Below, in pieces: positions 1 to 58,718 of a DNA stretch of 58,718 bases. Position numbers and translations under genes: made by a program. Numbering within the stretch: the first letter of the stretch is position 1; each line of letters opens with the position of its first letter. The stretch covers positions 1 through 58,718 of the forward strand of contig JAFWGF010000009.1 in NCBI GenBank assembly GCA_017512495.1, written 5' to 3'. Under the pieces are notes generated by a model that was not told where the DNA came from, did not search any database, and saw nothing but the letters and a program-made list of their open reading frames with translations. Origin of the DNA: Bacilli bacterium (GTDB lineage Bacteria > Bacillota_I > Bacilli_A > RF39 > UBA660).

Positions 1-1
1 A

Positions 2-58
2 AAAGAAGGTGGAACTTCTATAGATAGAAATAAACAAATTGGAGGTCATAAGGCATGA
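2..58 (+). CDS. C-terminal fragment of a Y-family (UmuC/ImpB-like) DNA polymerase, truncated by the window edge
   Basis: Frame 2 reads KEGGTSIDRNKQIGGHKA*. RNxQIGGHKA is the typical C-terminus of Firmicutes UmuC-like proteins. Its TGA overlaps the ATG of the YolD-like gene. Confidence 0.75.
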   Translation, partial: KEGGTSIDRNKQIGGHKA

Positions 59-477
59 ATAAGTATGATGATATTATTAATGTTAATTATCCTTTTCTTT
101 TGAAACATCCTAGAATGTCTATTACTTCAAGAGCTGGTCAATTTGCTCCTTTTGCTGCTCTTACTGGTTATTCAGACGTTATTAGGGAAGAGGGGAGACT
201 AACTTCTAGCAAGTTAGATATGATGGAGGATGAATTTGTTTATTTAGATAGAAAATTACAAATATTAAGGGATAATATTGATAAAAAGTATACTATTACT
301 TTTAATTATTTTGTTAAGGATAATTTAAAAGAAGGTGGGAAATATATTAGTATTAAAGGTGTAGTTAAGAAAATTGATGATTATAAGGGATTAATTAAAT
401 TATTTAGTGGAGAAGAAATAATTATAGATAATATAATTGATATTATGAATGATGAATTATTTAGTGATTATGTATAA
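55..477 (+). CDS. YolD-like protein (partner of UmuC-like polymerase)
   Basis: KYDDII...HPRMS...RAGQFAPFAALTGY motif; coupled to the upstream umuC-like gene. Confidence 0.85.
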   Translation: MNKYDDIINVNYPFLLKHPRMSITSRAGQFAPFAALTGYSDVIREEGRLTSSKLDMMEDEFVYLDRKLQILRDNIDKKYTITFNYFVKDNLKEGGKYISIKGVVKKIDDYKGLIKLFSGEEIIIDNIIDIMNDELFSDYV

Positions 478-505
478 CAAAAAAAGGAATCAACTGATTC
501 CTTTT
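478..505. terminator. Bidirectional intrinsic terminator
   Basis: AAAAGGAATCA-AC-TGATTCCTTTT hairpin between the convergent yolD-like gene and tRNA cluster. Confidence 0.8.
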
Positions 506-516
506 ATTATTTTAGA

Positions 517-592
517 TGGTGTCCCGTATGAGATTCGAACTCATGACCCTTTGATTAAAAGTCAAATGCTCTACCTACTGAGCTAACAGATC
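517..592 (-). tRNA. tRNA-Lys(UUU) with imperfect acceptor stem
   Basis: Reverse complement GATCTGTTAGCTCAGTAGGTAGAGCATTTGACTTTTAATCAAAGGGTCATGAGTTCGAATCTCATACGGGACACCA; anticodon TTT; encoded CCA. Confidence 0.9.
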
Positions 593-610
593 AAATTTGA
601 TTAATATAAA

Positions 611-685
611 TGGCTGCCTCGGTTAGATTCGAACTAACGCATGTCAGAGTCAAAGTCTGATGCCTTACCGCTTGGCTACGAGGCA
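611..685 (-). tRNA. tRNA-Gln(UUG)
   Basis: TGCCTCGTAGCCAAGCGGTAAGGCATCAGACTTTGACTCTGA...GTTCGAATC...CGAGGCAGCCA. Confidence 0.95.
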
Positions 686-692
686 ATAAAAA

Positions 693-777
693 TGGTGGAG
701 AGAGATGGATTCGAACCATCGAACTCAATGAGAACAGATTTACAGTCTGTCGCGTTTAGCCTCTTCGCTACCTCTCC
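693..777 (-). tRNA. tRNA-Tyr(GUA)
   Basis: GGAGAGGTAGCGAAG...ACAGACTGTAAATCTGT, long variable arm, ...CTCTCCACCA. Confidence 0.95.
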
Positions 778-786
778 ACAAAATAA

Positions 787-862
<76 letters not shown>

Positions 863-867
863 ATATC

Positions 868-944
868 TGGTGGGCGATATAGGACTCGAACCTATGACCC
901 CCTGCTTGTAAGGCAGGTGCTCTAACCAACTGAGCTAATCGCCC
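868..944 (-). tRNA. tRNA-Val(UAC)
   Basis: GGGCGATTAGCTCAGTTGGTTAGAGCACCTGCCTTACAAGCAGG...ATCGCCCACCA. Confidence 0.95.
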
Positions 945-967
945 GAACTATTCGGTTGACAGTATTA

Positions 968-996
968 AATATACCAATTAATAGCCAATTTGTCAA
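968..996 (-). promoter_or_regulatory. Sigma-A promoter of the tRNA cluster
   Basis: TTGACA (991-996), 17-bp spacer, extended -10 TG-n-TATATT (968-973). Confidence 0.8.
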
Positions 997-1029
997 CCAA
1001 AAATGCGTTTTTTTTTGCCTTAAAGTCAA

Positions 1030-1371
1030 CTATTTGCCATAATTATCTATCCATTTATCTAAGTTTTCTTTTAAATCGCTAAAACCATTACTTGTCTCTT
1101 TAATTTTTCCTGAAAAACGTTTTTGAGAACGATAATCTATATCCTTAATACTTAATTTCAATTTTTCATAATTATGATCTATAGCAATTACCTTAGCCTT
1201 TATTGTTTCACCAATCTTAGCATAATCATTGATATTTCTCACAAAAGAATTAGATACTTCAGATATATGAATAAGACCATTAATATTATCATTAAGTGAT
1301 AAAAAAATACCATATTTTTCAATACCAGTTACTTTTCCAAAAACAATATCGCCTATTTTTATTTTATCCAT
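1030..1371 (-). CDS. S1 RNA-binding domain protein (YugI/GSP13-like)
   Basis: GKVTGIEKYGIF...GLIHISEVS...LKLSIK S1 motif. Confidence 0.9.
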   Translation of the reverse strand: MDKIKIGDIVFGKVTGIEKYGIFLSLNDNINGLIHISEVSNSFVRNINDYAKIGETIKAKVIAIDHNYEKLKLSIKDIDYRSQKRFSGKIKETSNGFSDLKENLDKWIDNYGK

Positions 1372-1461
1372 AACAAACTCCTCAGTTAGTACATTATATC
1401 ACAAAAAACTCATTTTGTTTACTAAAATATAATATAGTGGTATAATTTTGTCGGTGATTAA

Positions 1462-1701
1462 ATGAAAAAAAGAACTGAAACAGAATTAAAAATAATTGCA
1501 CTCATTGATAAAATAAGGCCTTTTTTAATAAGCGATGGTGGTAATTTAGAATATGTCAAATACGAAAATAATATTGTATATGTTCGACTAACAGGAGCTT
1601 GCAAAGACTGCGCTATGATTGATATTACATTAAAAGATGGCATAGAAGAATTGATTGTCAATGAGATACCAGAAGTAAAAGAAGTCATAAATTTAGATTA
1701 A
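1462..1701 (+). CDS. NifU-family (Nfu) Fe-S scaffold protein
   Basis: IRPFLISDGGN...LTGACKDC...TLKDGIE. Confidence 0.93.
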   Translation: MKKRTETELKIIALIDKIRPFLISDGGNLEYVKYENNIVYVRLTGACKDCAMIDITLKDGIEELIVNEIPEVKEVINLD

Positions 1702-1730
1702 AAAAGAAGGATTAATGTTTCCTTCTTTTT
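1701..1730. terminator. Hairpin between convergent nifU-like and acidic-protein genes
   Basis: AAAAAGAAGG-N10-CCTTCTTTTT. Confidence 0.55.
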
Positions 1731-3259
1731 TCTTCTTCACTATCTTCTTTTTCGATTCCCATCATTAAGTTAATTTCTTTTATTAAATCTTCATTAGAAG
1801 CAATGTTAGATTTATATTCTTCTATTTCTTGTCTGTTTTTATTTTTAGCATTAGCTGCTTTCTCTTTACGTTTGTTAACTGTTTCGAATTCATTATCATA
1901 ATTACTAATATACTTATCAAAAGCAGCTCTTACTTTTTGAACTTCTTTTTGACTTTCATCATATTTCTTACGAATCGTTTCCAATTCCTCACTATCTAAT
2001 TTTAATTCCGATTCAGCTCTTTCTGCTTCTTTAGTTGCTTCTTCAACTCTTTGTTTTTTCTTCATTAAAGCTTCCTTCATCTCCTCTAAAGTTTTTGGAG
2101 ATTTTGCATTTTCTACATCCTTAGCAGTAATATCAGAATAATCAAAAGCTAAATCTTCTTTTTCTGGCGCTTCTATCAAATCATCTTCAACAACTTGAGA
2201 GACATCTTCACGCTCAGTAGCAACGATAGGTAATTCTCTTATTTGATCATCAACATCATCCAAAGATGATTCGTTTTGATCACTTACTAGTTCATCAACA
2301 TCATCAAAAGCATGAACAACATATTTTTCTTCCTCATTTTCTTTAGAATCCGTATTATCCAAATGATTTTCATCAGATTCTTCGACATCTGACATTTCAG
2401 TTAATCCATCAATAAAATCTACACCTTTTTCTTCATCAACATTAGAAAGATCTATTTGATCAAGTAAGTTGTTTATTTCAGCGCTAATGTCATCCTCTGT
2501 TAATTCTTTATCAGGAATATCATCAACTAATGACGAAGAACTTTCTTGTTCTTCATTTATTTGCTCAGATGTATTTTCAGCAACAGCTTCCATATCACCT
2601 GTTACTGGTACAAACCCTGCAGTACTATTAACTGATTCTTCTGGCATATTATCAGAAACGTTTTCTGAAGTTTCACTAACAAGCTCATTGTCTTGAATTT
2701 GTGGCTCAAAAGTATCCATCGTAATGTCTTTGTCAAAAGTTTTTTCTTCTTCTGGACTTTTTTTAATCATTGTAGAAAATCTCTTACCATTAACATATGT
2801 AGTTGAATAATTAGCAGGTTTAATTTTTAATGGCTTATTTCTTTTAAAAGATATAGGTTTTAAAGTTTCTACATAAGCATCTACATCTAAAGCATTTAAA
2901 GCTTTGTCTCTGTCTTCTAATCTTTTAGCAAATTCTGACTTTTCTTTTATTACTTTTGCAAATTCTTCATCCATTTTCTGTAATGGTGTTTCTGCAACTT
3001 CATTAACAATTTCATCTTTTACTTCATCAATTTTTTCTTCTACATTATCTATCATAGTTTCTGTTTCTTGAGCCATTTTTTGTCCAAAATGAGCCTTAAC
3101 GCCTTCTCTAGATAATTGTTTGTATTTTCTTACTGCATTTTCAACGTTTCGTCTAGAATCTTCTTTAAATTTTATTGAATTTCTCACTACGCTCCCAGTT
3201 CCATCAACAGGGTTAGCAGAATCCCCCAAAGAAGGATCAATTATATTTATTGTATCCAT
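1712..3259 (-). CDS. Hypothetical acidic, low-complexity protein with C-terminal coiled coil
   Basis: 515-aa ORF with GGAGG SD; D/E-rich middle and heptad-like C-terminus. Confidence 0.8.
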   Translation of the reverse strand: MDTINIIDPSLGDSANPVDGTGSVVRNSIKFKEDSRRNVENAVRKYKQLSREGVKAHFGQKMAQETETMIDNVEEKIDEVKDEIVNEVAETPLQKMDEEFAKVIKEKSEFAKRLEDRDKALNALDVDAYVETLKPISFKRNKPLKIKPANYSTTYVNGKRFSTMIKKSPEEEKTFDKDITMDTFEPQIQDNELVSETSENVSDNMPEESVNSTAGFVPVTGDMEAVAENTSEQINEEQESSSSLVDDIPDKELTEDDISAEINNLLDQIDLSNVDEEKGVDFIDGLTEMSDVEESDENHLDNTDSKENEEEKYVVHAFDDVDELVSDQNESSLDDVDDQIRELPIVATEREDVSQVVEDDLIEAPEKEDLAFDYSDITAKDVENAKSPKTLEEMKEALMKKKQRVEEATKEAERAESELKLDSEELETIRKKYDESQKEVQKVRAAFDKYISNYDNEFETVNKRKEKAANAKNKNRQEIEEYKSNIASNEDLIKEINLMMGIEKEDSEEEKRRKH

Positions 3260-3282
3260 AGGATGACTACCTCCTTATTTTA

Positions 3283-3558
3283 TTATTCTGATTTTGATAA
3301 TTCACGAAGAACATCTTTTACTCTATTCCATTCCTCATCATCATCTATTCCCATAAGTTTTGGTTCCCCAGATGAGCGATCCACATGTGAAACATACACA
3401 GTAACATTATCGTTTTCATCTTTTTCATTTTTAGTATAAATAACATATTCTTTTTTCGTATCTTTAAATTCAAAAGCCAAGATAACTTCTACTTCTTCAA
3501 CAGAACCATCTTCAGCCACTATTGACATCATTTTCTTTTCCATTTCTTGATTTTCCAT
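3283..3558 (-). CDS. DUF1292 family protein
   Basis: EDGSVEEVEVILAFE...KEYVIYT...IDDDEEWNRV. Confidence 0.85.
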   Translation of the reverse strand: MENQEMEKKMMSIVAEDGSVEEVEVILAFEFKDTKKEYVIYTKNEKDENDNVTVYVSHVDRSSGEPKLMGIDDDEEWNRVKDVLRELSKSE

Positions 3559-3628
3559 AAAATCCTCCCTCTATTATTACATACTATCTTAAAATAATTT
3601 TATCACAAAATTGAATAAATACAAGCTT

Positions 3629-3907
3629 TTATTTGATTTTTTTTAGTAAAAATGTCTTAGCTCCAAAACTACAATAATTATTTTTATAATCTTCTAATTT
3701 TTTTATATCATTAATTGGCTTAGCTTCTTTGTTTTTACTATCATAAAATCCTTTTAGTCTAACCTTTTCATAAGCATAATCACCAAAAATATAGTCAAAT
3801 CGATCAAAATAATCTGTAATCTTTTCTTCTAAAACCTCTTTATCTATACAATTATCATCATTATGAACAATTTCATATTCGACATCATTAATTACTATTT
3901 TCTTCAT
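3629..3907 (-). CDS. YutD/DUF1027 family protein
   Basis: FDYIFGDYAYEKVRLKGFY...YCSFGA. Confidence 0.88.
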   Translation of the reverse strand: MKKIVINDVEYEIVHNDDNCIDKEVLEEKITDYFDRFDYIFGDYAYEKVRLKGFYDSKNKEAKPINDIKKLEDYKNNYCSFGAKTFLLKKIK

Positions 3908-3953
3908 ATTATCACCTTAAATTTATTATAACACACTATAAAAAAATATAAAA

Positions 3954-4547
3954 TTATCTGTCAATTCTTTTGTCAAGTAAGTAAGGAACGTCTCCTTTTA
4001 TAATATTAACAGTCAGCGGCTTCTCTATAACAATTTTTTTTCTTTTAGAACTGATGGGCATAGTAATTTGTTCATGAAGTGTTACACGTAAATACACTTT
4101 AATCATTATATTATTAATACCATATTCAACTGTCTTAAAATCTATATCCACATTATTTTGACTTAAAAAAAACAGTTTTATTGGTATTACTGGTCCCACG
4201 TTTGCAAATAAAAGTGAATTTCTAATTGATCCCAAGGATATCTCACAAACAATTCCTTTTTTGACATGTTTAAACTTTTTCTTAGTATTACTTCTATAAT
4301 ATTTTGACACATTACTTCTATCTATTTCATTTAATACATTTTGTATATCCTTTGATAGAATATTAGTCAATTTGTTTATCTCATGGATATTATAACTAAT
4401 ATCCCCATTATTATATTTAACTTCTAGCAAGTTATAATTATACTTAGCTAGATTTTCATGTACTACTGCATTTATGATATTATTAGAAATTCGCTCAGAT
4501 TCAGTATCTATATAATTATCTAACAGCTTGATAGTTTTTTTATCCAT
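3954..4547 (-). CDS. yunB: Sporulation protein YunB (true start probably upstream, near 4637)
   Basis: ISLG...LFANVGPVIPIK...EYGINN...IIKGDVP. Confidence 0.85.
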   Translation of the reverse strand: MDKKTIKLLDNYIDTESERISNNIINAVVHENLAKYNYNLLEVKYNNGDISYNIHEINKLTNILSKDIQNVLNEIDRSNVSKYYRSNTKKKFKHVKKGIVCEISLGSIRNSLLFANVGPVIPIKLFFLSQNNVDIDFKTVEYGINNIMIKVYLRVTLHEQITMPISSKRKKIVIEKPLTVNIIKGDVPYLLDKRIDR

Positions 4548-4618
4548 CCAAAAAATAATTAAAATTGTTATAAAAAGTATACTTATTAATATTAAAAATA
4601 GTTTCAGAAAATAGGGAT

Positions 4619-4843
4619 TTAATCTTTCTTTACTAATATTACATCTTCCCCTATCTTAGATATTTCATTCCAATTAATTTTAGCGATATTATCTTTATTT
4701 AATGAAAAAAGATTTTTATTTTGTTCAATAATCAAAAAATCTATCATTCCTTCTTCTGTAATACAAACATCTATAATATTTCCAATATTTCTACCAGTGG
4801 ATACACTAATTACTTTTTTAGATTGCAAATCTGATAAATTCAT
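4619..4843 (-). CDS. ylmC: YlmC/YmxH PRC-barrel sporulation protein
   Basis: LSDLQSKKVISVSTG...INWNEISKIGEDVILV; directly downstream of sigG. Confidence 0.9.
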   Translation of the reverse strand: MNLSDLQSKKVISVSTGRNIGNIIDVCITEEGMIDFLIIEQNKNLFSLNKDNIAKINWNEISKIGEDVILVKKD

Positions 4844-4858
4844 TAAATCACCTATTTA

Positions 4859-4887
4859 AACTTATGATAAAAATTTATTTTAATGAC
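4859..4887 (-). promoter_or_regulatory. Putative sigma-E-type promoter for ylmC-yunB
   Basis: GTCATT-N15-CATAAGTT just upstream of the AGGTG SD. Confidence 0.55.
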
Positions 4888-5648
4888 TTTTTGAGTTGCT
4901 TTATTGCTTTTTTTTCTAATCTAGAAACTTGAGCTTGACTAATGTGTAATTCTTCAGCTATTTCCATTTGGGACTTTCCAAAAATAAAGCGATCATCCAA
5001 AATTTGTTGCTCCCTTTTATTCAAATTAGCTATGGCCTCTTCCATCTCTAAATTATTCAAAAATTCTCTAGTTACCTTCTTATCTTCTATTTGATCATAG
5101 AGATAAATAGTATCTCCACTATCACTGTAAATAGGTTCATACATACTGATAGGATCTTTTAATGATATCAAAGCATTGTTAATATCATATTCACTAACGT
5201 TCAATCTAGAAGCTATATAATTTATATCTGGCTCATACCCATTTTGAGCATAAAATTCTTCTTTTATTTTTAATGCTTTGTAGGCTATATCCTTTAAAGA
5301 ACGACTAACTCTGATACTATTGTTATCACGAATATATCTTTTTACTTCTCCTATAATCATCGGAACTGCATAAGTAGAAAACTTAACTCCATAACTCAAA
5401 TCAAAATTATCAATTGCCTTTATTAAGCCGATACATCCTACTTGAAACAAGTCATCCAAATTATTCTTTTTATGATAAAACCTTTTTAAAATAGACAAAA
5501 CTAGTTTCAAATTTCCATTGATGAGTACTTCACGAGCTAGCATATCACCATTTTGATATTTTATTAAATAATTCTCCATTTCTTCTACAGTTAAACTACT
5601 TAGTTTGTTAGTATCAACACCAGTTATTTCAACTTTGTTTTTTTCCAT
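4875..5648 (-). CDS. sigG: Forespore RNA polymerase sigma-G factor
   Basis: N-terminal NKVEITGVDTNKL signature; DDLFQVGCIGLIKAIDNFD; STYAVPMIIGE; ISQAQVSRLEK. Confidence 0.93.
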   Translation of the reverse strand: MEKNKVEITGVDTNKLSSLTVEEMENYLIKYQNGDMLAREVLINGNLKLVLSILKRFYHKKNNLDDLFQVGCIGLIKAIDNFDLSYGVKFSTYAVPMIIGEVKRYIRDNNSIRVSRSLKDIAYKALKIKEEFYAQNGYEPDINYIASRLNVSEYDINNALISLKDPISMYEPIYSDSGDTIYLYDQIEDKKVTREFLNNLEMEEAIANLNKREQQILDDRFIFGKSQMEIAEELHISQAQVSRLEKKAIKQLKKSLK

Positions 5649-5663
5649 AAAATCCCTCCGATA

Positions 5664-5694
5664 AGATTATGAAAAAAAAACAGAAAAAACATAC
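5664..5694 (-). promoter_or_regulatory. Putative sporulation-sigma (G/E-type) promoter for sigG
   Basis: GTATG-N18-CATAATCT upstream of the GGAGG SD. Confidence 0.5.
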
Positions 5695-5706
5695 AAAAAA
5701 GAGTGA

Positions 5707-7569
5707 CTATGAATCACTCTTAACAAAATACTTATTTATGACAGCATTTAATTCTAAGATATTTATCGGTTTTGCTATATATTCGTCAAACCCTTCTTGT
5801 AAATACATATTTTTTGCACCTATCATTGCATTTGCGGTTAAAACTATAATCGGAGGTATTTTATAAGATTCACCTAGTCTTTTTAATATATGTAACAACT
5901 CTATACCATCAACTTCTGGCATCTTATGATCCAAAATAATTAAATCATATGCTGTACCTTCTTTTATTTTATATACACATTCTTTTCCACTCATAACATT
6001 ATCAATTGTAAATCTATATTCTGATAATAATCTTTCAATAACTTTTATATTTAATAAATTATCATCAACTATTAGCACTTTTTTTCCAGTACAATTCAAA
6101 TAATTCATCTGCTTTTTTTCACTATCTTCTTGCGCAATTTCTCCTATTGGTGTTTCATCTGTTATTTTTTGAATAATTTCTATATAAAATACTGTACCTA
6201 CTCCATACTCACTCTCAAACCTAATTTTTCCATCAAATAAATCAACATATTTTTTTGTAAGTACTAGTCCTAAGTTATTTCCTTCTAAGTCATTTTTTAC
6301 CGCAATGTCTGATTTAGATAATCTTTCTAATAATTTATCACAATCCTCTTTCTTAATTCCAGTCCCTGTATCTGCTATTCTAAATTTTAAGGTTACATTA
6401 TTGTTTTTTATGTCCTCTGTAACAAATAGTTTGATTTTTCCAATTTCAGTATATTTTATTGAATTAGCTAAGATATTCAACAATATTTGAAAAAGTTTTT
6501 TCGAATCTCCATAAATTTTACTTGGCATTTGACTATCTATTTCATAAGTAAATTTAACTTTACTATTTTCCAATCTTCTTTCAACTATATTTGATAATTC
6601 AGAAATAAGATTTACAATTGAATAATCTGCTTCTTCTAAAGTGGTATTTTCAGACTCAAGTTGTGACATATTTGTTATATTATTAATAATATCCAACAGA
6701 TTATTACTTGAACTTGCAATTTGCTCGAGATTTTTTTGTATACTTTCATAATTGTACTCCGAACTATTTGATATTTCCTTACTGCAATTAGCTATAGAAT
6801 TTACAGGTGTTTTAATTTTTTGACTCATATTGGATAAGAAGCCTGTTTTAGCTAAACTAGACTTTTCTATTTCTTGTTTAAGTACCTCTAACGAAGAAGC
6901 CATTTGCAAGTCTGGATTTTCAAAATAAAAGTATAAGAAATACATTTGTAATGAATCGGCTAATCCCCAAAGAGCTGTTTTAGGAAAAATCATTTGAAGA
7001 ACTAATATAATAACCATTTCAATAAACATAATATAAACTGCTCTTTTACTGCGATCAGAAATTACTTTACGTCTTTTTAACATTAGAACAACTATGAAAG
7101 GCATAATAATTGAGCAATAAACTAATACAAAGTATGCTGCAATTCCTGGAACATAGTTAAGTGTCTCTACAGTCATTTTTTGAAATGGTAATACTGCGAA
7201 AATAATTAAACTTATTATGGTAGCAATTGTTACATATTTACTTCTTGTATCAGTTTTTATCAACTGCCAAACTGAATCTGCTTGAACTCCTGTTAAGAAA
7301 CAGACACTATATAAATACAATCCCCAAAACCATAGTATTCCTGTAGCCCAATGAATATGTAGTAAAATATCGAACAAAATATCTTGCCCAAAGGACATAA
7401 AATATCCTGTGCAAATAAACTCTGTTATTATTAATATTATAATTATCATTATCATAAGCTGATATAATTTACTACTAATAGATAATAATCTCTCCTGTAA
7501 ATAGTAAGAAATTAATAATAATGTAATAAAACCAAAACTGCCTATTGTTAATACTAATCCTGTATCCAC
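5707..7569 (-). CDS. Membrane hybrid histidine kinase/receiver lacking the phosphoacceptor His
   Basis: About 7 TM helices; H-box FLSNMSQKIKTP (H>Q); N-box NILANSIKYT; G1 DTGTG; receiver VDD...LDHKMP...KP. Confidence 0.9.
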   Translation of the reverse strand: MDTGLVLTIGSFGFITLLLISYYLQERLLSISSKLYQLMIMIIIILIITEFICTGYFMSFGQDILFDILLHIHWATGILWFWGLYLYSVCFLTGVQADSVWQLIKTDTRSKYVTIATIISLIIFAVLPFQKMTVETLNYVPGIAAYFVLVYCSIIMPFIVVLMLKRRKVISDRSKRAVYIMFIEMVIILVLQMIFPKTALWGLADSLQMYFLYFYFENPDLQMASSLEVLKQEIEKSSLAKTGFLSNMSQKIKTPVNSIANCSKEISNSSEYNYESIQKNLEQIASSSNNLLDIINNITNMSQLESENTTLEEADYSIVNLISELSNIVERRLENSKVKFTYEIDSQMPSKIYGDSKKLFQILLNILANSIKYTEIGKIKLFVTEDIKNNNVTLKFRIADTGTGIKKEDCDKLLERLSKSDIAVKNDLEGNNLGLVLTKKYVDLFDGKIRFESEYGVGTVFYIEIIQKITDETPIGEIAQEDSEKKQMNYLNCTGKKVLIVDDNLLNIKVIERLLSEYRFTIDNVMSGKECVYKIKEGTAYDLIILDHKMPEVDGIELLHILKRLGESYKIPPIIVLTANAMIGAKNMYLQEGFDEYIAKPINILELNAVINKYFVKSDS

Positions 7570-7581
7570 TACTCACACCCC

Positions 7582-9516
7582 CTATTGTCCATTGAAAAGT
7601 TTGTTGATTACCTTGTCTAAGTCATCAGAATTTATTGGTTTTGCTAAGTAATCATCAAATCCTTCTTCTAAATATTTTTCATTCATACCATCAGATGCAT
7701 TAACTGTCAAAGCAATTACAGGCGGTAAATTTGTTACTACTGATTTTAAAGCAGATAATGTTTCCACTCCATCCATCTCCGGCATCATATAATCTAAAAA
7801 TATAATATCGTATTCTGTGCTTTTAGCTTTTTCAATACATTCTTGTCCATTTGTAGCCGTATCTACAGTTGCTTTATAACTAGCTAATAAACTTATACCA
7901 ACATTTATATTTGATTCAGTATCATCAACTAACAAAAATTTTTTCCCCGTTAAGTCTAATTTTTTGTTGTTAAATCCATCAATTGAATCATCTTCAAATA
8001 TATTTCCTACTGGGTCCTCGTTAATTATTTTTTGTTTTAAGTAAATAAAATATTTAGTACCCTTTCCGGTCTCATTTTTAAAGCTCATTGCTCCATCCAT
8101 CTTGTCAATTAAGCCCGTAGCAACAGCTAAACCTAACGTTGTACTGTCAATTCTATTTTTATCTTTTGCAACAATTTGTCCCAAACTATTGAAATCAAAA
8201 CTTAGATATTCTTCTTTCATTTCATGACCAGAATTTGAAATAATTATTTCAAATTCTATTTTGCCATCTTCAATTTTATTTTTAAGAATTTCCAAAGTAA
8301 TTTTACCATAAATTGTATACTTCAAAGCGTTCATTAAAATATTTAAAACTATTTTAATAATGTTTTGAGAAGCACCATAATATCTTTTTGGTAATCCAGG
8401 ATCTACCTTTATTTCAAAAGTTGTTTTATTGTCACTAAGGTTTGCGTTAAACGTATTTTTTATTTCTAATACCATGTCTTTAAGATCATACTCTGCCTCT
8501 TCTGTTTCTTCTTTGTTTAATTCTAAGTTTGAAAAATCTAATATATTATTAGTTAAACCTAATAATGATACACTTGCTTCATCGATATATTCAATATCTT
8601 CTTTGACTAACGATTCTTCTGCACTTTCTTTAGTTAATAAAACTTCAGTAAATCCTAGGATAGTACTCAGTGATGTCCTTATCTCATGACTAATAATATC
8701 TAAAAACTCAATTTTTGATTTATTTGCTTTTTCTGCTTCATCTTTTGAAGCTTTTACTTCAGCTAATAGTTTACTGTCTTGACTTTCTGTTGTGAAAAAT
8801 AATGTTGCGATTAAAAAACCAAACAAAAAAGTCAAATTATTCAAATCATAACCACTTAGAGCTTGATATAGTAAACTAGAAATTACTACTATTAAAGAAA
8901 AGTAAATTGGTATTTTCTTCTCTCTTGGAAAATTAAAGCGTTTTAACATAATTAAAACAAGTATAACTGCTCCAACAAAAAAACCAACAACATAAATAAA
9001 ATAAGAAGCCGGACCGGTAAATGAATAAATATCATTAACAGCCTTATTATATTCTATAGGTAAAAAACATGATGAAACTGAAGTGATTAATGCTGCCACC
9101 AATAAGCCTATCATACAATTCTTACGAACTTTATTTTTTCTTTCTGGTTCATAGTCCTCTATACTGGATAAAACGACATAATATAAAAAGCTCATTAACC
9201 AAAATATTGCTCCTATTAGATAACTTCGACATAAAATTTCTGTTAGAACATTGTTCAAATTATTAGACATTGCTAACACATAAAATATCTCTAACCACAA
9301 TAAGAATATAGTAAGTATAAGCAAGTATGTAAACGAATTATTATTTGCTTTGCTATGTTTACGCTTAGCAATATACATAATAGCAACTAATGTTAAAAAA
9401 ACTAGCGCACATACTGAAAAACCAATACTTGTAAAAAACTTAGATGTCATTATATCACATCCCATCCAACATTCCTCTATAATAATCATTATATATCCTC
9501 TTTTAAAGCAAATCAA
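7582..9516 (-). CDS. Membrane hybrid histidine kinase/receiver with degenerate ATP-binding motifs (likely start 9450)
   Basis: About 7 TM helices; H-box ISHEIRT; N-box NILMNALKYT; G1 NSGHE; G2 STTLGL; receiver VDD...LDYMMP...KP. Confidence 0.9.
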   Translation of the reverse strand: MICFKRGYIMIIIEECWMGCDIMTSKFFTSIGFSVCALVFLTLVAIMYIAKRKHSKANNNSFTYLLILTIFLLWLEIFYVLAMSNNLNNVLTEILCRSYLIGAIFWLMSFLYYVVLSSIEDYEPERKNKVRKNCMIGLLVAALITSVSSCFLPIEYNKAVNDIYSFTGPASYFIYVVGFFVGAVILVLIMLKRFNFPREKKIPIYFSLIVVISSLLYQALSGYDLNNLTFLFGFLIATLFFTTESQDSKLLAEVKASKDEAEKANKSKIEFLDIISHEIRTSLSTILGFTEVLLTKESAEESLVKEDIEYIDEASVSLLGLTNNILDFSNLELNKEETEEAEYDLKDMVLEIKNTFNANLSDNKTTFEIKVDPGLPKRYYGASQNIIKIVLNILMNALKYTIYGKITLEILKNKIEDGKIEFEIIISNSGHEMKEEYLSFDFNSLGQIVAKDKNRIDSTTLGLAVATGLIDKMDGAMSFKNETGKGTKYFIYLKQKIINEDPVGNIFEDDSIDGFNNKKLDLTGKKFLLVDDTESNINVGISLLASYKATVDTATNGQECIEKAKSTEYDIIFLDYMMPEMDGVETLSALKSVVTNLPPVIALTVNASDGMNEKYLEEGFDDYLAKPINSDDLDKVINKLFNGQ

Positions 9517-9543
9517 TTATAAAATTAACCACAAAAAAAAGAA

Positions 9544-10059
9544 TTAATATTCTCTTTCTAAATAATCAGCACCTTTATGTGGTTCTTCCCTCAACAAATC
9601 ATTATAATCTTGTTGCCTCAATGCTTCATATATAACAATAGCAACACTATTAGAAACGTTTAAGGCTCTAACTTTATCAGTCATAGGTATTCTCATACAA
9701 TGCTCTAAATCTTCTTTTAATATTTCTTTAGGAATACCAGTTGATTCTTTACCAAAGATAAAATATAATTCTTCATTATTCTTATTACTATAATCAAAAC
9801 TAGTATGAGGTTTATGACCATATCTAGTAAAATAATAATAGATACCCGGATTTTTACTTTTAAAATCCGCAAAATTTTCATAAATATAATATTCTAATTT
9901 GTCAATATAATTTACTCCACTACGTTTCAAATGTACATCATCAATTACAAAACCAAGTGGTTTTATTAAATGTAATTTACTATTTGTTGCAACACAAGTT
10001 CTCATAATATTTCCCGTATTTTGAGGAATCTCTGGTTCAAATAACACTATATTATTCAT
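9544..10059 (-). CDS. trmL: tRNA (cytidine/uridine(34)-2'-O)-methyltransferase, SpoU family
   Basis: IVLFEPEIPQNTGNIMRTC...FGKESTG...RALNVSNS. Confidence 0.95.
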   Translation of the reverse strand: MNNIVLFEPEIPQNTGNIMRTCVATNSKLHLIKPLGFVIDDVHLKRSGVNYIDKLEYYIYENFADFKSKNPGIYYYFTRYGHKPHTSFDYSNKNNEELYFIFGKESTGIPKEILKEDLEHCMRIPMTDKVRALNVSNSVAIVIYEALRQQDYNDLLREEPHKGADYLEREY

Positions 10060-10084
10060 ATAATACCTCCATTAGAAAAGGAGA

Positions 10085-10618
10085 TTATTCTTCTCCTACT
10101 TTATTTACCTCTATAAAATGTTCAGCTTTAGTAATACTAAGTTCCTTATCCGTTTCCGCTTCTAAAATATTTACAGCTTTTCCTTCATCAAACAAAACAA
10201 TAGCCGGATAATTAGTAGTTAGTTGCTTCTTCTTAGCATATTTTTCATTAAAACTAGCTACAAATGAATCTTGATCTATCCCTGTAACATTTAAATATAT
10301 TATCTCATCTCCTAGTTCTTTACCCTCTATCAATTTTTTAAATTTTTTTTCAAAACTCCTACATTTTTCATCATTTGATGTACAAATATAAATTAGTGAA
10401 GTAGGATTATCTAAAACATAATGTTCTAAGTCTTCACTAACAATTTCCTGTAAGGAACCTCTAATAATAGGAATTTCTTTTTGATATTCATCGTATACTT
10501 TATACCATTTACATAGATATAAAACAAAGCCAACAAATAGTAAAACAACAACACCTAAAATAATATAATTTTTTAGAGCTTTTTGCTCTTTTTTTGGGGT
10601 AGTCTTTTTTACCATCAT
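10085..10618 (-). CDS. Membrane-anchored thioredoxin-like-fold hypothetical protein
   Basis: N-terminal TM; CTSNDEKC; cis-Pro-like YPAIVLF. Confidence 0.6.
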   Translation of the reverse strand: MMVKKTTPKKEQKALKNYIILGVVVLLFVGFVLYLCKWYKVYDEYQKEIPIIRGSLQEIVSEDLEHYVLDNPTSLIYICTSNDEKCRSFEKKFKKLIEGKELGDEIIYLNVTGIDQDSFVASFNEKYAKKKQLTTNYPAIVLFDEGKAVNILEAETDKELSITKAEHFIEVNKVGEE

Positions 10619-10641
10619 ATCACTCCCTTTATATTTTTATT

Positions 10642-12840
10642 TTAACACATAAAATCATTTTTTAGTAGAATATTTTTTATTTCTATCTCATTCTCATTAT
10701 AAAAATCATATCTATAATTATAATTGTTCTTCATTAAGCCAATATCCAAAGACTTATTTTCATAATTTAATATATGAGTATTTACACCATCATAGAACAC
10801 AGGAAATTCTCTACCATTAATATCAATCAATTTATAACTATTATCATTAGTCTTTATTTCCAAAATATTTCCTTTAATAATCATATTTTCTATTCTTCCA
10901 TATACAAGAACAATAAAATCTAAACTACCAAATTTAGTCTCATAGCTATCCAAAAAATTATTAATTTCATCTGGAGTAAGTTCTACTGATAAAGTAATTG
11001 ACTTAATACCTATTTTAGACAAATAGTAAGCTGTATAGATATTAGTAACATTTAAAGAGTAATTACCAACAACTTCATAATTTGTGTAATTAGCAAAATC
11101 AGATACTAAGCTCCTTTCCTGTAAATTACTATTTACATTCAATAGACATCTATTTAACATATAATAGACATTGCTATATTTCTGATATTTTTTATATAAA
11201 TCTAAATTCATTACAAAGATTCTATCAACACCAAGTTCTAAGCATACTTTTAATTGCTCTTCATTAGAAACAGAACAATTAATCTTCTTATCAGTCTTAA
11301 AATTAGTCTTAGTAAACTTAACTTCTTGTTTTAAATAATCAACCTTTTTATTACTTCTTAATTCAATTAACTTATTCGTTAACTCTCTTCTAATATCATT
11401 AAGATCTTTAATTCTAATAAAAATGTTATTATCCATTTCTGTATTAATATTATTACAGATAAATGGACTATTACCTAATTTAGTTAATTGCTTCTTTAAA
11501 GACTCTTCGCTTATTGGATTATTAATAGATTCTTCAATGATATCTCGTTCTATTTTAAGACTATTTTCTCCATCACTAAACTCTACAATTAATTTACTAC
11601 CTAATTTAGCTTTAACACTAATACTAATATTTATTTTCTTTTCTTCAACCTTTTCAAAAGCTTTTCCTAATAAATAATCCCCTGTTTTAGTGACAATATC
11701 TTCTTTTGTTAAACCAATTTTATTATCAATATAACAAATATCATTACATGAACTAATTAATTTCATTTTATCGTCATATAAATAATTAATTATTAAACCT
11801 TTATTACTACTCAAAAATCTTATCGCATCATATTGATGCAATTCAAAGCCTTTGTTTAGTCTTATTTTTATTTTATCTTTAGTTACTTCTAATACTTTGC
11901 CTATTTCTAAACCAATATGATTAGGACTCTTGATATTCATAAAATTAGAATCATTTTCATTAAAAATTCTACCTACTGTGAATTCACGATTAAAAATAGT
12001 TTTTAATTTATTAGTTTCATTTATTAAATCAATTTCTTTCTTATCAATCAAGTTGCGATATAGTCTAGTAATAAAGCCAACATATAAAGGGCTTTTCATA
12101 CGACCTTCAATTTTAAAACTATAAATACTACTATTTAATAATCTATCTATTTTAGAAGTAGTATTTAATTCTTTAGTACTTAATAAATATTTATCTTTAG
12201 CTAATACCTTATTATCTTTTTTTAAAGTATATGGAAGACGACAATTACCAACACATTCTCCTCTATTACCGCTTCTTCCTCCTAGCATACTACTCATTAA
12301 GCATTCACCAGAGTATGAAATACAAAGAGCTCCATGAATAAATGCTTCTTTCTCAATTGGAACATCAATACTGTCTATTTCATCAATTGATAATTCACGA
12401 GAAAAGACTACTCTCTTGACTCCTAAATCATAATATAATTCACAAATATCTTTAGATGATATATTTGCTTGAGTAGAAGCATGAATTTCTAAATTAGGAT
12501 ACATTTCACGTACTAAACAGATCATTCCAAAGTCTTGCATTATTAAAGCATCTACTCCGTTTTTATGTAAAAAGTCTACTTGTTTTAAAAATTCATCTAC
12601 TTCATTATTTTTAACTAAAGTATTCATTGTTACATATACTTTAACACCATATAAATGGCAAAATTTAAGCGCTTCAATTATTTCTTCATTGTCGAAGTTT
12701 TTAGCAAATTTTCTAGCTCCAAAATTTTTACACGCTAAATATACTGCGTCACACCCGTTGTGAACAGCTTGTTTTAGGCATTCCATATCACCAGCTGGTA
12801 CAAGTAATTCATGCATCACAATCACCCCAAAATCACTCAT
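10642..12840 (-). CDS. Peptidase U32 family, long form (RlhA-like RNA hydroxylation protein); likely start near 12813
   Basis: ELLVPAG; HASTQ; HGALCISYSGECLMSS...RSGNRGECVGNCR; KIEGRMK; KLGNSPF. Confidence 0.9.
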   Translation of the reverse strand: MSDFGVIVMHELLVPAGDMECLKQAVHNGCDAVYLACKNFGARKFAKNFDNEEIIEALKFCHLYGVKVYVTMNTLVKNNEVDEFLKQVDFLHKNGVDALIMQDFGMICLVREMYPNLEIHASTQANISSKDICELYYDLGVKRVVFSRELSIDEIDSIDVPIEKEAFIHGALCISYSGECLMSSMLGGRSGNRGECVGNCRLPYTLKKDNKVLAKDKYLLSTKELNTTSKIDRLLNSSIYSFKIEGRMKSPLYVGFITRLYRNLIDKKEIDLINETNKLKTIFNREFTVGRIFNENDSNFMNIKSPNHIGLEIGKVLEVTKDKIKIRLNKGFELHQYDAIRFLSSNKGLIINYLYDDKMKLISSCNDICYIDNKIGLTKEDIVTKTGDYLLGKAFEKVEEKKINISISVKAKLGSKLIVEFSDGENSLKIERDIIEESINNPISEESLKKQLTKLGNSPFICNNINTEMDNNIFIRIKDLNDIRRELTNKLIELRSNKKVDYLKQEVKFTKTNFKTDKKINCSVSNEEQLKVCLELGVDRIFVMNLDLYKKYQKYSNVYYMLNRCLLNVNSNLQERSLVSDFANYTNYEVVGNYSLNVTNIYTAYYLSKIGIKSITLSVELTPDEINNFLDSYETKFGSLDFIVLVYGRIENMIIKGNILEIKTNDNSYKLIDINGREFPVFYDGVNTHILNYENKSLDIGLMKNNYNYRYDFYNENEIEIKNILLKNDFMC

Positions 12841-12871
12841 ATTGTATCATAAATTAAGAATATAATAAAAT

Positions 12872-13237
12872 ATGAATAATGACAGATTAAAAAAAATAAA
12901 AACTGAAAATGAAATTTGGATTATCTACTTAATCATAATTATGCTTTCTTATCAATCCAATTATTATGAAAAAGATTATTTTATAACTAATAATTCAATC
13001 AGCAAAAACAAATATAAAACGCTTAATACTTTTATTTTTACCATGTTAGTTTTAATCTATACTTATTTTGAAAAAGATGCGATCAATTCTTTTCTAGATA
13101 AAAATAAAAGTACCAAAGTTCAACACTATGATACTTTAATTCTAATATCTACTACTGCAGTACTCATATCAGGTATTATCTTTTTATATATCATTCTAGT
13201 AGACAATAACATTGATGAAGAAATAGCTTTTAATTAA
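12872..13237 (+). CDS. Small hypothetical membrane protein (about 3 TM)
   Basis: 121-aa ORF filling the gap between flanking genes; three hydrophobic stretches. Confidence 0.7.
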   Translation: MNNDRLKKIKTENEIWIIYLIIIMLSYQSNYYEKDYFITNNSISKNKYKTLNTFIFTMLVLIYTYFEKDAINSFLDKNKSTKVQHYDTLILISTTAVLISGIIFLYIILVDNNIDEEIAFN

Positions 13238-13728
13238 TCCTTGATTTTTAATATTTCTTTAAACATAAGTCCATGAGACTTTAACATTTGATCTTCCTCA
13301 ATTAATTTTTTTATTTCGTCTACTGTCATATATTGTACATAATCTACTTCTTCTTTTTGGAGAGTAACTTCATCAAGATTAATATTTTTCTTTAAATAGT
13401 ATAAAAATATTAAAGCTTTTCCGTTGTTGAAAAAACCACAAGCTCTTATTTCTTTGTCTTCTACAATTACCCCTAATTCTTCTTCTACTTCTCTTTTAAT
13501 TGTACTTAATGGTGTTTCTCCAAAATCGATATGACCCCCGGTTGAAGAGAAGTAACTTCCTTTTTCTTTTGATGCTTTCTGAATCAAGAACTCTCCATGA
13601 TCGTTTTCAATAAAGATTATTGAAACTGCGATATGTTCATTTTCATTTAAGATGACACTCTTATCTCCTCTCACAATCTTCTTTTCGGTTGGTTTACCAT
13701 CGTTGTCATAAATTCCTAAATATTCCAT
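13234..13728 (-). CDS. NUDIX hydrolase
   Basis: GGHIDFGETPLSTIKREVEEELG Nudix box. Confidence 0.92.
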   Translation of the reverse strand: MEYLGIYDNDGKPTEKKIVRGDKSVILNENEHIAVSIIFIENDHGEFLIQKASKEKGSYFSSTGGHIDFGETPLSTIKREVEEELGVIVEDKEIRACGFFNNGKALIFLYYLKKNINLDEVTLQKEEVDYVQYMTVDEIKKLIEEDQMLKSHGLMFKEILKIKD

Positions 13729-13751
13729 ATATTCCTCCTTTTTACAAATAA

Positions 13752-13770
13752 AAGACCTATAGTAGGTCTT
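13752..13770 (-). terminator. Terminator after rubrerythrin
   Basis: AAGACCTA-TAG-TAGGTCTT hairpin. Confidence 0.65.
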
Positions 13771-13774
13771 GTTT

Positions 13775-14317
13775 TTACATATAATTATCTGCTTTCACTT
13801 CGAAATAGCTTTGTGGATGAGCACATACTGGACATACTTTTGGAGCTTCTTTACCAATGTGAATGTGTCCACAATTACGACAAATCCAAATCTTTTCTCC
13901 ATCTTTACTAAATACCAATCCATCTTTTACATTTTCAAGCAACTTTCTATATCTTTCTTCATGATGTTTTTCAATAGCAGCAACTCCTCTAAATTTAGCA
14001 GCGATAGCTTTGAAGCCTTCTTCTTCAGCTACTCTAGCAAATTCTTCATACATATCAGTCCATTCATAATTTTCACCATCTGCAGCTGCTTCTAAGTTTT
14101 CAATAGTTGATGGTACTTCTCCTCCATGTAATTCTTTAAACCACATTTTAGCATGCTCTTTTTCATTATTAGCTGTTTCTTCAAAGATAGCAGCGATTTG
14201 TTCATAACCATCCTTTTTTGCTTTACTTGCAAAATAAGTATATTTATTTCTAGCTTGACTTTCACCTGCAAATGCAGTCATTAAATTTTGCTCAGTTTTG
14301 CTTCCTTTTAATTCCAT
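13775..14317 (-). CDS. rbr: Rubrerythrin
   Basis: [12 protein letters not shown]; EKEHA; EKHHE; rubredoxin CRNCG...CPVC. Confidence 0.97.
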
Positions 14318-14528
14318 AATCTACCTCTTTTCTAATTATATAGTTATTATACCATTTATTGTTTTTCTTCACAATAATTTTTCCAAAGAATAAATTACTA
14401 TAGGTGATTGTATGAATTTAAGACATAATCTTTTTTGCAGATGTAATTCTTGTAAACAAAAAAGAAGAAGTAATATCTTCTTTCTATCGGGAATTATTAT
14501 TAATTTTATTATAATTTTTTATCAAATA

Positions 14529-15455
14529 TTAATTCTTATTTTTATCACTACTAAACTTAATGTTATTATTCTCTTGTTTGAATATCTCTTCATTTGCTTC
14601 CTGATATTTTTTGTCTTTTTCTAGCACAAAAGTCATAGTTTTATCTATATATTCATAAAATCTTTTTATCATACCTAAATTATAATTAACATTATTACTA
14701 AACTTAATCATTGGCAGTAAGCAAATAGAACTTAAAAATAAATACAATTCTTCTTCAGTCAACTTTATTTTGTTATTATATAATTCAAACAATTCATAAA
14801 TATCATCATTATCAAAGAATTTATACAATAAAACTATATCTTTAATTAGATTTCCTTTACTAGTGTTTTTTAAGTTTAAAAAATAGCTTTTATCATTATG
14901 AACAAAATTTTTCAAATCAATATTTCCAATTAAAAACACTTCACGATATTCAATACTATTGGAATCGTTCCATTTGTCTAAAAAATATCTAGAAGTACGT
15001 AAAATATTATAAACCTTACTAATATTAATAATCATTTCATAATAGTCTTTTCTTGTATAATACATTTCTTCAATATAGTCTTGTAAATTAAGATAATAAT
15101 TCATCAAATTATCTATTTCTTTTACTTTGTTATTAAAAAAACTTTCTTTATTCTGATAATTTACTGTTTTAATTGATTTCAAATGAATATCAGCTAATGC
15201 TAAAACTAAATATCTTACGTTATTATCACTTTCATAATAATTACACAAATAATAATCACTTAACTCTTGAATAATTGGTAAATAATAATCACAACCTATA
15301 CTATTTAAATACTCAATAGTTTCCTCATTATAGTTTTCTTTTTTTATCAATAAGTATTTTTTTTCATGACAAATAATAACTATATTTTCCTCTAAATATT
15401 TTATACTTGTTATTTGATAATTATTATCTTTTAATTCAGTAAATAGTTTATTCAT
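14529..15455 (-). CDS. YsxE/CotS-like spore coat kinase-fold protein (degenerate)
   Basis: LADIHLKS; degenerate FLIGNIDLKNF...YFLNL catalytic region; overlaps the spoVID-like gene as in Bacillus spoVID-ysxE. Confidence 0.6.
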   Translation of the reverse strand: MNKLFTELKDNNYQITSIKYLEENIVIICHEKKYLLIKKENYNEETIEYLNSIGCDYYLPIIQELSDYYLCNYYESDNNVRYLVLALADIHLKSIKTVNYQNKESFFNNKVKEIDNLMNYYLNLQDYIEEMYYTRKDYYEMIINISKVYNILRTSRYFLDKWNDSNSIEYREVFLIGNIDLKNFVHNDKSYFLNLKNTSKGNLIKDIVLLYKFFDNDDIYELFELYNNKIKLTEEELYLFLSSICLLPMIKFSNNVNYNLGMIKRFYEYIDKTMTFVLEKDKKYQEANEEIFKQENNNIKFSSDKNKN

Positions 15456-16065
15456 TTAATAATGGAATTATTAATTTAGTTCCAACCTTTAATTCCTTTA
15501 AATCATTATATTTTTCTAATTCTTCGACTGTTGTATGATATTTTTCTATAATAGAATTAATTGTTTCATCTTGCCTTATTAAATATACTACAAAAGTACC
15601 ATAAGTTTCATTATTATCTTCTATATTAGTAAACAAAGTCCTATTTTCATCCATTTCTTTTTCTTCTAGTTTAGGAATTTCTACTTCTTTATTTTCTGGA
15701 TCATCATCGCATTCACGTACTTCCAAAACTTCTTCTATTTGTTTTTCTTCGCCTTCAATTAATAATTCAATAAAACATAATAGTTCGTTGCCATTTTTTA
15801 AACTATATGAAAAATCACTAATTTCAACATTACCTGTTTTCATATCAATTTCTTTTGTTAACGTTATATCAACGGGTATTTTATAGTTAAATTCTTCCTC
15901 TAAACGTGATGCTTCCGATTGTTTATATTTACCAGTCAATAATAAATTACCATTAATATTGCACTCATCTACAAATTCTAATTCTTGATCTAAAGAAATA
16001 GCAGTTATTTCTCCTATTATTGTAGGCAATTCTATTTTTTTATCGAAAGTTACTTTCTTTTGCAT
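15448..16065 (-). CDS. spoVID: Compact SpoVID-like spore coat morphogenetic protein with C-terminal LysM
   Basis: ISLD...GNLLLTGKY...FNYKIPVDITL...ISDFSY N-domain; LysM YLIRQDETINSIIEKY...LKVGTKLIIP. Confidence 0.75.
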   Translation of the reverse strand: MQKKVTFDKKIELPTIIGEITAISLDQELEFVDECNINGNLLLTGKYKQSEASRLEEEFNYKIPVDITLTKEIDMKTGNVEISDFSYSLKNGNELLCFIELLIEGEEKQIEEVLEVRECDDDPENKEVEIPKLEEKEMDENRTLFTNIEDNNETYGTFVVYLIRQDETINSIIEKYHTTVEELEKYNDLKELKVGTKLIIPLLNE

Positions 16066-16083
16066 ATTTATTCCTCCTACATA

Positions 16084-16112
16084 AAGGTATGAAAAAAAGA
16101 GAATAATTATTC
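16084..16112 (-). promoter_or_regulatory. Putative sigma-E-type promoter for spoVID-ysxE
   Basis: GAATA-N16-CATACCTT upstream of AGGAGG. Confidence 0.55.
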
Positions 16113-16781
16113 TCCTTTTTTATAGACTTTTACTATTCTTTCTTTTATATCATCAACATGAACTTCTAAATCCATTTTTCTTTTTAATTGATTCTTATTA
16201 GACTTACTTGTAATAGAGTCTAATTTTGACATCGTATTTTTCATTACTTCTTCATCATTAAAAAATTCCGGACACACTTTTGACATATATTTAAGTGACT
16301 TTAAAGTAGCTTCATTATTACAAGCTTCTAATAGTACTGGATTATGTCTTTGTAAAACATGAGCAAGAAAAGAATCAAAACTTAATGCAGCAATAAATTC
16401 ATCTTCTTCATAAAAGCCAGTATCTCTTAAATTTTCTTGTTCTACTAAATAATTATAGCGATAAGCATACTTATCTTCTTCTGAAAGATCTATTATTTCA
16501 TTCATTGCAACTATTATTCGATTAACTATTTTTTTTACATTTGAATCATCTTTCGAAAATCTATATGCAGAAGCTACTGTTAAAATTTTATCAATATATT
16601 CTTCATTATTTAATAGTAAAAAAGCTAATTCATTATCTATTAATTGTTCTACGGAATTTAAAAATATTACATAACCATCATAATCATTATTATAAAGTTC
16701 TACTAATTCTCGACTATTAAAATTAATTAATTGCCCTTTTAAATTAATTAAATCTAAAAATTTATTTCTTTCTTCATTCAT
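16107..16781 (-). CDS. Hypothetical helical protein translationally coupled to lon
   Basis: 224-aa ORF; TAATG overlap at 16781. Confidence 0.8.
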   Translation of the reverse strand: MNEERNKFLDLINLKGQLINFNSRELVELYNNDYDGYVIFLNSVEQLIDNELAFLLLNNEEYIDKILTVASAYRFSKDDSNVKKIVNRIIVAMNEIIDLSEEDKYAYRYNYLVEQENLRDTGFYEEDEFIAALSFDSFLAHVLQRHNPVLLEACNNEATLKSLKYMSKVCPEFFNDEEVMKNTMSKLDSITSKSNKNQLKRKMDLEVHVDDIKERIVKVYKKGE

Positions 16782-19105
16782 TATTTATTACCACCTTGAA
16801 ATATTACTTTGAAAATATCATTATAATTATTAACTGTAATAAAGTTAATATCTTTTTTTACTTCTTTTGGAATCTCATCCAAATCCTTTTCATTCTCTTT
16901 AGGAATAAATACTGTCTTTATTCCAGCACGATGAGCTCCAATTACCTTTTCTTTTAAACCACCTATTCCTAATACTCTTCCACGTAAAGTTATTTCACCC
17001 GTCATAGCAATTGTTTTAGGAACTTTCTTTTTAGTAAATAAACTAATAAGAGTTGTAGTTACTGTTACACCAGCAGATGGCCCATCTTTATTAACTGCTC
17101 CTTCTGGAACATGAATATGTATATCATTATTTTCAAAAACTTCATTCTTTATCTTATATTTATCCATATTAGATTTAATATAGTTTAAAGCAATATGACA
17201 TGATTCTTGCATTACTTCACCTAAGGAACCTGTTAAGACTAAATCTCCTTTTCCTTTAAAAAGAGTTGCTTCTATTGGAAGAATATCTCCTCCAAAAATA
17301 GTATATGCCATTCCATTGACTACACCTATTTCATCTTTACCATAGTTTTCTAAATATAAATATTTCTTTTTACCTAATAATTCCTCTATCATCTTATTAT
17401 CAATATCATAAAAACTAACATCTGTTGTTAATAAAATATTTTTAACAATCTTTCTAAATAAAGTTGCAATTGTTCTTTCTAATTCACGAACTCCAGCCTC
17501 TTTAGTATAATTTCTAATAATAGTTAAAATAGCTTCATCTTCCATTTGAACTTGAAGACTAGTAAGTCCATGTTCTTCTAACTCTTTAGGAATTAAATGG
17601 TTCTTAGCTATATCTAATTTCTCATATTCTGTATAACTAGAAATATTAATTATTTCTAGTCTATCTCTTAATTCATATGGAATTTGTTCCACATAATTAG
17701 CTGTTGCGATAAACATTACTTTACTTAAATCAAATTCTTCTTCAATATAATGATCTGAAAACTTATTATTTTGTTCTGGATCCAATACTTCTAATAAAGC
17801 ACTAGCTGGATCACCTTTAATATCTTTAGTCATCTTATCAATTTCATCTATGATAAAAACTGGATTAGTTGTACCAGCTTTTCTTATCCCTTGAATTATT
17901 CTACCGGGAGAAGATCCTATGTAAGTTCTTCTATGACCTACTATTTCAGCTTCATCATTAATTCCACCTACACTAATTTTAGCAGTTTTTCTACCTAAAC
18001 TCTTCGCAATACTAATTGCAAGAGATGTTTTACCAACACCAGGCGGCCCAACTAAGCAAAGAATTGGACTACGTAAATTATTAGTATTTTGCTTTACAGC
18101 CAAGTATTCCAATATTCTATCTTTTACTTCTTCTAATGCATAGTGAGATGAATCTAAAATATCCTTTACTCTATTTAAATTGTCATTATCTTTAGTAAAC
18201 TTATTCCAGGGTAAGTTAATCATCCATTCAAGATATTCTCTAATCATTCCTAATTCTGGAGAATTACTGTTAAGACTATTATATCTTTCTAATTCTCTTT
18301 CTATTTTTTCTTTTACTTTGTTATTACATTTTAATTTATTAAGCTTCTTAGTAATTCTTTCTACATCAGAATCTTTAGTATTTCCTTCTCCCAATTCTTT
18401 CTGCATTAATTTTATTTTTTCACGTAAAAAGTATTCTTTTTGGGTTTCATTTAATTCTTTTTCTACTTCCGCTTCTATTTGTTGCTCCAACTCAACATAC
18501 TTTAAATCTCTATTCATATCAACAACTAAATATTTAGCTCTTTCAATAGGATCAATTGTTGTGATATATTTTTTCTTTTCCTCATAATTAATAGGTAAAT
18601 AGCTAACTATTAAATCACATAAATCACTCAAAGTATCAACATTATCTACTTGACTCATAATAGCATTACCCATATAAGGTACTTTTCCTATATAATTATC
18701 CAATGTCTTTAATATAATATTAAAATATGTTTGTATATCATCATTTTCTATAATATCTACCGGTTTATAATTAGCTTTAAAATAATTACCTTCTTCAGTA
18801 AAATCATATAATTCTACTCTATCAATTCCTTCAATAACTAATCTTGTTTTTCCATTAGGAACATTCATTTTTAACTTTAAACGACCTAATACACCATATT
18901 TAGGAAATGAAGTAACATTAACAGCTTTTTCTTCAATAGGATTAACAATTAGCATTAAACTGTCACCTATTTTATTAACAATATCTATCATTTGCTTATC
19001 ATAAATATTATCATATTCAATTCTAACTTCATTATTTGGGAAGATTACCATATCATTAATAATTAATACTAATAATTTATCATCCACTGATACTTCACCT
19101 CCCAA
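16781..19105 (-). CDS. lon: Lon ATP-dependent protease (start probably GTG near 19087)
   Basis: GPPGVGKT; IIDEIDK; KDGPSAG; IGGLKEK. Confidence 0.98.
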   Translation of the reverse strand: MGGEVSVDDKLLVLIINDMVIFPNNEVRIEYDNIYDKQMIDIVNKIGDSLMLIVNPIEEKAVNVTSFPKYGVLGRLKLKMNVPNGKTRLVIEGIDRVELYDFTEEGNYFKANYKPVDIIENDDIQTYFNIILKTLDNYIGKVPYMGNAIMSQVDNVDTLSDLCDLIVSYLPINYEEKKKYITTIDPIERAKYLVVDMNRDLKYVELEQQIEAEVEKELNETQKEYFLREKIKLMQKELGEGNTKDSDVERITKKLNKLKCNNKVKEKIERELERYNSLNSNSPELGMIREYLEWMINLPWNKFTKDNDNLNRVKDILDSSHYALEEVKDRILEYLAVKQNTNNLRSPILCLVGPPGVGKTSLAISIAKSLGRKTAKISVGGINDEAEIVGHRRTYIGSSPGRIIQGIRKAGTTNPVFIIDEIDKMTKDIKGDPASALLEVLDPEQNNKFSDHYIEEEFDLSKVMFIATANYVEQIPYELRDRLEIINISSYTEYEKLDIAKNHLIPKELEEHGLTSLQVQMEDEAILTIIRNYTKEAGVRELERTIATLFRKIVKNILLTTDVSFYDIDNKMIEELLGKKKYLYLENYGKDEIGVVNGMAYTIFGGDILPIEATLFKGKGDLVLTGSLGEVMQESCHIALNYIKSNMDKYKIKNEVFENNDIHIHVPEGAVNKDGPSAGVTVTTTLISLFTKKKVPKTIAMTGEITLRGRVLGIGGLKEKVIGAHRAGIKTVFIPKENEKDLDEIPKEVKKDINFITVNNYNDIFKVIFQGGNK

Positions 19106-19167
19106 TAATTAAATACTGCTTACTATTATATCTTAATAAAAATTTTTTTCAACAAAAAAAGGCAAAA

Positions 19168-19192
19168 AAATAAACTCATTTAGAGTTTATTT
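19168..19192 (-). terminator. Terminator of the four-gene radical SAM operon
   Basis: AAATAAACTC-ATTTA-GAGTTTATTT followed by a T run on the minus strand. Confidence 0.7.
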
Positions 19193-19800
19193 TACTTGTT
19201 TAAAAAATCGTGTAAACAATTAAGCATAAATTCAAATTCATACCTAGTAAAGACTGTTTTGTTTGGATCTTCTTCACCCATTGCATGAATAATTGGTAAG
19301 GGACAATTTTTAATCGCATTTCTATAAAAAACATTTTGAATTGCACTTACATATAACTCAATAAGTAAATCATCATACTCTTCAGAATTTCTTTCAATAG
19401 CTTGTCCTTGCCAATAAATAATTCCTGTTTCTTTCCAATTATAATCAGATGCTTCCTTTAATACTAAAGCCTCTTTACCAGAATACTTAAATAACTTCTT
19501 TTGAATTTTTTTATCTGGAAATTTTATTCCTTGAAAGAAACATTCAATTGAATTTAATTTACATCCTTTAAACTTAAATTCATAATTAAATAAATTAGAT
19601 AATAGTTTAGGATATGTTCCTCTTAATCCATAACCGACATTTATCCATTTATCACTTTCTCCTATATAGCCATTCTTATCTTTAACAAGTTCTTTTTTAC
19701 AATATAAGTTACCGTCTTTGTCAGTAGTTATTTTTAATTGTTTAAATTTATAATTCTTTTTAAATTCAATAAATTCTTCTAAGTCCTTTTTATAACTCAT
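19192..19800 (-). CDS. NADAR-superfamily protein (phage T4 gp30.3-like)
   Basis: LLSNLF...SIECFFQGIKF...W...IYWQG...HAMG..D..KTVFT..EF pattern. Confidence 0.7.
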   Translation of the reverse strand: MSYKKDLEEFIEFKKNYKFKQLKITTDKDGNLYCKKELVKDKNGYIGESDKWINVGYGLRGTYPKLLSNLFNYEFKFKGCKLNSIECFFQGIKFPDKKIQKKLFKYSGKEALVLKEASDYNWKETGIIYWQGQAIERNSEEYDDLLIELYVSAIQNVFYRNAIKNCPLPIIHAMGEEDPNKTVFTRYEFEFMLNCLHDFLNK

Positions 19801-19817
19801 AATTATTCTCCTCTATT

Positions 19818-22157
19818 CTATAATAAACTCTTAATTAGTTTTTTACTACTATCTTTTAAACTTTCATCATCATAAATATTAATTCCTGTAAATCTATTAT
19901 AGTAAAACTTTGCATCACTGATTATTGTTTCATAGTCTGAACGTATATTAGAATGATAACCAAATAAGTTTAAATATGCTACATATTCTTCTGGAGATAT
20001 AGCTAATTTATCAACAGCTCTCTCTAAGATTTGATGTCTAGGATAATTAAATGGTGTTAATAACTCTTGTTCACTAGGAACAAATAATTCTTGTCCTCTA
20101 TCTTTTATAGAAAATTCTTGTAAGCGATCAAAAGTATACTGATATGCTCCTGATAATACTACTGAATAATTATTATCTTCAAAATACTTTCTTATTCTTT
20201 TCATAGTTGTACCAGTACCCATATTATCATCTAACAATACTATTTTTTTATTTAAAATAGCTTCTGGATTTACTACTAAATTTCGTAATTCACTGTTATC
20301 ATCAATATTACTAATTCCAAGTTTTTTATATTGACTATATAAAACAATTGAACTATTAGTATCAACCAATGAATTTATAAATGGACCTATATAAATCGAA
20401 CCATATCCTGGAGTTAAAATAGAATAACTATTAATACTCATATCATCTAATAATTTTGTAATTGCTTCTGCAAAATTTAGAATAAATACTTTATTATCAA
20501 GTTCTACTTGTTTTTTCTTATGAAGTATCTCTTGAGTATTAAAGTCATTGATTGTTTCCTTAAATTCTTCAAAGTTAAATGGAATATTCAAATCTTTAAT
20601 AAATGATACAAAATTAGTAATATCATTTACAAATACTTGATAATTATTATTAAGTTCTTCTGGTTGGGATTTCATAATATTACTTACACATGACAAATAA
20701 TATAATTTAGCTGATATATTTAAAATATTTTCTAATAAAACATATTTATCATCTTGACCTAAATTATTACTAGAAAGTAAACAATTAATTAAAGTATCTC
20801 TTCTTTTTAACAATTCTTTTTCTGAATCAAAATAATAATATTGTTGGTAATTCCTAGATAGATACTTATCATCATACTTAGTTATATAATCTAACACTAC
20901 TTTGTCATTTGGTATCATTTCAAATATACCTAAGACATCAGTGCGATTCATATATTCCTTTTTTAATTTAGAATCAAAATCAACAAATCTTTTACTATTA
21001 ATACTAACTATATCTTCATCAATAAAAGAATAATTACTTTTAGTTTTATTAATATAATCAATCTTAATCATTTGATTACCTTCAATATAAAATAATATAT
21101 CACATTCATATTTAACTCTAATATACTTCTTAGAATAATCGATATAATCCATAATGTTTTCTTCATTACTTAAACATAATTTTTCATAATAACTAAATAC
21201 TTTTAAGAACTCTCGATTATGAAGAATATTTCTATCAATATTCATTTTCTTTAAAGTATTTAAATTATCAACATGTGCATATCTATTTACGTGAATATTA
21301 TTATCCATAATAGCCTTTTCCCATTCTTTCAAAGTATACTTCATAACACCATTATTATATGGAAATAAATAAATGTATTCCCCATCTTTAACAATTAATC
21401 CTCTACCTCGATTATTATTACAAAAATTTAATTTACTAGTAAATGAACTATTCTTATCATTAGTATCAACATAAATATCTTCAATATTAGTATTTTCAGA
21501 TAAAATCTTTTTTATCTTTAATGAAGCAAATATTTTTAAATCAACTATTCCATTTAAATATCCTTTATTAGTTAATATTGCATCAATTGCTTCTTCAATA
21601 GAATCACATTTTAAATCATTAATGTTTTTATATTTATCATTTTCTACATACCCAATTATTTTATCTATCTCTAATAGTTTTTCATCAGTAATATAATCAA
21701 TATCAGGAATTTTGTTTCGATAAATATCTGCCATTTTCTTTGAAGCAAAATTAGTAGTTTTATGACCAACTTTATATTCTACTAAATCCATTAATGGATT
21801 TATAATATACTTCTTATTATTCTTAGTAGTTAATACTACATCTTTATGGGCAAATTGATCAGAAAAATAGGAAGTTATCTTACCATTTAAATCAAAATAT
21901 TCTGACAAGATATATTCAAGTATTTCACATAATGATTTACAGGTAACCTGTTGATAATCAAAGCTTTGTTTATTATTATAGATATTTTTTCTCTCTTCTA
22001 AATTTTCTTTAAACAAGAAAAATATTTCATCACGATAATAGTATTTAGACATTTCTATACAAATCATTCTAACTAATGCTAACTCATATTCTTCATCTTT
22101 TAATTCTTTGATTTTTTCTAAATCAATATTTTGAACAATCTTATCTATGATACTCAT
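19818..22157 (-). CDS. Large fusion: N-terminal transglutaminase/papain-like domain and C-terminal type I phosphoribosyltransferase
   Basis: VTCKSLC...AHKDVV...YIINPLMD putative triad; PRPP loop KIVLLDDNMGTGTT near 20205-20245. Confidence 0.65.
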   Translation of the reverse strand: MSIIDKIVQNIDLEKIKELKDEEYELALVRMICIEMSKYYYRDEIFFLFKENLEERKNIYNNKQSFDYQQVTCKSLCEILEYILSEYFDLNGKITSYFSDQFAHKDVVLTTKNNKKYIINPLMDLVEYKVGHKTTNFASKKMADIYRNKIPDIDYITDEKLLEIDKIIGYVENDKYKNINDLKCDSIEEAIDAILTNKGYLNGIVDLKIFASLKIKKILSENTNIEDIYVDTNDKNSSFTSKLNFCNNNRGRGLIVKDGEYIYLFPYNNGVMKYTLKEWEKAIMDNNIHVNRYAHVDNLNTLKKMNIDRNILHNREFLKVFSYYEKLCLSNEENIMDYIDYSKKYIRVKYECDILFYIEGNQMIKIDYINKTKSNYSFIDEDIVSINSKRFVDFDSKLKKEYMNRTDVLGIFEMIPNDKVVLDYITKYDDKYLSRNYQQYYYFDSEKELLKRRDTLINCLLSSNNLGQDDKYVLLENILNISAKLYYLSCVSNIMKSQPEELNNNYQVFVNDITNFVSFIKDLNIPFNFEEFKETINDFNTQEILHKKKQVELDNKVFILNFAEAITKLLDDMSINSYSILTPGYGSIYIGPFINSLVDTNSSIVLYSQYKKLGISNIDDNSELRNLVVNPEAILNKKIVLLDDNMGTGTTMKRIRKYFEDNNYSVVLSGAYQYTFDRLQEFSIKDRGQELFVPSEQELLTPFNYPRHQILERAVDKLAISPEEYVAYLNLFGYHSNIRSDYETIISDAKFYYNRFTGINIYDDESLKDSSKKLIKSLL

Positions 22158-22878
22158 AAAACTTTCTTTTTACCTTTCCAGCAAATTCTAAAACTTGTTC
22201 TTTATCTTCATCAGTAGCAAATTTTTTAGCATAATTAGAAATATTTTTTAAATTTTTACCGCGACCAAAATTCATATTGTATTCTTGAACATTTCTTAGC
22301 ACTTTTTGAAAATTAGTACCATAAATATTTTTAAATACTTCTACGATTTCATCAACATCATCTGTTTTATATAATAAATCAATTAATAATTGATAATCTT
22401 CTTTAGTAATACTCTCTTCTTGTAATGCTTGTAATAATATCACTGTAAATCTTTCATAATATTCTATCCATTTAGTTCTAGATTTCTCATCTGATTCATA
22501 TATTCTTGGATTATAAAATATTTTATCACTAGCAGGTATTAACCATTGGCGCCAATGACTAGAAAAACCATCTTCAAACTTTAATATATTCTCATAACCT
22601 AATTCATGCATTATTGATTCCAAGCTATTAGTTACTTCACATATTTGAAATCTTTCTTCTGGTTTTAATAGTGTTAAGTTAGGAACATGAGGTTTTATAC
22701 CTACTATCATAAATCCTTCTATAGGAACTTCAGGATCAGCTGTTACATTAACAAAACCATCATCATAAAGATAACCACCTACTAGATTAGTTATTTCATG
22801 ATTGGAAATAGCACAACTTTTGCAACCATAGAATTCCATTTCTTGTCCTAAGAAGTTTTTTTCAACCAATTTTTTCAT
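22141..22878 (-). CDS. HIT-fold nucleotide-binding protein with degenerate triad and helical insertion
   Basis: GCKSCAI; DPEVPIEGFMIVGIKPHV; SHWRQWLIP in place of HxHxH. Confidence 0.7.
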   Translation of the reverse strand: MKKLVEKNFLGQEMEFYGCKSCAISNHEITNLVGGYLYDDGFVNVTADPEVPIEGFMIVGIKPHVPNLTLLKPEERFQICEVTNSLESIMHELGYENILKFEDGFSSHWRQWLIPASDKIFYNPRIYESDEKSRTKWIEYYERFTVILLQALQEESITKEDYQLLIDLLYKTDDVDEIVEVFKNIYGTNFQKVLRNVQEYNMNFGRGKNLKNISNYAKKFATDEDKEQVLEFAGKVKRKFYEYHR

Positions 22879-22898
22879 AAATCCCCCTCCTTCTATTA

Positions 22899-24275
22899 TT
22901 AATAAACTAACATAAAATCTATAATATCTACATCATTAAATAATGCTAAATTACTTCTAATTACTTCCAACATTAAATTATCATTTAATGCACAACAATC
23001 ATGACATTTTTGTGGATATTGCGAACGTATTTTAACAGCATTTTTTCCTTGCATCAATTCTTCTAATTCATTTTCTTTTCCTGTTAAAATACCATAATAA
23101 GCATTATCTTTATCTCTAATTTTATCCCAATGAATACAAACTATCAAAGAGTTTCCATATAGAATTGGACTTACTATTGAAGAGAAACATTTAGTTGGTT
23201 TTTTGTTAACTACAAACTCTCTATCAATATATAATTTATCCAATAATTTAGGTGTTTGAATATGTTGAAGACCTAAGTCTCTATAACATTCACTAATTTT
23301 TATTAAATCTTCTTGAGTTTTTTCACTTAATTCAATATCCTTTTTATCTTCTATATGATCTGTTAAAACTTTAACCATTTGGAAGCTATTAACCCCCATT
23401 TTACCTAGCTTTTCAGTTAATTCAATATAATGTCCTTCATTCTTCTTTCTAATACAAGTTCTAACTCCAATCATCAATTCATTTTCCCTTTTATACTTTT
23501 TTCGTAAAGCACATAATTTTTTTAATAGTTTCATCGCATCATCATAAGTAAATTTTTCTTTACCCGGTTGATTACTATAATATTCATAAGCCTCTTTAGA
23601 AATTCCTGGTAAACTTATACGTATATAATAAGCATATTTTGCTAGAGCCTCCATTATATCTTCACTCATTCTACTACCTGTTGATATATAGACAACTCCC
23701 ATATTGCATTCTTCTTTAGCAAACTTAATTATCTCTGCGCGATGTTTATACATGTCTGGATTACCTTCTCCACACATTTCTAGTCTGACTGAATCACAGC
23801 CTCTTGCTTTAGAATATCTAGCTATTTCTTTCAAAATCTTTTTATATTCATCTAATTCTAAAACACATTTATCTAAATTTTTAATTCCCCACATTCTAGT
23901 AGGATCAGCTAAACATTCTCTACAACCAAAATCACAATATGGATAATCCTTAGTACTAATTGATAAAATTGGTAAATTATCAACATTACTTTTCATTCCT
24001 CTTTTAATTGCATTAGCATAATCTAAAATAGTTAATGGATAAAAATGTTGTGGATATAATTCACTTGTTTCAAAGATAATATCTCCAGTTAACTTGTTAA
24101 CCATAATCATAGATTTTGGTTTAAGACATTTATCAATTAATGATAAATTAATACTTTTACTGATAATACTATTATTTAATAATTCAATCTTATTATCATT
24201 GTTTATAGTATACACTTCTCCTTGATTATTAATAGCTAATTTAATCAAAACAATCACCCCTAACTTTTTCGCCAA
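22899..24275 (-). CDS. Radical SAM enzyme with SPASM/twitch-like C-terminal Fe-S domain (likely start TTG at 24248)
   Basis: CDFGCREC (CxxxCxxC); CGEGNP; C-terminal KCFS...IVC...KCHDCC. Confidence 0.85.
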   Translation of the reverse strand: MAKKLGVIVLIKLAINNQGEVYTINNDNKIELLNNSIISKSINLSLIDKCLKPKSMIMVNKLTGDIIFETSELYPQHFYPLTILDYANAIKRGMKSNVDNLPILSISTKDYPYCDFGCRECLADPTRMWGIKNLDKCVLELDEYKKILKEIARYSKARGCDSVRLEMCGEGNPDMYKHRAEIIKFAKEECNMGVVYISTGSRMSEDIMEALAKYAYYIRISLPGISKEAYEYYSNQPGKEKFTYDDAMKLLKKLCALRKKYKRENELMIGVRTCIRKKNEGHYIELTEKLGKMGVNSFQMVKVLTDHIEDKKDIELSEKTQEDLIKISECYRDLGLQHIQTPKLLDKLYIDREFVVNKKPTKCFSSIVSPILYGNSLIVCIHWDKIRDKDNAYYGILTGKENELEELMQGKNAVKIRSQYPQKCHDCCALNDNLMLEVIRSNLALFNDVDIIDFMLVY

Positions 24276-24277
24276 AT

Positions 24278-24306
24278 ATAATATACTATTTACATCTAAA
24301 AGTCAA
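24278..24306 (-). promoter_or_regulatory. Sigma-A-type promoter of the radical SAM operon
   Basis: TTGACT (24301-24306), 17-bp spacer, TATTAT (24278-24283). Confidence 0.6.
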
Positions 24307-24325
24307 TTATTTCAAACAAAACAAA

Positions 24326-24347
24326 AACTCTATATGAATATAGAGTT
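24326..24347 (-). terminator. tig terminator
   Basis: AACTCTATA-TGAA-TATAGAGTT followed by a T-rich tract. Confidence 0.7.
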
Positions 24348-25611
24348 ATTTGTTTAATTCTTTTAAAGTTTCAATAACTTTACGCATTTCTAAATCATAT
24401 TGAACTAGTTCTAATCCACCAAATTGATTTAAGAATTCTTCTTTTTCCATTTGGTATTTTTTAGCTAATTCTTCTGCTTCCTTTTCTGCTTCTTCCATGC
24501 TTACTTTAATCTTTTCAAGATTCATTACTTCTTCTAACATTAAACGATATAAAACATTATTATATGCTTCTTTTTCCATTTGAGCTTTTAAATCTTTTTC
24601 TGTAGAATTAGTAAATTGATAGTAAAGATCTAAAGAAACACCTTGCATTTTCATTTGTTCTTCAAAACGAGTCATTAAACGATCAATTTCTTCTTCAACC
24701 ATTTCTTCAGGAATATCTACTTCTACATTTTTAGATACTGTTTCTAATAAATTATCAACATATTTATTTTCAGCATCCATTTCTTTTTGAGCTTCTAATG
24801 ATTTCTTGATTTCTTCTCTTAGTTTTTCTTCTGAATCTATTCCTTCCATTCCTAAATCTTCAAAGAAATCTTCATCTAATTCTCTTTGTTTTTTCTCTTT
24901 GATTTCATTTACTTTAACTTTAAATACAACCGGAGCTCCTGCTAATTCAGCTGCGCCATAATCCTCAGGGAAAGTTACATTAATATCTTTTTCATCACCA
25001 GTTTTCATACCAATAATTTGTTCTTCAAATCCTGGAATAAATGTATTAGAACCGATTTCTAATGAATAGTTTTCACCTTTTCCTCCATCGAAAGCAACAT
25101 CGTCTTTGAATCCTTCAAAGTCAATAATAGCTACATCACCATTTTGTACTTTTCCATCTTTAGTTACTAATTCAGTATATCTTTCTAATAAGTGACCTAT
25201 TTCATGATCAATTTCATCTTTAGTAACTTTTACTTTTTCAGGTTTAACTCCTAAACCTTTATATTTCTTTACTTTTACTTCTGGCTTAGTAACAATCTTA
25301 AAGATAAATTCTACTCCATCTTCAGTAATATCTTTTATATCAACAGCTGGTTGTACTACAGGTACTAATTTAGAATCATCAATTGCTTTAGTATAAGCTT
25401 CAGGTAATACTGCATTAGCAGCATCAAAATATAAAGATTCTTTTCCAAATTTTTTTTCAAAAACGCTTCTTGGAACTTTACCTTTTCTAAAACCATCTAC
25501 TTTAATTGTTTTTTGTTTTTCTTTAAATACTTTATCAAGTGCTTTTGTCCATGAATCCCCTTCAATTTTTACTGTTACTTCATGGATGCTTTTATTTTCC
25601 TTCTTTGCCAT
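24346..25611 (-). CDS. tig: Trigger factor
   Basis: GFRKGKVP signature; FKBP domain FIPGFEEQ. Confidence 0.98.
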   Translation of the reverse strand: MAKKENKSIHEVTVKIEGDSWTKALDKVFKEKQKTIKVDGFRKGKVPRSVFEKKFGKESLYFDAANAVLPEAYTKAIDDSKLVPVVQPAVDIKDITEDGVEFIFKIVTKPEVKVKKYKGLGVKPEKVKVTKDEIDHEIGHLLERYTELVTKDGKVQNGDVAIIDFEGFKDDVAFDGGKGENYSLEIGSNTFIPGFEEQIIGMKTGDEKDINVTFPEDYGAAELAGAPVVFKVKVNEIKEKKQRELDEDFFEDLGMEGIDSEEKLREEIKKSLEAQKEMDAENKYVDNLLETVSKNVEVDIPEEMVEEEIDRLMTRFEEQMKMQGVSLDLYYQFTNSTEKDLKAQMEKEAYNNVLYRLMLEEVMNLEKIKVSMEEAEKEAEELAKKYQMEKEEFLNQFGGLELVQYDLEMRKVIETLKELNK

Positions 25612-25772
25612 ATTATTACCTCCAACGACTTATATTATACATTATTTTTACTATTAAAACAACATTTACTTGTAAATTATGCCATTCACCAAAGTAAACT
25701 GTGACAATTCTTCAATTATATTACAAATATACTGATATAATGTCATTTGTTTGCGAATAATACTACAGACAC

Positions 25773-25815
25773 AAATGTATTACAATTTGTGTATCTTACT
25801 AATTGTAATACATTT
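25773..25815. promoter_or_regulatory. Perfect 15-bp inverted repeat, probable operator
   Basis: AAATGTATTACAATT-N13-AATTGTAATACATTT upstream of the RHH gene. Confidence 0.65.
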
Positions 25816-25843
25816 TACTACAATTTTAAGTGAGAGTGGTATT

Positions 25844-26029
25844 ATGAAGGGCTTTAAACTTCCAACTATAGAGGAAGAAAAAACTGTTTTGAAGACAATT
25901 AGAATTAAGAGTTCAACTCTAAGAAAAATTGAAGAGTTATCTAAACAACATAATTTATCAATTAATAGAATTGTTAATGAGTGCTTAGAATATGCTCTTG
26001 ATAATCTAACTGATAAAAAAGACCAATAA
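25844..26029 (+). CDS. Ribbon-helix-helix (Arc/CopG-like) DNA-binding protein
   Basis: KTIRIKSSTLRKIEELSKQHNLSINRIVNECLEYAL; ATG at 25844 preferred over the TTG at 25751. Confidence 0.8.
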   Translation: MKGFKLPTIEEEKTVLKTIRIKSSTLRKIEELSKQHNLSINRIVNECLEYALDNLTDKKDQ

Positions 26030-26050
26030 TACTACACTCACGCATCCAAA

Positions 26051-26071
26051 AAGCAATACTAAGTATTGCTT
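26051..26071. terminator. Bidirectional terminator between RHH gene and galE
   Basis: AAGCAATACT-A-AGTATTGCTT. Confidence 0.7.
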
Positions 26072-27074
26072 ATTTTTTTTGCTTTAAAATAAAATTATAA
26101 GAATCTCGCAACATATCTTCTAAGCCTAATTCAGCTTTCCATCCCAACTCTTTTAATGCTTTTGATGGATCAGCATAACAACTAGCTATATCCCCAGGAC
26201 GTCTATCTACTATTTTATATGGTACTTTTACACCATTTACTTTTTCAAAATTCTTAACCAAATCTAGAACACTATATCCTTTTCCAGTTCCTAAATTATA
26301 ATAGAATAAGCCTTCATCTTTCATAGCCTTCTTTAAAGCACTGATATGTCCTTTAGCTAAATCAACCACATGAATATAATCCCTTACTCCGGTACCATCT
26401 GGAGTATCATAGTCATCTCCAAAAATACTTAATATTTCTAATTCGCCACTAGCTACTCTAACAATATATGGCATTAAATTATTAGGAATACCATTAGGTT
26501 TCTCACCAATTAATCCCGACTTATGGGCACCAATAGGATTAAAATAACGTAAGATTATTGCCGTAAAAGTTGGATTAGCTACATGTATATCAGCTAATAT
26601 TCTTTCAATCATTAGCTTTGTAGTTCCATATGGATTAGTAGTACCACCTACCTTACATTCCTCAGTAATTGGTAAAACTTCTGGATCTCCATAAACAGTT
26701 GCACTTGATGAAAAAATAAATTTATTACAATTATGTTCTAACATCTTTTTACACAAATGAAGTGTAGAAACCAAATTATTTTCATAATACATAATTGGTT
26801 CTCTTACTGATTCACCCACTGCTTTATATCCGGCAAAATGCATGACAGCGCCAATTTCTTCTTCACTAAAGATTTTTTCAAGAACATCTAAATCACAAAC
26901 ATCAGCTTCATATAATTTAACTTCTTTTCCAGTAATTTCTTTTATTTTATCTAATACTTCAAGACTGGAATTAGATAAATTATCAATAATTACAACTTCA
27001 TAATTATCTTCAAGTAATTCAACAACTGTATGACTTCCAATAAAACCTAAGCCACCTGTTACTAATATTTTCAT
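26070..27074 (-). CDS. galE: UDP-glucose 4-epimerase
   Basis: [10 protein letters not shown]; FSSSATVYG; YGTTK; [10 protein letters not shown]. Confidence 0.97.
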
Positions 27075-27622
27075 TCTGTTCCTCCAAACATATCATTATA
27101 TTCTGAAAAAACATACAACATTTCTCTTCCGATATTCTTATCCATTGTACCTTCATCAATATTTTTTTGTAAGAACTCATCAAAAGTAGCAAAATTCACA
27201 TAAAATAAATTAAAATCTGTTTCAAGTTCTAATTCATCATATCTAGCTTCTGCTATATTTGGCTCTTCATCAGAAAAAAATCTATAATAGTAAATACTAC
27301 TTAATACTTTTTTTCCAGTACCAAAATAATCATGATCATAAGTAACAATAGACATAAATGGTCCTTCTGTCACTTCTAAATCTATTCCTGTTTCTTCTTT
27401 TATTTCTCTAATTATACATTGATCTGTAGTTTCATTTTCTTCTTTATGACCACCCGGTAGCTGATAAGTATTATTATTATGAGCAAGTAATATTTTACCC
27501 TTTGAATTAAAAATAAGAGCTTTTACTCTAACTACTTCTCTATCCATATCTGTTTCTTTTAAATTTTTATCATTAATTATTATCTGTTTCATTTTAACAT
27601 CCTTTACAAGTATCTTTCCCAA
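27071..27622 (-). CDS. NUDIX hydrolase (likely start 27590)
   Basis: [25 protein letters not shown]. Confidence 0.9.
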
Positions 27623-28698
27623 TATTCAGTAACATTAGGGGCAATTGTGGATAATACAAGATCCATAGTATCAGCCATTAATTTCGCTTTTCTCCAAACA
27701 GTATTTCCATTATTTAAACAACTAGCTTTACTAGGTGCCATCATATACTCAAATGTAGAGGCACGATCTTCAGCAGCATCTGTTTGAGCATAATTATTTA
27801 CAAATGGTGCTGAAGGAGAAAATGTATTACTATACGATAAATTTCCATCAATGATTCCCCATCCAGCAAATTCTGGAGGATTTAAACTATCCCAGCTATT
27901 AAAATTAGCACCTTTCTTAAATAAATATCTTTCAATATAATGATATGACTCATGATAGAAAGATTCTCCAAAATCATGAGCTGCTGAAATAGAAATAATA
28001 GCATTACTGTAGCTTGAATCTGTAACTCCGGTAATGGTATTATCAGCATATCTTTCAACTAACATAACAGTTAAAGGTATACCACCATTTTTTATTTCTC
28101 TAAACAAACCTCTAGGATATAAATTTAAAGTATTTTTTAATTGATTTAATTGGTTATTAACAACATTGCCATCGCCAATTGGATAAGTTGCTATTCCTGA
28201 TACAGAATATCCAGCAGTTTCTCCACCATATCTTACATTAATATCATAAGTATTTTGAATTTCAATTCTAAGCTGATTATTAATATCATCAATAGTTGGA
28301 GCTGGCGCTGGAGTTGGTGTTGGGACTGGATCCTGTTTCTTATTATCAGGAGTTATAACAGGATTATTATTGGCATTATTATTACTATTATTATTTGTCT
28401 TTCCAGTATTATTACTTTTTCCGGTACTATTACTACCACTATTAGTATTTGTAGCACTATTACTATCTTTACTAGTAGTTTTATCACCTTTATTTTCAAT
28501 TGGTTTTTCACTATCAGAAGTATCAATATGTACTGTACTACCATTTGAATCAGATGGAGCTACAACATCTTTAATTGGATCTATAAATTTATGATCTTCT
28601 TGATAATCTAAGAAAAAACCATATCCAAGCAAAACAAAAGAGATAGCAAAGAGGATTCTTGCAAAATAAGAACTTTTGTTAAGATGCTTCTTATTCAT
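27604..28698 (-). CDS. Membrane-anchored putative zinc metallopeptidase with N/S/T-rich and PT linker
   Basis: N-terminal TM; HESYH (HExxH); YAQTDAAEDRASTF. Confidence 0.75.
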   Translation of the reverse strand: MNKKHLNKSSYFARILFAISFVLLGYGFFLDYQEDHKFIDPIKDVVAPSDSNGSTVHIDTSDSEKPIENKGDKTTSKDSNSATNTNSGSNSTGKSNNTGKTNNNSNNNANNNPVITPDNKKQDPVPTPTPAPAPTIDDINNQLRIEIQNTYDINVRYGGETAGYSVSGIATYPIGDGNVVNNQLNQLKNTLNLYPRGLFREIKNGGIPLTVMLVERYADNTITGVTDSSYSNAIISISAAHDFGESFYHESYHYIERYLFKKGANFNSWDSLNPPEFAGWGIIDGNLSYSNTFSPSAPFVNNYAQTDAAEDRASTFEYMMAPSKASCLNNGNTVWRKAKLMADTMDLVLSTIAPNVTEYWERYL

Positions 28699-28737
28699 AT
28701 ATTTTCTCCTCTCTATCTCTTTAAATTTTTATTTATA

Positions 28738-29859
28738 TTAAGCTACTTTTTGTGATAATTGACTTGCGCTTATAGCTTTTGAGTATTGCTCAGCTTTTTC
28801 CATTTCTCCATTTGCAGCTGCTTTCCTCATTTCTTCCATCATTTGTTCAATATCAGTTTCATTAGATGGTGTTGGGACAGCTTCTGTTGCTGGAGCTGCA
28901 TTTACAGTAGGTATTTCTACCGCCGGATTAGCATTTACCGTTGCTTGTAAAGCTTCTTGTTGTGGTAAAGACTCTTTAGCATTTTCTACTTGAATTTTAC
29001 TTGCTAGAACGCCTCTATCATTTTCAGAATATTCCTTTACAGCAATCACATCATTAGTAGCTGGAGCAACATTTTCTGTTGCTGACAATTGATCAGGACT
29101 ATCTACTGATTCGGTAGGAGTTAATGGTTCTTGTGGAAGAGCATTTTCATTTATTTGAGGTATCGCTACAGATTGTGGAGCCTCTTCAACCACTGGTGCT
29201 TCTGCAATTACTTCTTGTGGAGTTTCCTCAACAACTGGAGCTTCTGCAACTACTTCTTGTGAAGTTTCATCAACCACTGGTGCTTCTGCAACTACTTCCT
29301 GTGAAGTTTCCTCAACCACTGGAGCTTCTGCAACTACTTCTTGTGGAGTTTCTTCTACTACTGGTGTTTCAGTAATTACTTCTTCTGATAATGCTTCTTC
29401 TAAATCATCCTGTAAATCTTCTCCATCAAATGGAGGAACTTCAACTACCTCCTCTGAATCTTCAACCACTGGCGTTTCTGCTGGCTGTTCTTCTATTGCT
29501 TCTGCAACAGGTTCTACAGCTTCCTCAACTTCTGATTCAATGCTTGATTCTATTTCTGAGCTTTCTTCTACAGGTGTGTTTTCAATTTGTTCTTCTGCTT
29601 GAGCAGTATTTTCAGCAAACATACTATTTTCCATGACACCAATTTTATTCAAATTATCAGAAAGAGTATCTATTGCCTTAGGAATATCATTTAAAGCATC
29701 CCAAATCTTTCTTGCTTCTTCTTTCTTATCTTCATCTAAAGAATCAATTAGATTATCTATAAATGCTTTTTTTCTATCTTCTATTGAATTTTCTAAATCT
29801 TTTAAACTATTCATAACTTCGTTTTCCATTAAACACACCACCTTTTTAAGCATTTGCAA
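28738..29859 (-). CDS. Acidic disordered repeat protein (likely start 29829)
   Basis: E/P/V/A-rich with 14-aa repeats; helical termini. Confidence 0.8.
   Translation of the reverse strand: MQMLKKVVCLMENEVMNSLKDLENSIEDRKKAFIDNLIDSLDEDKKEEARKIWDALNDIPKAIDTLSDNLNKIGVMENSMFAENTAQAEEQIENTPVEESSEIESSIESEVEEAVEPVAEAIEEQPAETPVVEDSEEVVEVPPFDGEDLQDDLEEALSEEVITETPVVEETPQEVVAEAPVVEETSQEVVAEAPVVDETSQEVVAEAPVVEETPQEVIAEAPVVEEAPQSVAIPQINENALPQEPLTPTESVDSPDQLSATENVAPATNDVIAVKEYSENDRGVLASKIQVENAKESLPQQEALQATVNANPAVEIPTVNAAPATEAVPTPSNETDIEQMMEEMRKAAANGEMEKAEQYSKAISASQLSQKVA
29184..29385. repeat. 42-bp coding tandem repeat, about 5 imperfect copies
   Basis: Encodes EAPVVEET(P/S)QEV(V/I)A repeats. Confidence 0.9.
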
Positions 29860-30121
29860 TCTTTTTCAATAAAGCTTGAACAGATTGCCATTCTTCATCA
29901 CTTTCGATTAAATTCATTTTTATTAAGTTTCCTTCTTTTTCAATTCTGGTGATATAAAGTATTTCATCATCTTCAGCACCTACTTTTTCACCCTTAGAAT
30001 ATACCATATAAGAGGTTCTATTATCATCACTAATTAAATATGTAATAAGTTCAACTTCAGAGTCTTCACCATTACTATTTCTAATTGTAATCATTCTTTT
30101 TTCTTCCTTCATAATAAACAC
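29846..30121 (-). CDS. DUF1292 family protein (second paralog)
   Basis: NGEDSEVELITYL...YMVYSK...IESDEEWQSV. Confidence 0.8.
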   Translation of the reverse strand: MFIMKEEKRMITIRNSNGEDSEVELITYLISDDNRTSYMVYSKGEKVGAEDDEILYITRIEKEGNLIKMNLIESDEEWQSVQALLKKIANA

Positions 30122-30169
30122 CCTCTATCCTAATATATATTATACAAAATTTTTCAAGATAAGTAAACT

Positions 30170-31384
30170 TTATTTAAATTGAAACATTAACCATTCTGGC
30201 TTAAATAATAACAATATACCAACTACAAGCATTATTATTCCACCAATAAGATGTGAATACTTATTATATTTTGTTGAAATACCAGTAATTTTCATAGTAA
30301 ACATAGCTATAAAGAATACCACTAAATCATCAAGTAAAAAGAACAATATATATAGTAAAGTATATGTAAACCTCATGAATGAACTAGTATTGTTTAATGC
30401 TAATAACTCCGTAAATACTAATGGTAAACCAGCAGAACAAGCTAGTTCTACTAGATTGACTGATATAGCTAATCCAATTACTCCTATTAAAGCTATTATT
30501 AAACTCTTTTCACTAGTAAATTTTCTAATCTTTTTAAAGATTGTTTTTCTCTTCTTATCATCTACTACTTCACAACCACTACTATCTTTACTTTTAATAT
30601 AACTACGAAGATTAATAATTGCTCCTACTAAAGCAATAATTCCAATAATATTTCTAATCCAAATAACAGATGTCATTTTAACAGCTATTTGTAGCCATGA
30701 TAGCATTATCAACATATAAACCAATGCCGATGTTATTAAGAATGTAAGTCCTATAATCCACATTCTTTTACGATCTTTCATACCAATTAAAACACTTAAT
30801 AAGAATAATAATATCCACATAGCACAAGGATTAAATCCATCTACTAATCCTATTACTCCAGCAGCAGTATATAAAGAAACATTTTTAAGATTAACTTTTC
30901 CAATGACTGGTAATTTAATAGTTAATTCTTTATCTTTTTTCTTTTCTTCTTTATCAAAGTCATCTTTTTTTTCTTCTTTAACGAACGTACCATTCTTAAT
31001 TCTTTCTACTTGGTCAACATAATCATTTTCAATATAATACTCAATTGCATCTTTAATTCTAACATCTGTTCCTGTACCATAACCTTTAATTACAGTATCA
31101 CCTATAACAGTAGTTGGTACACCACTTCTTTTAATTTCAAATGCTTCTTCCACTTTAGTTAATAAATCAGCATTTTCTTCGTTATACCAAACTTCATATT
31201 TAACTACTTTTAATTCATCATAATCATTATAAATACTATCTAAATACTTTATTTCTTCTGCACAATGAGGGCATCCATCACCATGAAATAAATATAAAGT
31301 AACTTCTTTTTCTTTAGCATTTATAGTTATAGGTAATAAAACAACAGCTAAAAATATAATTAAATAATTAATTATTTTCTTCAT
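30170..31384 (-). CDS. Exported thioredoxin domain fused to a DsbD/CcdA-like transmembrane redox domain
   Basis: Signal peptide; CPHC; GVP; DGFNPCAMW and VELACSAGLP TM cysteines. Confidence 0.85.
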   Translation of the reverse strand: MKKIINYLIIFLAVVLLPITINAKEKEVTLYLFHGDGCPHCAEEIKYLDSIYNDYDELKVVKYEVWYNEENADLLTKVEEAFEIKRSGVPTTVIGDTVIKGYGTGTDVRIKDAIEYYIENDYVDQVERIKNGTFVKEEKKDDFDKEEKKKDKELTIKLPVIGKVNLKNVSLYTAAGVIGLVDGFNPCAMWILLFLLSVLIGMKDRKRMWIIGLTFLITSALVYMLIMLSWLQIAVKMTSVIWIRNIIGIIALVGAIINLRSYIKSKDSSGCEVVDDKKRKTIFKKIRKFTSEKSLIIALIGVIGLAISVNLVELACSAGLPLVFTELLALNNTSSFMRFTYTLLYILFFLLDDLVVFFIAMFTMKITGISTKYNKYSHLIGGIIMLVVGILLLFKPEWLMFQFK

Positions 31385-31646
31385 TTATAATCCCTACTTC
31401 TATCATTTTATTTAATAATTCATCATAACTAAATTCTCCAATAAGGCGATCTACTTCCTTATCTTCATCTAAAAAAATAAATACTGGTAAAACTTCCCCC
31501 GGAGAATATTTTTTTACTTCTTCTTCATCCATATCATAATCTAATTCTTGATAATCAAACTGATAGTTATTCTTTAACTTAGTCCAAGTCTTATTCATAA
31601 CTAAACAGCCTCCACACCAGATTGCACCTATTTTTATTACTTTCAT
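31368..31646 (-). CDS. Thioredoxin-family protein
   Basis: WCGGC; VLPVFIF. Confidence 0.88.
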   Translation of the reverse strand: MKVIKIGAIWCGGCLVMNKTWTKLKNNYQFDYQELDYDMDEEEVKKYSPGEVLPVFIFLDEDKEVDRLIGEFSYDELLNKMIEVGIINEENN

Positions 31647-31648
31647 AA

Positions 31649-32833
31649 TTATCTCCTAAAACTTAATTTATCAATAGCTTCTTTTAAAGCATCAACAAAT
31701 ATATCTATTTCTTCTTTAGTAGTTAAAAATGATAAACTAACTCTCATACTACTACTAGATTTTTCTTTATCATGAGTTAAGGCATAAACTGCTTTAGAGT
31801 AATCTCCTACGGAACAAGCTGTTTGAGTAGATATATAAATATCTTTTTCTTCTAAAGCATGTAACATTACTTCACTCTTAATATTTTTTAAACTTATATT
31901 TACCATATTAGGAAGACAATTATCGTTACTATTAATATAAACATCTACATCTTTTAACTTATCTATCAAGTAATCATGAACTTCTTTAACTTTTTTACAT
32001 TTATTATCAAAGTCTTCATAAACTAATCGTAATGCTTTAGCAAAAGAGGCTATTAATGGAGTAGCTGGTGTTCCACTACGAAAGATAGTTGTACTCTTAC
32101 CACCATGAATTAATGGTTCAATTATAATATTATCTTTTTTAATTAAAGCTCCTATTCCCTTCATACCATAAAACTTTTGACAAGAAATACTAGCTAAATC
32201 AACATAACTCAAATCTAACTTTTCTTTACCAATACTTTGAGTTATATCACTATGAAAAATAGTTTTACTATTCTTACTTTTAATAACATCTCTTAATTCT
32301 TTTAAGTTTTGTTTTACACCAACTTCACTATTTACTGAAGAAATAGTAACAAGTACTGTATCATCTCTAATTAATCTAATTAAATCATCTAAATCTACTT
32401 TACCATTCTCATCTAAAGAAACAAAATCAACTTCATAGCCTAAAGTAGTTAAATAATTTAATGGTGCAACAATTGATGAATGTTCTAACTCAGTAGTAAT
32501 AATATGTTTTCCCCTATTAGCATACTTAAAACATACACCTTTAATGGCTGTATTATTAGATTCACTAGCTCCACTAGTATAAATAATTTCACTAGGTTTT
32601 ACTCCTAAAATATTAGCAATTTGCTCTGTACTAGCATCTATTAATTTCTTAGCTTCAACGCCTATTTTATGTAAAGAATTAGGATTACCAACAAATTGTT
32701 TAGTTACTTTTACATAAGTATCTAGTACTTCATCATTTACAGGTGTAGTTGCACTATAATCTAAATAAACCATATCATCACTCTCATTTCTCTCTATAAT
32801 TATAACAAAAATTAGTAAAAAAGAAAAACACAA
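31649..32833 (-). CDS. Cysteine desulfurase, IscS/NifS family (likely start 32773)
   Basis: VYLDYSATT; GNPNSLH; SCQKFYG (PLP Lys); TQTACS. Confidence 0.93.
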   Translation of the reverse strand: MCFSFLLIFVIIIERNESDDMVYLDYSATTPVNDEVLDTYVKVTKQFVGNPNSLHKIGVEAKKLIDASTEQIANILGVKPSEIIYTSGASESNNTAIKGVCFKYANRGKHIITTELEHSSIVAPLNYLTTLGYEVDFVSLDENGKVDLDDLIRLIRDDTVLVTISSVNSEVGVKQNLKELRDVIKSKNSKTIFHSDITQSIGKEKLDLSYVDLASISCQKFYGMKGIGALIKKDNIIIEPLIHGGKSTTIFRSGTPATPLIASFAKALRLVYEDFDNKCKKVKEVHDYLIDKLKDVDVYINSNDNCLPNMVNISLKNIKSEVMLHALEEKDIYISTQTACSVGDYSKAVYALTHDKEKSSSSMRVSLSFLTTKEEIDIFVDALKEAIDKLSFRR

Positions 32834-32834
32834 A

Positions 32835-33104
32835 TTACTTATTTGTGTTTTGATAATAATCTCTTTCTGAAATACTAGTAGAAATATCTTCTAAGTCTTC
32901 ATCAACTATATCTAATTCAGCGATTACATTTTCAATCTCAAAGATAATTTCTTTTAAACTAGAACATTTTTTATATGGAATTTTATATCTTTCTAGTATT
33001 TCTATCTCTTTATTAGTAAGTAAAATACCTTTTCCTATATCATTAAATTTACCACTATTAAAATCAATATTATTTACTAAATCTCCAATATTATAATCTT
33101 TCAT
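32835..33104 (-). CDS. Hypothetical protein
   Basis: 89-aa ORF coupled to the upstream gene (TAATG). Confidence 0.75.
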   Translation of the reverse strand: MKDYNIGDLVNNIDFNSGKFNDIGKGILLTNKEIEILERYKIPYKKCSSLKEIIFEIENVIAELDIVDEDLEDISTSISERDYYQNTNK

Positions 33105-33625
33105 TATTTACAATTATACCCATTATTTTTAAGTCTAGTCATTAATTCTCCATCTGTATAATGATCTCCTACAGATAAAGTTATAACTTCACTACTTTTA
33201 GTATTAGAATTAATTTTAATTTGTAAATCATCATTAGCAATAAAATCAATATTATCTAGTAACAGTATTTCATCTTTATCTACTTCAATATCAACAATAA
33301 TACGATCTTCACCAACAGTGTATTTTACTTTCTTACCTAAATAACCCAATGTATTTGACAAAGCATTTTTAACAGCAGTTAAGTAACGATCATCTTTTAA
33401 ATACCTTTCAGGTAAAACTATCGCTTTAGTTAATTTCATACTGTTTATTTCTTTACCATCAGTTATTGCAATAAGCTTTTCAGTCAAACGAATATCACCA
33501 TCAAATAATTTTGTCTTTTCACAAGTAACTTCTGATTGTTCGATAGTTACAAATAAATATACTATTATTGCGATAATAATAAATGTTAAAACTATCGGAA
33601 AAGTCATGTTTTTTCTAGTGTTCAT
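33104..33625 (-). CDS. Hypothetical membrane-anchored protein
   Basis: GAGGTG SD; N-terminal TM; Cys near both ends of the extracellular part. Confidence 0.8.
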   Translation of the reverse strand: MNTRKNMTFPIVLTFIIIAIIVYLFVTIEQSEVTCEKTKLFDGDIRLTEKLIAITDGKEINSMKLTKAIVLPERYLKDDRYLTAVKNALSNTLGYLGKKVKYTVGEDRIIVDIEVDKDEILLLDNIDFIANDDLQIKINSNTKSSEVITLSVGDHYTDGELMTRLKNNGYNCK

Positions 33626-33656
33626 AAACTCACCTCTAAATTATTATAACATAAAT

Positions 33657-34499
33657 TTAACGTATTTTTAAACCACACTTACTACAAAAATTACTATTCA
33701 TAACATTATTACCACACAATGGACAAAAATTAATATTATGATTTGTTTTTACTTCCACTAAGCCATTATTATTAACAATATTTCCCTCAGCAAGATTTGT
33801 ACTTAAGTTCTGTTGAACTTTAGAAACTCTATTAACAGTAATAAAACAGATAACAACCATGATTATATCAAATATAAAGAAATATAATACTACATCTCCT
33901 GTTTGAACTTGAGTAAACCAAATTAATAAAGCATCATACATAGTGTGAAATACTGTTGGGACTAATATACTTAGTATTTTATTTGTAGTACACTTAGATT
34001 TATTATTATTTATACCTGCGACTTTTGCTTTTGAAAAATAATAACCCATTAAAACTGCAAAGCAAGCATGTCCTGGAACCGATAAGATTGCACGTAAAAT
34101 TGCTACTCCCATTCCACCTTTTAATACGTATAAGATATTTTCAATAGCAGCAAAACCTAAAGAAGTAAAAACAGAATAAACAATAATATCATATATTTCA
34201 TCAAATTCTTGATTATCATAAGATTTAAATTTTATTATTAACCATTTTAAACCTTCTTCTATTATTGCTATTCCCATAAAAACATTAATAAATAAAACTA
34301 TAAAAGAAACAGCAGATTCACTAGGAAATATTGAATCTAAAAATCTTTCAATAAAGGCTGCTGGTATAGTAGTAAGAGCGCCTAATCCTAATAATTTAAA
34401 CAATAAATCTGCTGGTTCACGATGTTGATCCTTCTTATAAACATAGTAACACAGAGCTATAACAGGCAAAATTGCTGCAATTAAAACACTATCACTCAT
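33657..34499 (-). CDS. PrsW-family intramembrane protease with C-terminal zinc ribbon
   Basis: IEEGLK; GFAAIEN; VPGHA; FHTMYD; CPLC...CSKC. Confidence 0.92.
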   Translation of the reverse strand: MSDSVLIAAILPVIALCYYVYKKDQHREPADLLFKLLGLGALTTIPAAFIERFLDSIFPSESAVSFIVLFINVFMGIAIIEEGLKWLIIKFKSYDNQEFDEIYDIIVYSVFTSLGFAAIENILYVLKGGMGVAILRAILSVPGHACFAVLMGYYFSKAKVAGINNNKSKCTTNKILSILVPTVFHTMYDALLIWFTQVQTGDVVLYFFIFDIIMVVICFITVNRVSKVQQNLSTNLAEGNIVNNNGLVEVKTNHNINFCPLCGNNVMNSNFCSKCGLKIR

Positions 34500-34502
34500 A
34501 AA

Positions 34503-36848
34503 TTACTCCTTTACTTCCCATTGCCAATTTTTTACAAATGTCATATCCTCTCCATTTTCAGCAATATATTTTTTATGTCTATCCAACATAGCTTCACACC
34601 AGTCAATTAAAACTTTACTAGATTTTTTATATCTAGGTATTTCTTTTAATACCGCTTCTACTAGATGAAATCTATCAATTTCATTCTGAACACGAATATC
34701 AAAGGTAGTAGTAATTGTTCCCTCTTCTTTATAACCATGAACATGTAAATTACGATTAGTTCTTTTATAAGTTAATTGATGAATCAAAGATGGATACCCA
34801 TGAAAATTAAAGATAATTGGTTTGTCCTTAGTAAATATTTTATCATATTCTTCATCACTCATACCATGGGGATGAGTATCAGGACTTTGTAATTTCATCA
34901 AATCAACAACATTTACTACACGTATTTTTATGTCTTCAACACTTTTTCTTAAAATATCTACTGCTGCTAATACCTCTAAAGTAGGTGTTTCTCCAGCACA
35001 GGCAAGCACCACATCAGGATTACCATTATCATTACTAGCAAAATCCCAAACGCTTAATCCTTTAGTACAATGTATTTTAGCTTCTTCCTTAGTAAGCCAC
35101 TGAGGCCTTGGATGCTTAGAAGCTATTATAACATTAACATAATTTTTTGATTTAATACAATGATCAAAACATGATAATAAACAATTAGTATCTGGAGGTA
35201 AATACATTCTTACTACATCAGCTTTTTTTGTTACTAAATGATTTAAAAAGCCTGGATCCTGATGAGTATAACCATTATGATCTTGTTGAAAAACATGACT
35301 AACTAGTAAGAAATTAAGTGAAGCAATTGGTTGCCTCCATGAAATATCATTAGATACTTTTAACCATTTAGCATGTTGACTAGCCATTGAATCAACAATT
35401 CTAATAAAAGCTTCATAACTATGAATAAATCCATGTCTACCAGTTAGAATATATCCTTCTAACATACCTTCACATAGATGCTCTGATAAATATGAATCCA
35501 TTACTCTACCATCTTCTGCTAAAAATTCATCTGTTTTATAAGTACGATAATTCCATGTACGATTAGTAGCTTCAAAAACATGATTAAATCTATTTGATAA
35601 AGCTTCATCAGGTCCAAATATTCTAAAGTTCTTATTATCTTTATTTAGTTTAAATACATCTCTTATATATTCTCCTAAAGTCATTGTATCCTGATTAACT
35701 ACACTTCCACGAGTTTTAATGTCTAAGCAATAATTCTCCCAAATAGGTGTATTTAATTCTTTTAATAATAAACCTCCATTAGCAAAACTACTAGTACCCA
35801 TACATTTATTTAGTGGTGGATTTAAATCTCTTAATCTTTTAATTAATTTACCTTCCTTATCAAACAAGTCATCTATTTTATAACTTTTTAACCATTTTTC
35901 TAATAAAGGTAAATTCTTAGGATTATCATAAGATATAGAAATTGGTACTTGATGAGCTCTAAAACTACCTTCTATTTTTTTATCGTCTACTTCTTTAGGA
36001 CCTGTCCAACCTTTAGGAGTAGTTAAAATAATCATTGGATAAGTTCCTTTACCTTCTTTTTTTATTTTAGCAATATCTTTTACTACCTTATCCATTACTT
36101 TAGCCATCTCTTCATGTAATTTATAACTATCACTACCAGTTACAAAATAAGGTTTCCAATCATATCCTAAAAAGAAATGTTCTAATTCCTTATTAGTCAT
36201 ACGTCCAAAAATAGTTGGATTAGCTATCTTATAACCATTACGGTGTAAAATAGGTAAAACTACTCCATCATTTTTCTTATTAAGAAATTTATTAATATGC
36301 CAACTTGTTGCGAGTGGTCCAGTTTCTGCTTCTCCATCACCTACTACACAAGCAGCAATTAAATTTTTATTATCTAAAACAGCTCCAGCTGCATGAGCTA
36401 AACTATATCCTAATTCTCCACCTTCATGAATACTTCCTGGAGTTTCTGGAGCTACATGTGAAGATATTCCTCCTGGAAAAGAGAATTGTTTGCATAACTT
36501 TTTCAAGCCCTCTTCATCCTCAGTTATTTGTGGATAAAATTTAGAATACACACCTTCCAAATAATTATTTGCTACCATAGCTTGTCCCCCATGTCCGGGT
36601 CCAGAAATATAAATCATTTCTAAATTATTCTTTTTTATAATTCTATTAAGATGCATATAAATAAAATTTTGTCCTGGAGTAGTACCCCAATGACCTACTA
36701 CATTTGGTTTTATATCGTTAATAGTTAGTTTTCTTCTTAATAATGGATTATCTAATAAATATAATTGAGCTACACTTAAATAATTTAATACTCTAAAATA
36801 TTCATCCATTGACTTCAATTCATCTTTTGATAAAGTTGCCATATGCAC
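34503..36848 (-). CDS. xfp: Xylulose-5-P/fructose-6-P phosphoketolase
   Basis: GHWGTTPG; HEGGELGY; GDGEAETG; QDHNGYTHQDPG. Confidence 0.97.
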   Translation of the reverse strand: MHMATLSKDELKSMDEYFRVLNYLSVAQLYLLDNPLLRRKLTINDIKPNVVGHWGTTPGQNFIYMHLNRIIKKNNLEMIYISGPGHGGQAMVANNYLEGVYSKFYPQITEDEEGLKKLCKQFSFPGGISSHVAPETPGSIHEGGELGYSLAHAAGAVLDNKNLIAACVVGDGEAETGPLATSWHINKFLNKKNDGVVLPILHRNGYKIANPTIFGRMTNKELEHFFLGYDWKPYFVTGSDSYKLHEEMAKVMDKVVKDIAKIKKEGKGTYPMIILTTPKGWTGPKEVDDKKIEGSFRAHQVPISISYDNPKNLPLLEKWLKSYKIDDLFDKEGKLIKRLRDLNPPLNKCMGTSSFANGGLLLKELNTPIWENYCLDIKTRGSVVNQDTMTLGEYIRDVFKLNKDNKNFRIFGPDEALSNRFNHVFEATNRTWNYRTYKTDEFLAEDGRVMDSYLSEHLCEGMLEGYILTGRHGFIHSYEAFIRIVDSMASQHAKWLKVSNDISWRQPIASLNFLLVSHVFQQDHNGYTHQDPGFLNHLVTKKADVVRMYLPPDTNCLLSCFDHCIKSKNYVNVIIASKHPRPQWLTKEEAKIHCTKGLSVWDFASNDNGNPDVVLACAGETPTLEVLAAVDILRKSVEDIKIRVVNVVDLMKLQSPDTHPHGMSDEEYDKIFTKDKPIIFNFHGYPSLIHQLTYKRTNRNLHVHGYKEEGTITTTFDIRVQNEIDRFHLVEAVLKEIPRYKKSSKVLIDWCEAMLDRHKKYIAENGEDMTFVKNWQWEVKE

Positions 36849-36912
36849 ATCTCCTATTCTTCACAATTATATAATAATTAACAAGAAAAAGAAAGAGTTA
36901 AACTATAAAAAA

Positions 36913-36935
36913 AGAATGCTTACAATAAGCATTCT
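36913..36935 (-). terminator. Terminator after the C1-LRR gene
   Basis: AGAATGCTTA-CAA-TAAGCATTCT plus T run on the minus strand. Confidence 0.75.
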
Positions 36936-36949
36936 AATCATATTAATTT

Positions 36950-39900
36950 TTATTTAATTACTATTGTTGGATATATAAATTGATGGAAATCATCAATAGA
37001 GAAAATAGCTGGTTTAATTCGTACATCTTTTGATGAATCAATTACTTCAATATTTCTTGCTTTTGCATCCACTAAACCATTTTCAATATCTTCATTTATC
37101 ATACTATTCAAAATAGCTCTTCTTACATTAGAATCAGTTATAGTTATTTTTGAAGATGATTTTTTTTCTTTATATTCTAAATCAAAATCACTAAAGAATA
37201 CATTTTCCGCTTGCCCTTTTTCAGTCAAAGTCTTAATAATATCAGACACTTGATCAGAATTCAAAGATATCTTTTCTCCTACTATTGAAAATACTATTTT
37301 ATTATTTTCAATATTTTTCCAGAAGTTCTTAATATTTTTATTATTAGAAATATTTATGTAACCTAAATTTTCATTATTCTTTATAGATATATTTTCTAAA
37401 TTATTATCAGCTAAATTAATTATGCTCAATTTACTATTATCAAGATTTATATCTTTAATATTATTTTTTTGTATTGAGAGATTTAATAAATTGGTCATAT
37501 CACTTAAATCCTTAACATCTTCAATACTATTATTATCTAATACTAGTGATTGTACTTTAGTTAATTTTTTTACTTCACTTAAATCCTTTAAATTAATATC
37601 TTTTAACTCTAAGTAATAAATTTCACTATCATTTAAGACTTCTAAATTTTTAATGTTTTTATTACCAGATAAATTTAATTCCATAACATTATTAGGTTTA
37701 AATCCTTCTAAACTAGAAATCTTATTATTTGCTAAAATTAATGAACTAACATCAATATCATTTAATTGCTTTATATCTTCTATATTATTATTTGATAAAT
37801 CTAAGGCTGTAAATTTTGAAAATTTTGTTTTAATACCAGTTAAATCTGTTAATTTGTTATTTTTTAAAGATAAACCGATAAGATCATTATACGCTGGTAA
37901 TTCATCTATTGTACTAATATTACAACCATCTAATTTTAATTCTGTTAAATATTTTAACTGATTTAAATCCTTAGGTAATGTAGATATATCATTATTAGAT
38001 ACATCTAAAGATGATAATTCAGTTAAATTAGCTATAGTACTAAAATCTGTATTTGTATTACTTAAGTGTAAAATAGATACTTTTGATAATTTATCAAAAC
38101 CTACTATTCCCTCATTTTTACTAATATCTAAACTATATAACTCAGGCATTGATTCTAGAATACTAACATCTTTTATTTTATTACCTGCAAGATTTAAATT
38201 ATACATCCTCATATCCTTTAATGTAGTTATATCCTCTATTTCATTATTTGCTAAATTAAGACTTCCTAATCTTTTCATATCTTTTAAAAATGAGATATCT
38301 TTTATTTTATTATTTGATAAGTCTAGCATAGACAAATTTTCAAACATAGCTAATTCTTTTGTATCATTATCAGTAAGATTTTTATCATTTAATTCTAAAT
38401 CAAAAATACTCTGTAAAGCTAACTTAGGAATATAAGTTTTTCCTTTTACTGTAAAATATGAATATGATAAACGTCTATCTAATATTTCTCTAATAGCTTT
38501 ACTTTTTATAGAATCTAATGCAATTGTATCATCTAATGAAATAGATGTTATACCGCTTAAAGCATCTAAAACACTTTCATCTTCATAAGATATGTAAAAA
38601 TATCCATTATTACCCCATGATTCTGACCATGAGTTTAAAGCGATAAAAGCTCCATCTTTATTTGGTTTAGTTTCACTATTAAATTTTTCTTTTGAGTAAT
38701 TATCATCCCAACCAATTATTGATACTGCATGAAAGCCACGAGAATTAGAAACCTTCGCAAAATCACCATCATAATATAAGGCATTATTTTCAGAATCATA
38801 ATATGGTTGTCCAGCATCTGGCGCTAATATCGAAGCATACACTGAACCATTTTTCATAATGTGATGCTTTACTGTATTAATTAATTCTTCTCTTTGCTCT
38901 TGATATGTTTCTTCACTTATTGTTGGAATTCTATAAACATTTGGAAAGTCAACAGCATTAGTTACTCTAATATCCGTTGTTTTTTGATCTAAGAAAAAGT
39001 CAATACTTTTTACTTCAGGATAATCCCTATACTCAAGTGTTTTTGTTTCCACTGGATTTGTTAATAATAAATATTCTTCATAATCTGAAAAGCTACCCCC
39101 ATCATGAATATCCCTATAACCATATATTTTATCTGACATCAAGTAATCTACATGTATCTTAGATAAATTAATTGGTTTATTATTCTTTAACGCATAATGG
39201 GTTTGTAATGAAGATGTTGAAGCAAAATCCCAGCATAGTCCAAATTGATCTTGATTTTCTACTTCAATTTTTATCTTGTCATTCAAATTAAATTTAGCTG
39301 GTAACTGTTCTTCAGGTTTATAATCTTCTTCTTCCTGCACCTTTTCTAATTCTTCTATTGGTACTTTTTCCTCTCTCGGAATAACTTCTTGCTGTTCCTT
39401 TTGTTCTTCAGTCATATTCTCATATATCTTATAAGTATCTGTCTGATTTTCTTTTTGCTTTTCTTTTTCTTTTTCAGCGATTTTCTCTTTTTCTGCATCA
39501 ACTTTAATTCCAGCTATTACTTTATCTCTATCTGTCATTTTATTTATTTTTTCTTCTTGCTGTTCTATCTTTTTAATAGCTTTATCATAATTGCTTTCAG
39601 CCATTAATACTTCTTCGTTCTTTTTGTTTAATAGTAGTAAAAAGAAAACAATTAAGAATACTGCAAAAGAACCCACAACAATATATAGCCATTTTTTTGT
39701 ATTAAAAGGCTTTTTATCATTCTTAGGTGGTTCAATACCTACTTCTTCATCTTCCTTTACTTCTTCTTCAATTTCTTCTGATTCTCCATCAGATTGTTCT
39801 GTATCAAGTTCTTCCTCTTCTTCAGTTTCTTCTTGTTCTTCATCAGATTGTTCTTCTTCTGATTCTTCTATTGGTGTAGTTCCTTCTTCAAATATATTTT

Positions 39901-39967
39901 CATTGTATTCTTTTTGAGCTTCTTCTAATTCTTCTAATAATTCTTCATCTATCTCTTTTTTAGACAT
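36950..39967 (-). CDS. Membrane-anchored papain-family (C1A) cysteine protease with leucine-rich repeats
   Basis: QDQFGLCWDFA; FHAVSIIGW; LNSWSESWGNNGYF; many LxxLDLSNNxI repeats; acidic N-terminus and one TM. Confidence 0.92.
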   Translation of the reverse strand: MSKKEIDEELLEELEEAQKEYNENIFEEGTTPIEESEEEQSDEEQEETEEEEELDTEQSDGESEEIEEEVKEDEEVGIEPPKNDKKPFNTKKWLYIVVGSFAVFLIVFFLLLLNKKNEEVLMAESNYDKAIKKIEQQEEKINKMTDRDKVIAGIKVDAEKEKIAEKEKEKQKENQTDTYKIYENMTEEQKEQQEVIPREEKVPIEELEKVQEEEDYKPEEQLPAKFNLNDKIKIEVENQDQFGLCWDFASTSSLQTHYALKNNKPINLSKIHVDYLMSDKIYGYRDIHDGGSFSDYEEYLLLTNPVETKTLEYRDYPEVKSIDFFLDQKTTDIRVTNAVDFPNVYRIPTISEETYQEQREELINTVKHHIMKNGSVYASILAPDAGQPYYDSENNALYYDGDFAKVSNSRGFHAVSIIGWDDNYSKEKFNSETKPNKDGAFIALNSWSESWGNNGYFYISYEDESVLDALSGITSISLDDTIALDSIKSKAIREILDRRLSYSYFTVKGKTYIPKLALQSIFDLELNDKNLTDNDTKELAMFENLSMLDLSNNKIKDISFLKDMKRLGSLNLANNEIEDITTLKDMRMYNLNLAGNKIKDVSILESMPELYSLDISKNEGIVGFDKLSKVSILHLSNTNTDFSTIANLTELSSLDVSNNDISTLPKDLNQLKYLTELKLDGCNISTIDELPAYNDLIGLSLKNNKLTDLTGIKTKFSKFTALDLSNNNIEDIKQLNDIDVSSLILANNKISSLEGFKPNNVMELNLSGNKNIKNLEVLNDSEIYYLELKDINLKDLSEVKKLTKVQSLVLDNNSIEDVKDLSDMTNLLNLSIQKNNIKDINLDNSKLSIINLADNNLENISIKNNENLGYINISNNKNIKNFWKNIENNKIVFSIVGEKISLNSDQVSDIIKTLTEKGQAENVFFSDFDLEYKEKKSSSKITITDSNVRRAILNSMINEDIENGLVDAKARNIEVIDSSKDVRIKPAIFSIDDFHQFIYPTIVIK

Positions 39968-40081
39968 AAAACACTCTCCTACTCTAATTACAGACTATCA
40001 TATAAACAATTCTTTGTAAATTATGTTAAACAAAAAAATACATCACTTTACAAAATGATGTATTATTTACTTTTAATAGAT

Positions 40082-40864
40082 TTAAACTCCCATTGTTTTT
40101 GTTTCTGGAAGTGTACTTGCTCCATCTATAACTATTCCTTGACCAGTAATATAACTAGATTCATCTGAAGCTAAGAAAGCAGCTAATTCTCCTACTTCTT
40201 CAATCTTTCCTAGTCTTCCCATTGGAATACCCTCAGCAATGCCGTCAATAACACTTTGAGGATTTTCAGGACATGATAATTTAGACATATTCTCAACCAT
40301 TGGTGTCAAAATATATCCTGGCATAATGGCATTTACAGTTATATTATCAGTAACTAATTCCATAGCTAAAGACTTAGTAAATCCTAAAATAGCAGACTTA
40401 GTTGTTGCATAAGCAACTTCTCCACTATCCGCAACCATTGGCCCAGTAACACTACTTAAATTAACGATTTTACCATATTTCTTTTCAATCATATGAGGAA
40501 CAACTGATTTAGATACATTCCAAGTACCAATAATATTAATACCAAAATGATTATCCCTAACAGTATCATCCATATCTACAAATTTTTCTAAGTAACAAAT
40601 ACCTGCATTGTTTACCAATACATCTATCTTACCAAACTTTTCAATTACTTCAGCTACATATTTATCAATCATTTCTTTATCTCTAATATCTACTTTATAG
40701 CCTACTAAATTTGGATTGTTCTTCTCTTCTACTGTTTCAAATACTTTATCAGAATAATCAAAAATCACTACCTTTGCTCCATACTTTAAAAATACTTCTA
40801 CTATTCCTAAGCCATTTCCCATGGCTCCTCCTGTTACAATACATACTTTGTTTTCTAATTTCAT
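40082..40864 (-). CDS. ucpA: SDR-family oxidoreductase UcpA
   Basis: TGGAMGNG; NNAG; SSVTGPMVAD; YATTK; STLPET C-terminus. Confidence 0.9.
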   Translation of the reverse strand: MKLENKVCIVTGGAMGNGLGIVEVFLKYGAKVVIFDYSDKVFETVEEKNNPNLVGYKVDIRDKEMIDKYVAEVIEKFGKIDVLVNNAGICYLEKFVDMDDTVRDNHFGINIIGTWNVSKSVVPHMIEKKYGKIVNLSSVTGPMVADSGEVAYATTKSAILGFTKSLAMELVTDNITVNAIMPGYILTPMVENMSKLSCPENPQSVIDGIAEGIPMGRLGKIEEVGELAAFLASDESSYITGQGIVIDGASTLPETKTMGV

Positions 40865-40880
40865 AATTTATTCCTTCTTT

Positions 40881-42323
40881 CTATCTTACTTTACTTCTAT
40901 CATTATAATAATTTACGGTATACTCAGTAGCCCAAGTATATAAATCATTAATACTTATTTCACCTATAAAATCTAAATCAATAGCTTTTTCATTTTTGGG
41001 ATCAGCATCATAAAATGCAATTTTATCACCTATAGTAGTATGCCATCTTGAATGAACAAGGCTATTTCTTAATTCTTCTCTTTTATACGTTTCACTACCT
41101 ATTGTAATATACTCATCCGTGCATAATGTACTTATCACATAATCTACATACATAGTAATTGGCATTGCGATTGAACTTCCCTGTATATTTAAATCAAGAT
41201 ACATATATAGAGCCCTCAAAGTTGGAATTTTATCAACCATAGCTTTATGTATCTGAGTATCATGTTCGCTAGAATAAAGATTACAATCAGGATTCAATAC
41301 CACATTTCCTATTCTAGAAATTATATCATTATAACTAAGGTTATAACGAGAAAAGAACACATCATTATATAACCTTTGATTTTCCAGTATTTCTTGTTTT
41401 AATGCTGGAATTGGTAATAACCTAGTTAAAAAATAAGTTATAATATTTCTTTTTCCATATTTATGAATCATGTTCATGTTGTACTTTGTAAAAGATCTGA
41501 TATTTTGATACAATGTTTCTTTTTGTAGAGCTGTCATTTCATACATACGTGAATCAGAAAAGCCCTTAGCATATTCTTCATATTCACTTTTTTCAATTCC
41601 TAATGGAGTATAAGCTGGCATTTCATTAAACTTATTAATTTGTTCTTCCGACAGTTTTCTTCTAAAATTATAAAATGGAATTTTTATTCTATCAATTTCA
41701 TCGCGTAATCCTTTTGATTTAAATTTAAAATCTCTAGGAATACTAAATCTCATATAATTAACATTTTCCGCTTTTTTACAAATTTCTTGGTGCAATTTAT
41801 CAAGATACTTCAAATCAACAGTTATTTTTAATGGTTGTTCTAAACCTCCATTAGACTTTTCTTTTGGAGATCTAATATCTTTAAAATTTATCTCAATATA
41901 TTCTAGGTCATCTGATAATCTAAATTTATCAAAATCATCATTATCATTGTGATTAAAAGCATTTCTAATTAACTGAACAATTCTTTTTTTTGACAAATTT
42001 GCATTACTAGGTTCTATAGAACATTTTTTTATAAAATCATCCAATTTATTTTCACTTAAATAATTATCTCTGTTAAGTAAAAAATCCTCTGTTATCGAAT
42101 AATTTTTAAGTGCTAATTGTACACGATAAACCCCTACTATTTTTTTGAAATACTCCTCATTCGCTAATTCTGGTCTCCCAGTTTGCTCCATGTAATCCTT
42201 AAAAATAGTTTCTATAGTAATATCCGAATAATTTACTACTCTATACTGAATATTTACATAGTCATGCAAACACATAGCAATTTCTCTTTTTGACATCATA
42301 CTCATACTTAAGCCCCCAGTCAT
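40881..42323 (-). CDS. Hypothetical protein with two HEPN-like RNxxxH motifs
   Basis: IRNAFNH (R120) and LRNSLVH (R419). Confidence 0.6.
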   Translation of the reverse strand: MTGGLSMSMMSKREIAMCLHDYVNIQYRVVNYSDITIETIFKDYMEQTGRPELANEEYFKKIVGVYRVQLALKNYSITEDFLLNRDNYLSENKLDDFIKKCSIEPSNANLSKKRIVQLIRNAFNHNDNDDFDKFRLSDDLEYIEINFKDIRSPKEKSNGGLEQPLKITVDLKYLDKLHQEICKKAENVNYMRFSIPRDFKFKSKGLRDEIDRIKIPFYNFRRKLSEEQINKFNEMPAYTPLGIEKSEYEEYAKGFSDSRMYEMTALQKETLYQNIRSFTKYNMNMIHKYGKRNIITYFLTRLLPIPALKQEILENQRLYNDVFFSRYNLSYNDIISRIGNVVLNPDCNLYSSEHDTQIHKAMVDKIPTLRALYMYLDLNIQGSSIAMPITMYVDYVISTLCTDEYITIGSETYKREELRNSLVHSRWHTTIGDKIAFYDADPKNEKAIDLDFIGEISINDLYTWATEYTVNYYNDRSKVR

Positions 42324-42412
42324 ATAGAACTGAAATAGGTTTTAATCTACCCTTTTAAGTATATCATATATTACTTTTGATGCGTAAATTAAACGTCAAA
42401 TAAAAAAGAAGT

Positions 42413-43231
42413 TTACACTTCTTTGATATAAATTGCTCCACTAGCATTATCTCTTCCTTTAAAAGGAACAATATAATTAGCTAAAAACTTTCTTTTTAAA
42501 CGCTTTGGTACTTTTAAGTTTTGATCAATATAAACAGCTTCTTCAATAATACTATCTAATAGAAAGGTACTAGGCGTTTTTCTAATTAAACTTTTAATCT
42601 TACTATCAGTAATAATATCAGTAACACCATCAGATAATAAAATTAAGATATCATAATCATTATCAATAATAGTAGTTGATACTGTACATAATTCTTTACA
42701 AATACCAACACAAGCAGTAACAATATTATTATTTGAAAAATATCTTAAATCATCTTTCTTTACTTCTCCATATTTATAATACATCCAAACATCTGAATCA
42801 TCTTCAGTTACTTGAATTAATCTTCTATTTCTATAAATATATCCTCTTGAGTCCCCTATATTTATTAATAATGTTTGTTTTTTATTTATTAAAGCTAGTG
42901 TAAGTGTAGTACCTAATTTATCTTCACCATACTTTTTTATTAAATTACTATTTAGTGTTTTTATATACTTAGTTAAAAGTTCACTAACTCTTTCAATATC
43001 ATTTAATTCTTTTATTTCTTTATTTTGGAACCATTTTTCTAATGAATCAGTTACGTAATTAGCAGCTACTTCTCCATGATCTCTACCACCCATACCATCA
43101 GCAACTACTAATAATTTATAATTCTTATTCTTCTTATGAGTAATTGCTAAAGCAGCATCTTCATTTTTTTCTCTAATTAATCCAACATGTGTTTTTATCT
43201 CTAATACTTCCATAAAAATAGCTCCAATCAC
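42413..43231 (-). CDS. PP2C-family Ser/Thr protein phosphatase (likely start 43213)
   Basis: REKNED; VADGMGG; NIGDSR; LSDGV; RDN. Confidence 0.92.
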   Translation of the reverse strand: MIGAIFMEVLEIKTHVGLIREKNEDAALAITHKKNKNYKLLVVADGMGGRDHGEVAANYVTDSLEKWFQNKEIKELNDIERVSELLTKYIKTLNSNLIKKYGEDKLGTTLTLALINKKQTLLINIGDSRGYIYRNRRLIQVTEDDSDVWMYYKYGEVKKDDLRYFSNNNIVTACVGICKELCTVSTTIIDNDYDILILLSDGVTDIITDSKIKSLIRKTPSTFLLDSIIEEAVYIDQNLKVPKRLKRKFLANYIVPFKGRDNASGAIYIKEV

Positions 43232-43268
43232 CTTTTTATTATATCATTTTAAGTGTCAAAAAAAAATA

Positions 43269-43294
43269 TGCTTTACAGAGTTTACTGTAAAGCA
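43269..43294 (-). terminator. asnS terminator
   Basis: TGCTTTACAG-N6-CTGTAAAGCA plus T run on the minus strand. Confidence 0.8.
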
Positions 43295-43299
43295 ATATT

Positions 43300-44700
43300 T
43301 TAAAAATCACAATTTCCTGGAGTTCTTGGATATGGAATAGCATCTCTAATATTATCAATTCCTGTTAAATACATAATTAATCTTTCAAAACCCATTCCAA
43401 ATCCTGAGTGATAACAACCACCATATTGTCTAAGTTTCATATACCACTCCATACCTTCTTTAGACATACCCATTTCATCCATACGTCTATCTAAGACATC
43501 AAAACGTTCCTCTCTTTGAGATCCACCCATTAGTTCACCACTTCCAGGAACTAATAAATCAACAGCTCCAACAGTTTCATTATCATCGTTTAATCTCATA
43601 TAGAAAGCTTTAATATCTTTAGGCCAATTATAAACAAATACTGGACACTTGAATTTTTCTTCAGTTAAATACTTTTCATGTTCACGAGCCAAATCTTCTC
43701 CATATTTTGGTTCAAATTCAAAATCTTTTCCAGATTCAATTAGACATTTAATCGCATCATGATGAGTAATTCTAACTGCTTTTGAATTTACAAAATCAGT
43801 TAATTTCTTTAATAATCCTTTTTCTACAAAATTATCTAAGAAAACTAATTCTTCATGACAATTATCTAAAACATATTTAACAATATATTTTAGTGATTCT
43901 TCCATAATATCCATATCACCATCTAAATCGCAGAAAGCTATTTCAGGTTCAATCATCCAGAATTCATTCGCATGTGTTTTAGTATTAGAATTTTCTGCTC
44001 TAAATGTTGGCCCAAAAGTATAAATCTTTTGATAAGCTAAAGCAAATGTTTCTCCTTGTAATTGTCCAGACACAGTAAGAGATGTTTCTTTTCCAAAGAA
44101 GTCTTTACTATAATCTACTTTTCCATCTTTAGTCTTTGGAAGATTATCTAAATCTAAAGTAGTTACTCTAAACATTTCTCCGGCACCTTCACAGTCAGCA
44201 GCTGTAATAATTGGTGAATGTAAATAAATATAATCATTTTCTTGAAAATACTTATGAATTGCATAAGCTGCCTTACTTCTAATTCTAAATACTGCTTGGA
44301 ACAAGTTAGTTCTAGGACGAAGATAAGCTTGTTCTCTTAAGAATTCACGAGAATGCTTTTTTGGTTGAATAGGATAATCTTCAGGACAATCACCTAATAA
44401 AACAACTTCACTGGCTTGAATTTCAAAATCCTGTTCTTCTTTAGGAGATTTAACTACTTTACCAGTTACTTTAATTGCACTTCCGTTATGAATCTTCTGA
44501 ATTTCATCAAAATCTTTTAACTTATTATCATAAACAATCTGAATTGGTGTAAAGAAAGTACCATCAGAAAAAGAGATGAATCCAAATTCTTTTTGCTTAC
44601 GATGATTCTTAATCCATCCTTCTAAAGTTACTTTTTTACCAATATACTTTTTACTATCTTTAAATAATTCTCTATCTGTCATAATCTTCCCTCTTTTCAC
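43300..44700 (-). CDS. asnS: Asparagine--tRNA ligase
   Basis: LTVSGQL; FGPTFRAENSNT; GGSQREER; GFGMGFER. Confidence 0.97.
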   Translation of the reverse strand: MKRGKIMTDRELFKDSKKYIGKKVTLEGWIKNHRKQKEFGFISFSDGTFFTPIQIVYDNKLKDFDEIQKIHNGSAIKVTGKVVKSPKEEQDFEIQASEVVLLGDCPEDYPIQPKKHSREFLREQAYLRPRTNLFQAVFRIRSKAAYAIHKYFQENDYIYLHSPIITAADCEGAGEMFRVTTLDLDNLPKTKDGKVDYSKDFFGKETSLTVSGQLQGETFALAYQKIYTFGPTFRAENSNTKTHANEFWMIEPEIAFCDLDGDMDIMEESLKYIVKYVLDNCHEELVFLDNFVEKGLLKKLTDFVNSKAVRITHHDAIKCLIESGKDFEFEPKYGEDLAREHEKYLTEEKFKCPVFVYNWPKDIKAFYMRLNDDNETVGAVDLLVPGSGELMGGSQREERFDVLDRRMDEMGMSKEGMEWYMKLRQYGGCYHSGFGMGFERLIMYLTGIDNIRDAIPYPRTPGNCDF

Positions 44701-44746
44701 ATCACTCTATTATTTTATATTTTATATTATGTTTTTTCAAGTTGTT

Positions 44747-45901
44747 TTACATAATTCCACTATAATATTTCCAAGAAATTACTCTAATAACTGCTTTATT
44801 AATTGTATCCATTGAGATATTTTTATCTTCAATAGACTTTAATACTTCTTTATACATAGATACAAAATCACTTGTAATTATCATATCATTTCCAGCATTA
44901 ATAGCTAAAGTAGCAGCTTTTCCATCATCAACATAAGCTTTTACAGCATCCATAGCTAAATCATCAGTAATAATAATACCAGTAAAATTCAAAGTGTTTC
45001 TTAATTCATTTATTACTTTTTTACTAAGAGATGCCGGATACTCAGGATCCATACATTTAACTAAATTATGAGCTACTAAAATACTAGGAACATTTTCTTT
45101 AATACCAGCTTCAAATGGAATAAAGTCTTCATTTTTAAACTGTTCATATGGTCTTTCATCAATAGCAATTCCATCATGAGTATCAACATTATTTCCATAT
45201 CCAGGAAAATGTTTTAAACAAGAATTAATCTTACTATCTTTAGCGTACTTAACCATATTTCTAATAAAATCAGCTGTCTCAGTAGCTCCACTACCAAAAG
45301 CTCTTGAATAGATAAAATCATTCTCATTAGTAGAAACATCTGCCACTGGAGCTAAATTTAAATTAAGACCTATTTCTTTTAACAATTCAGCTTTTTCATG
45401 TTCAATACTTTTCAACAATTCATATCCACCCTCTAAATAATATTCTTTAGGGGCTTTAAATTTTTCACTTCTAAACTCTGTAAATTTACTAACTCTAGTA
45501 ACATATCCTCCCTCTTCATCTACTCCAAAAATTAGAGGATATTTATTCATACTATTAACTTTATCTAATTCGCTTCTCATACTTTCTTTAGTATGATTTT
45601 CAAAATCTCTAGCAAACAAAATATAACCACCAGGATTAAAATTACTTAGATACTCTGTATCATTATAAGCATATCTAACTAAAAACAATTGAGCTACTTT
45701 TTCCTCAGTAGTCATTTTATCTACTACTTTAATCGCATCATTATAATACTTTTTAAACATTGATTTTCTTACATCTTCATCCTTCAAAGTTATTACTTTT
45801 TCATCTTTCACTTTTTTCTCATCAACTTTTTCCTTATTAAAATAAAAGTATCCTACTACTCCTAATCCAATTAATAGAATTAGTAAAAATATTTTTTTCA
45901 T
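44747..45901 (-). CDS. GH3 glycoside hydrolase, NagZ-type beta-N-acetylhexosaminidase, membrane-anchored
   Basis: VDEEGG; LAPVAD; KHFPGYGNNVDTH; ITDDLAM. Confidence 0.88.
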   Translation of the reverse strand: MKKIFLLILLIGLGVVGYFYFNKEKVDEKKVKDEKVITLKDEDVRKSMFKKYYNDAIKVVDKMTTEEKVAQLFLVRYAYNDTEYLSNFNPGGYILFARDFENHTKESMRSELDKVNSMNKYPLIFGVDEEGGYVTRVSKFTEFRSEKFKAPKEYYLEGGYELLKSIEHEKAELLKEIGLNLNLAPVADVSTNENDFIYSRAFGSGATETADFIRNMVKYAKDSKINSCLKHFPGYGNNVDTHDGIAIDERPYEQFKNEDFIPFEAGIKENVPSILVAHNLVKCMDPEYPASLSKKVINELRNTLNFTGIIITDDLAMDAVKAYVDDGKAATLAINAGNDMIITSDFVSMYKEVLKSIEDKNISMDTINKAVIRVISWKYYSGIM

Positions 45902-45903
45902 AA

Positions 45904-46758
45904 TTACTCCTTATTCATAATTTTCTTAAATTCATTAGGAATATTTGTTTCAAATAAGATATCTTTTTTCAACTCCGGATAATACATCTTCAGTCTATTA
46001 GCATGTAAGTATAATCTACTTTTATCATCTTTAATATTTCCATATTTGTTATCACCAACTATTGGATGATTCAAATTATTAAAAGCCACTCTTATTTGAT
46101 TCTTTCTACCAGTTTCAATAGTAATATCCACTAAAGAATAATTACTATTTTCTTTAATTACTTTATAGTTAGTAATTGCTTCTTTTCCATCACCATTTCT
46201 AACTGCATAAACTAAATTAATTTTATTCTCTTTTAAATATTCAACAATTCTATCTTCTTTATTTTTTAAATGACCATGAACGACAGCTGTATATTCACGA
46301 AGACTAACATAATCATTCCAGTTTTCTTGTAATTTATTCTTAATTTTTTGATTCTTTGCTAAAACAACTATTCCACTAGTATCCTTATCTAGTCTATGAA
46401 CAATAAATACTTTAGCATTACGATTTTTACTAACTAAATACTCTCTTACTATATGATATAAAGTCTTTTCTTTTTCTTTAGCTGTTGCGATAGTAAGTAA
46501 ACCGCTAGGTTTATTAACAACAATAATATTATCATCTTCAAATAATATATCAAAAGGCAATTCAGCCTTGCCTTTATTATCAGTATCAATAACAATCTTC
46601 ATTCCCGGAACTAATTTATAATTATACTTAGTAGTTTTATTATTATTCACATAAATTGCTCCATGAGTTAAATACTGTTTTATTCTCTTTTTAGGCATAT
46701 CTAAATTATTATATAAATAATCTAGTAACTCACCCTCTTGTTTTACTACTAACTTCAT
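45904..46758 (-). CDS. RluA-family pseudouridine synthase
   Basis: NKPSG; VHRLDKDTSG; TGRKNQIR; IVGDNKY. Confidence 0.95.
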   Translation of the reverse strand: MKLVVKQEGELLDYLYNNLDMPKKRIKQYLTHGAIYVNNNKTTKYNYKLVPGMKIVIDTDNKGKAELPFDILFEDDNIIVVNKPSGLLTIATAKEKEKTLYHIVREYLVSKNRNAKVFIVHRLDKDTSGIVVLAKNQKIKNKLQENWNDYVSLREYTAVVHGHLKNKEDRIVEYLKENKINLVYAVRNGDGKEAITNYKVIKENSNYSLVDITIETGRKNQIRVAFNNLNHPIVGDNKYGNIKDDKSRLYLHANRLKMYYPELKKDILFETNIPNEFKKIMNKE

Positions 46759-46771
46759 AGTTCCTCCTTGT

Positions 46772-47467
46772 TTATATTTTTTTTAATACTTTTTCTACTC
46801 CTTCGTCATTATTAGAAGCAGTCTTCTTTTTAGTAATCTTTTTCAAATCATTTGTAGCATTATCAACAACATAATTATGGGGAATATTACTAATCAATGC
46901 TTTATCACTATCATTTCCACCTACTACTAATACTTCATTTAAAGAAATACTATTTCTCAAACTTATTTGGTCTACTCCAGTAAACATACTAATCTTATTA
47001 TTAACAAATTCTAGATATTTTTTATTATTAATTTCTAAAACAGAATAATTTAAGTTAATCTTATCTAATTTATTCAATTCTTCAAGATTAGTTATTTCTA
47101 CTTCTACTTTATAAATATCTTTATCTACTAATTCATTATAAACATTTGCTTCAGTATAATAATATATTTTATAGCCATCAAATAACTGACTAATCTTCTT
47201 TAAATTAGTTAAAGATATTTTCTTTTTAGATAGACATTTATTTTTATTAACATCATAAACATAACTACCATTTAAAGATACAATATAATCTATAAATGGA
47301 AAGTCATGATTATACTCCAATATTTCTGTATAAAATCTATTAGTACAAATACAGAATAATATACCTTTATTTCTAATTCTATCTATTTCTAATACAGTAC
47401 TAGTTGGAATAGCTTCTTCATTATCTATAATAGTATTATAAAAACTACTTACTACCATCTTTATCAT
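46772..47467 (-). CDS. Cof-type HAD-family homolog with degenerate active site
   Basis: IKMVVSSFYNTII (for DxDGT); CTNR; LNGS; GGNDSD; SNNDEGV. Confidence 0.75.
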   Translation of the reverse strand: MIKMVVSSFYNTIIDNEEAIPTSTVLEIDRIRNKGILFCICTNRFYTEILEYNHDFPFIDYIVSLNGSYVYDVNKNKCLSKKKISLTNLKKISQLFDGYKIYYYTEANVYNELVDKDIYKVEVEITNLEELNKLDKINLNYSVLEINNKKYLEFVNNKISMFTGVDQISLRNSISLNEVLVVGGNDSDKALISNIPHNYVVDNATNDLKKITKKKTASNNDEGVEKVLKKI

Positions 47468-47492
47468 ATTTATTCCCCCAAATATTATTAAT

Positions 47493-48680
47493 CTATTTTA
47501 AAGATTCTCTTACTTCTTTTTTATAAACTTCTACTCCAGGTTGATTAAATGGTTCTATACCAAATAAATATCCACTAAATGCTGCGCTTAGCATAAAGAA
47601 ATACATTAATGATGAAACATTTTCAATAGTTAATTCATCTAATTCAATCTCTATACACGGAACTCCTCCACTATAATGAGCTCTCATTACTGAATCTAAT
47701 ACTAAATTATTTATTTCACTTAATTTTCTACCATTATAATCAATATAATTATCTACTTTAGTCACTTTAATAAATGTTTCAAAGATAATCTTATTACCTT
47801 CCTGAATAAATTGTCCTAGAGAATGTAAATCTCTAGTATGAACATTAGAACTAGGATAAATACCTACTCCTTCTTTACCTTCAGATTCTCCAAATAATTG
47901 TTTCAACCATTCAGTAAAGTAATTCATATTTTCTTCATAAACACAATAATTTTCTACATATTTATTTTTTTTGAACATACACACTCTAGTAACAGCATAT
48001 TCATAAGCTTGATCTAATAATCTTTTTCCCTTGTAATATCCTTTTACTATTCGATCTAAATCATAATTAATTGCGAGAGGTAATAAATGAGCTGGTGTAA
48101 TAAATGAATATCTTCCTCCGATATCATCAGGTATCTCAAATGATTTATAACCCTCTTCGTTTACTTCTGCACGAAGTGGTCCCTTTTCCTTATCAGTAGT
48201 TATAATAATATGTTTCTTTAATTCTTCACCATATTTTCTTTTCAACAAATCTTTTAACACACCATAAGTAATATTAGTTTCCATTGTACTACCACTTTTA
48301 CTAATAACATTTAAACAGAAATTTTTGTTTTCTAAGTAATTTACTAATTCATCTAAATATTTACTTGATAGAGTTGTTCCGGCATAAATAATCTCAAACT
48401 TAGTATCATTAAAGTAATTTCTAAACATCTTATCAAAAGCATAACTTCCTAAGAAAGATCCTCCAATACCTATTATTACTAAACAATCAAAATTATTTTT
48501 AATATATTTAGCAGTATCTTTTAAATCATTTTTTAATTCTTCACTTATTTCTTTAGTCCATCCAGTCATAGCACTTTGATTAAATTTAGTTAATACTTCT
48601 TCCTTCTTATTTAACAATTCATTATAATCTTTTTCATTTACAAATGAATCAACATAAGTATTAAAATCAAATTTTATCAT
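47493..48680 (-). CDS. pgi: Glucose-6-phosphate isomerase
   Basis: GIGGSFLG; SKSGST; GGRYS; QLFGESEGK; FNQPGVE. Confidence 0.96.
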   Translation of the reverse strand: MIKFDFNTYVDSFVNEKDYNELLNKKEEVLTKFNQSAMTGWTKEISEELKNDLKDTAKYIKNNFDCLVIIGIGGSFLGSYAFDKMFRNYFNDTKFEIIYAGTTLSSKYLDELVNYLENKNFCLNVISKSGSTMETNITYGVLKDLLKRKYGEELKKHIIITTDKEKGPLRAEVNEEGYKSFEIPDDIGGRYSFITPAHLLPLAINYDLDRIVKGYYKGKRLLDQAYEYAVTRVCMFKKNKYVENYCVYEENMNYFTEWLKQLFGESEGKEGVGIYPSSNVHTRDLHSLGQFIQEGNKIIFETFIKVTKVDNYIDYNGRKLSEINNLVLDSVMRAHYSGGVPCIEIELDELTIENVSSLMYFFMLSAAFSGYLFGIEPFNQPGVEVYKKEVRESLK

Positions 48681-48738
48681 CTAATCACTCTCCAATTGTC
48701 TTTATTATATCATAAAAAAAGAAGAAAGTCTTCTTCTC

Positions 48739-49203
48739 TTATTTATTATTACCTTCATAAATAATAGCTTCATATAATACATCTACCAAATGATTAGTTG
48801 GCTGTATTTTATATTTATCCATTATTTGATTAAATACATCATTATTATATTCCATATTTAAATATGGGTAAATTAATTCCTTAGAATTATCCAATTCCTG
48901 TAGATAATCTAAAGTATAAGTATCTTCAATTATTAATAGAGGATAATCTTCAGCCCATTGTTTAAATTTATTAATTATAAAATAAATATTATCTACATAT
49001 GTAAACATATTTTTATCATAAGAGATAATTCTTTTGATATCTTCATTTTCAATTAATCTATTTTCTACTCTATAATCAAATCTATCTAATAATTTAATTC
49101 CATCTAATTTTAAAGCACTAAGTTGAGCAATAAAACCTTCCCCAGCACTACTATGAGTAGGAATAACTTCTACTATTATATATTTATCTTTTTGTAAATT
49201 CAT
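48739..49203 (-). CDS. Degenerate DnaQ/PolC-type 3'-5' exonuclease-like protein
   Basis: YIIVEVIPTH...IAQLSALKL...LDRFD resembles YVVFDxETTG...IIEIGAVK...IDRF. Confidence 0.5.
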   Translation of the reverse strand: MNLQKDKYIIVEVIPTHSSAGEGFIAQLSALKLDGIKLLDRFDYRVENRLIENEDIKRIISYDKNMFTYVDNIYFIINKFKQWAEDYPLLIIEDTYTLDYLQELDNSKELIYPYLNMEYNNDVFNQIMDKYKIQPTNHLVDVLYEAIIYEGNNK

Positions 49204-49264
49204 TTTATCACCTAGACTTATTATAAAAAAATTAATTCATTTCTGAATTAATTTTAATTTAATT

Positions 49265-49591
49265 TTATTTTGTTCCATCAACAACATCTTTAACGGTTTC
49301 AACTGCTGTTTGAGCAACTACATCTGCACCAGCATAAACAGTAGCGGCAATTTTAACTTTACTAGAAAAATCACTACAAGCTTCTTGTAATTCTACAATA
49401 TCTGCTTTGATTGCAGCTAATACTGGGACAATTCTAGTAGCGGCTGTACCTCCCCAAGCAGCTGATCCATCATCTCCTATTTGATTTTGTTGTTGCATAT
49501 AATTATCAATAGGATCATCTAATCTTTTTGATTCATCTACTAAAGCTTCTACAGCTTCCTCTAATGAATTATATACTAATCTTCCGTCCAT
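49265..49591 (-). CDS. WXG100-family protein
   Basis: 108 aa helical hairpin; central WGG; C-terminal YAGAD (YxxxD). Confidence 0.75.
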   Translation of the reverse strand: MDGRLVYNSLEEAVEALVDESKRLDDPIDNYMQQQNQIGDDGSAAWGGTAATRIVPVLAAIKADIVELQEACSDFSSKVKIAATVYAGADVVAQTAVETVKDVVDGTK

Positions 49592-49601
49592 AATATTCCT
49601 C

Positions 49602-49913
49602 CTAACCTCTCATTATACCAACATTTTCTTGTTCTGCATCAGCATAATTGTTAGATACTTTTTCCACTGTTGGACCTAACTCCTCTAATTCTTGTAAATG
49701 CCTTTCTAATCTTGGTTCAATATTAGCAAACTTTTCTAAAAAAGCAGTGCTTGCATCACCTTTCCAAGAGTCATTACTTGTTACTTGATTAACTGTATTT
49801 TTCATTTGTGTAAAAATAGTTCTAACATCAGCAGCTATTTGAGTAAATCTATTACCAACGCCTGATAATGCTGATGTATCAACATTTAAAGTTCCTGTAC
49901 CTCTATCTGCCAT
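49602..49913 (-). CDS. WXG100-family type VII secretion target
   Basis: 103 aa; SWKGDAS; C-terminal YADAE (YxxxE). Confidence 0.88.
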   Translation of the reverse strand: MADRGTGTLNVDTSALSGVGNRFTQIAADVRTIFTQMKNTVNQVTSNDSWKGDASTAFLEKFANIEPRLERHLQELEELGPTVEKVSNNYADAEQENVGIMRG

Positions 49914-49997
49914 TGTATCTCCTCCTCTATTTTCATTTTAATATAATTATTAAACATATTCAAGCAACTTTACACTATAAACTATTATACGTGTAAA

Positions 49998-52900
49998 CTA
50001 CTTAGTAATATGTACAACAACATGATGTTCTTTTTTATCATTACTTAAACTAATATTACTTCTTACTTTTTTACCATCTAATTCTATTGATTCCTTACTA
50101 TTCTTATTAACTTCAATATTATAAGTAGTATCTAAATAAGTATAAACAGCTTTATAACCATCCCAAGCAATTGGCAATCTAGGATTTATTTCTAACTTAT
50201 CTCCTAGCTTTTTAATACCTAAAATCTCTTCAATTCCAACTTTATAGAACCAACCAGCTGAACCAGTATACCATGTCCAACCTCCTCTGCCTGGGAAGTA
50301 TTCAGATGAATAAATATCTGCCGCTATTACATAAGGTTCTACTTTATACTTCTCAACAGATTGAGAATTTTTAGTTCTATTAATTGGATTAATCATTTGA
50401 TAATAACGATAGGCACGATCATGATATCCAGCTTTTATTAAAGCCATTAAATACCAAGCAACCGCATGAGTATATTGTCCACCATTTTCTCTAATTCCTC
50501 TTGGATAACTCATAATATATCCAGGATTATTTAAAGATTTTGCAAAAGGTGGAGTAAGTAATTTAACTATTTTGTTCTTATTATCTACTAATTGTTCTTC
50601 AACAGAAGTAATAACCTTTTGAGCTCTATCTTTAGGAGCTACACCACTTAAAATTGAAAAACTTTGAGAAATTAAATCGATTTTACATTCAGTATTTTCA
50701 TGGCTACCTAACTTATCACCATTATCGAAGAATGCCCTTAAATAGTAATTACCATCCCATGTTTTTTTATTTAAGTTATCTTTTAAATTACTATTAAATT
50801 CAACATATTCAGAAATGTCAAACTTAGTATCATATTTCTTCATCATAGTAATAAACATATCAATAACATTATATAAGAAGAATCCTAGCCAAACACTTTC
50901 TCCTTTACCTTTAATACCGACAAGATTCATACCATCGTTCCAATCTCCTCCACCCATTAAAGGTATTTTATGTTTACCTAAACCATTCATAGATAATTCT
51001 AATGATTTTAAACAGTGGTCTAAAAGTGATACTTTTTTATCAGAATAACTAAATACCATTCCTTTTTCATGTTCATAATCACTTAGTTTTTCACCTAAAA
51101 CAAAAGGTATTTTCTCTTTTAAAATATCATAATCACCAGTAGTATTAATATAATTAATAGTTGCATAAACTAACCATAAGAAATCATCTTTATATCTACT
51201 TCTTAAACCAAAATGATTAATTTCATGCCACCAATGAAGAACATCTCCTTCTTCAAATTGATGAGCTGCATTTATTAATATCTGACGTCTAGTATATTCT
51301 GGATTTACTAAGACAATATTCATTGCATCTTGTAATTGATCACGATAACCAAAGGCTCCACTTACTTGATAGAATCCAGCTTTAGCTAAAATTCTAGCTG
51401 AAAGCGTTTGATATAAATACCAACCATTAACTACATAATCAAAGCTCTCATCTGGTGTTTTAACTTGAACAGTACTTAATGTTTTAAGCCATTTTTCTTT
51501 TACAGCTTTCAACTCTCTCTTACAATTGTTTACATCAGTAAATTGTTTAATTAAACTTAAATTTTCTTTATCACTCTTACTGCAACCCATTGTAAAGACA
51601 ATAGTTTTTTCTTCTTCAGCTTTCAAATCAACATTAACTACGATATTTTTAATTAGTATTTTATTACACTCAGCATGACTTATCTTATTTGATGAAGACA
51701 TAAATACATTTATATCACCATAATTAATACTATAAACATTTCGCATTTTCAAATAATTGTCTGCTCCCATAAACTCTGTAAGAATATGTCTAGATGTCTT
51801 TTCTTCAAAATTACCAAAATTAGGATTAATCCAGAATTCAACATCTACTTTAGTATCTTTTTTATGTTTATTTTTTATCTTCATTAAATAGATTTTAGCA
51901 GTAGCTTCTGCTGCTACAAATTCAGTTATTTCATGTTTAAAATCATCTGTTTCACTTTCTAAAACACTATAACCAAATCCATGAGTACATTTTTCAGGAT
52001 CAAATAATTTACCATTAAATTTAAATCCTTCACTTTGATCATTAATAACTGTTTCATTTGTCCATGAAGATATTTTAAATTCTCCAGAATTATAAGCATA
52101 TGTATATCCACAACCATTATTAGTAATGATAGTACCAAAGTTCTCATTAGCAATTACATTACTCCATGGCATTGGAGTATTTTTATTATAGATAACATAT
52201 TCTTTACCATTACTTTTGAAGCCACCATAACCATTATCTAAAATAAGCTTTTCTTTTTTATCATCATTAACATTTACTTCTCTGCTAACTGGCTGATACT
52301 CAGTAATAGTATTATTTTTCTGTAAATCTTCAACCGCTTCTTTTAGACTAATATGATTATCAACAATAAATCTTAATCTAGGAACAATATCCAATAAACT
52401 TTGATCTTCCTTAGTTATATCACTACCATTAATTACAGTAATACTTCCTGGAGTATGATAAAAACTATTCAAAGTATACATACGATACTTTTCTTCTTTA
52501 ACAGTCTTTTCAATAATATCAGCATATTGTCCTTTTTCTTTATTAATAATTATTACATCTACAAAGATTGATTTATTCTTGAAATATTCAAATGCTTTTA
52601 ATATCTCATTAATAAAACTCATACCACTAATATCAGTAATCTCAGCAGTAATAATTGGTCTATCTCCACTAATACCATATTTCCATAAACCTGTTTGACC
52701 TAAAGCATTTTTTCTTAAATAACTCATTCTTTCTTCAGAAACTGAAATTCTAGTCGTTTGATATAAATAATTAAGCATTATGTTAAATGTTCTCATCATA
52801 TCTCCCGATAGATTCATATTCTTAGTATTAATATTATTCATTAAACTAGATACTAAGAATGCTCTTTCTAATTCATAAGTAGTATCATAGCTACTAACAA

Positions 52901-55900
52901 TATCATTAATTTGTTCCCTACTTCTACCAAAACCTACTAACATATAAATTGTCTTTGAACCGTTACTAGGAACTAATATTTGATTTCTTAATGACATTAC
53001 TGGATCAAGATTATCACCAGTATAATTAGATAAATCTTTATTTAAAGCTTCTGCTTCATTTATAAATTTATTTCTACCAATAAAGTTTAATCTTTCAGTT
53101 TCATAAGTATAATCATCTAAAGGATCATCAATAATTAATCTAGTAACCATATAACTACTTAAATTAGATTCTCCCCTAGCTTTTCTTCTAGCAACTAAAC
53201 TATGAGTATCAGGATCATAATCAGTCTTAATAAACATATTATTGAATACTTTATGACTAACATCATTCATATTTTCAGAAAGAATTGGTTCAGTATAACT
53301 AGTTAATTCTAGTTTAATATCTTCATCACTTTCGTTTTTAAATGTAATCTTTCTAATTTCAGCATGATGATTCTTACATACAGCTATTTCAGTTTTAGTA
53401 GAAATATTTTCATCTTTACGTAAGAATTTTATTTTATCTGAAGCAAATACCACTTCATATTTATCAGGCTTAACATTCATTGGTGCATAAGTATTACTCC
53501 AAATGTAATTACTATTTAAATCTTTAATAAACATAAATATTCCATAATCTAATTCAGTAACTTTACGATATCTATTTAATTGTAAAGTTCTATATCTAGA
53601 GAAACTATTACCTCTATCATTCATAATTAAAGAATATTTTTTATTAGACAATACTGACATTTCAGGTAAATACGAAATATAATCAAAGGCACGAATATCA
53701 TTCTCAACTACTTCCTTCTTATAATCATATTTCTTATATCTAGCCATCTTCATATCAATACTTGTCTTAACTTGAACTTTTTCTTTCAATAGAATTTCAA
53801 AAGTTCTAATATTGACATTTGAATGGAAATATTTTTTGATTGCTCCTGATTTTAAGTAATTAGTAATTCCTAATAAACTCATACCTTGATGATGAGCAAA
53901 ATAAGATTTAACTACTCCTCTATTATCATAATCATAAGCCTCATATAATCCATAAATATCATACATTTCTAAATTTTTAAATTTAGATATATTTTCATAA
54001 ACGTCTTCAGGGAACATTTCCATCGCCATTAAAGATGAGTATGGTGATAGAACTATTCTATTTTCTTTATCTTCTTTTGCTTTTAATTGTGGAGTGGCAA
54101 AAGCTTTATACTTATAGTTCAAAGAATTATCCAATTCATTATAAGCAGACTCTGATATACCCCATGGTAATTTATGAGAAACTTTACTAATATACTCTTT
54201 TTGACAGAAATGAGCAAAGTTATAAGATTCATCCATCAAAGTATTATTATAATTTTTCATAAATAACAAAGGCATATAATACTCAAAAGCAGTACCTGAC
54301 CATGAAATAAGTCCTTTATGCCCTTTATAAGTAGTTAATGATTTATCTAATGAAAACCAATGCTTATTAGGAGCATCTCCAAAACAAATAGCCAAATAAC
54401 TAGTCAAACGAGATTCACTAGCAAATTTATTATAATTATAAATAGATAATTTACCTTCAATTTCATCATAACCGATACTAAAGACATCTTTTTTAGTATA
54501 TAACTTTTTGAAATTAGCATTTTTAATTAACTTATCACATAGTTTTACTAACTTCTCTTCCTTTTTTGTTTCTAAGAATTCTCTTGCGACTATAACATTA
54601 GCAATTAAATTACCTGAATCTACTGTAGAAACAAAATATGGAGGTAATACTTTCTTAGTAGTAATATCATACCAATTGTATAAATGACCATGCCATTTTT
54701 CTAAAGATTCAATAGATTCTAAAATCTTACCTAATAAATCAATTGCTTTTTCTTCTTCAATAAAATCTAATTCATAAGCACTAACAACACTACTTAAAGA
54801 ATAACCTATTGCGGTAGGAGAAGTTCTCATATCTAGTTTTTCTTCTCTATTCTCTTGATAATTATCTGGAATTAAATAATTATATTCTTCACATAAATTA
54901 TCTTCAAAATACTTCCATGTTCTTAAAGCTAAGTCTTTAATTTCTTCAATTTTACGTTCTTTTAAATCTACTGAATGATAATCAATAGTTTTACTAACTG
55001 TATATAATACAAATGGTCCAGTTAAGAACACTGCAGCTAATAAATAAGCCAAATAATTATGTGTAACATAACCAATTACTATGAATACAATACTTGTAAA
55101 AATATTAAAACTAAAATTACGAATATAATTCTTCAAACTACCATCAACAGTCTTTTCAACTTCTTCTGCAGTTATCCAATTAAGTAAATTTTTATGACTA
55201 TAGAACAATCTATACATAGTTCTAAAGAAAGCATCCATATATAATCTACTATAATAAGGAATTGTTACAAAAACGATATATGATCTTAAAAGAATACTTC
55301 TTCCACCAAAATATAAATTTTTATAATAAATATCTTTTGTATTCTTAACACGTTTTGCCATTTTACTCTTCAAGAAGAATAAAATTGAAACAGTTACTTC
55401 TAGTATTACAAAACAAATCCAGAATATAGATTGTTCAAAAGTACCAGTAAAAGCTAATAAAAGTGTTAATAATAACATTGGATTTAAGAACATTCTAATA
55501 ATATTATCAAGTATTTTATATTTACCTAATAAATTAATAGGGTTTTTTACTTTTCTACCACTCTTATTCTTAACTCTATTCTTTAGCCAACCAATAATTT
55601 GAACATCTCCACGAGCCCATCTATGCTGTCTAGTAATATCTACTAAAAATTTAGATGGAAAATCATCAATTAATTCAATATCAGAAACATATCCACAACG
55701 TAAATAATTACCTTCTAATAAGTCATGAGATAAAATCAAATTATCTGGGAAAGCATTTTCTAGTACTTTTACAAATACTTCCAAATCATAAATACCTTTA
55801 CCCACAAAACTTCCTTCTGCAAAACAATCTTGATAGACATTTGGAGTAACAGCTGAATAAGTATCAAAACCACCTATTCCAGCAAATATTTGGCTATATA

Positions 55901-57626
55901 AACTTCTATTAGTAGCTTCAATATCAACACTAACTCGAGGTTGCATAATTCCGTAACCTTTAATTACTTTTCTTTCATTTCTATCAAGGACTGGAGTATT
56001 TAATGGATGAGCCATTGCCCCAACTAAATTTAATGCTGAATTAAGTACTAATTTAGTATCAGTATCTAATGTTATTACATATTTAATACCAAGTTTATTA
56101 CCACGAAGTGTATTAGCATTAAAATATTTACGTTCATCTATTTCTTGACCTAATAGAACTTTACTAAATTGTAATAAAGCTCCTCTTTTTCTTTCATATC
56201 CTAAGAATTGATTTTCTTTTTCATTCCATAAACGCTTACGATAAATGAAATAGAACAAATCTTTTTTATACTTATCATTTAACTTAGCAGCATATTCCTT
56301 ACCATAAGCAGATAATTCCTCATCAAAAGGTAGTACTTCTTCATTAGCTGCTTTGACATCTCCTAAAAGAGTAAAATATAAATTATCAGATTTATTTATC
56401 AAATAGAATAATTCTAAAGTATCAAACATCTCTTTAATTTTCTCTTTATTACCTACAATAGTTGGAATAACAACCATTGTTTTTGATTCTTTAGGAATAC
56501 CCTTAGAATAATCTAATTTAGGTAATACTGTTGTTTTAGCAAATCTAATTAAAAACTCATTAATTATTTGACTAAACAATTGACTTATTGGAATAAATAA
56601 AACAATGAAGCCTAAAACACGATATTTAATAAAATACCTAGATAAGAAATAAGTAAACGCTGTAGTAAGCGCAAGTAAAGTAACTATATAAATAACTACT
56701 CTAGCTGTATTTTTCTTTTGTTTAAATAATTGGAATCCTACATGTTTTTTCTTATCAAATATTTTTTCAAGATAAGTATATTCATGCATCTTATGCTTTT
56801 TCGCAAGTTTAACTAGCTTTTCACGATACAATCTTTTAGATTCATTAGTCATATCTTTATAAACAGGATCTGTTAATAATAATTTTTCTGCGCTAGATAC
56901 TTTCTCATATAATTTTTCTAATGAATAATCATTTATTTCTTTCAAATCATTAAAAATATTAGAAATTAAAATATTATTATCAATCTTACTTTGATACTCA
57001 TCATTAATAAGCTCTTTAATACTAACATTATTAGCTTGTAAATGTTCATTTAATTCCTTAAATAATTCATTACTACTACTACCAATTTTATGCAATTGAT
57101 TATTAATCTCAAAAATATAATTACTATTAGTGGCAATATCTAAATTATCAGGTAAAAAAGTTTTTAAAGTAAAATTTTCGTTATTCTTAATAATATTACT
57201 TACAGCTTCTTTATTAACTAACTTTCGACATTCTTCACGACATAAACTATTTAAACGATCGGTATAAATAAGAATCATAGTAGGAATCATATAAGATAAT
57301 TCTTTATAGGTAAAAATCTTATTCGTTTCACTTTGAATATCTTTTAATTCCTCTACTAAATATCTAAAATTAATATTATAGTTTTTCTTTCCAATAATAT
57401 TCTTTAATATAAAATAATTATCTCTTATTATTTTAGAATTTCTTTGTAATTCTTTTTTGTTTAACAAAAGATTATTTTTATGTTCAACTAATAAATAATA
57501 GTTATCAATTAACCATTCATTAGTAATTTCAACATACTCATGATTCTTTGTTTTTTTAACTAAAAAATTATAGTATTCAGTTATATCATTAAAGTCATTA
57601 AAAAATTTTCTGATTAGATTGGCCAT
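49998..57626 (-). CDS. Cyclic beta-1,2-glucan synthase (Cgs/ChvB-like; GT84 + cyclization/glucoamylase-like + GH94 phosphorylase)
   Basis: GYERKRG; YVITLDTDT; SHDLLEG; RQHRWARGD; SWSGTAFEY; PWGISESA; GAFGYRDQLQD; GDWNDGMN; RENGGQYTH; WTWYTGSAGW. Confidence 0.92.
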   Translation of the reverse strand: MANLIRKFFNDFNDITEYYNFLVKKTKNHEYVEITNEWLIDNYYLLVEHKNNLLLNKKELQRNSKIIRDNYFILKNIIGKKNYNINFRYLVEELKDIQSETNKIFTYKELSYMIPTMILIYTDRLNSLCREECRKLVNKEAVSNIIKNNENFTLKTFLPDNLDIATNSNYIFEINNQLHKIGSSSNELFKELNEHLQANNVSIKELINDEYQSKIDNNILISNIFNDLKEINDYSLEKLYEKVSSAEKLLLTDPVYKDMTNESKRLYREKLVKLAKKHKMHEYTYLEKIFDKKKHVGFQLFKQKKNTARVVIYIVTLLALTTAFTYFLSRYFIKYRVLGFIVLFIPISQLFSQIINEFLIRFAKTTVLPKLDYSKGIPKESKTMVVIPTIVGNKEKIKEMFDTLELFYLINKSDNLYFTLLGDVKAANEEVLPFDEELSAYGKEYAAKLNDKYKKDLFYFIYRKRLWNEKENQFLGYERKRGALLQFSKVLLGQEIDERKYFNANTLRGNKLGIKYVITLDTDTKLVLNSALNLVGAMAHPLNTPVLDRNERKVIKGYGIMQPRVSVDIEATNRSLYSQIFAGIGGFDTYSAVTPNVYQDCFAEGSFVGKGIYDLEVFVKVLENAFPDNLILSHDLLEGNYLRCGYVSDIELIDDFPSKFLVDITRQHRWARGDVQIIGWLKNRVKNKSGRKVKNPINLLGKYKILDNIIRMFLNPMLLLTLLLAFTGTFEQSIFWICFVILEVTVSILFFLKSKMAKRVKNTKDIYYKNLYFGGRSILLRSYIVFVTIPYYSRLYMDAFFRTMYRLFYSHKNLLNWITAEEVEKTVDGSLKNYIRNFSFNIFTSIVFIVIGYVTHNYLAYLLAAVFLTGPFVLYTVSKTIDYHSVDLKERKIEEIKDLALRTWKYFEDNLCEEYNYLIPDNYQENREEKLDMRTSPTAIGYSLSSVVSAYELDFIEEEKAIDLLGKILESIESLEKWHGHLYNWYDITTKKVLPPYFVSTVDSGNLIANVIVAREFLETKKEEKLVKLCDKLIKNANFKKLYTKKDVFSIGYDEIEGKLSIYNYNKFASESRLTSYLAICFGDAPNKHWFSLDKSLTTYKGHKGLISWSGTAFEYYMPLLFMKNYNNTLMDESYNFAHFCQKEYISKVSHKLPWGISESAYNELDNSLNYKYKAFATPQLKAKEDKENRIVLSPYSSLMAMEMFPEDVYENISKFKNLEMYDIYGLYEAYDYDNRGVVKSYFAHHQGMSLLGITNYLKSGAIKKYFHSNVNIRTFEILLKEKVQVKTSIDMKMARYKKYDYKKEVVENDIRAFDYISYLPEMSVLSNKKYSLIMNDRGNSFSRYRTLQLNRYRKVTELDYGIFMFIKDLNSNYIWSNTYAPMNVKPDKYEVVFASDKIKFLRKDENISTKTEIAVCKNHHAEIRKITFKNESDEDIKLELTSYTEPILSENMNDVSHKVFNNMFIKTDYDPDTHSLVARRKARGESNLSSYMVTRLIIDDPLDDYTYETERLNFIGRNKFINEAEALNKDLSNYTGDNLDPVMSLRNQILVPSNGSKTIYMLVGFGRSREQINDIVSSYDTTYELERAFLVSSLMNNINTKNMNLSGDMMRTFNIMLNYLYQTTRISVSEERMSYLRKNALGQTGLWKYGISGDRPIITAEITDISGMSFINEILKAFEYFKNKSIFVDVIIINKEKGQYADIIEKTVKEEKYRMYTLNSFYHTPGSITVINGSDITKEDQSLLDIVPRLRFIVDNHISLKEAVEDLQKNNTITEYQPVSREVNVNDDKKEKLILDNGYGGFKSNGKEYVIYNKNTPMPWSNVIANENFGTIITNNGCGYTYAYNSGEFKISSWTNETVINDQSEGFKFNGKLFDPEKCTHGFGYSVLESETDDFKHEITEFVAAEATAKIYLMKIKNKHKKDTKVDVEFWINPNFGNFEEKTSRHILTEFMGADNYLKMRNVYSINYGDINVFMSSSNKISHAECNKILIKNIVVNVDLKAEEEKTIVFTMGCSKSDKENLSLIKQFTDVNNCKRELKAVKEKWLKTLSTVQVKTPDESFDYVVNGWYLYQTLSARILAKAGFYQVSGAFGYRDQLQDAMNIVLVNPEYTRRQILINAAHQFEEGDVLHWWHEINHFGLRSRYKDDFLWLVYATINYINTTGDYDILKEKIPFVLGEKLSDYEHEKGMVFSYSDKKVSLLDHCLKSLELSMNGLGKHKIPLMGGGDWNDGMNLVGIKGKGESVWLGFFLYNVIDMFITMMKKYDTKFDISEYVEFNSNLKDNLNKKTWDGNYYLRAFFDNGDKLGSHENTECKIDLISQSFSILSGVAPKDRAQKVITSVEEQLVDNKNKIVKLLTPPFAKSLNNPGYIMSYPRGIRENGGQYTHAVAWYLMALIKAGYHDRAYRYYQMINPINRTKNSQSVEKYKVEPYVIAADIYSSEYFPGRGGWTWYTGSAGWFYKVGIEEILGIKKLGDKLEINPRLPIAWDGYKAVYTYLDTTYNIEVNKNSKESIELDGKKVRSNISLSNDKKEHHVVVHITK

Positions 57627-57729
57627 ATAACTACACTCCTTACAAGAATTATATCATAAAAATGTGCGAATAACTATAACAAAATGACAAAGAAAAAAAC
57701 TCGCATTCCACGAGTTTAATTTTTCATAA

Positions 57730-57820
57730 TGGCGGAGCAGGAGAGATTTGAACTCTCGCGCCAGTTGCCCGGCCTACACCCTTAGCAGGGGCGCCTCTTC
57801 AGCCTCTTGAGTACTGCTCC
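57730..57820 (-). tRNA. tRNA-Ser(GCU)
   Basis: GGAGCAGTACTCAAGAGGCTGAAGAGGCGCCCCTGCTAAGGGTGT, long variable arm, ...CTGCTCCGCCA. Confidence 0.95.
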
Positions 57821-57844
57821 AGTCCTCAGCGCATCCGCATATAT

Positions 57845-57874
57845 ATTATCGCATATTTTGGCCTTAATTGTCAA
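57845..57874 (-). promoter_or_regulatory. Sigma-A promoter for tRNA-Ser
   Basis: TTGACA (57869-57874), 18-bp spacer, TG-n-GATAAT. Confidence 0.65.
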
Positions 57875-57897
57875 TAATTAATTGATTTTACAACGAA

Positions 57898-58182
57898 TTA
57901 TGATTCTTCTGTTTGTGACATTTTATCAACAGCTAATTGGACGTTATTTATTTGATTATTAAGTGTAGTTTTATACTCTTTTATATTACAAGATAATTGA
58001 TCCCATGAATTTCTAAATGATTGAGCAGATTCACCAGTCCAAGCTCTTCCCTCTACACCTACTGCTTCTACTATTTCATTATCTATTGTATCTAAACTAG
58101 ACTCCGCTTGTTCTACGGCTCTTTTTAATCGATCAATTATAGTTTTAATTCCTTCAAAATCTATTTCATTACTATGTTTCAT
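57898..58182 (-). CDS. WXG100-family protein
   Basis: 94 aa; AWTGESAQSF. Confidence 0.85.
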   Translation of the reverse strand: MKHSNEIDFEGIKTIIDRLKRAVEQAESSLDTIDNEIVEAVGVEGRAWTGESAQSFRNSWDQLSCNIKEYKTTLNNQINNVQLAVDKMSQTEES

Positions 58183-58193
58183 ATAATCATCTC

Positions 58194-58487
58194 CTATTCA
58201 AAATTTGCTCTAGCAGAATCAGCTGCTTCATCTAGTTCTAATATTTTTTCATTTATTATATTACAAAATTCTTTCATTTGTTCTTTAGCATCAACTAAAG
58301 TTTGTTTCTTATTATTATATTTATCAATTATATCTTCGTATAGTTTGATTTCACTACTCTTTAATACTTTTTCTAACTCTTTTAATGAACTATCTATTAT
58401 TTCAATTGCTTCAGAATACTTTTCAGTTTGCTCAGTCGCAAGTTCTAAAGTTGCCTGCATTTCTTGTAAAGAAAAATTTAAAGCCAT
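58194..58487 (-). CDS. WXG100-like helical hairpin protein lacking the WxG motif
   Basis: 97 aa, two long helices; paired with the adjacent WXG100 gene. Confidence 0.55.
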   Translation of the reverse strand: MALNFSLQEMQATLELATEQTEKYSEAIEIIDSSLKELEKVLKSSEIKLYEDIIDKYNNKKQTLVDAKEQMKEFCNIINEKILELDEAADSARANFE

Positions 58488-58572
58488 AATACCACTTCCT
58501 ATCTAAATTAATTGTAATAATAACTAGCAATAAAGTCAAATTAAAAAACACCTCTCGGTGTCTATATTCATA

Positions 58573-58649
58573 TGGTGACGAGTACGGAATTCGAATCCGT
58601 GAATGCTGCCGTGAAAGGGCAGTGTGTTAAGCCACTTCACCAACTCGCC
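58573..58649 (-). tRNA. tRNA-Glu(UUC)
   Basis: GGCGAGTTGGTGAAGTGGCTTAACACACTGCCCTTTCACGGCAG...ACTCGTCACCA. Confidence 0.95.
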
Positions 58650-58657
58650 AAATAAAA

Positions 58658-58718
58658 TGGCGCCCCAACTAGGACTTGAACCTAGGACCCCTTGATTAAC
58701 AGTCAAGTGCTCTAACCA
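58658..58718 (-). tRNA. tRNA-Asn(GUU), 5' end truncated by the window
   Basis: ...GAGCACTTGACTGTTAATCAAGGGGTCCTAGGTTCAAGTCCTAGTTGGGGCGCCA. Confidence 0.92.

Follow-up and report, generated by a model that had tools for sequence, protein, structure and literature searches.

Four genes of one orientation lie between tig and lon in the 58,718-nt stretch of DNA analysed here (the window), which raises the question of whether they form a functional unit and what such a unit would do. The preliminary description had proposed an accessory operon encoding radical SAM, HIT, transglutaminase-phosphoribosyltransferase (PRTase), and NADAR proteins that handles an unusual nucleotide or NAD-derived product. 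The locus comprises the following features.

19160-24345, minus strand: whole inserted cassette between tig and lon (5186 bp; metagenome contigs and empty site)
22899-24245, minus strand: radical SAM enzyme, 448 aa (Pfam, NCBIfam, invariant columns; homologue-based start)
22141-22878, minus strand: HIT-fold protein, 245 aa (AF2 and Foldseek, alignment)
19818-22157, minus strand: whole fusion protein, 779 aa, with Cys-His-Asp domain, beta-rich middle, helical bundle, and PRTase (AF2)
21468-22157, minus strand: putative N-terminal Cys-His-Asp domain, residues 1-230 of the 779-aa protein (residue pattern, conservation)
19818-20435, minus strand: C-terminal type I PRTase domain, about residues 575-779 (Foldseek, PRPP loop)
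19192-19800, minus strand: NADAR protein, phage gp30.3 type, 202 aa (PF08010)
24315-24347, minus strand: tig terminator-like AT-rich hairpin with U-run, upstream of the cassette (folding versus shuffles)
24278-24306, minus strand: promoter-like site TTGACT-17-TATTAT before the first gene (10/12 matches; position only)
19155-19193, minus strand: terminator-like hairpin with U-run after the last gene, NADAR (folding versus shuffles)
19125-19152, minus strand: lon promoter-like site TTGAAA-16-TATAAT in native DNA just outside the insert (11/12 matches)

The ORF coordinates agree with the tight packing first reported, i.e., a 20-bp gap between the radical SAM and HIT-fold genes (22879-22898), a 17-bp overlap of the HIT-fold and PRTase-fusion genes (22141-22157), and a 17-bp gap between the latter and the NADAR gene (19801-19817). 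For the radical SAM gene, TTG 24245 is the most likely start codon, as it follows a AGGGGTGA ribosome-binding site and matches the starts of the homologues; an alternative start at 24275 is unlikely. The TTGACT-17-TATTAT sequence put forward as the operon's own promoter is indeed present, but the AT-rich window shows no enrichment of similar sites (56 found versus 50.6 ± 7.2 in shuffles), so it is the position of the site that argues for it. Both hairpins with U-runs proposed as terminators fold better than shuffles, the one behind tig at −9.3 kcal/mol (z −2.9) and the one after the NADAR gene at −10 kcal/mol (z −5.2; 0/200 shuffles fold as well). A terminator scan of the window returned neither because it demands G+C-rich stems and these hairpins are AT-rich. 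Membrane-like segments were found in none of the four proteins, and the unit has neither a transporter nor a regulator nor an obvious resistance gene.

The cassette is accessory and forms a precise 5186-bp insert. The empty tig-lon site, which the preliminary description suggested seeking in close relatives, occurs in the closest same-genus genome, where the lon promoter-like site is also kept, and on contigs of two other gut metagenomes. The latter (runs X9 and X12) connect position 19159 with 24346 through 34 other letters, which correspond, in reverse complement, to the terminator sequence at the empty site of that genome. Run X9 also contains the filled site, on a 5301-nt contig covering 19109-24406. 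Occurrence within genus and class is sporadic: none of the other 23 of 24 same-genus genomes yielded the PRTase protein, and a profile search recovered the radical SAM enzyme from 0/400 other genomes of the class. The order tig-clpX-lon, assumed at first to be the normal one in Bacilli, does not hold in this genus, where lon directly follows tig. No clpX scored above the curated cutoff in the 86%-complete genome of the window. Elsewhere, Bacilli-type copies occupy varied chromosomal positions between unrelated housekeeping genes, with no mobile genes adjoining, and Clostridia-type copies adjoin RepA_N, TnpV, NikA/MobC, relaxase, Mob_Pre, and rve integrase genes. One degraded copy was found. 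Searches detected neither the PRTase protein nor the radical SAM enzyme in 50,697 phage records or, by pattern scan, in IMG/VR contigs; the PRTase protein likewise went undetected in 72,556 plasmid records. None of the RNA runs was listed as containing the cassette stretch.

The gene set goes beyond chance assembly, because it recurs in many unrelated loci of Bacilli and Clostridia metagenome-assembled genomes. A scan that used the PRTase protein as seed gave 19 loci, of which 14 hold all four genes, in differing orders; of the remaining five, three represent a variant form and two run into contig ends. An independent scan seeded with the radical SAM enzyme, covering the window and Clostridia clades, agrees: the HIT-fold gene is present in 18/19 loci and the Cys-His-Asp gene in 14/19, with every miss at a contig end. 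These counts overstate independence, since the loci of the two scans overlap in organism (e.g., L087 with L004 and L099 with L006). In 25/25 loci the PRTase domain is accompanied by NADAR, whereas five loci encode a Cys-His-Asp protein devoid of PRTase (439-467 aa) and have NADAR in 0/5. In place of this pair, they carry a GT2 glycosyltransferase (5/5) and a metallophosphoesterase (4/5). Cassette-type loci may also encode an esterase, which belongs to the alpha/beta hydrolases in Clostridia but to the SGNH hydrolases in Bacilli, and in one relative (P0281) an alpha/beta hydrolase is fused to the Cys-His-Asp domain.

The CxxxCxxC, PRPP-loop, and gp30.3 motifs initially listed are all present in the proteins. 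The radical SAM enzyme carries the CxxxCxxC cluster motif (C104/C108/C111; CDFGCREC), a CGEGNPD motif, and four further invariant cysteines (C353, C370, C414, and C417) that probably bind an auxiliary cluster. Pfam Radical_SAM scores 29.5 bits, equal to the cutoff. The suggested analogy to viperins stands insofar as viperin_w_prok is the best NCBIfam family in 14/14 members, but its 36.6 bits fall far below the cutoff of 180; PADLOC also returns a weak pVip match (1.8e-12). Weaker matches to NirJ, mycofactocin, SPASM, and MoaA models point to a branch other than viperin. No solved structure was matched by sequence, nor was a B12 domain. A sister radical-SAM clade with ∼50% identity neighbors genes for a guanylate-kinase-like protein, two DUF402 proteins, a YfcE-type phosphodiesterase, a second small radical SAM, a GT2, and a methyltransferase; one of the DUF402 proteins weakly matches the NCBIfam FomD model (E 2e-4).

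The HIT-fold protein has no match in Pfam, NCBIfam, PADLOC, or PHROGs. The AF2 model (pLDDT 83) nevertheless confirms the fold, with 35 matches in the PDB at E ≤ 1e-3 by Foldseek; those listed are HIT-family or HIT-like except for one spliceosome chain. The histidine triad is degenerate: the copy in the window reads H-W-R-Q-W and lacks the nucleophilic His. It also has an inserted helical domain. Alignment gives H-x-R-x-W for the long form and N-x-H-x-N for the short form, a paralogue added in Clostridial cassettes that retains the nucleophilic His and weakly matches Pfam HIT (E 0.033). Family members have either a helical domain inserted into the fold or a WG-repeat domain at the N-terminus. 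The family numbers 159 clusters at E ≤ 0.001, and the 120 among them that were listed all belong to three cassette-type forms.

The 779-aa fusion protein (AF2 pLDDT 89.3, pTM 0.82) is rare, with 17 clusters among 5.8 billion. The PRTase half of its original label is supported by Foldseek matches in the PDB to OPRT, HGXPRT, and APRT (probability 1.0, E about 5e-3), as well as to PRPP synthetase, and by the PRPP loop LLDDNMGTGTT with invariant D643, D644, N645, and T651. Pfam Pribosyltran scores 18 bits, below the 26.3 cutoff, and was matched in 11/16 members (best E 2e-5). The transglutaminase half is unproven. By residue pattern only, the N-terminal domain could be papain/transglutaminase-like: C73 and D124 are invariant across 36/36 diverse relatives, H104 is kept in 24/36, and the AF2 model places C73 at the N-terminal end of helix 73-88. 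A weak Atlas lead (0.77) points to transglutaminase-like clusters, and no Pfam or PDB sequence was matched. NADAR matches gp30.3 Pfam PF08010 at 91 bits versus a cutoff of 36, with invariant E86, FFQG, and H172 in an IIH strand, and shares ∼32% identity with proteins of 765 phage records. Such His-type NADARs form a class defined in PMC11125620.

Most likely, the cassette makes or edits an unusual ribose or nucleotide compound. We favor a nucleotide-linked small-molecule pathway, because the sister clade has kinase-like, DUF402, and phosphodiesterase genes and viperin is the best curated match; the data do not settle its biological role. Tentatively, and a little short of an even chance, we read the locus as a self-contained, horizontally mobile operon for an intracellular nucleotide or ribose-phosphate small-molecule or modification pathway whose most likely role is in genetic conflict, i.e., anti-phage or anti-mobile-element defense. 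The radical SAM enzyme, with its SAM cluster and probable auxiliary cluster, would perform radical chemistry on a nucleotide-linked substrate, whose phosphate link the HIT-fold protein may bind or process. The PRTase domain, using PRPP or a PRPP-like donor, would attach a phosphoribosyl group to a base, amine, or macromolecule as an N-glycoside, while the fused Cys-His-Asp domain might contribute acyl or amide chemistry or target binding. NADAR would then erase or trim that N-ribosyl bond as self-protection or proofreading, as in DarT1-NADAR and DS-32. A conflict role is suggested because DS-32, a two-gene PRTase+NADAR system, is reported to protect E. coli from phages (DefensePredictor; 10.1101/2025.01.08.631726; Science version PMC13092281), and because NADAR is of the phage gp30.3 type and the four membrane-free proteins come without a transporter. 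Against it, no defense model matches, Bacilli-type neighbors are housekeeping genes rather than defense islands, and the radical SAM enzyme falls far short of the curated cutoff for viperins. Moreover, non-homologous swaps between variants (PRTase/GT2, NADAR/phosphoesterase, HIT/DUF402, and alpha-beta/SGNH hydrolase) look as much like a metabolic pathway as an immune system. If the reading is right, gut bacteria possess a compact mobile enzyme set for an unusual nucleotide compound, possibly directed against viruses.

Non-immune biosynthesis, which we consider rather unlikely, would yield an antimetabolite, a cofactor-like compound, or a modified sugar-nucleotide for a surface glycan, with the nucleotide serving as a handle for radical SAM chemistry before its removal by the HIT-fold protein. 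The enzyme replacements just mentioned suit such a pathway, as do GT2 in the variant form and sister cluster, the methyltransferase, kinase-like protein, and phosphoesterases of the latter, and the FomD match, which recalls the fosfomycin CMP handle. This reading sits poorly with soluble-looking proteins lacking export, regulatory, or resistance partners, with a very small, sporadic, mobile cassette whose Clostridia copies ride mobilisable elements, with a phage-type NADAR, and with a PRTase+NADAR pairing that matches a defense pair described as validated. Improbable is a counter-defense or repair cargo of mobile elements, in which a PRPP-synthetase/PRTase-fold enzyme and NADAR would restore or detoxify molecules of the NAD/ADP-ribose type and so let an incoming element withstand host immunity that depletes NAD or ADP-ribosylates its targets. 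Phage ownership of gp30.3-type NADARs, the discussion of phage NADARs as counter-measures and as neighbors of NAD salvage genes in the accessible parts of PMC9503650 and PMC11125620, the mobilisable Clostridial copies, and the PRPP synthetase match speak for it. However, neither the radical SAM enzyme nor the PRTase protein appeared in the phage and IMG/VR data (nor the latter in plasmids), Bacilli-type copies are chromosomal, and exchanging PRTase and NADAR for GT2 and phosphoesterase fits NAD repair poorly. Accretion of a DS-32-like toxin-antitoxin pair and an unrelated radical SAM+HIT pair is very unlikely. DS-32 reportedly works as two genes in E. coli, and the Clostridia radical SAM gene lies on the strand opposite to the other cassette genes; but in the clades concerned, all loci with sufficient sequence keep the radical SAM, HIT-fold, and Cys-His-Asp genes together through several order changes, the HIT-fold clusters listed are all of cassette-type forms, and the PRTase shares its chain with a domain that accompanies radical SAM and HIT even where PRTase and NADAR are absent. 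The co-occurrence data thus largely refute accretion. Least probable of all is mere clearance of 5'-deoxyadenosine, the radical SAM by-product, by NADAR cleavage and PRTase salvage of adenine, which would explain the co-variation of the two and a need in a small-genome host but conflicts with a variant that keeps radical SAM without either and with PRTase fusion to a large conserved multidomain protein.

Returning to the favored nucleotide-linked conflict system, we met no earlier description of the four enzymes as a set in the libraries and literature searched. No defense model matched the whole system, PADLOC 2023 giving only weak pVip and ShosT matches, and the other libraries held no specific family for the cassette. 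The Fom3/FomD logic of fosfomycin synthesis uses CMP as a handle: the substrate of the radical SAM methylase is linked to CMP, which FomD takes off. The cassette resembles this logic in that its radical SAM adjoins small hydrolases predicted to act on NMP-linked molecules, and the two DUF402 genes of the sister cluster occupy the place of the two HIT-fold genes in Clostridia-type cassettes; it differs in the weakness of the FomD match and in having neither phosphonate genes nor a B12 domain match. From the HIT superfamily (Hint, Fhit, Ap4A phosphorylase, and the GalT branch), whose fold it shares, the HIT-fold protein departs by altered triads, an inserted helical or N-terminal WG-repeat domain, and the lack of a library model match. 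Compared with prokaryotic viperin (pVip; NF038283, PADLOC PDLC02903), the cassette radical SAM (∼36 bits versus 180) has an N-terminal extension and four extra invariant cysteines, which viperins are not known to have. A kinase neighbor in the sister clade is shared with many viperins, according to the accessible part of 10.1101/2023.09.13.557418, and together with the best curated match fits the logic of making a modified nucleotide. As for DarT1-NADAR, YarT-YbiA, and T4 gp30.3 in the accessible part of PMC11125620, NADAR is paired here with a predicted writer of a ribosyl N-glycoside and has the phage-type His in its last strand. The putative writer has a PRTase rather than an ADP-ribosyltransferase fold, so its donor would be PRPP-like rather than NAD. 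The claim that no named pathway combines these families holds, within the sources searched, for the four-gene set but not for the PRTase+NADAR pair, since DS-32 provides a validated anti-phage counterpart and the set is not wholly without precedent. Relative to DS-32 as described in the part of its report available, the cassette PRTase forms the C-terminal part of a 779-aa protein that also has a Cys-His-Asp domain, radical SAM and the HIT-fold protein always accompany the pair, and NADAR is of the gp30.3 type; the likeness to DS-32A/B is one of gene pairing. As in DS-32, the PRTase gene directly adjoins the NADAR gene, and the two co-vary strictly across cassettes (25/25 versus 0/5 loci).

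The open reading frame listing placed the cassette on the minus strand between tig and lon, with these genes:

24346-25611, minus strand, tig
22899-24275, minus strand, radical SAM gene as the longest ORF; start taken as 24245 (448 aa) from homologue starts
22141-22878, minus strand, HIT-fold gene (245 aa)
19818-22157, minus strand, fusion protein gene (779 aa)
19192-19800, minus strand, NADAR gene (202 aa)
16781-19105, minus strand, lon

The four co-oriented genes are as tightly packed as the preliminary description had it, with spacings of 20, −17, and 17 bp behind a leader of ~70 bp. These gaps and the leader leave no space for a precursor peptide gene, which rules out a RiPP maturation cluster. 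We took 24245 as the radical SAM start because homologues begin at that position, with an equivalent MIK, MRI, or MKI in the alignment; the TTG codon there is preceded by a ribosome-binding site, AGGGGTGA. The transcription signals claimed for the cassette held up in part. A TTGACT-17-TATTAT promoter-like site does lie upstream, but the consensus promoter scan performed no better than chance (56 sites versus 50.6 expected in this 24% G+C DNA). The scan's terminator rule returned nothing, but the two AT-rich hairpins with U-runs on either side of the cassette are significantly more stable than shuffled sequences (z of −2.9 and −5.2). No riboswitch was found before the cassette; Rfam models run on the whole window gave tRNAs only, i.e., a five-tRNA cluster at 520-944 and a sixth tRNA at 58661-58718 that is cut by the window end. 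A clpX gene above the curated cutoff was not found in the window's own genome, which is 86% complete (best match, 159 bits versus a cutoff of 370).

Comparison with close relatives, suggested earlier as a check for an empty site, indeed uncovered such sites. tig is present in 29 of the 30 other genomes of the genus and is followed by lon after ~90 to 170 nt in 21 of these 29. The remaining eight have a single unrelated gene in the interval (four genomes), a rearrangement (one), 1.5 kb or more of other sequence (one), or contig ends (two). The single unrelated genes, each in a different species of the genus, are the following:

L053, 3307-4917
L054, 3081-3911
L055, 3180-3959
L056, 3147-3917

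They encode proteins of 256 to 536 aa, three of the four with a hydrophobic, membrane-like N terminus. With single unrelated genes in four species, the tig-lon spacer thus acts as a small accessory-gene hotspot in the genus. In the closest genome, G018 (tig and lon 92% and 95% identical, respectively), an 88-bp spacer can be aligned to both cassette flanks. Contigs from two gut metagenome runs of different studies, X9 and X12, link position 19159 to 24346 through 34 letters that match, in reverse complement, the terminator stretch of the G018 spacer, and X9 also contains a 5301-nt contig spanning 19109-24406. Filled and empty forms therefore coexist, which delimits the insert to 19160-24345. 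At least half of the sampled words of the insert were detected in 20 DNA runs from 13 studies, all on animal gut samples; no RNA run was listed for it, which speaks neither for nor against expression. Among 41 genomes, the fusion protein was found only in the window's own genome, while another genome of the genus, G009, has a partial paralogue of the N-terminal domain; the radical SAM enzyme was found in just 1 of 401 genomes of the class, again the window's own.

The radical SAM enzyme carries the CxxxCxxC motif noted at first reading, with C104, C108, and C111 invariant in all 14 aligned sequences (14 of 17 ORFs, after three fragments were dropped). Its score against Pfam PF04055 (29.5 bits) lies exactly at the cutoff. 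The best curated family is prokaryotic viperin (NCBIfam NF038283), at 36.6 bits versus a cutoff of 180; viperin is also the best curated match of all 14 family members (best E, 5e-10), and PADLOC returned pVip at 1.8e-12. Viperins convert NTPs into 3'-deoxy-3',4'-didehydro-NTPs. By score, however, the enzyme does not qualify as viperin or pVip, falling below the NF038283 cutoff. NirJ, mycofactocin, SPASM, and MoaA models matched more weakly. A CGEGNPD stretch and four further cysteines, C353, C370, C414, and C417, are invariant in the alignment, and the latter probably correspond to an auxiliary cluster. Sequence-profile searches of solved structures gave nothing usable for this enzyme or for the HIT-fold protein, and an Atlas search with the former hit generic radical SAM/SPASM clusters only.

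Searches of Pfam, NCBIfam, PADLOC, and PHROGs left the HIT-fold protein without a match. Its fold assignment was borne out by structure prediction: a Foldseek search of the PDB with the AF2 model (pLDDT, 83) retrieved 35 structures at E ≤ 1e-3, and those listed were HIT-family or HIT-like, bar one spliceosome chain. Members of the HIT superfamily share the motif H-x-H-x-H-x-x, in which the middle histidine is the nucleophile. Neither the window protein (H-W-R-Q-W-L-I-P) nor a short Clostridial paralogue (N-L-H-I-N-F-I-P) has this histidine triad; because the triad position of the former reads H-W-R-Q-W, the nucleophilic histidine is absent. Among the matches listed, the family comprised cassette-type forms only.

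The fusion protein combines a C-terminal type I PRTase with an N-terminal Cys-His-Asp domain. A Foldseek PDB search with the whole AF2 chain (pLDDT, 89) matched only the C-terminal part, to OPRT, HGXPRT, and APRT (probability 1.0; E, ~5e-3), whereas a search of viral models had no hit at E ≤ 1e-3, the weaker ones being PRTase look-alikes. The PRPP loop proposed from the sequence is conserved, with D643, D644, N645, and T651 invariant in all 16 aligned sequences (the 17th hit, P0006, a 686-aa partial protein, was omitted), so that the C terminus has both the type I PRTase fold and the acidic PRPP loop. The window protein scored 18 bits against Pfam PF00156, below the gathering score of 26.3, and 11 of 16 members matched at E ≤ 1 (best, 2e-5). 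The full-length protein is rare, represented by only 17 clusters among 5.8 billion, but residues 1 to 230 fall within a broader, uncharacterised family, for which 406 representatives were retrieved at E ≤ 1e-3. In this family, C73 and D124 are invariant (36/36) and H104 is present in 24/36; C73 starts a helix (residues 73 to 88) in the AF2 model. The alignment of the wider family includes 31 of the best 150 of the 406 hits, chosen by length (~280 to 340 aa). The Cys/His/Asp pattern fits a papain/transglutaminase-like triad, and an Atlas lead to transglutaminase-like proteins was weak (0.77). No Pfam match to the domain was found in 16 members or 10 distant relatives, nor any PDB sequence match with the fusion-protein or broad N-terminal-domain profiles. 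The G009 paralogue (L002, 1414-2724) is a stand-alone 436-aa protein with 29% identity over residues 29 to 178, and in another relative, P0281, the domain is fused to an alpha/beta hydrolase.

NADAR, previously described as gp30.3-like, is unambiguously of this type (PF08010, 91.2 bits versus a cutoff of 36). H172, in the last strand, is invariant in all 11 aligned sequences; a histidine in the last strand is the marker of phage-type NADARs according to PMC11125620. Modeling the 779-aa protein together with NADAR gave no support for a complex (score, 0.00), a value that counts neither for nor against an interaction. None of the four cassette proteins has membrane-like segments.

A profile scan of genome contigs with the fusion-protein alignment retrieved 19 loci in MAGs of gut and rumen origin, labeled Tenericutes, Bacilli, Clostridia, and, once, Alphaproteobacteria. 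tblastn with six window proteins, which addressed the suspected co-occurrence, identified the complete set of four cassette genes in 14 of these 19 loci and tig or lon in none; of the other five, three represent a variant form and two stop within the gene. A separate scan of metagenomes, started from the radical SAM enzyme, gave 54 loci, of which 19 belong to the window and Clostridia clades; 18 of these 19 have the HIT-fold gene and 14 the Cys-His-Asp gene, with all misses at contig ends, although the counts are not independent because several loci of the two scans clearly represent the same organisms. Bacilli-type loci keep the window gene order, frequently preceded by an SGNH hydrolase gene. 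The Clostridia-type order is alpha/beta hydrolase, WG-repeat plus HIT, fusion protein, NADAR, and a second, short HIT (N-x-H-x-N); the radical SAM gene is convergent to these. In the variant form (L014, L015, L020, L091, and L092), the Cys-His-Asp protein (439 to 467 aa) lacks the PRTase domain and NADAR is missing, while a GT2 glycosyltransferase (5/5) and a metallophosphoesterase (4/5) replace them. NADAR is present in 25/25 loci with a PRTase domain. Together with the variant form, this co-variation indicates that PRTase and NADAR constitute one module, swappable for another transferase/hydrolase pair; the variants are natural experiments for assigning the steps.

A sister clade of the radical SAM enzyme (~50% identity) has no HIT, fusion protein, or NADAR gene in any of its 23 loci. 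It lies in a different cluster:

L059, 4076-11016, sister cluster (same layout in L060-L081), on gut Bacilli/Mollicutes-like contigs

This cluster encodes a radical SAM paralogue, a guanylate-kinase-like protein, a YfcE-type phosphodiesterase, a 165-aa protein of unknown type, a pair of DUF402 proteins (one weakly matching FomD), a 449-aa radical SAM protein, a further small radical SAM protein, and a GT2 or methyltransferase, and it appears to be likewise undescribed. The kinase, NMP-conjugate hydrolases, and phosphoesterases, with HIT, PRTase, and NADAR, all suggest a nucleotide- or ribose-phosphate-linked substrate. Further radical SAM lineages (L090, 526-2422; L104, L107, and L108) are 33 to 53% identical to the window enzyme; one neighbors an unclustered 212-aa gene, the others a small radical SAM gene and a paralogue.

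Clostridia-type copies are cargo of mobilisable elements and have RepA_N, TnpV, NikA/MobC, relaxase, Mob_Pre, rve integrase, and DUF6076 genes at their flanks. Bacilli-type copies occupy varied sites between housekeeping genes, with no adjoining mobile genes. On cassette-bearing mobilisable elements, an adenosine-deaminase-like gene lies beside the DUF6076 gene (L093, 13570-14661; L106, 15973 onward). In one Clostridia-type cassette (L110, 8064-13874), every gene is split into short ORFs, reflecting a decaying copy or poor assembly. NADAR is ~32% identical to proteins from 765 phage records and matched one plasmid among plasmid records. The radical SAM enzyme had no relatives in phage records, and the fusion protein had none in phage or plasmid records; pattern scans of IMG/VR, which can miss distant relatives, returned neither.

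We thus conclude that the cassette is genuine, conserved, and mobile and that its genes, as a set, are undescribed. That it serves in conflict (defence), with the PRTase as writer and NADAR as eraser, falls a little short of an even chance. A more specific reading, which we put forward tentatively, is a new mobile immune pathway. A hitherto unknown radical SAM enzyme and its HIT-fold partner, which has lost the catalytic histidines, would make a novel ribose- or nucleotide-derived molecule, the PRTase writer fused to a new Cys-His-Asp domain would install it on a viral or cellular target, and the phage-type NADAR eraser would remove it. A non-immune biosynthetic pathway is rather unlikely. Counter-defence cargo is improbable. 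Accretion of separate modules, set beside the recurrence of all four genes, retains little probability, as does by-product salvage by PRTase/NADAR, which we rejected on the grounds that the variant form retains the radical SAM enzyme without either of them.

The cassette would add radical SAM chemistry on nucleotides that is new, along with no fewer than two protein families that are uncharacterised, i.e., the HIT-fold family and the Cys-His-Asp family with its 406 representatives (no Pfam model among 10 tested). Self-contained and just 5.2 kb long, the insert is naturally carried by some near-identical gut strains and lacking from others, which makes it directly testable. In agreement with the initial view that no named pathway has this combination, full-text literature searches returned no account of the four genes together, and PADLOC (2023 models) gave only weak pVip and ShosT matches. 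The one relevant precedent is DS-32, a PRTase plus NADAR pair reported to protect E. coli from phages (10.1101/2025.01.08.631726); in the Science version (PMC13092281), NADAR is mentioned in passing only. As in DS-32, the cassette PRTase and NADAR genes are paired, lying adjacent with a 17-bp gap and co-varying across all 25 loci. However, the architectures differ, as DS-32 is a two-gene unit, whereas the cassette comprises four to six genes with the PRTase as part of a fusion, and the two are likened by gene pairing rather than by sequence. The cassette thereby ties the new families to a pairing whose anti-phage mechanism is still unsolved, and the proposed immune pathway, if correct, would also reveal how the PRTase and NADAR of DS-32 defend their host.
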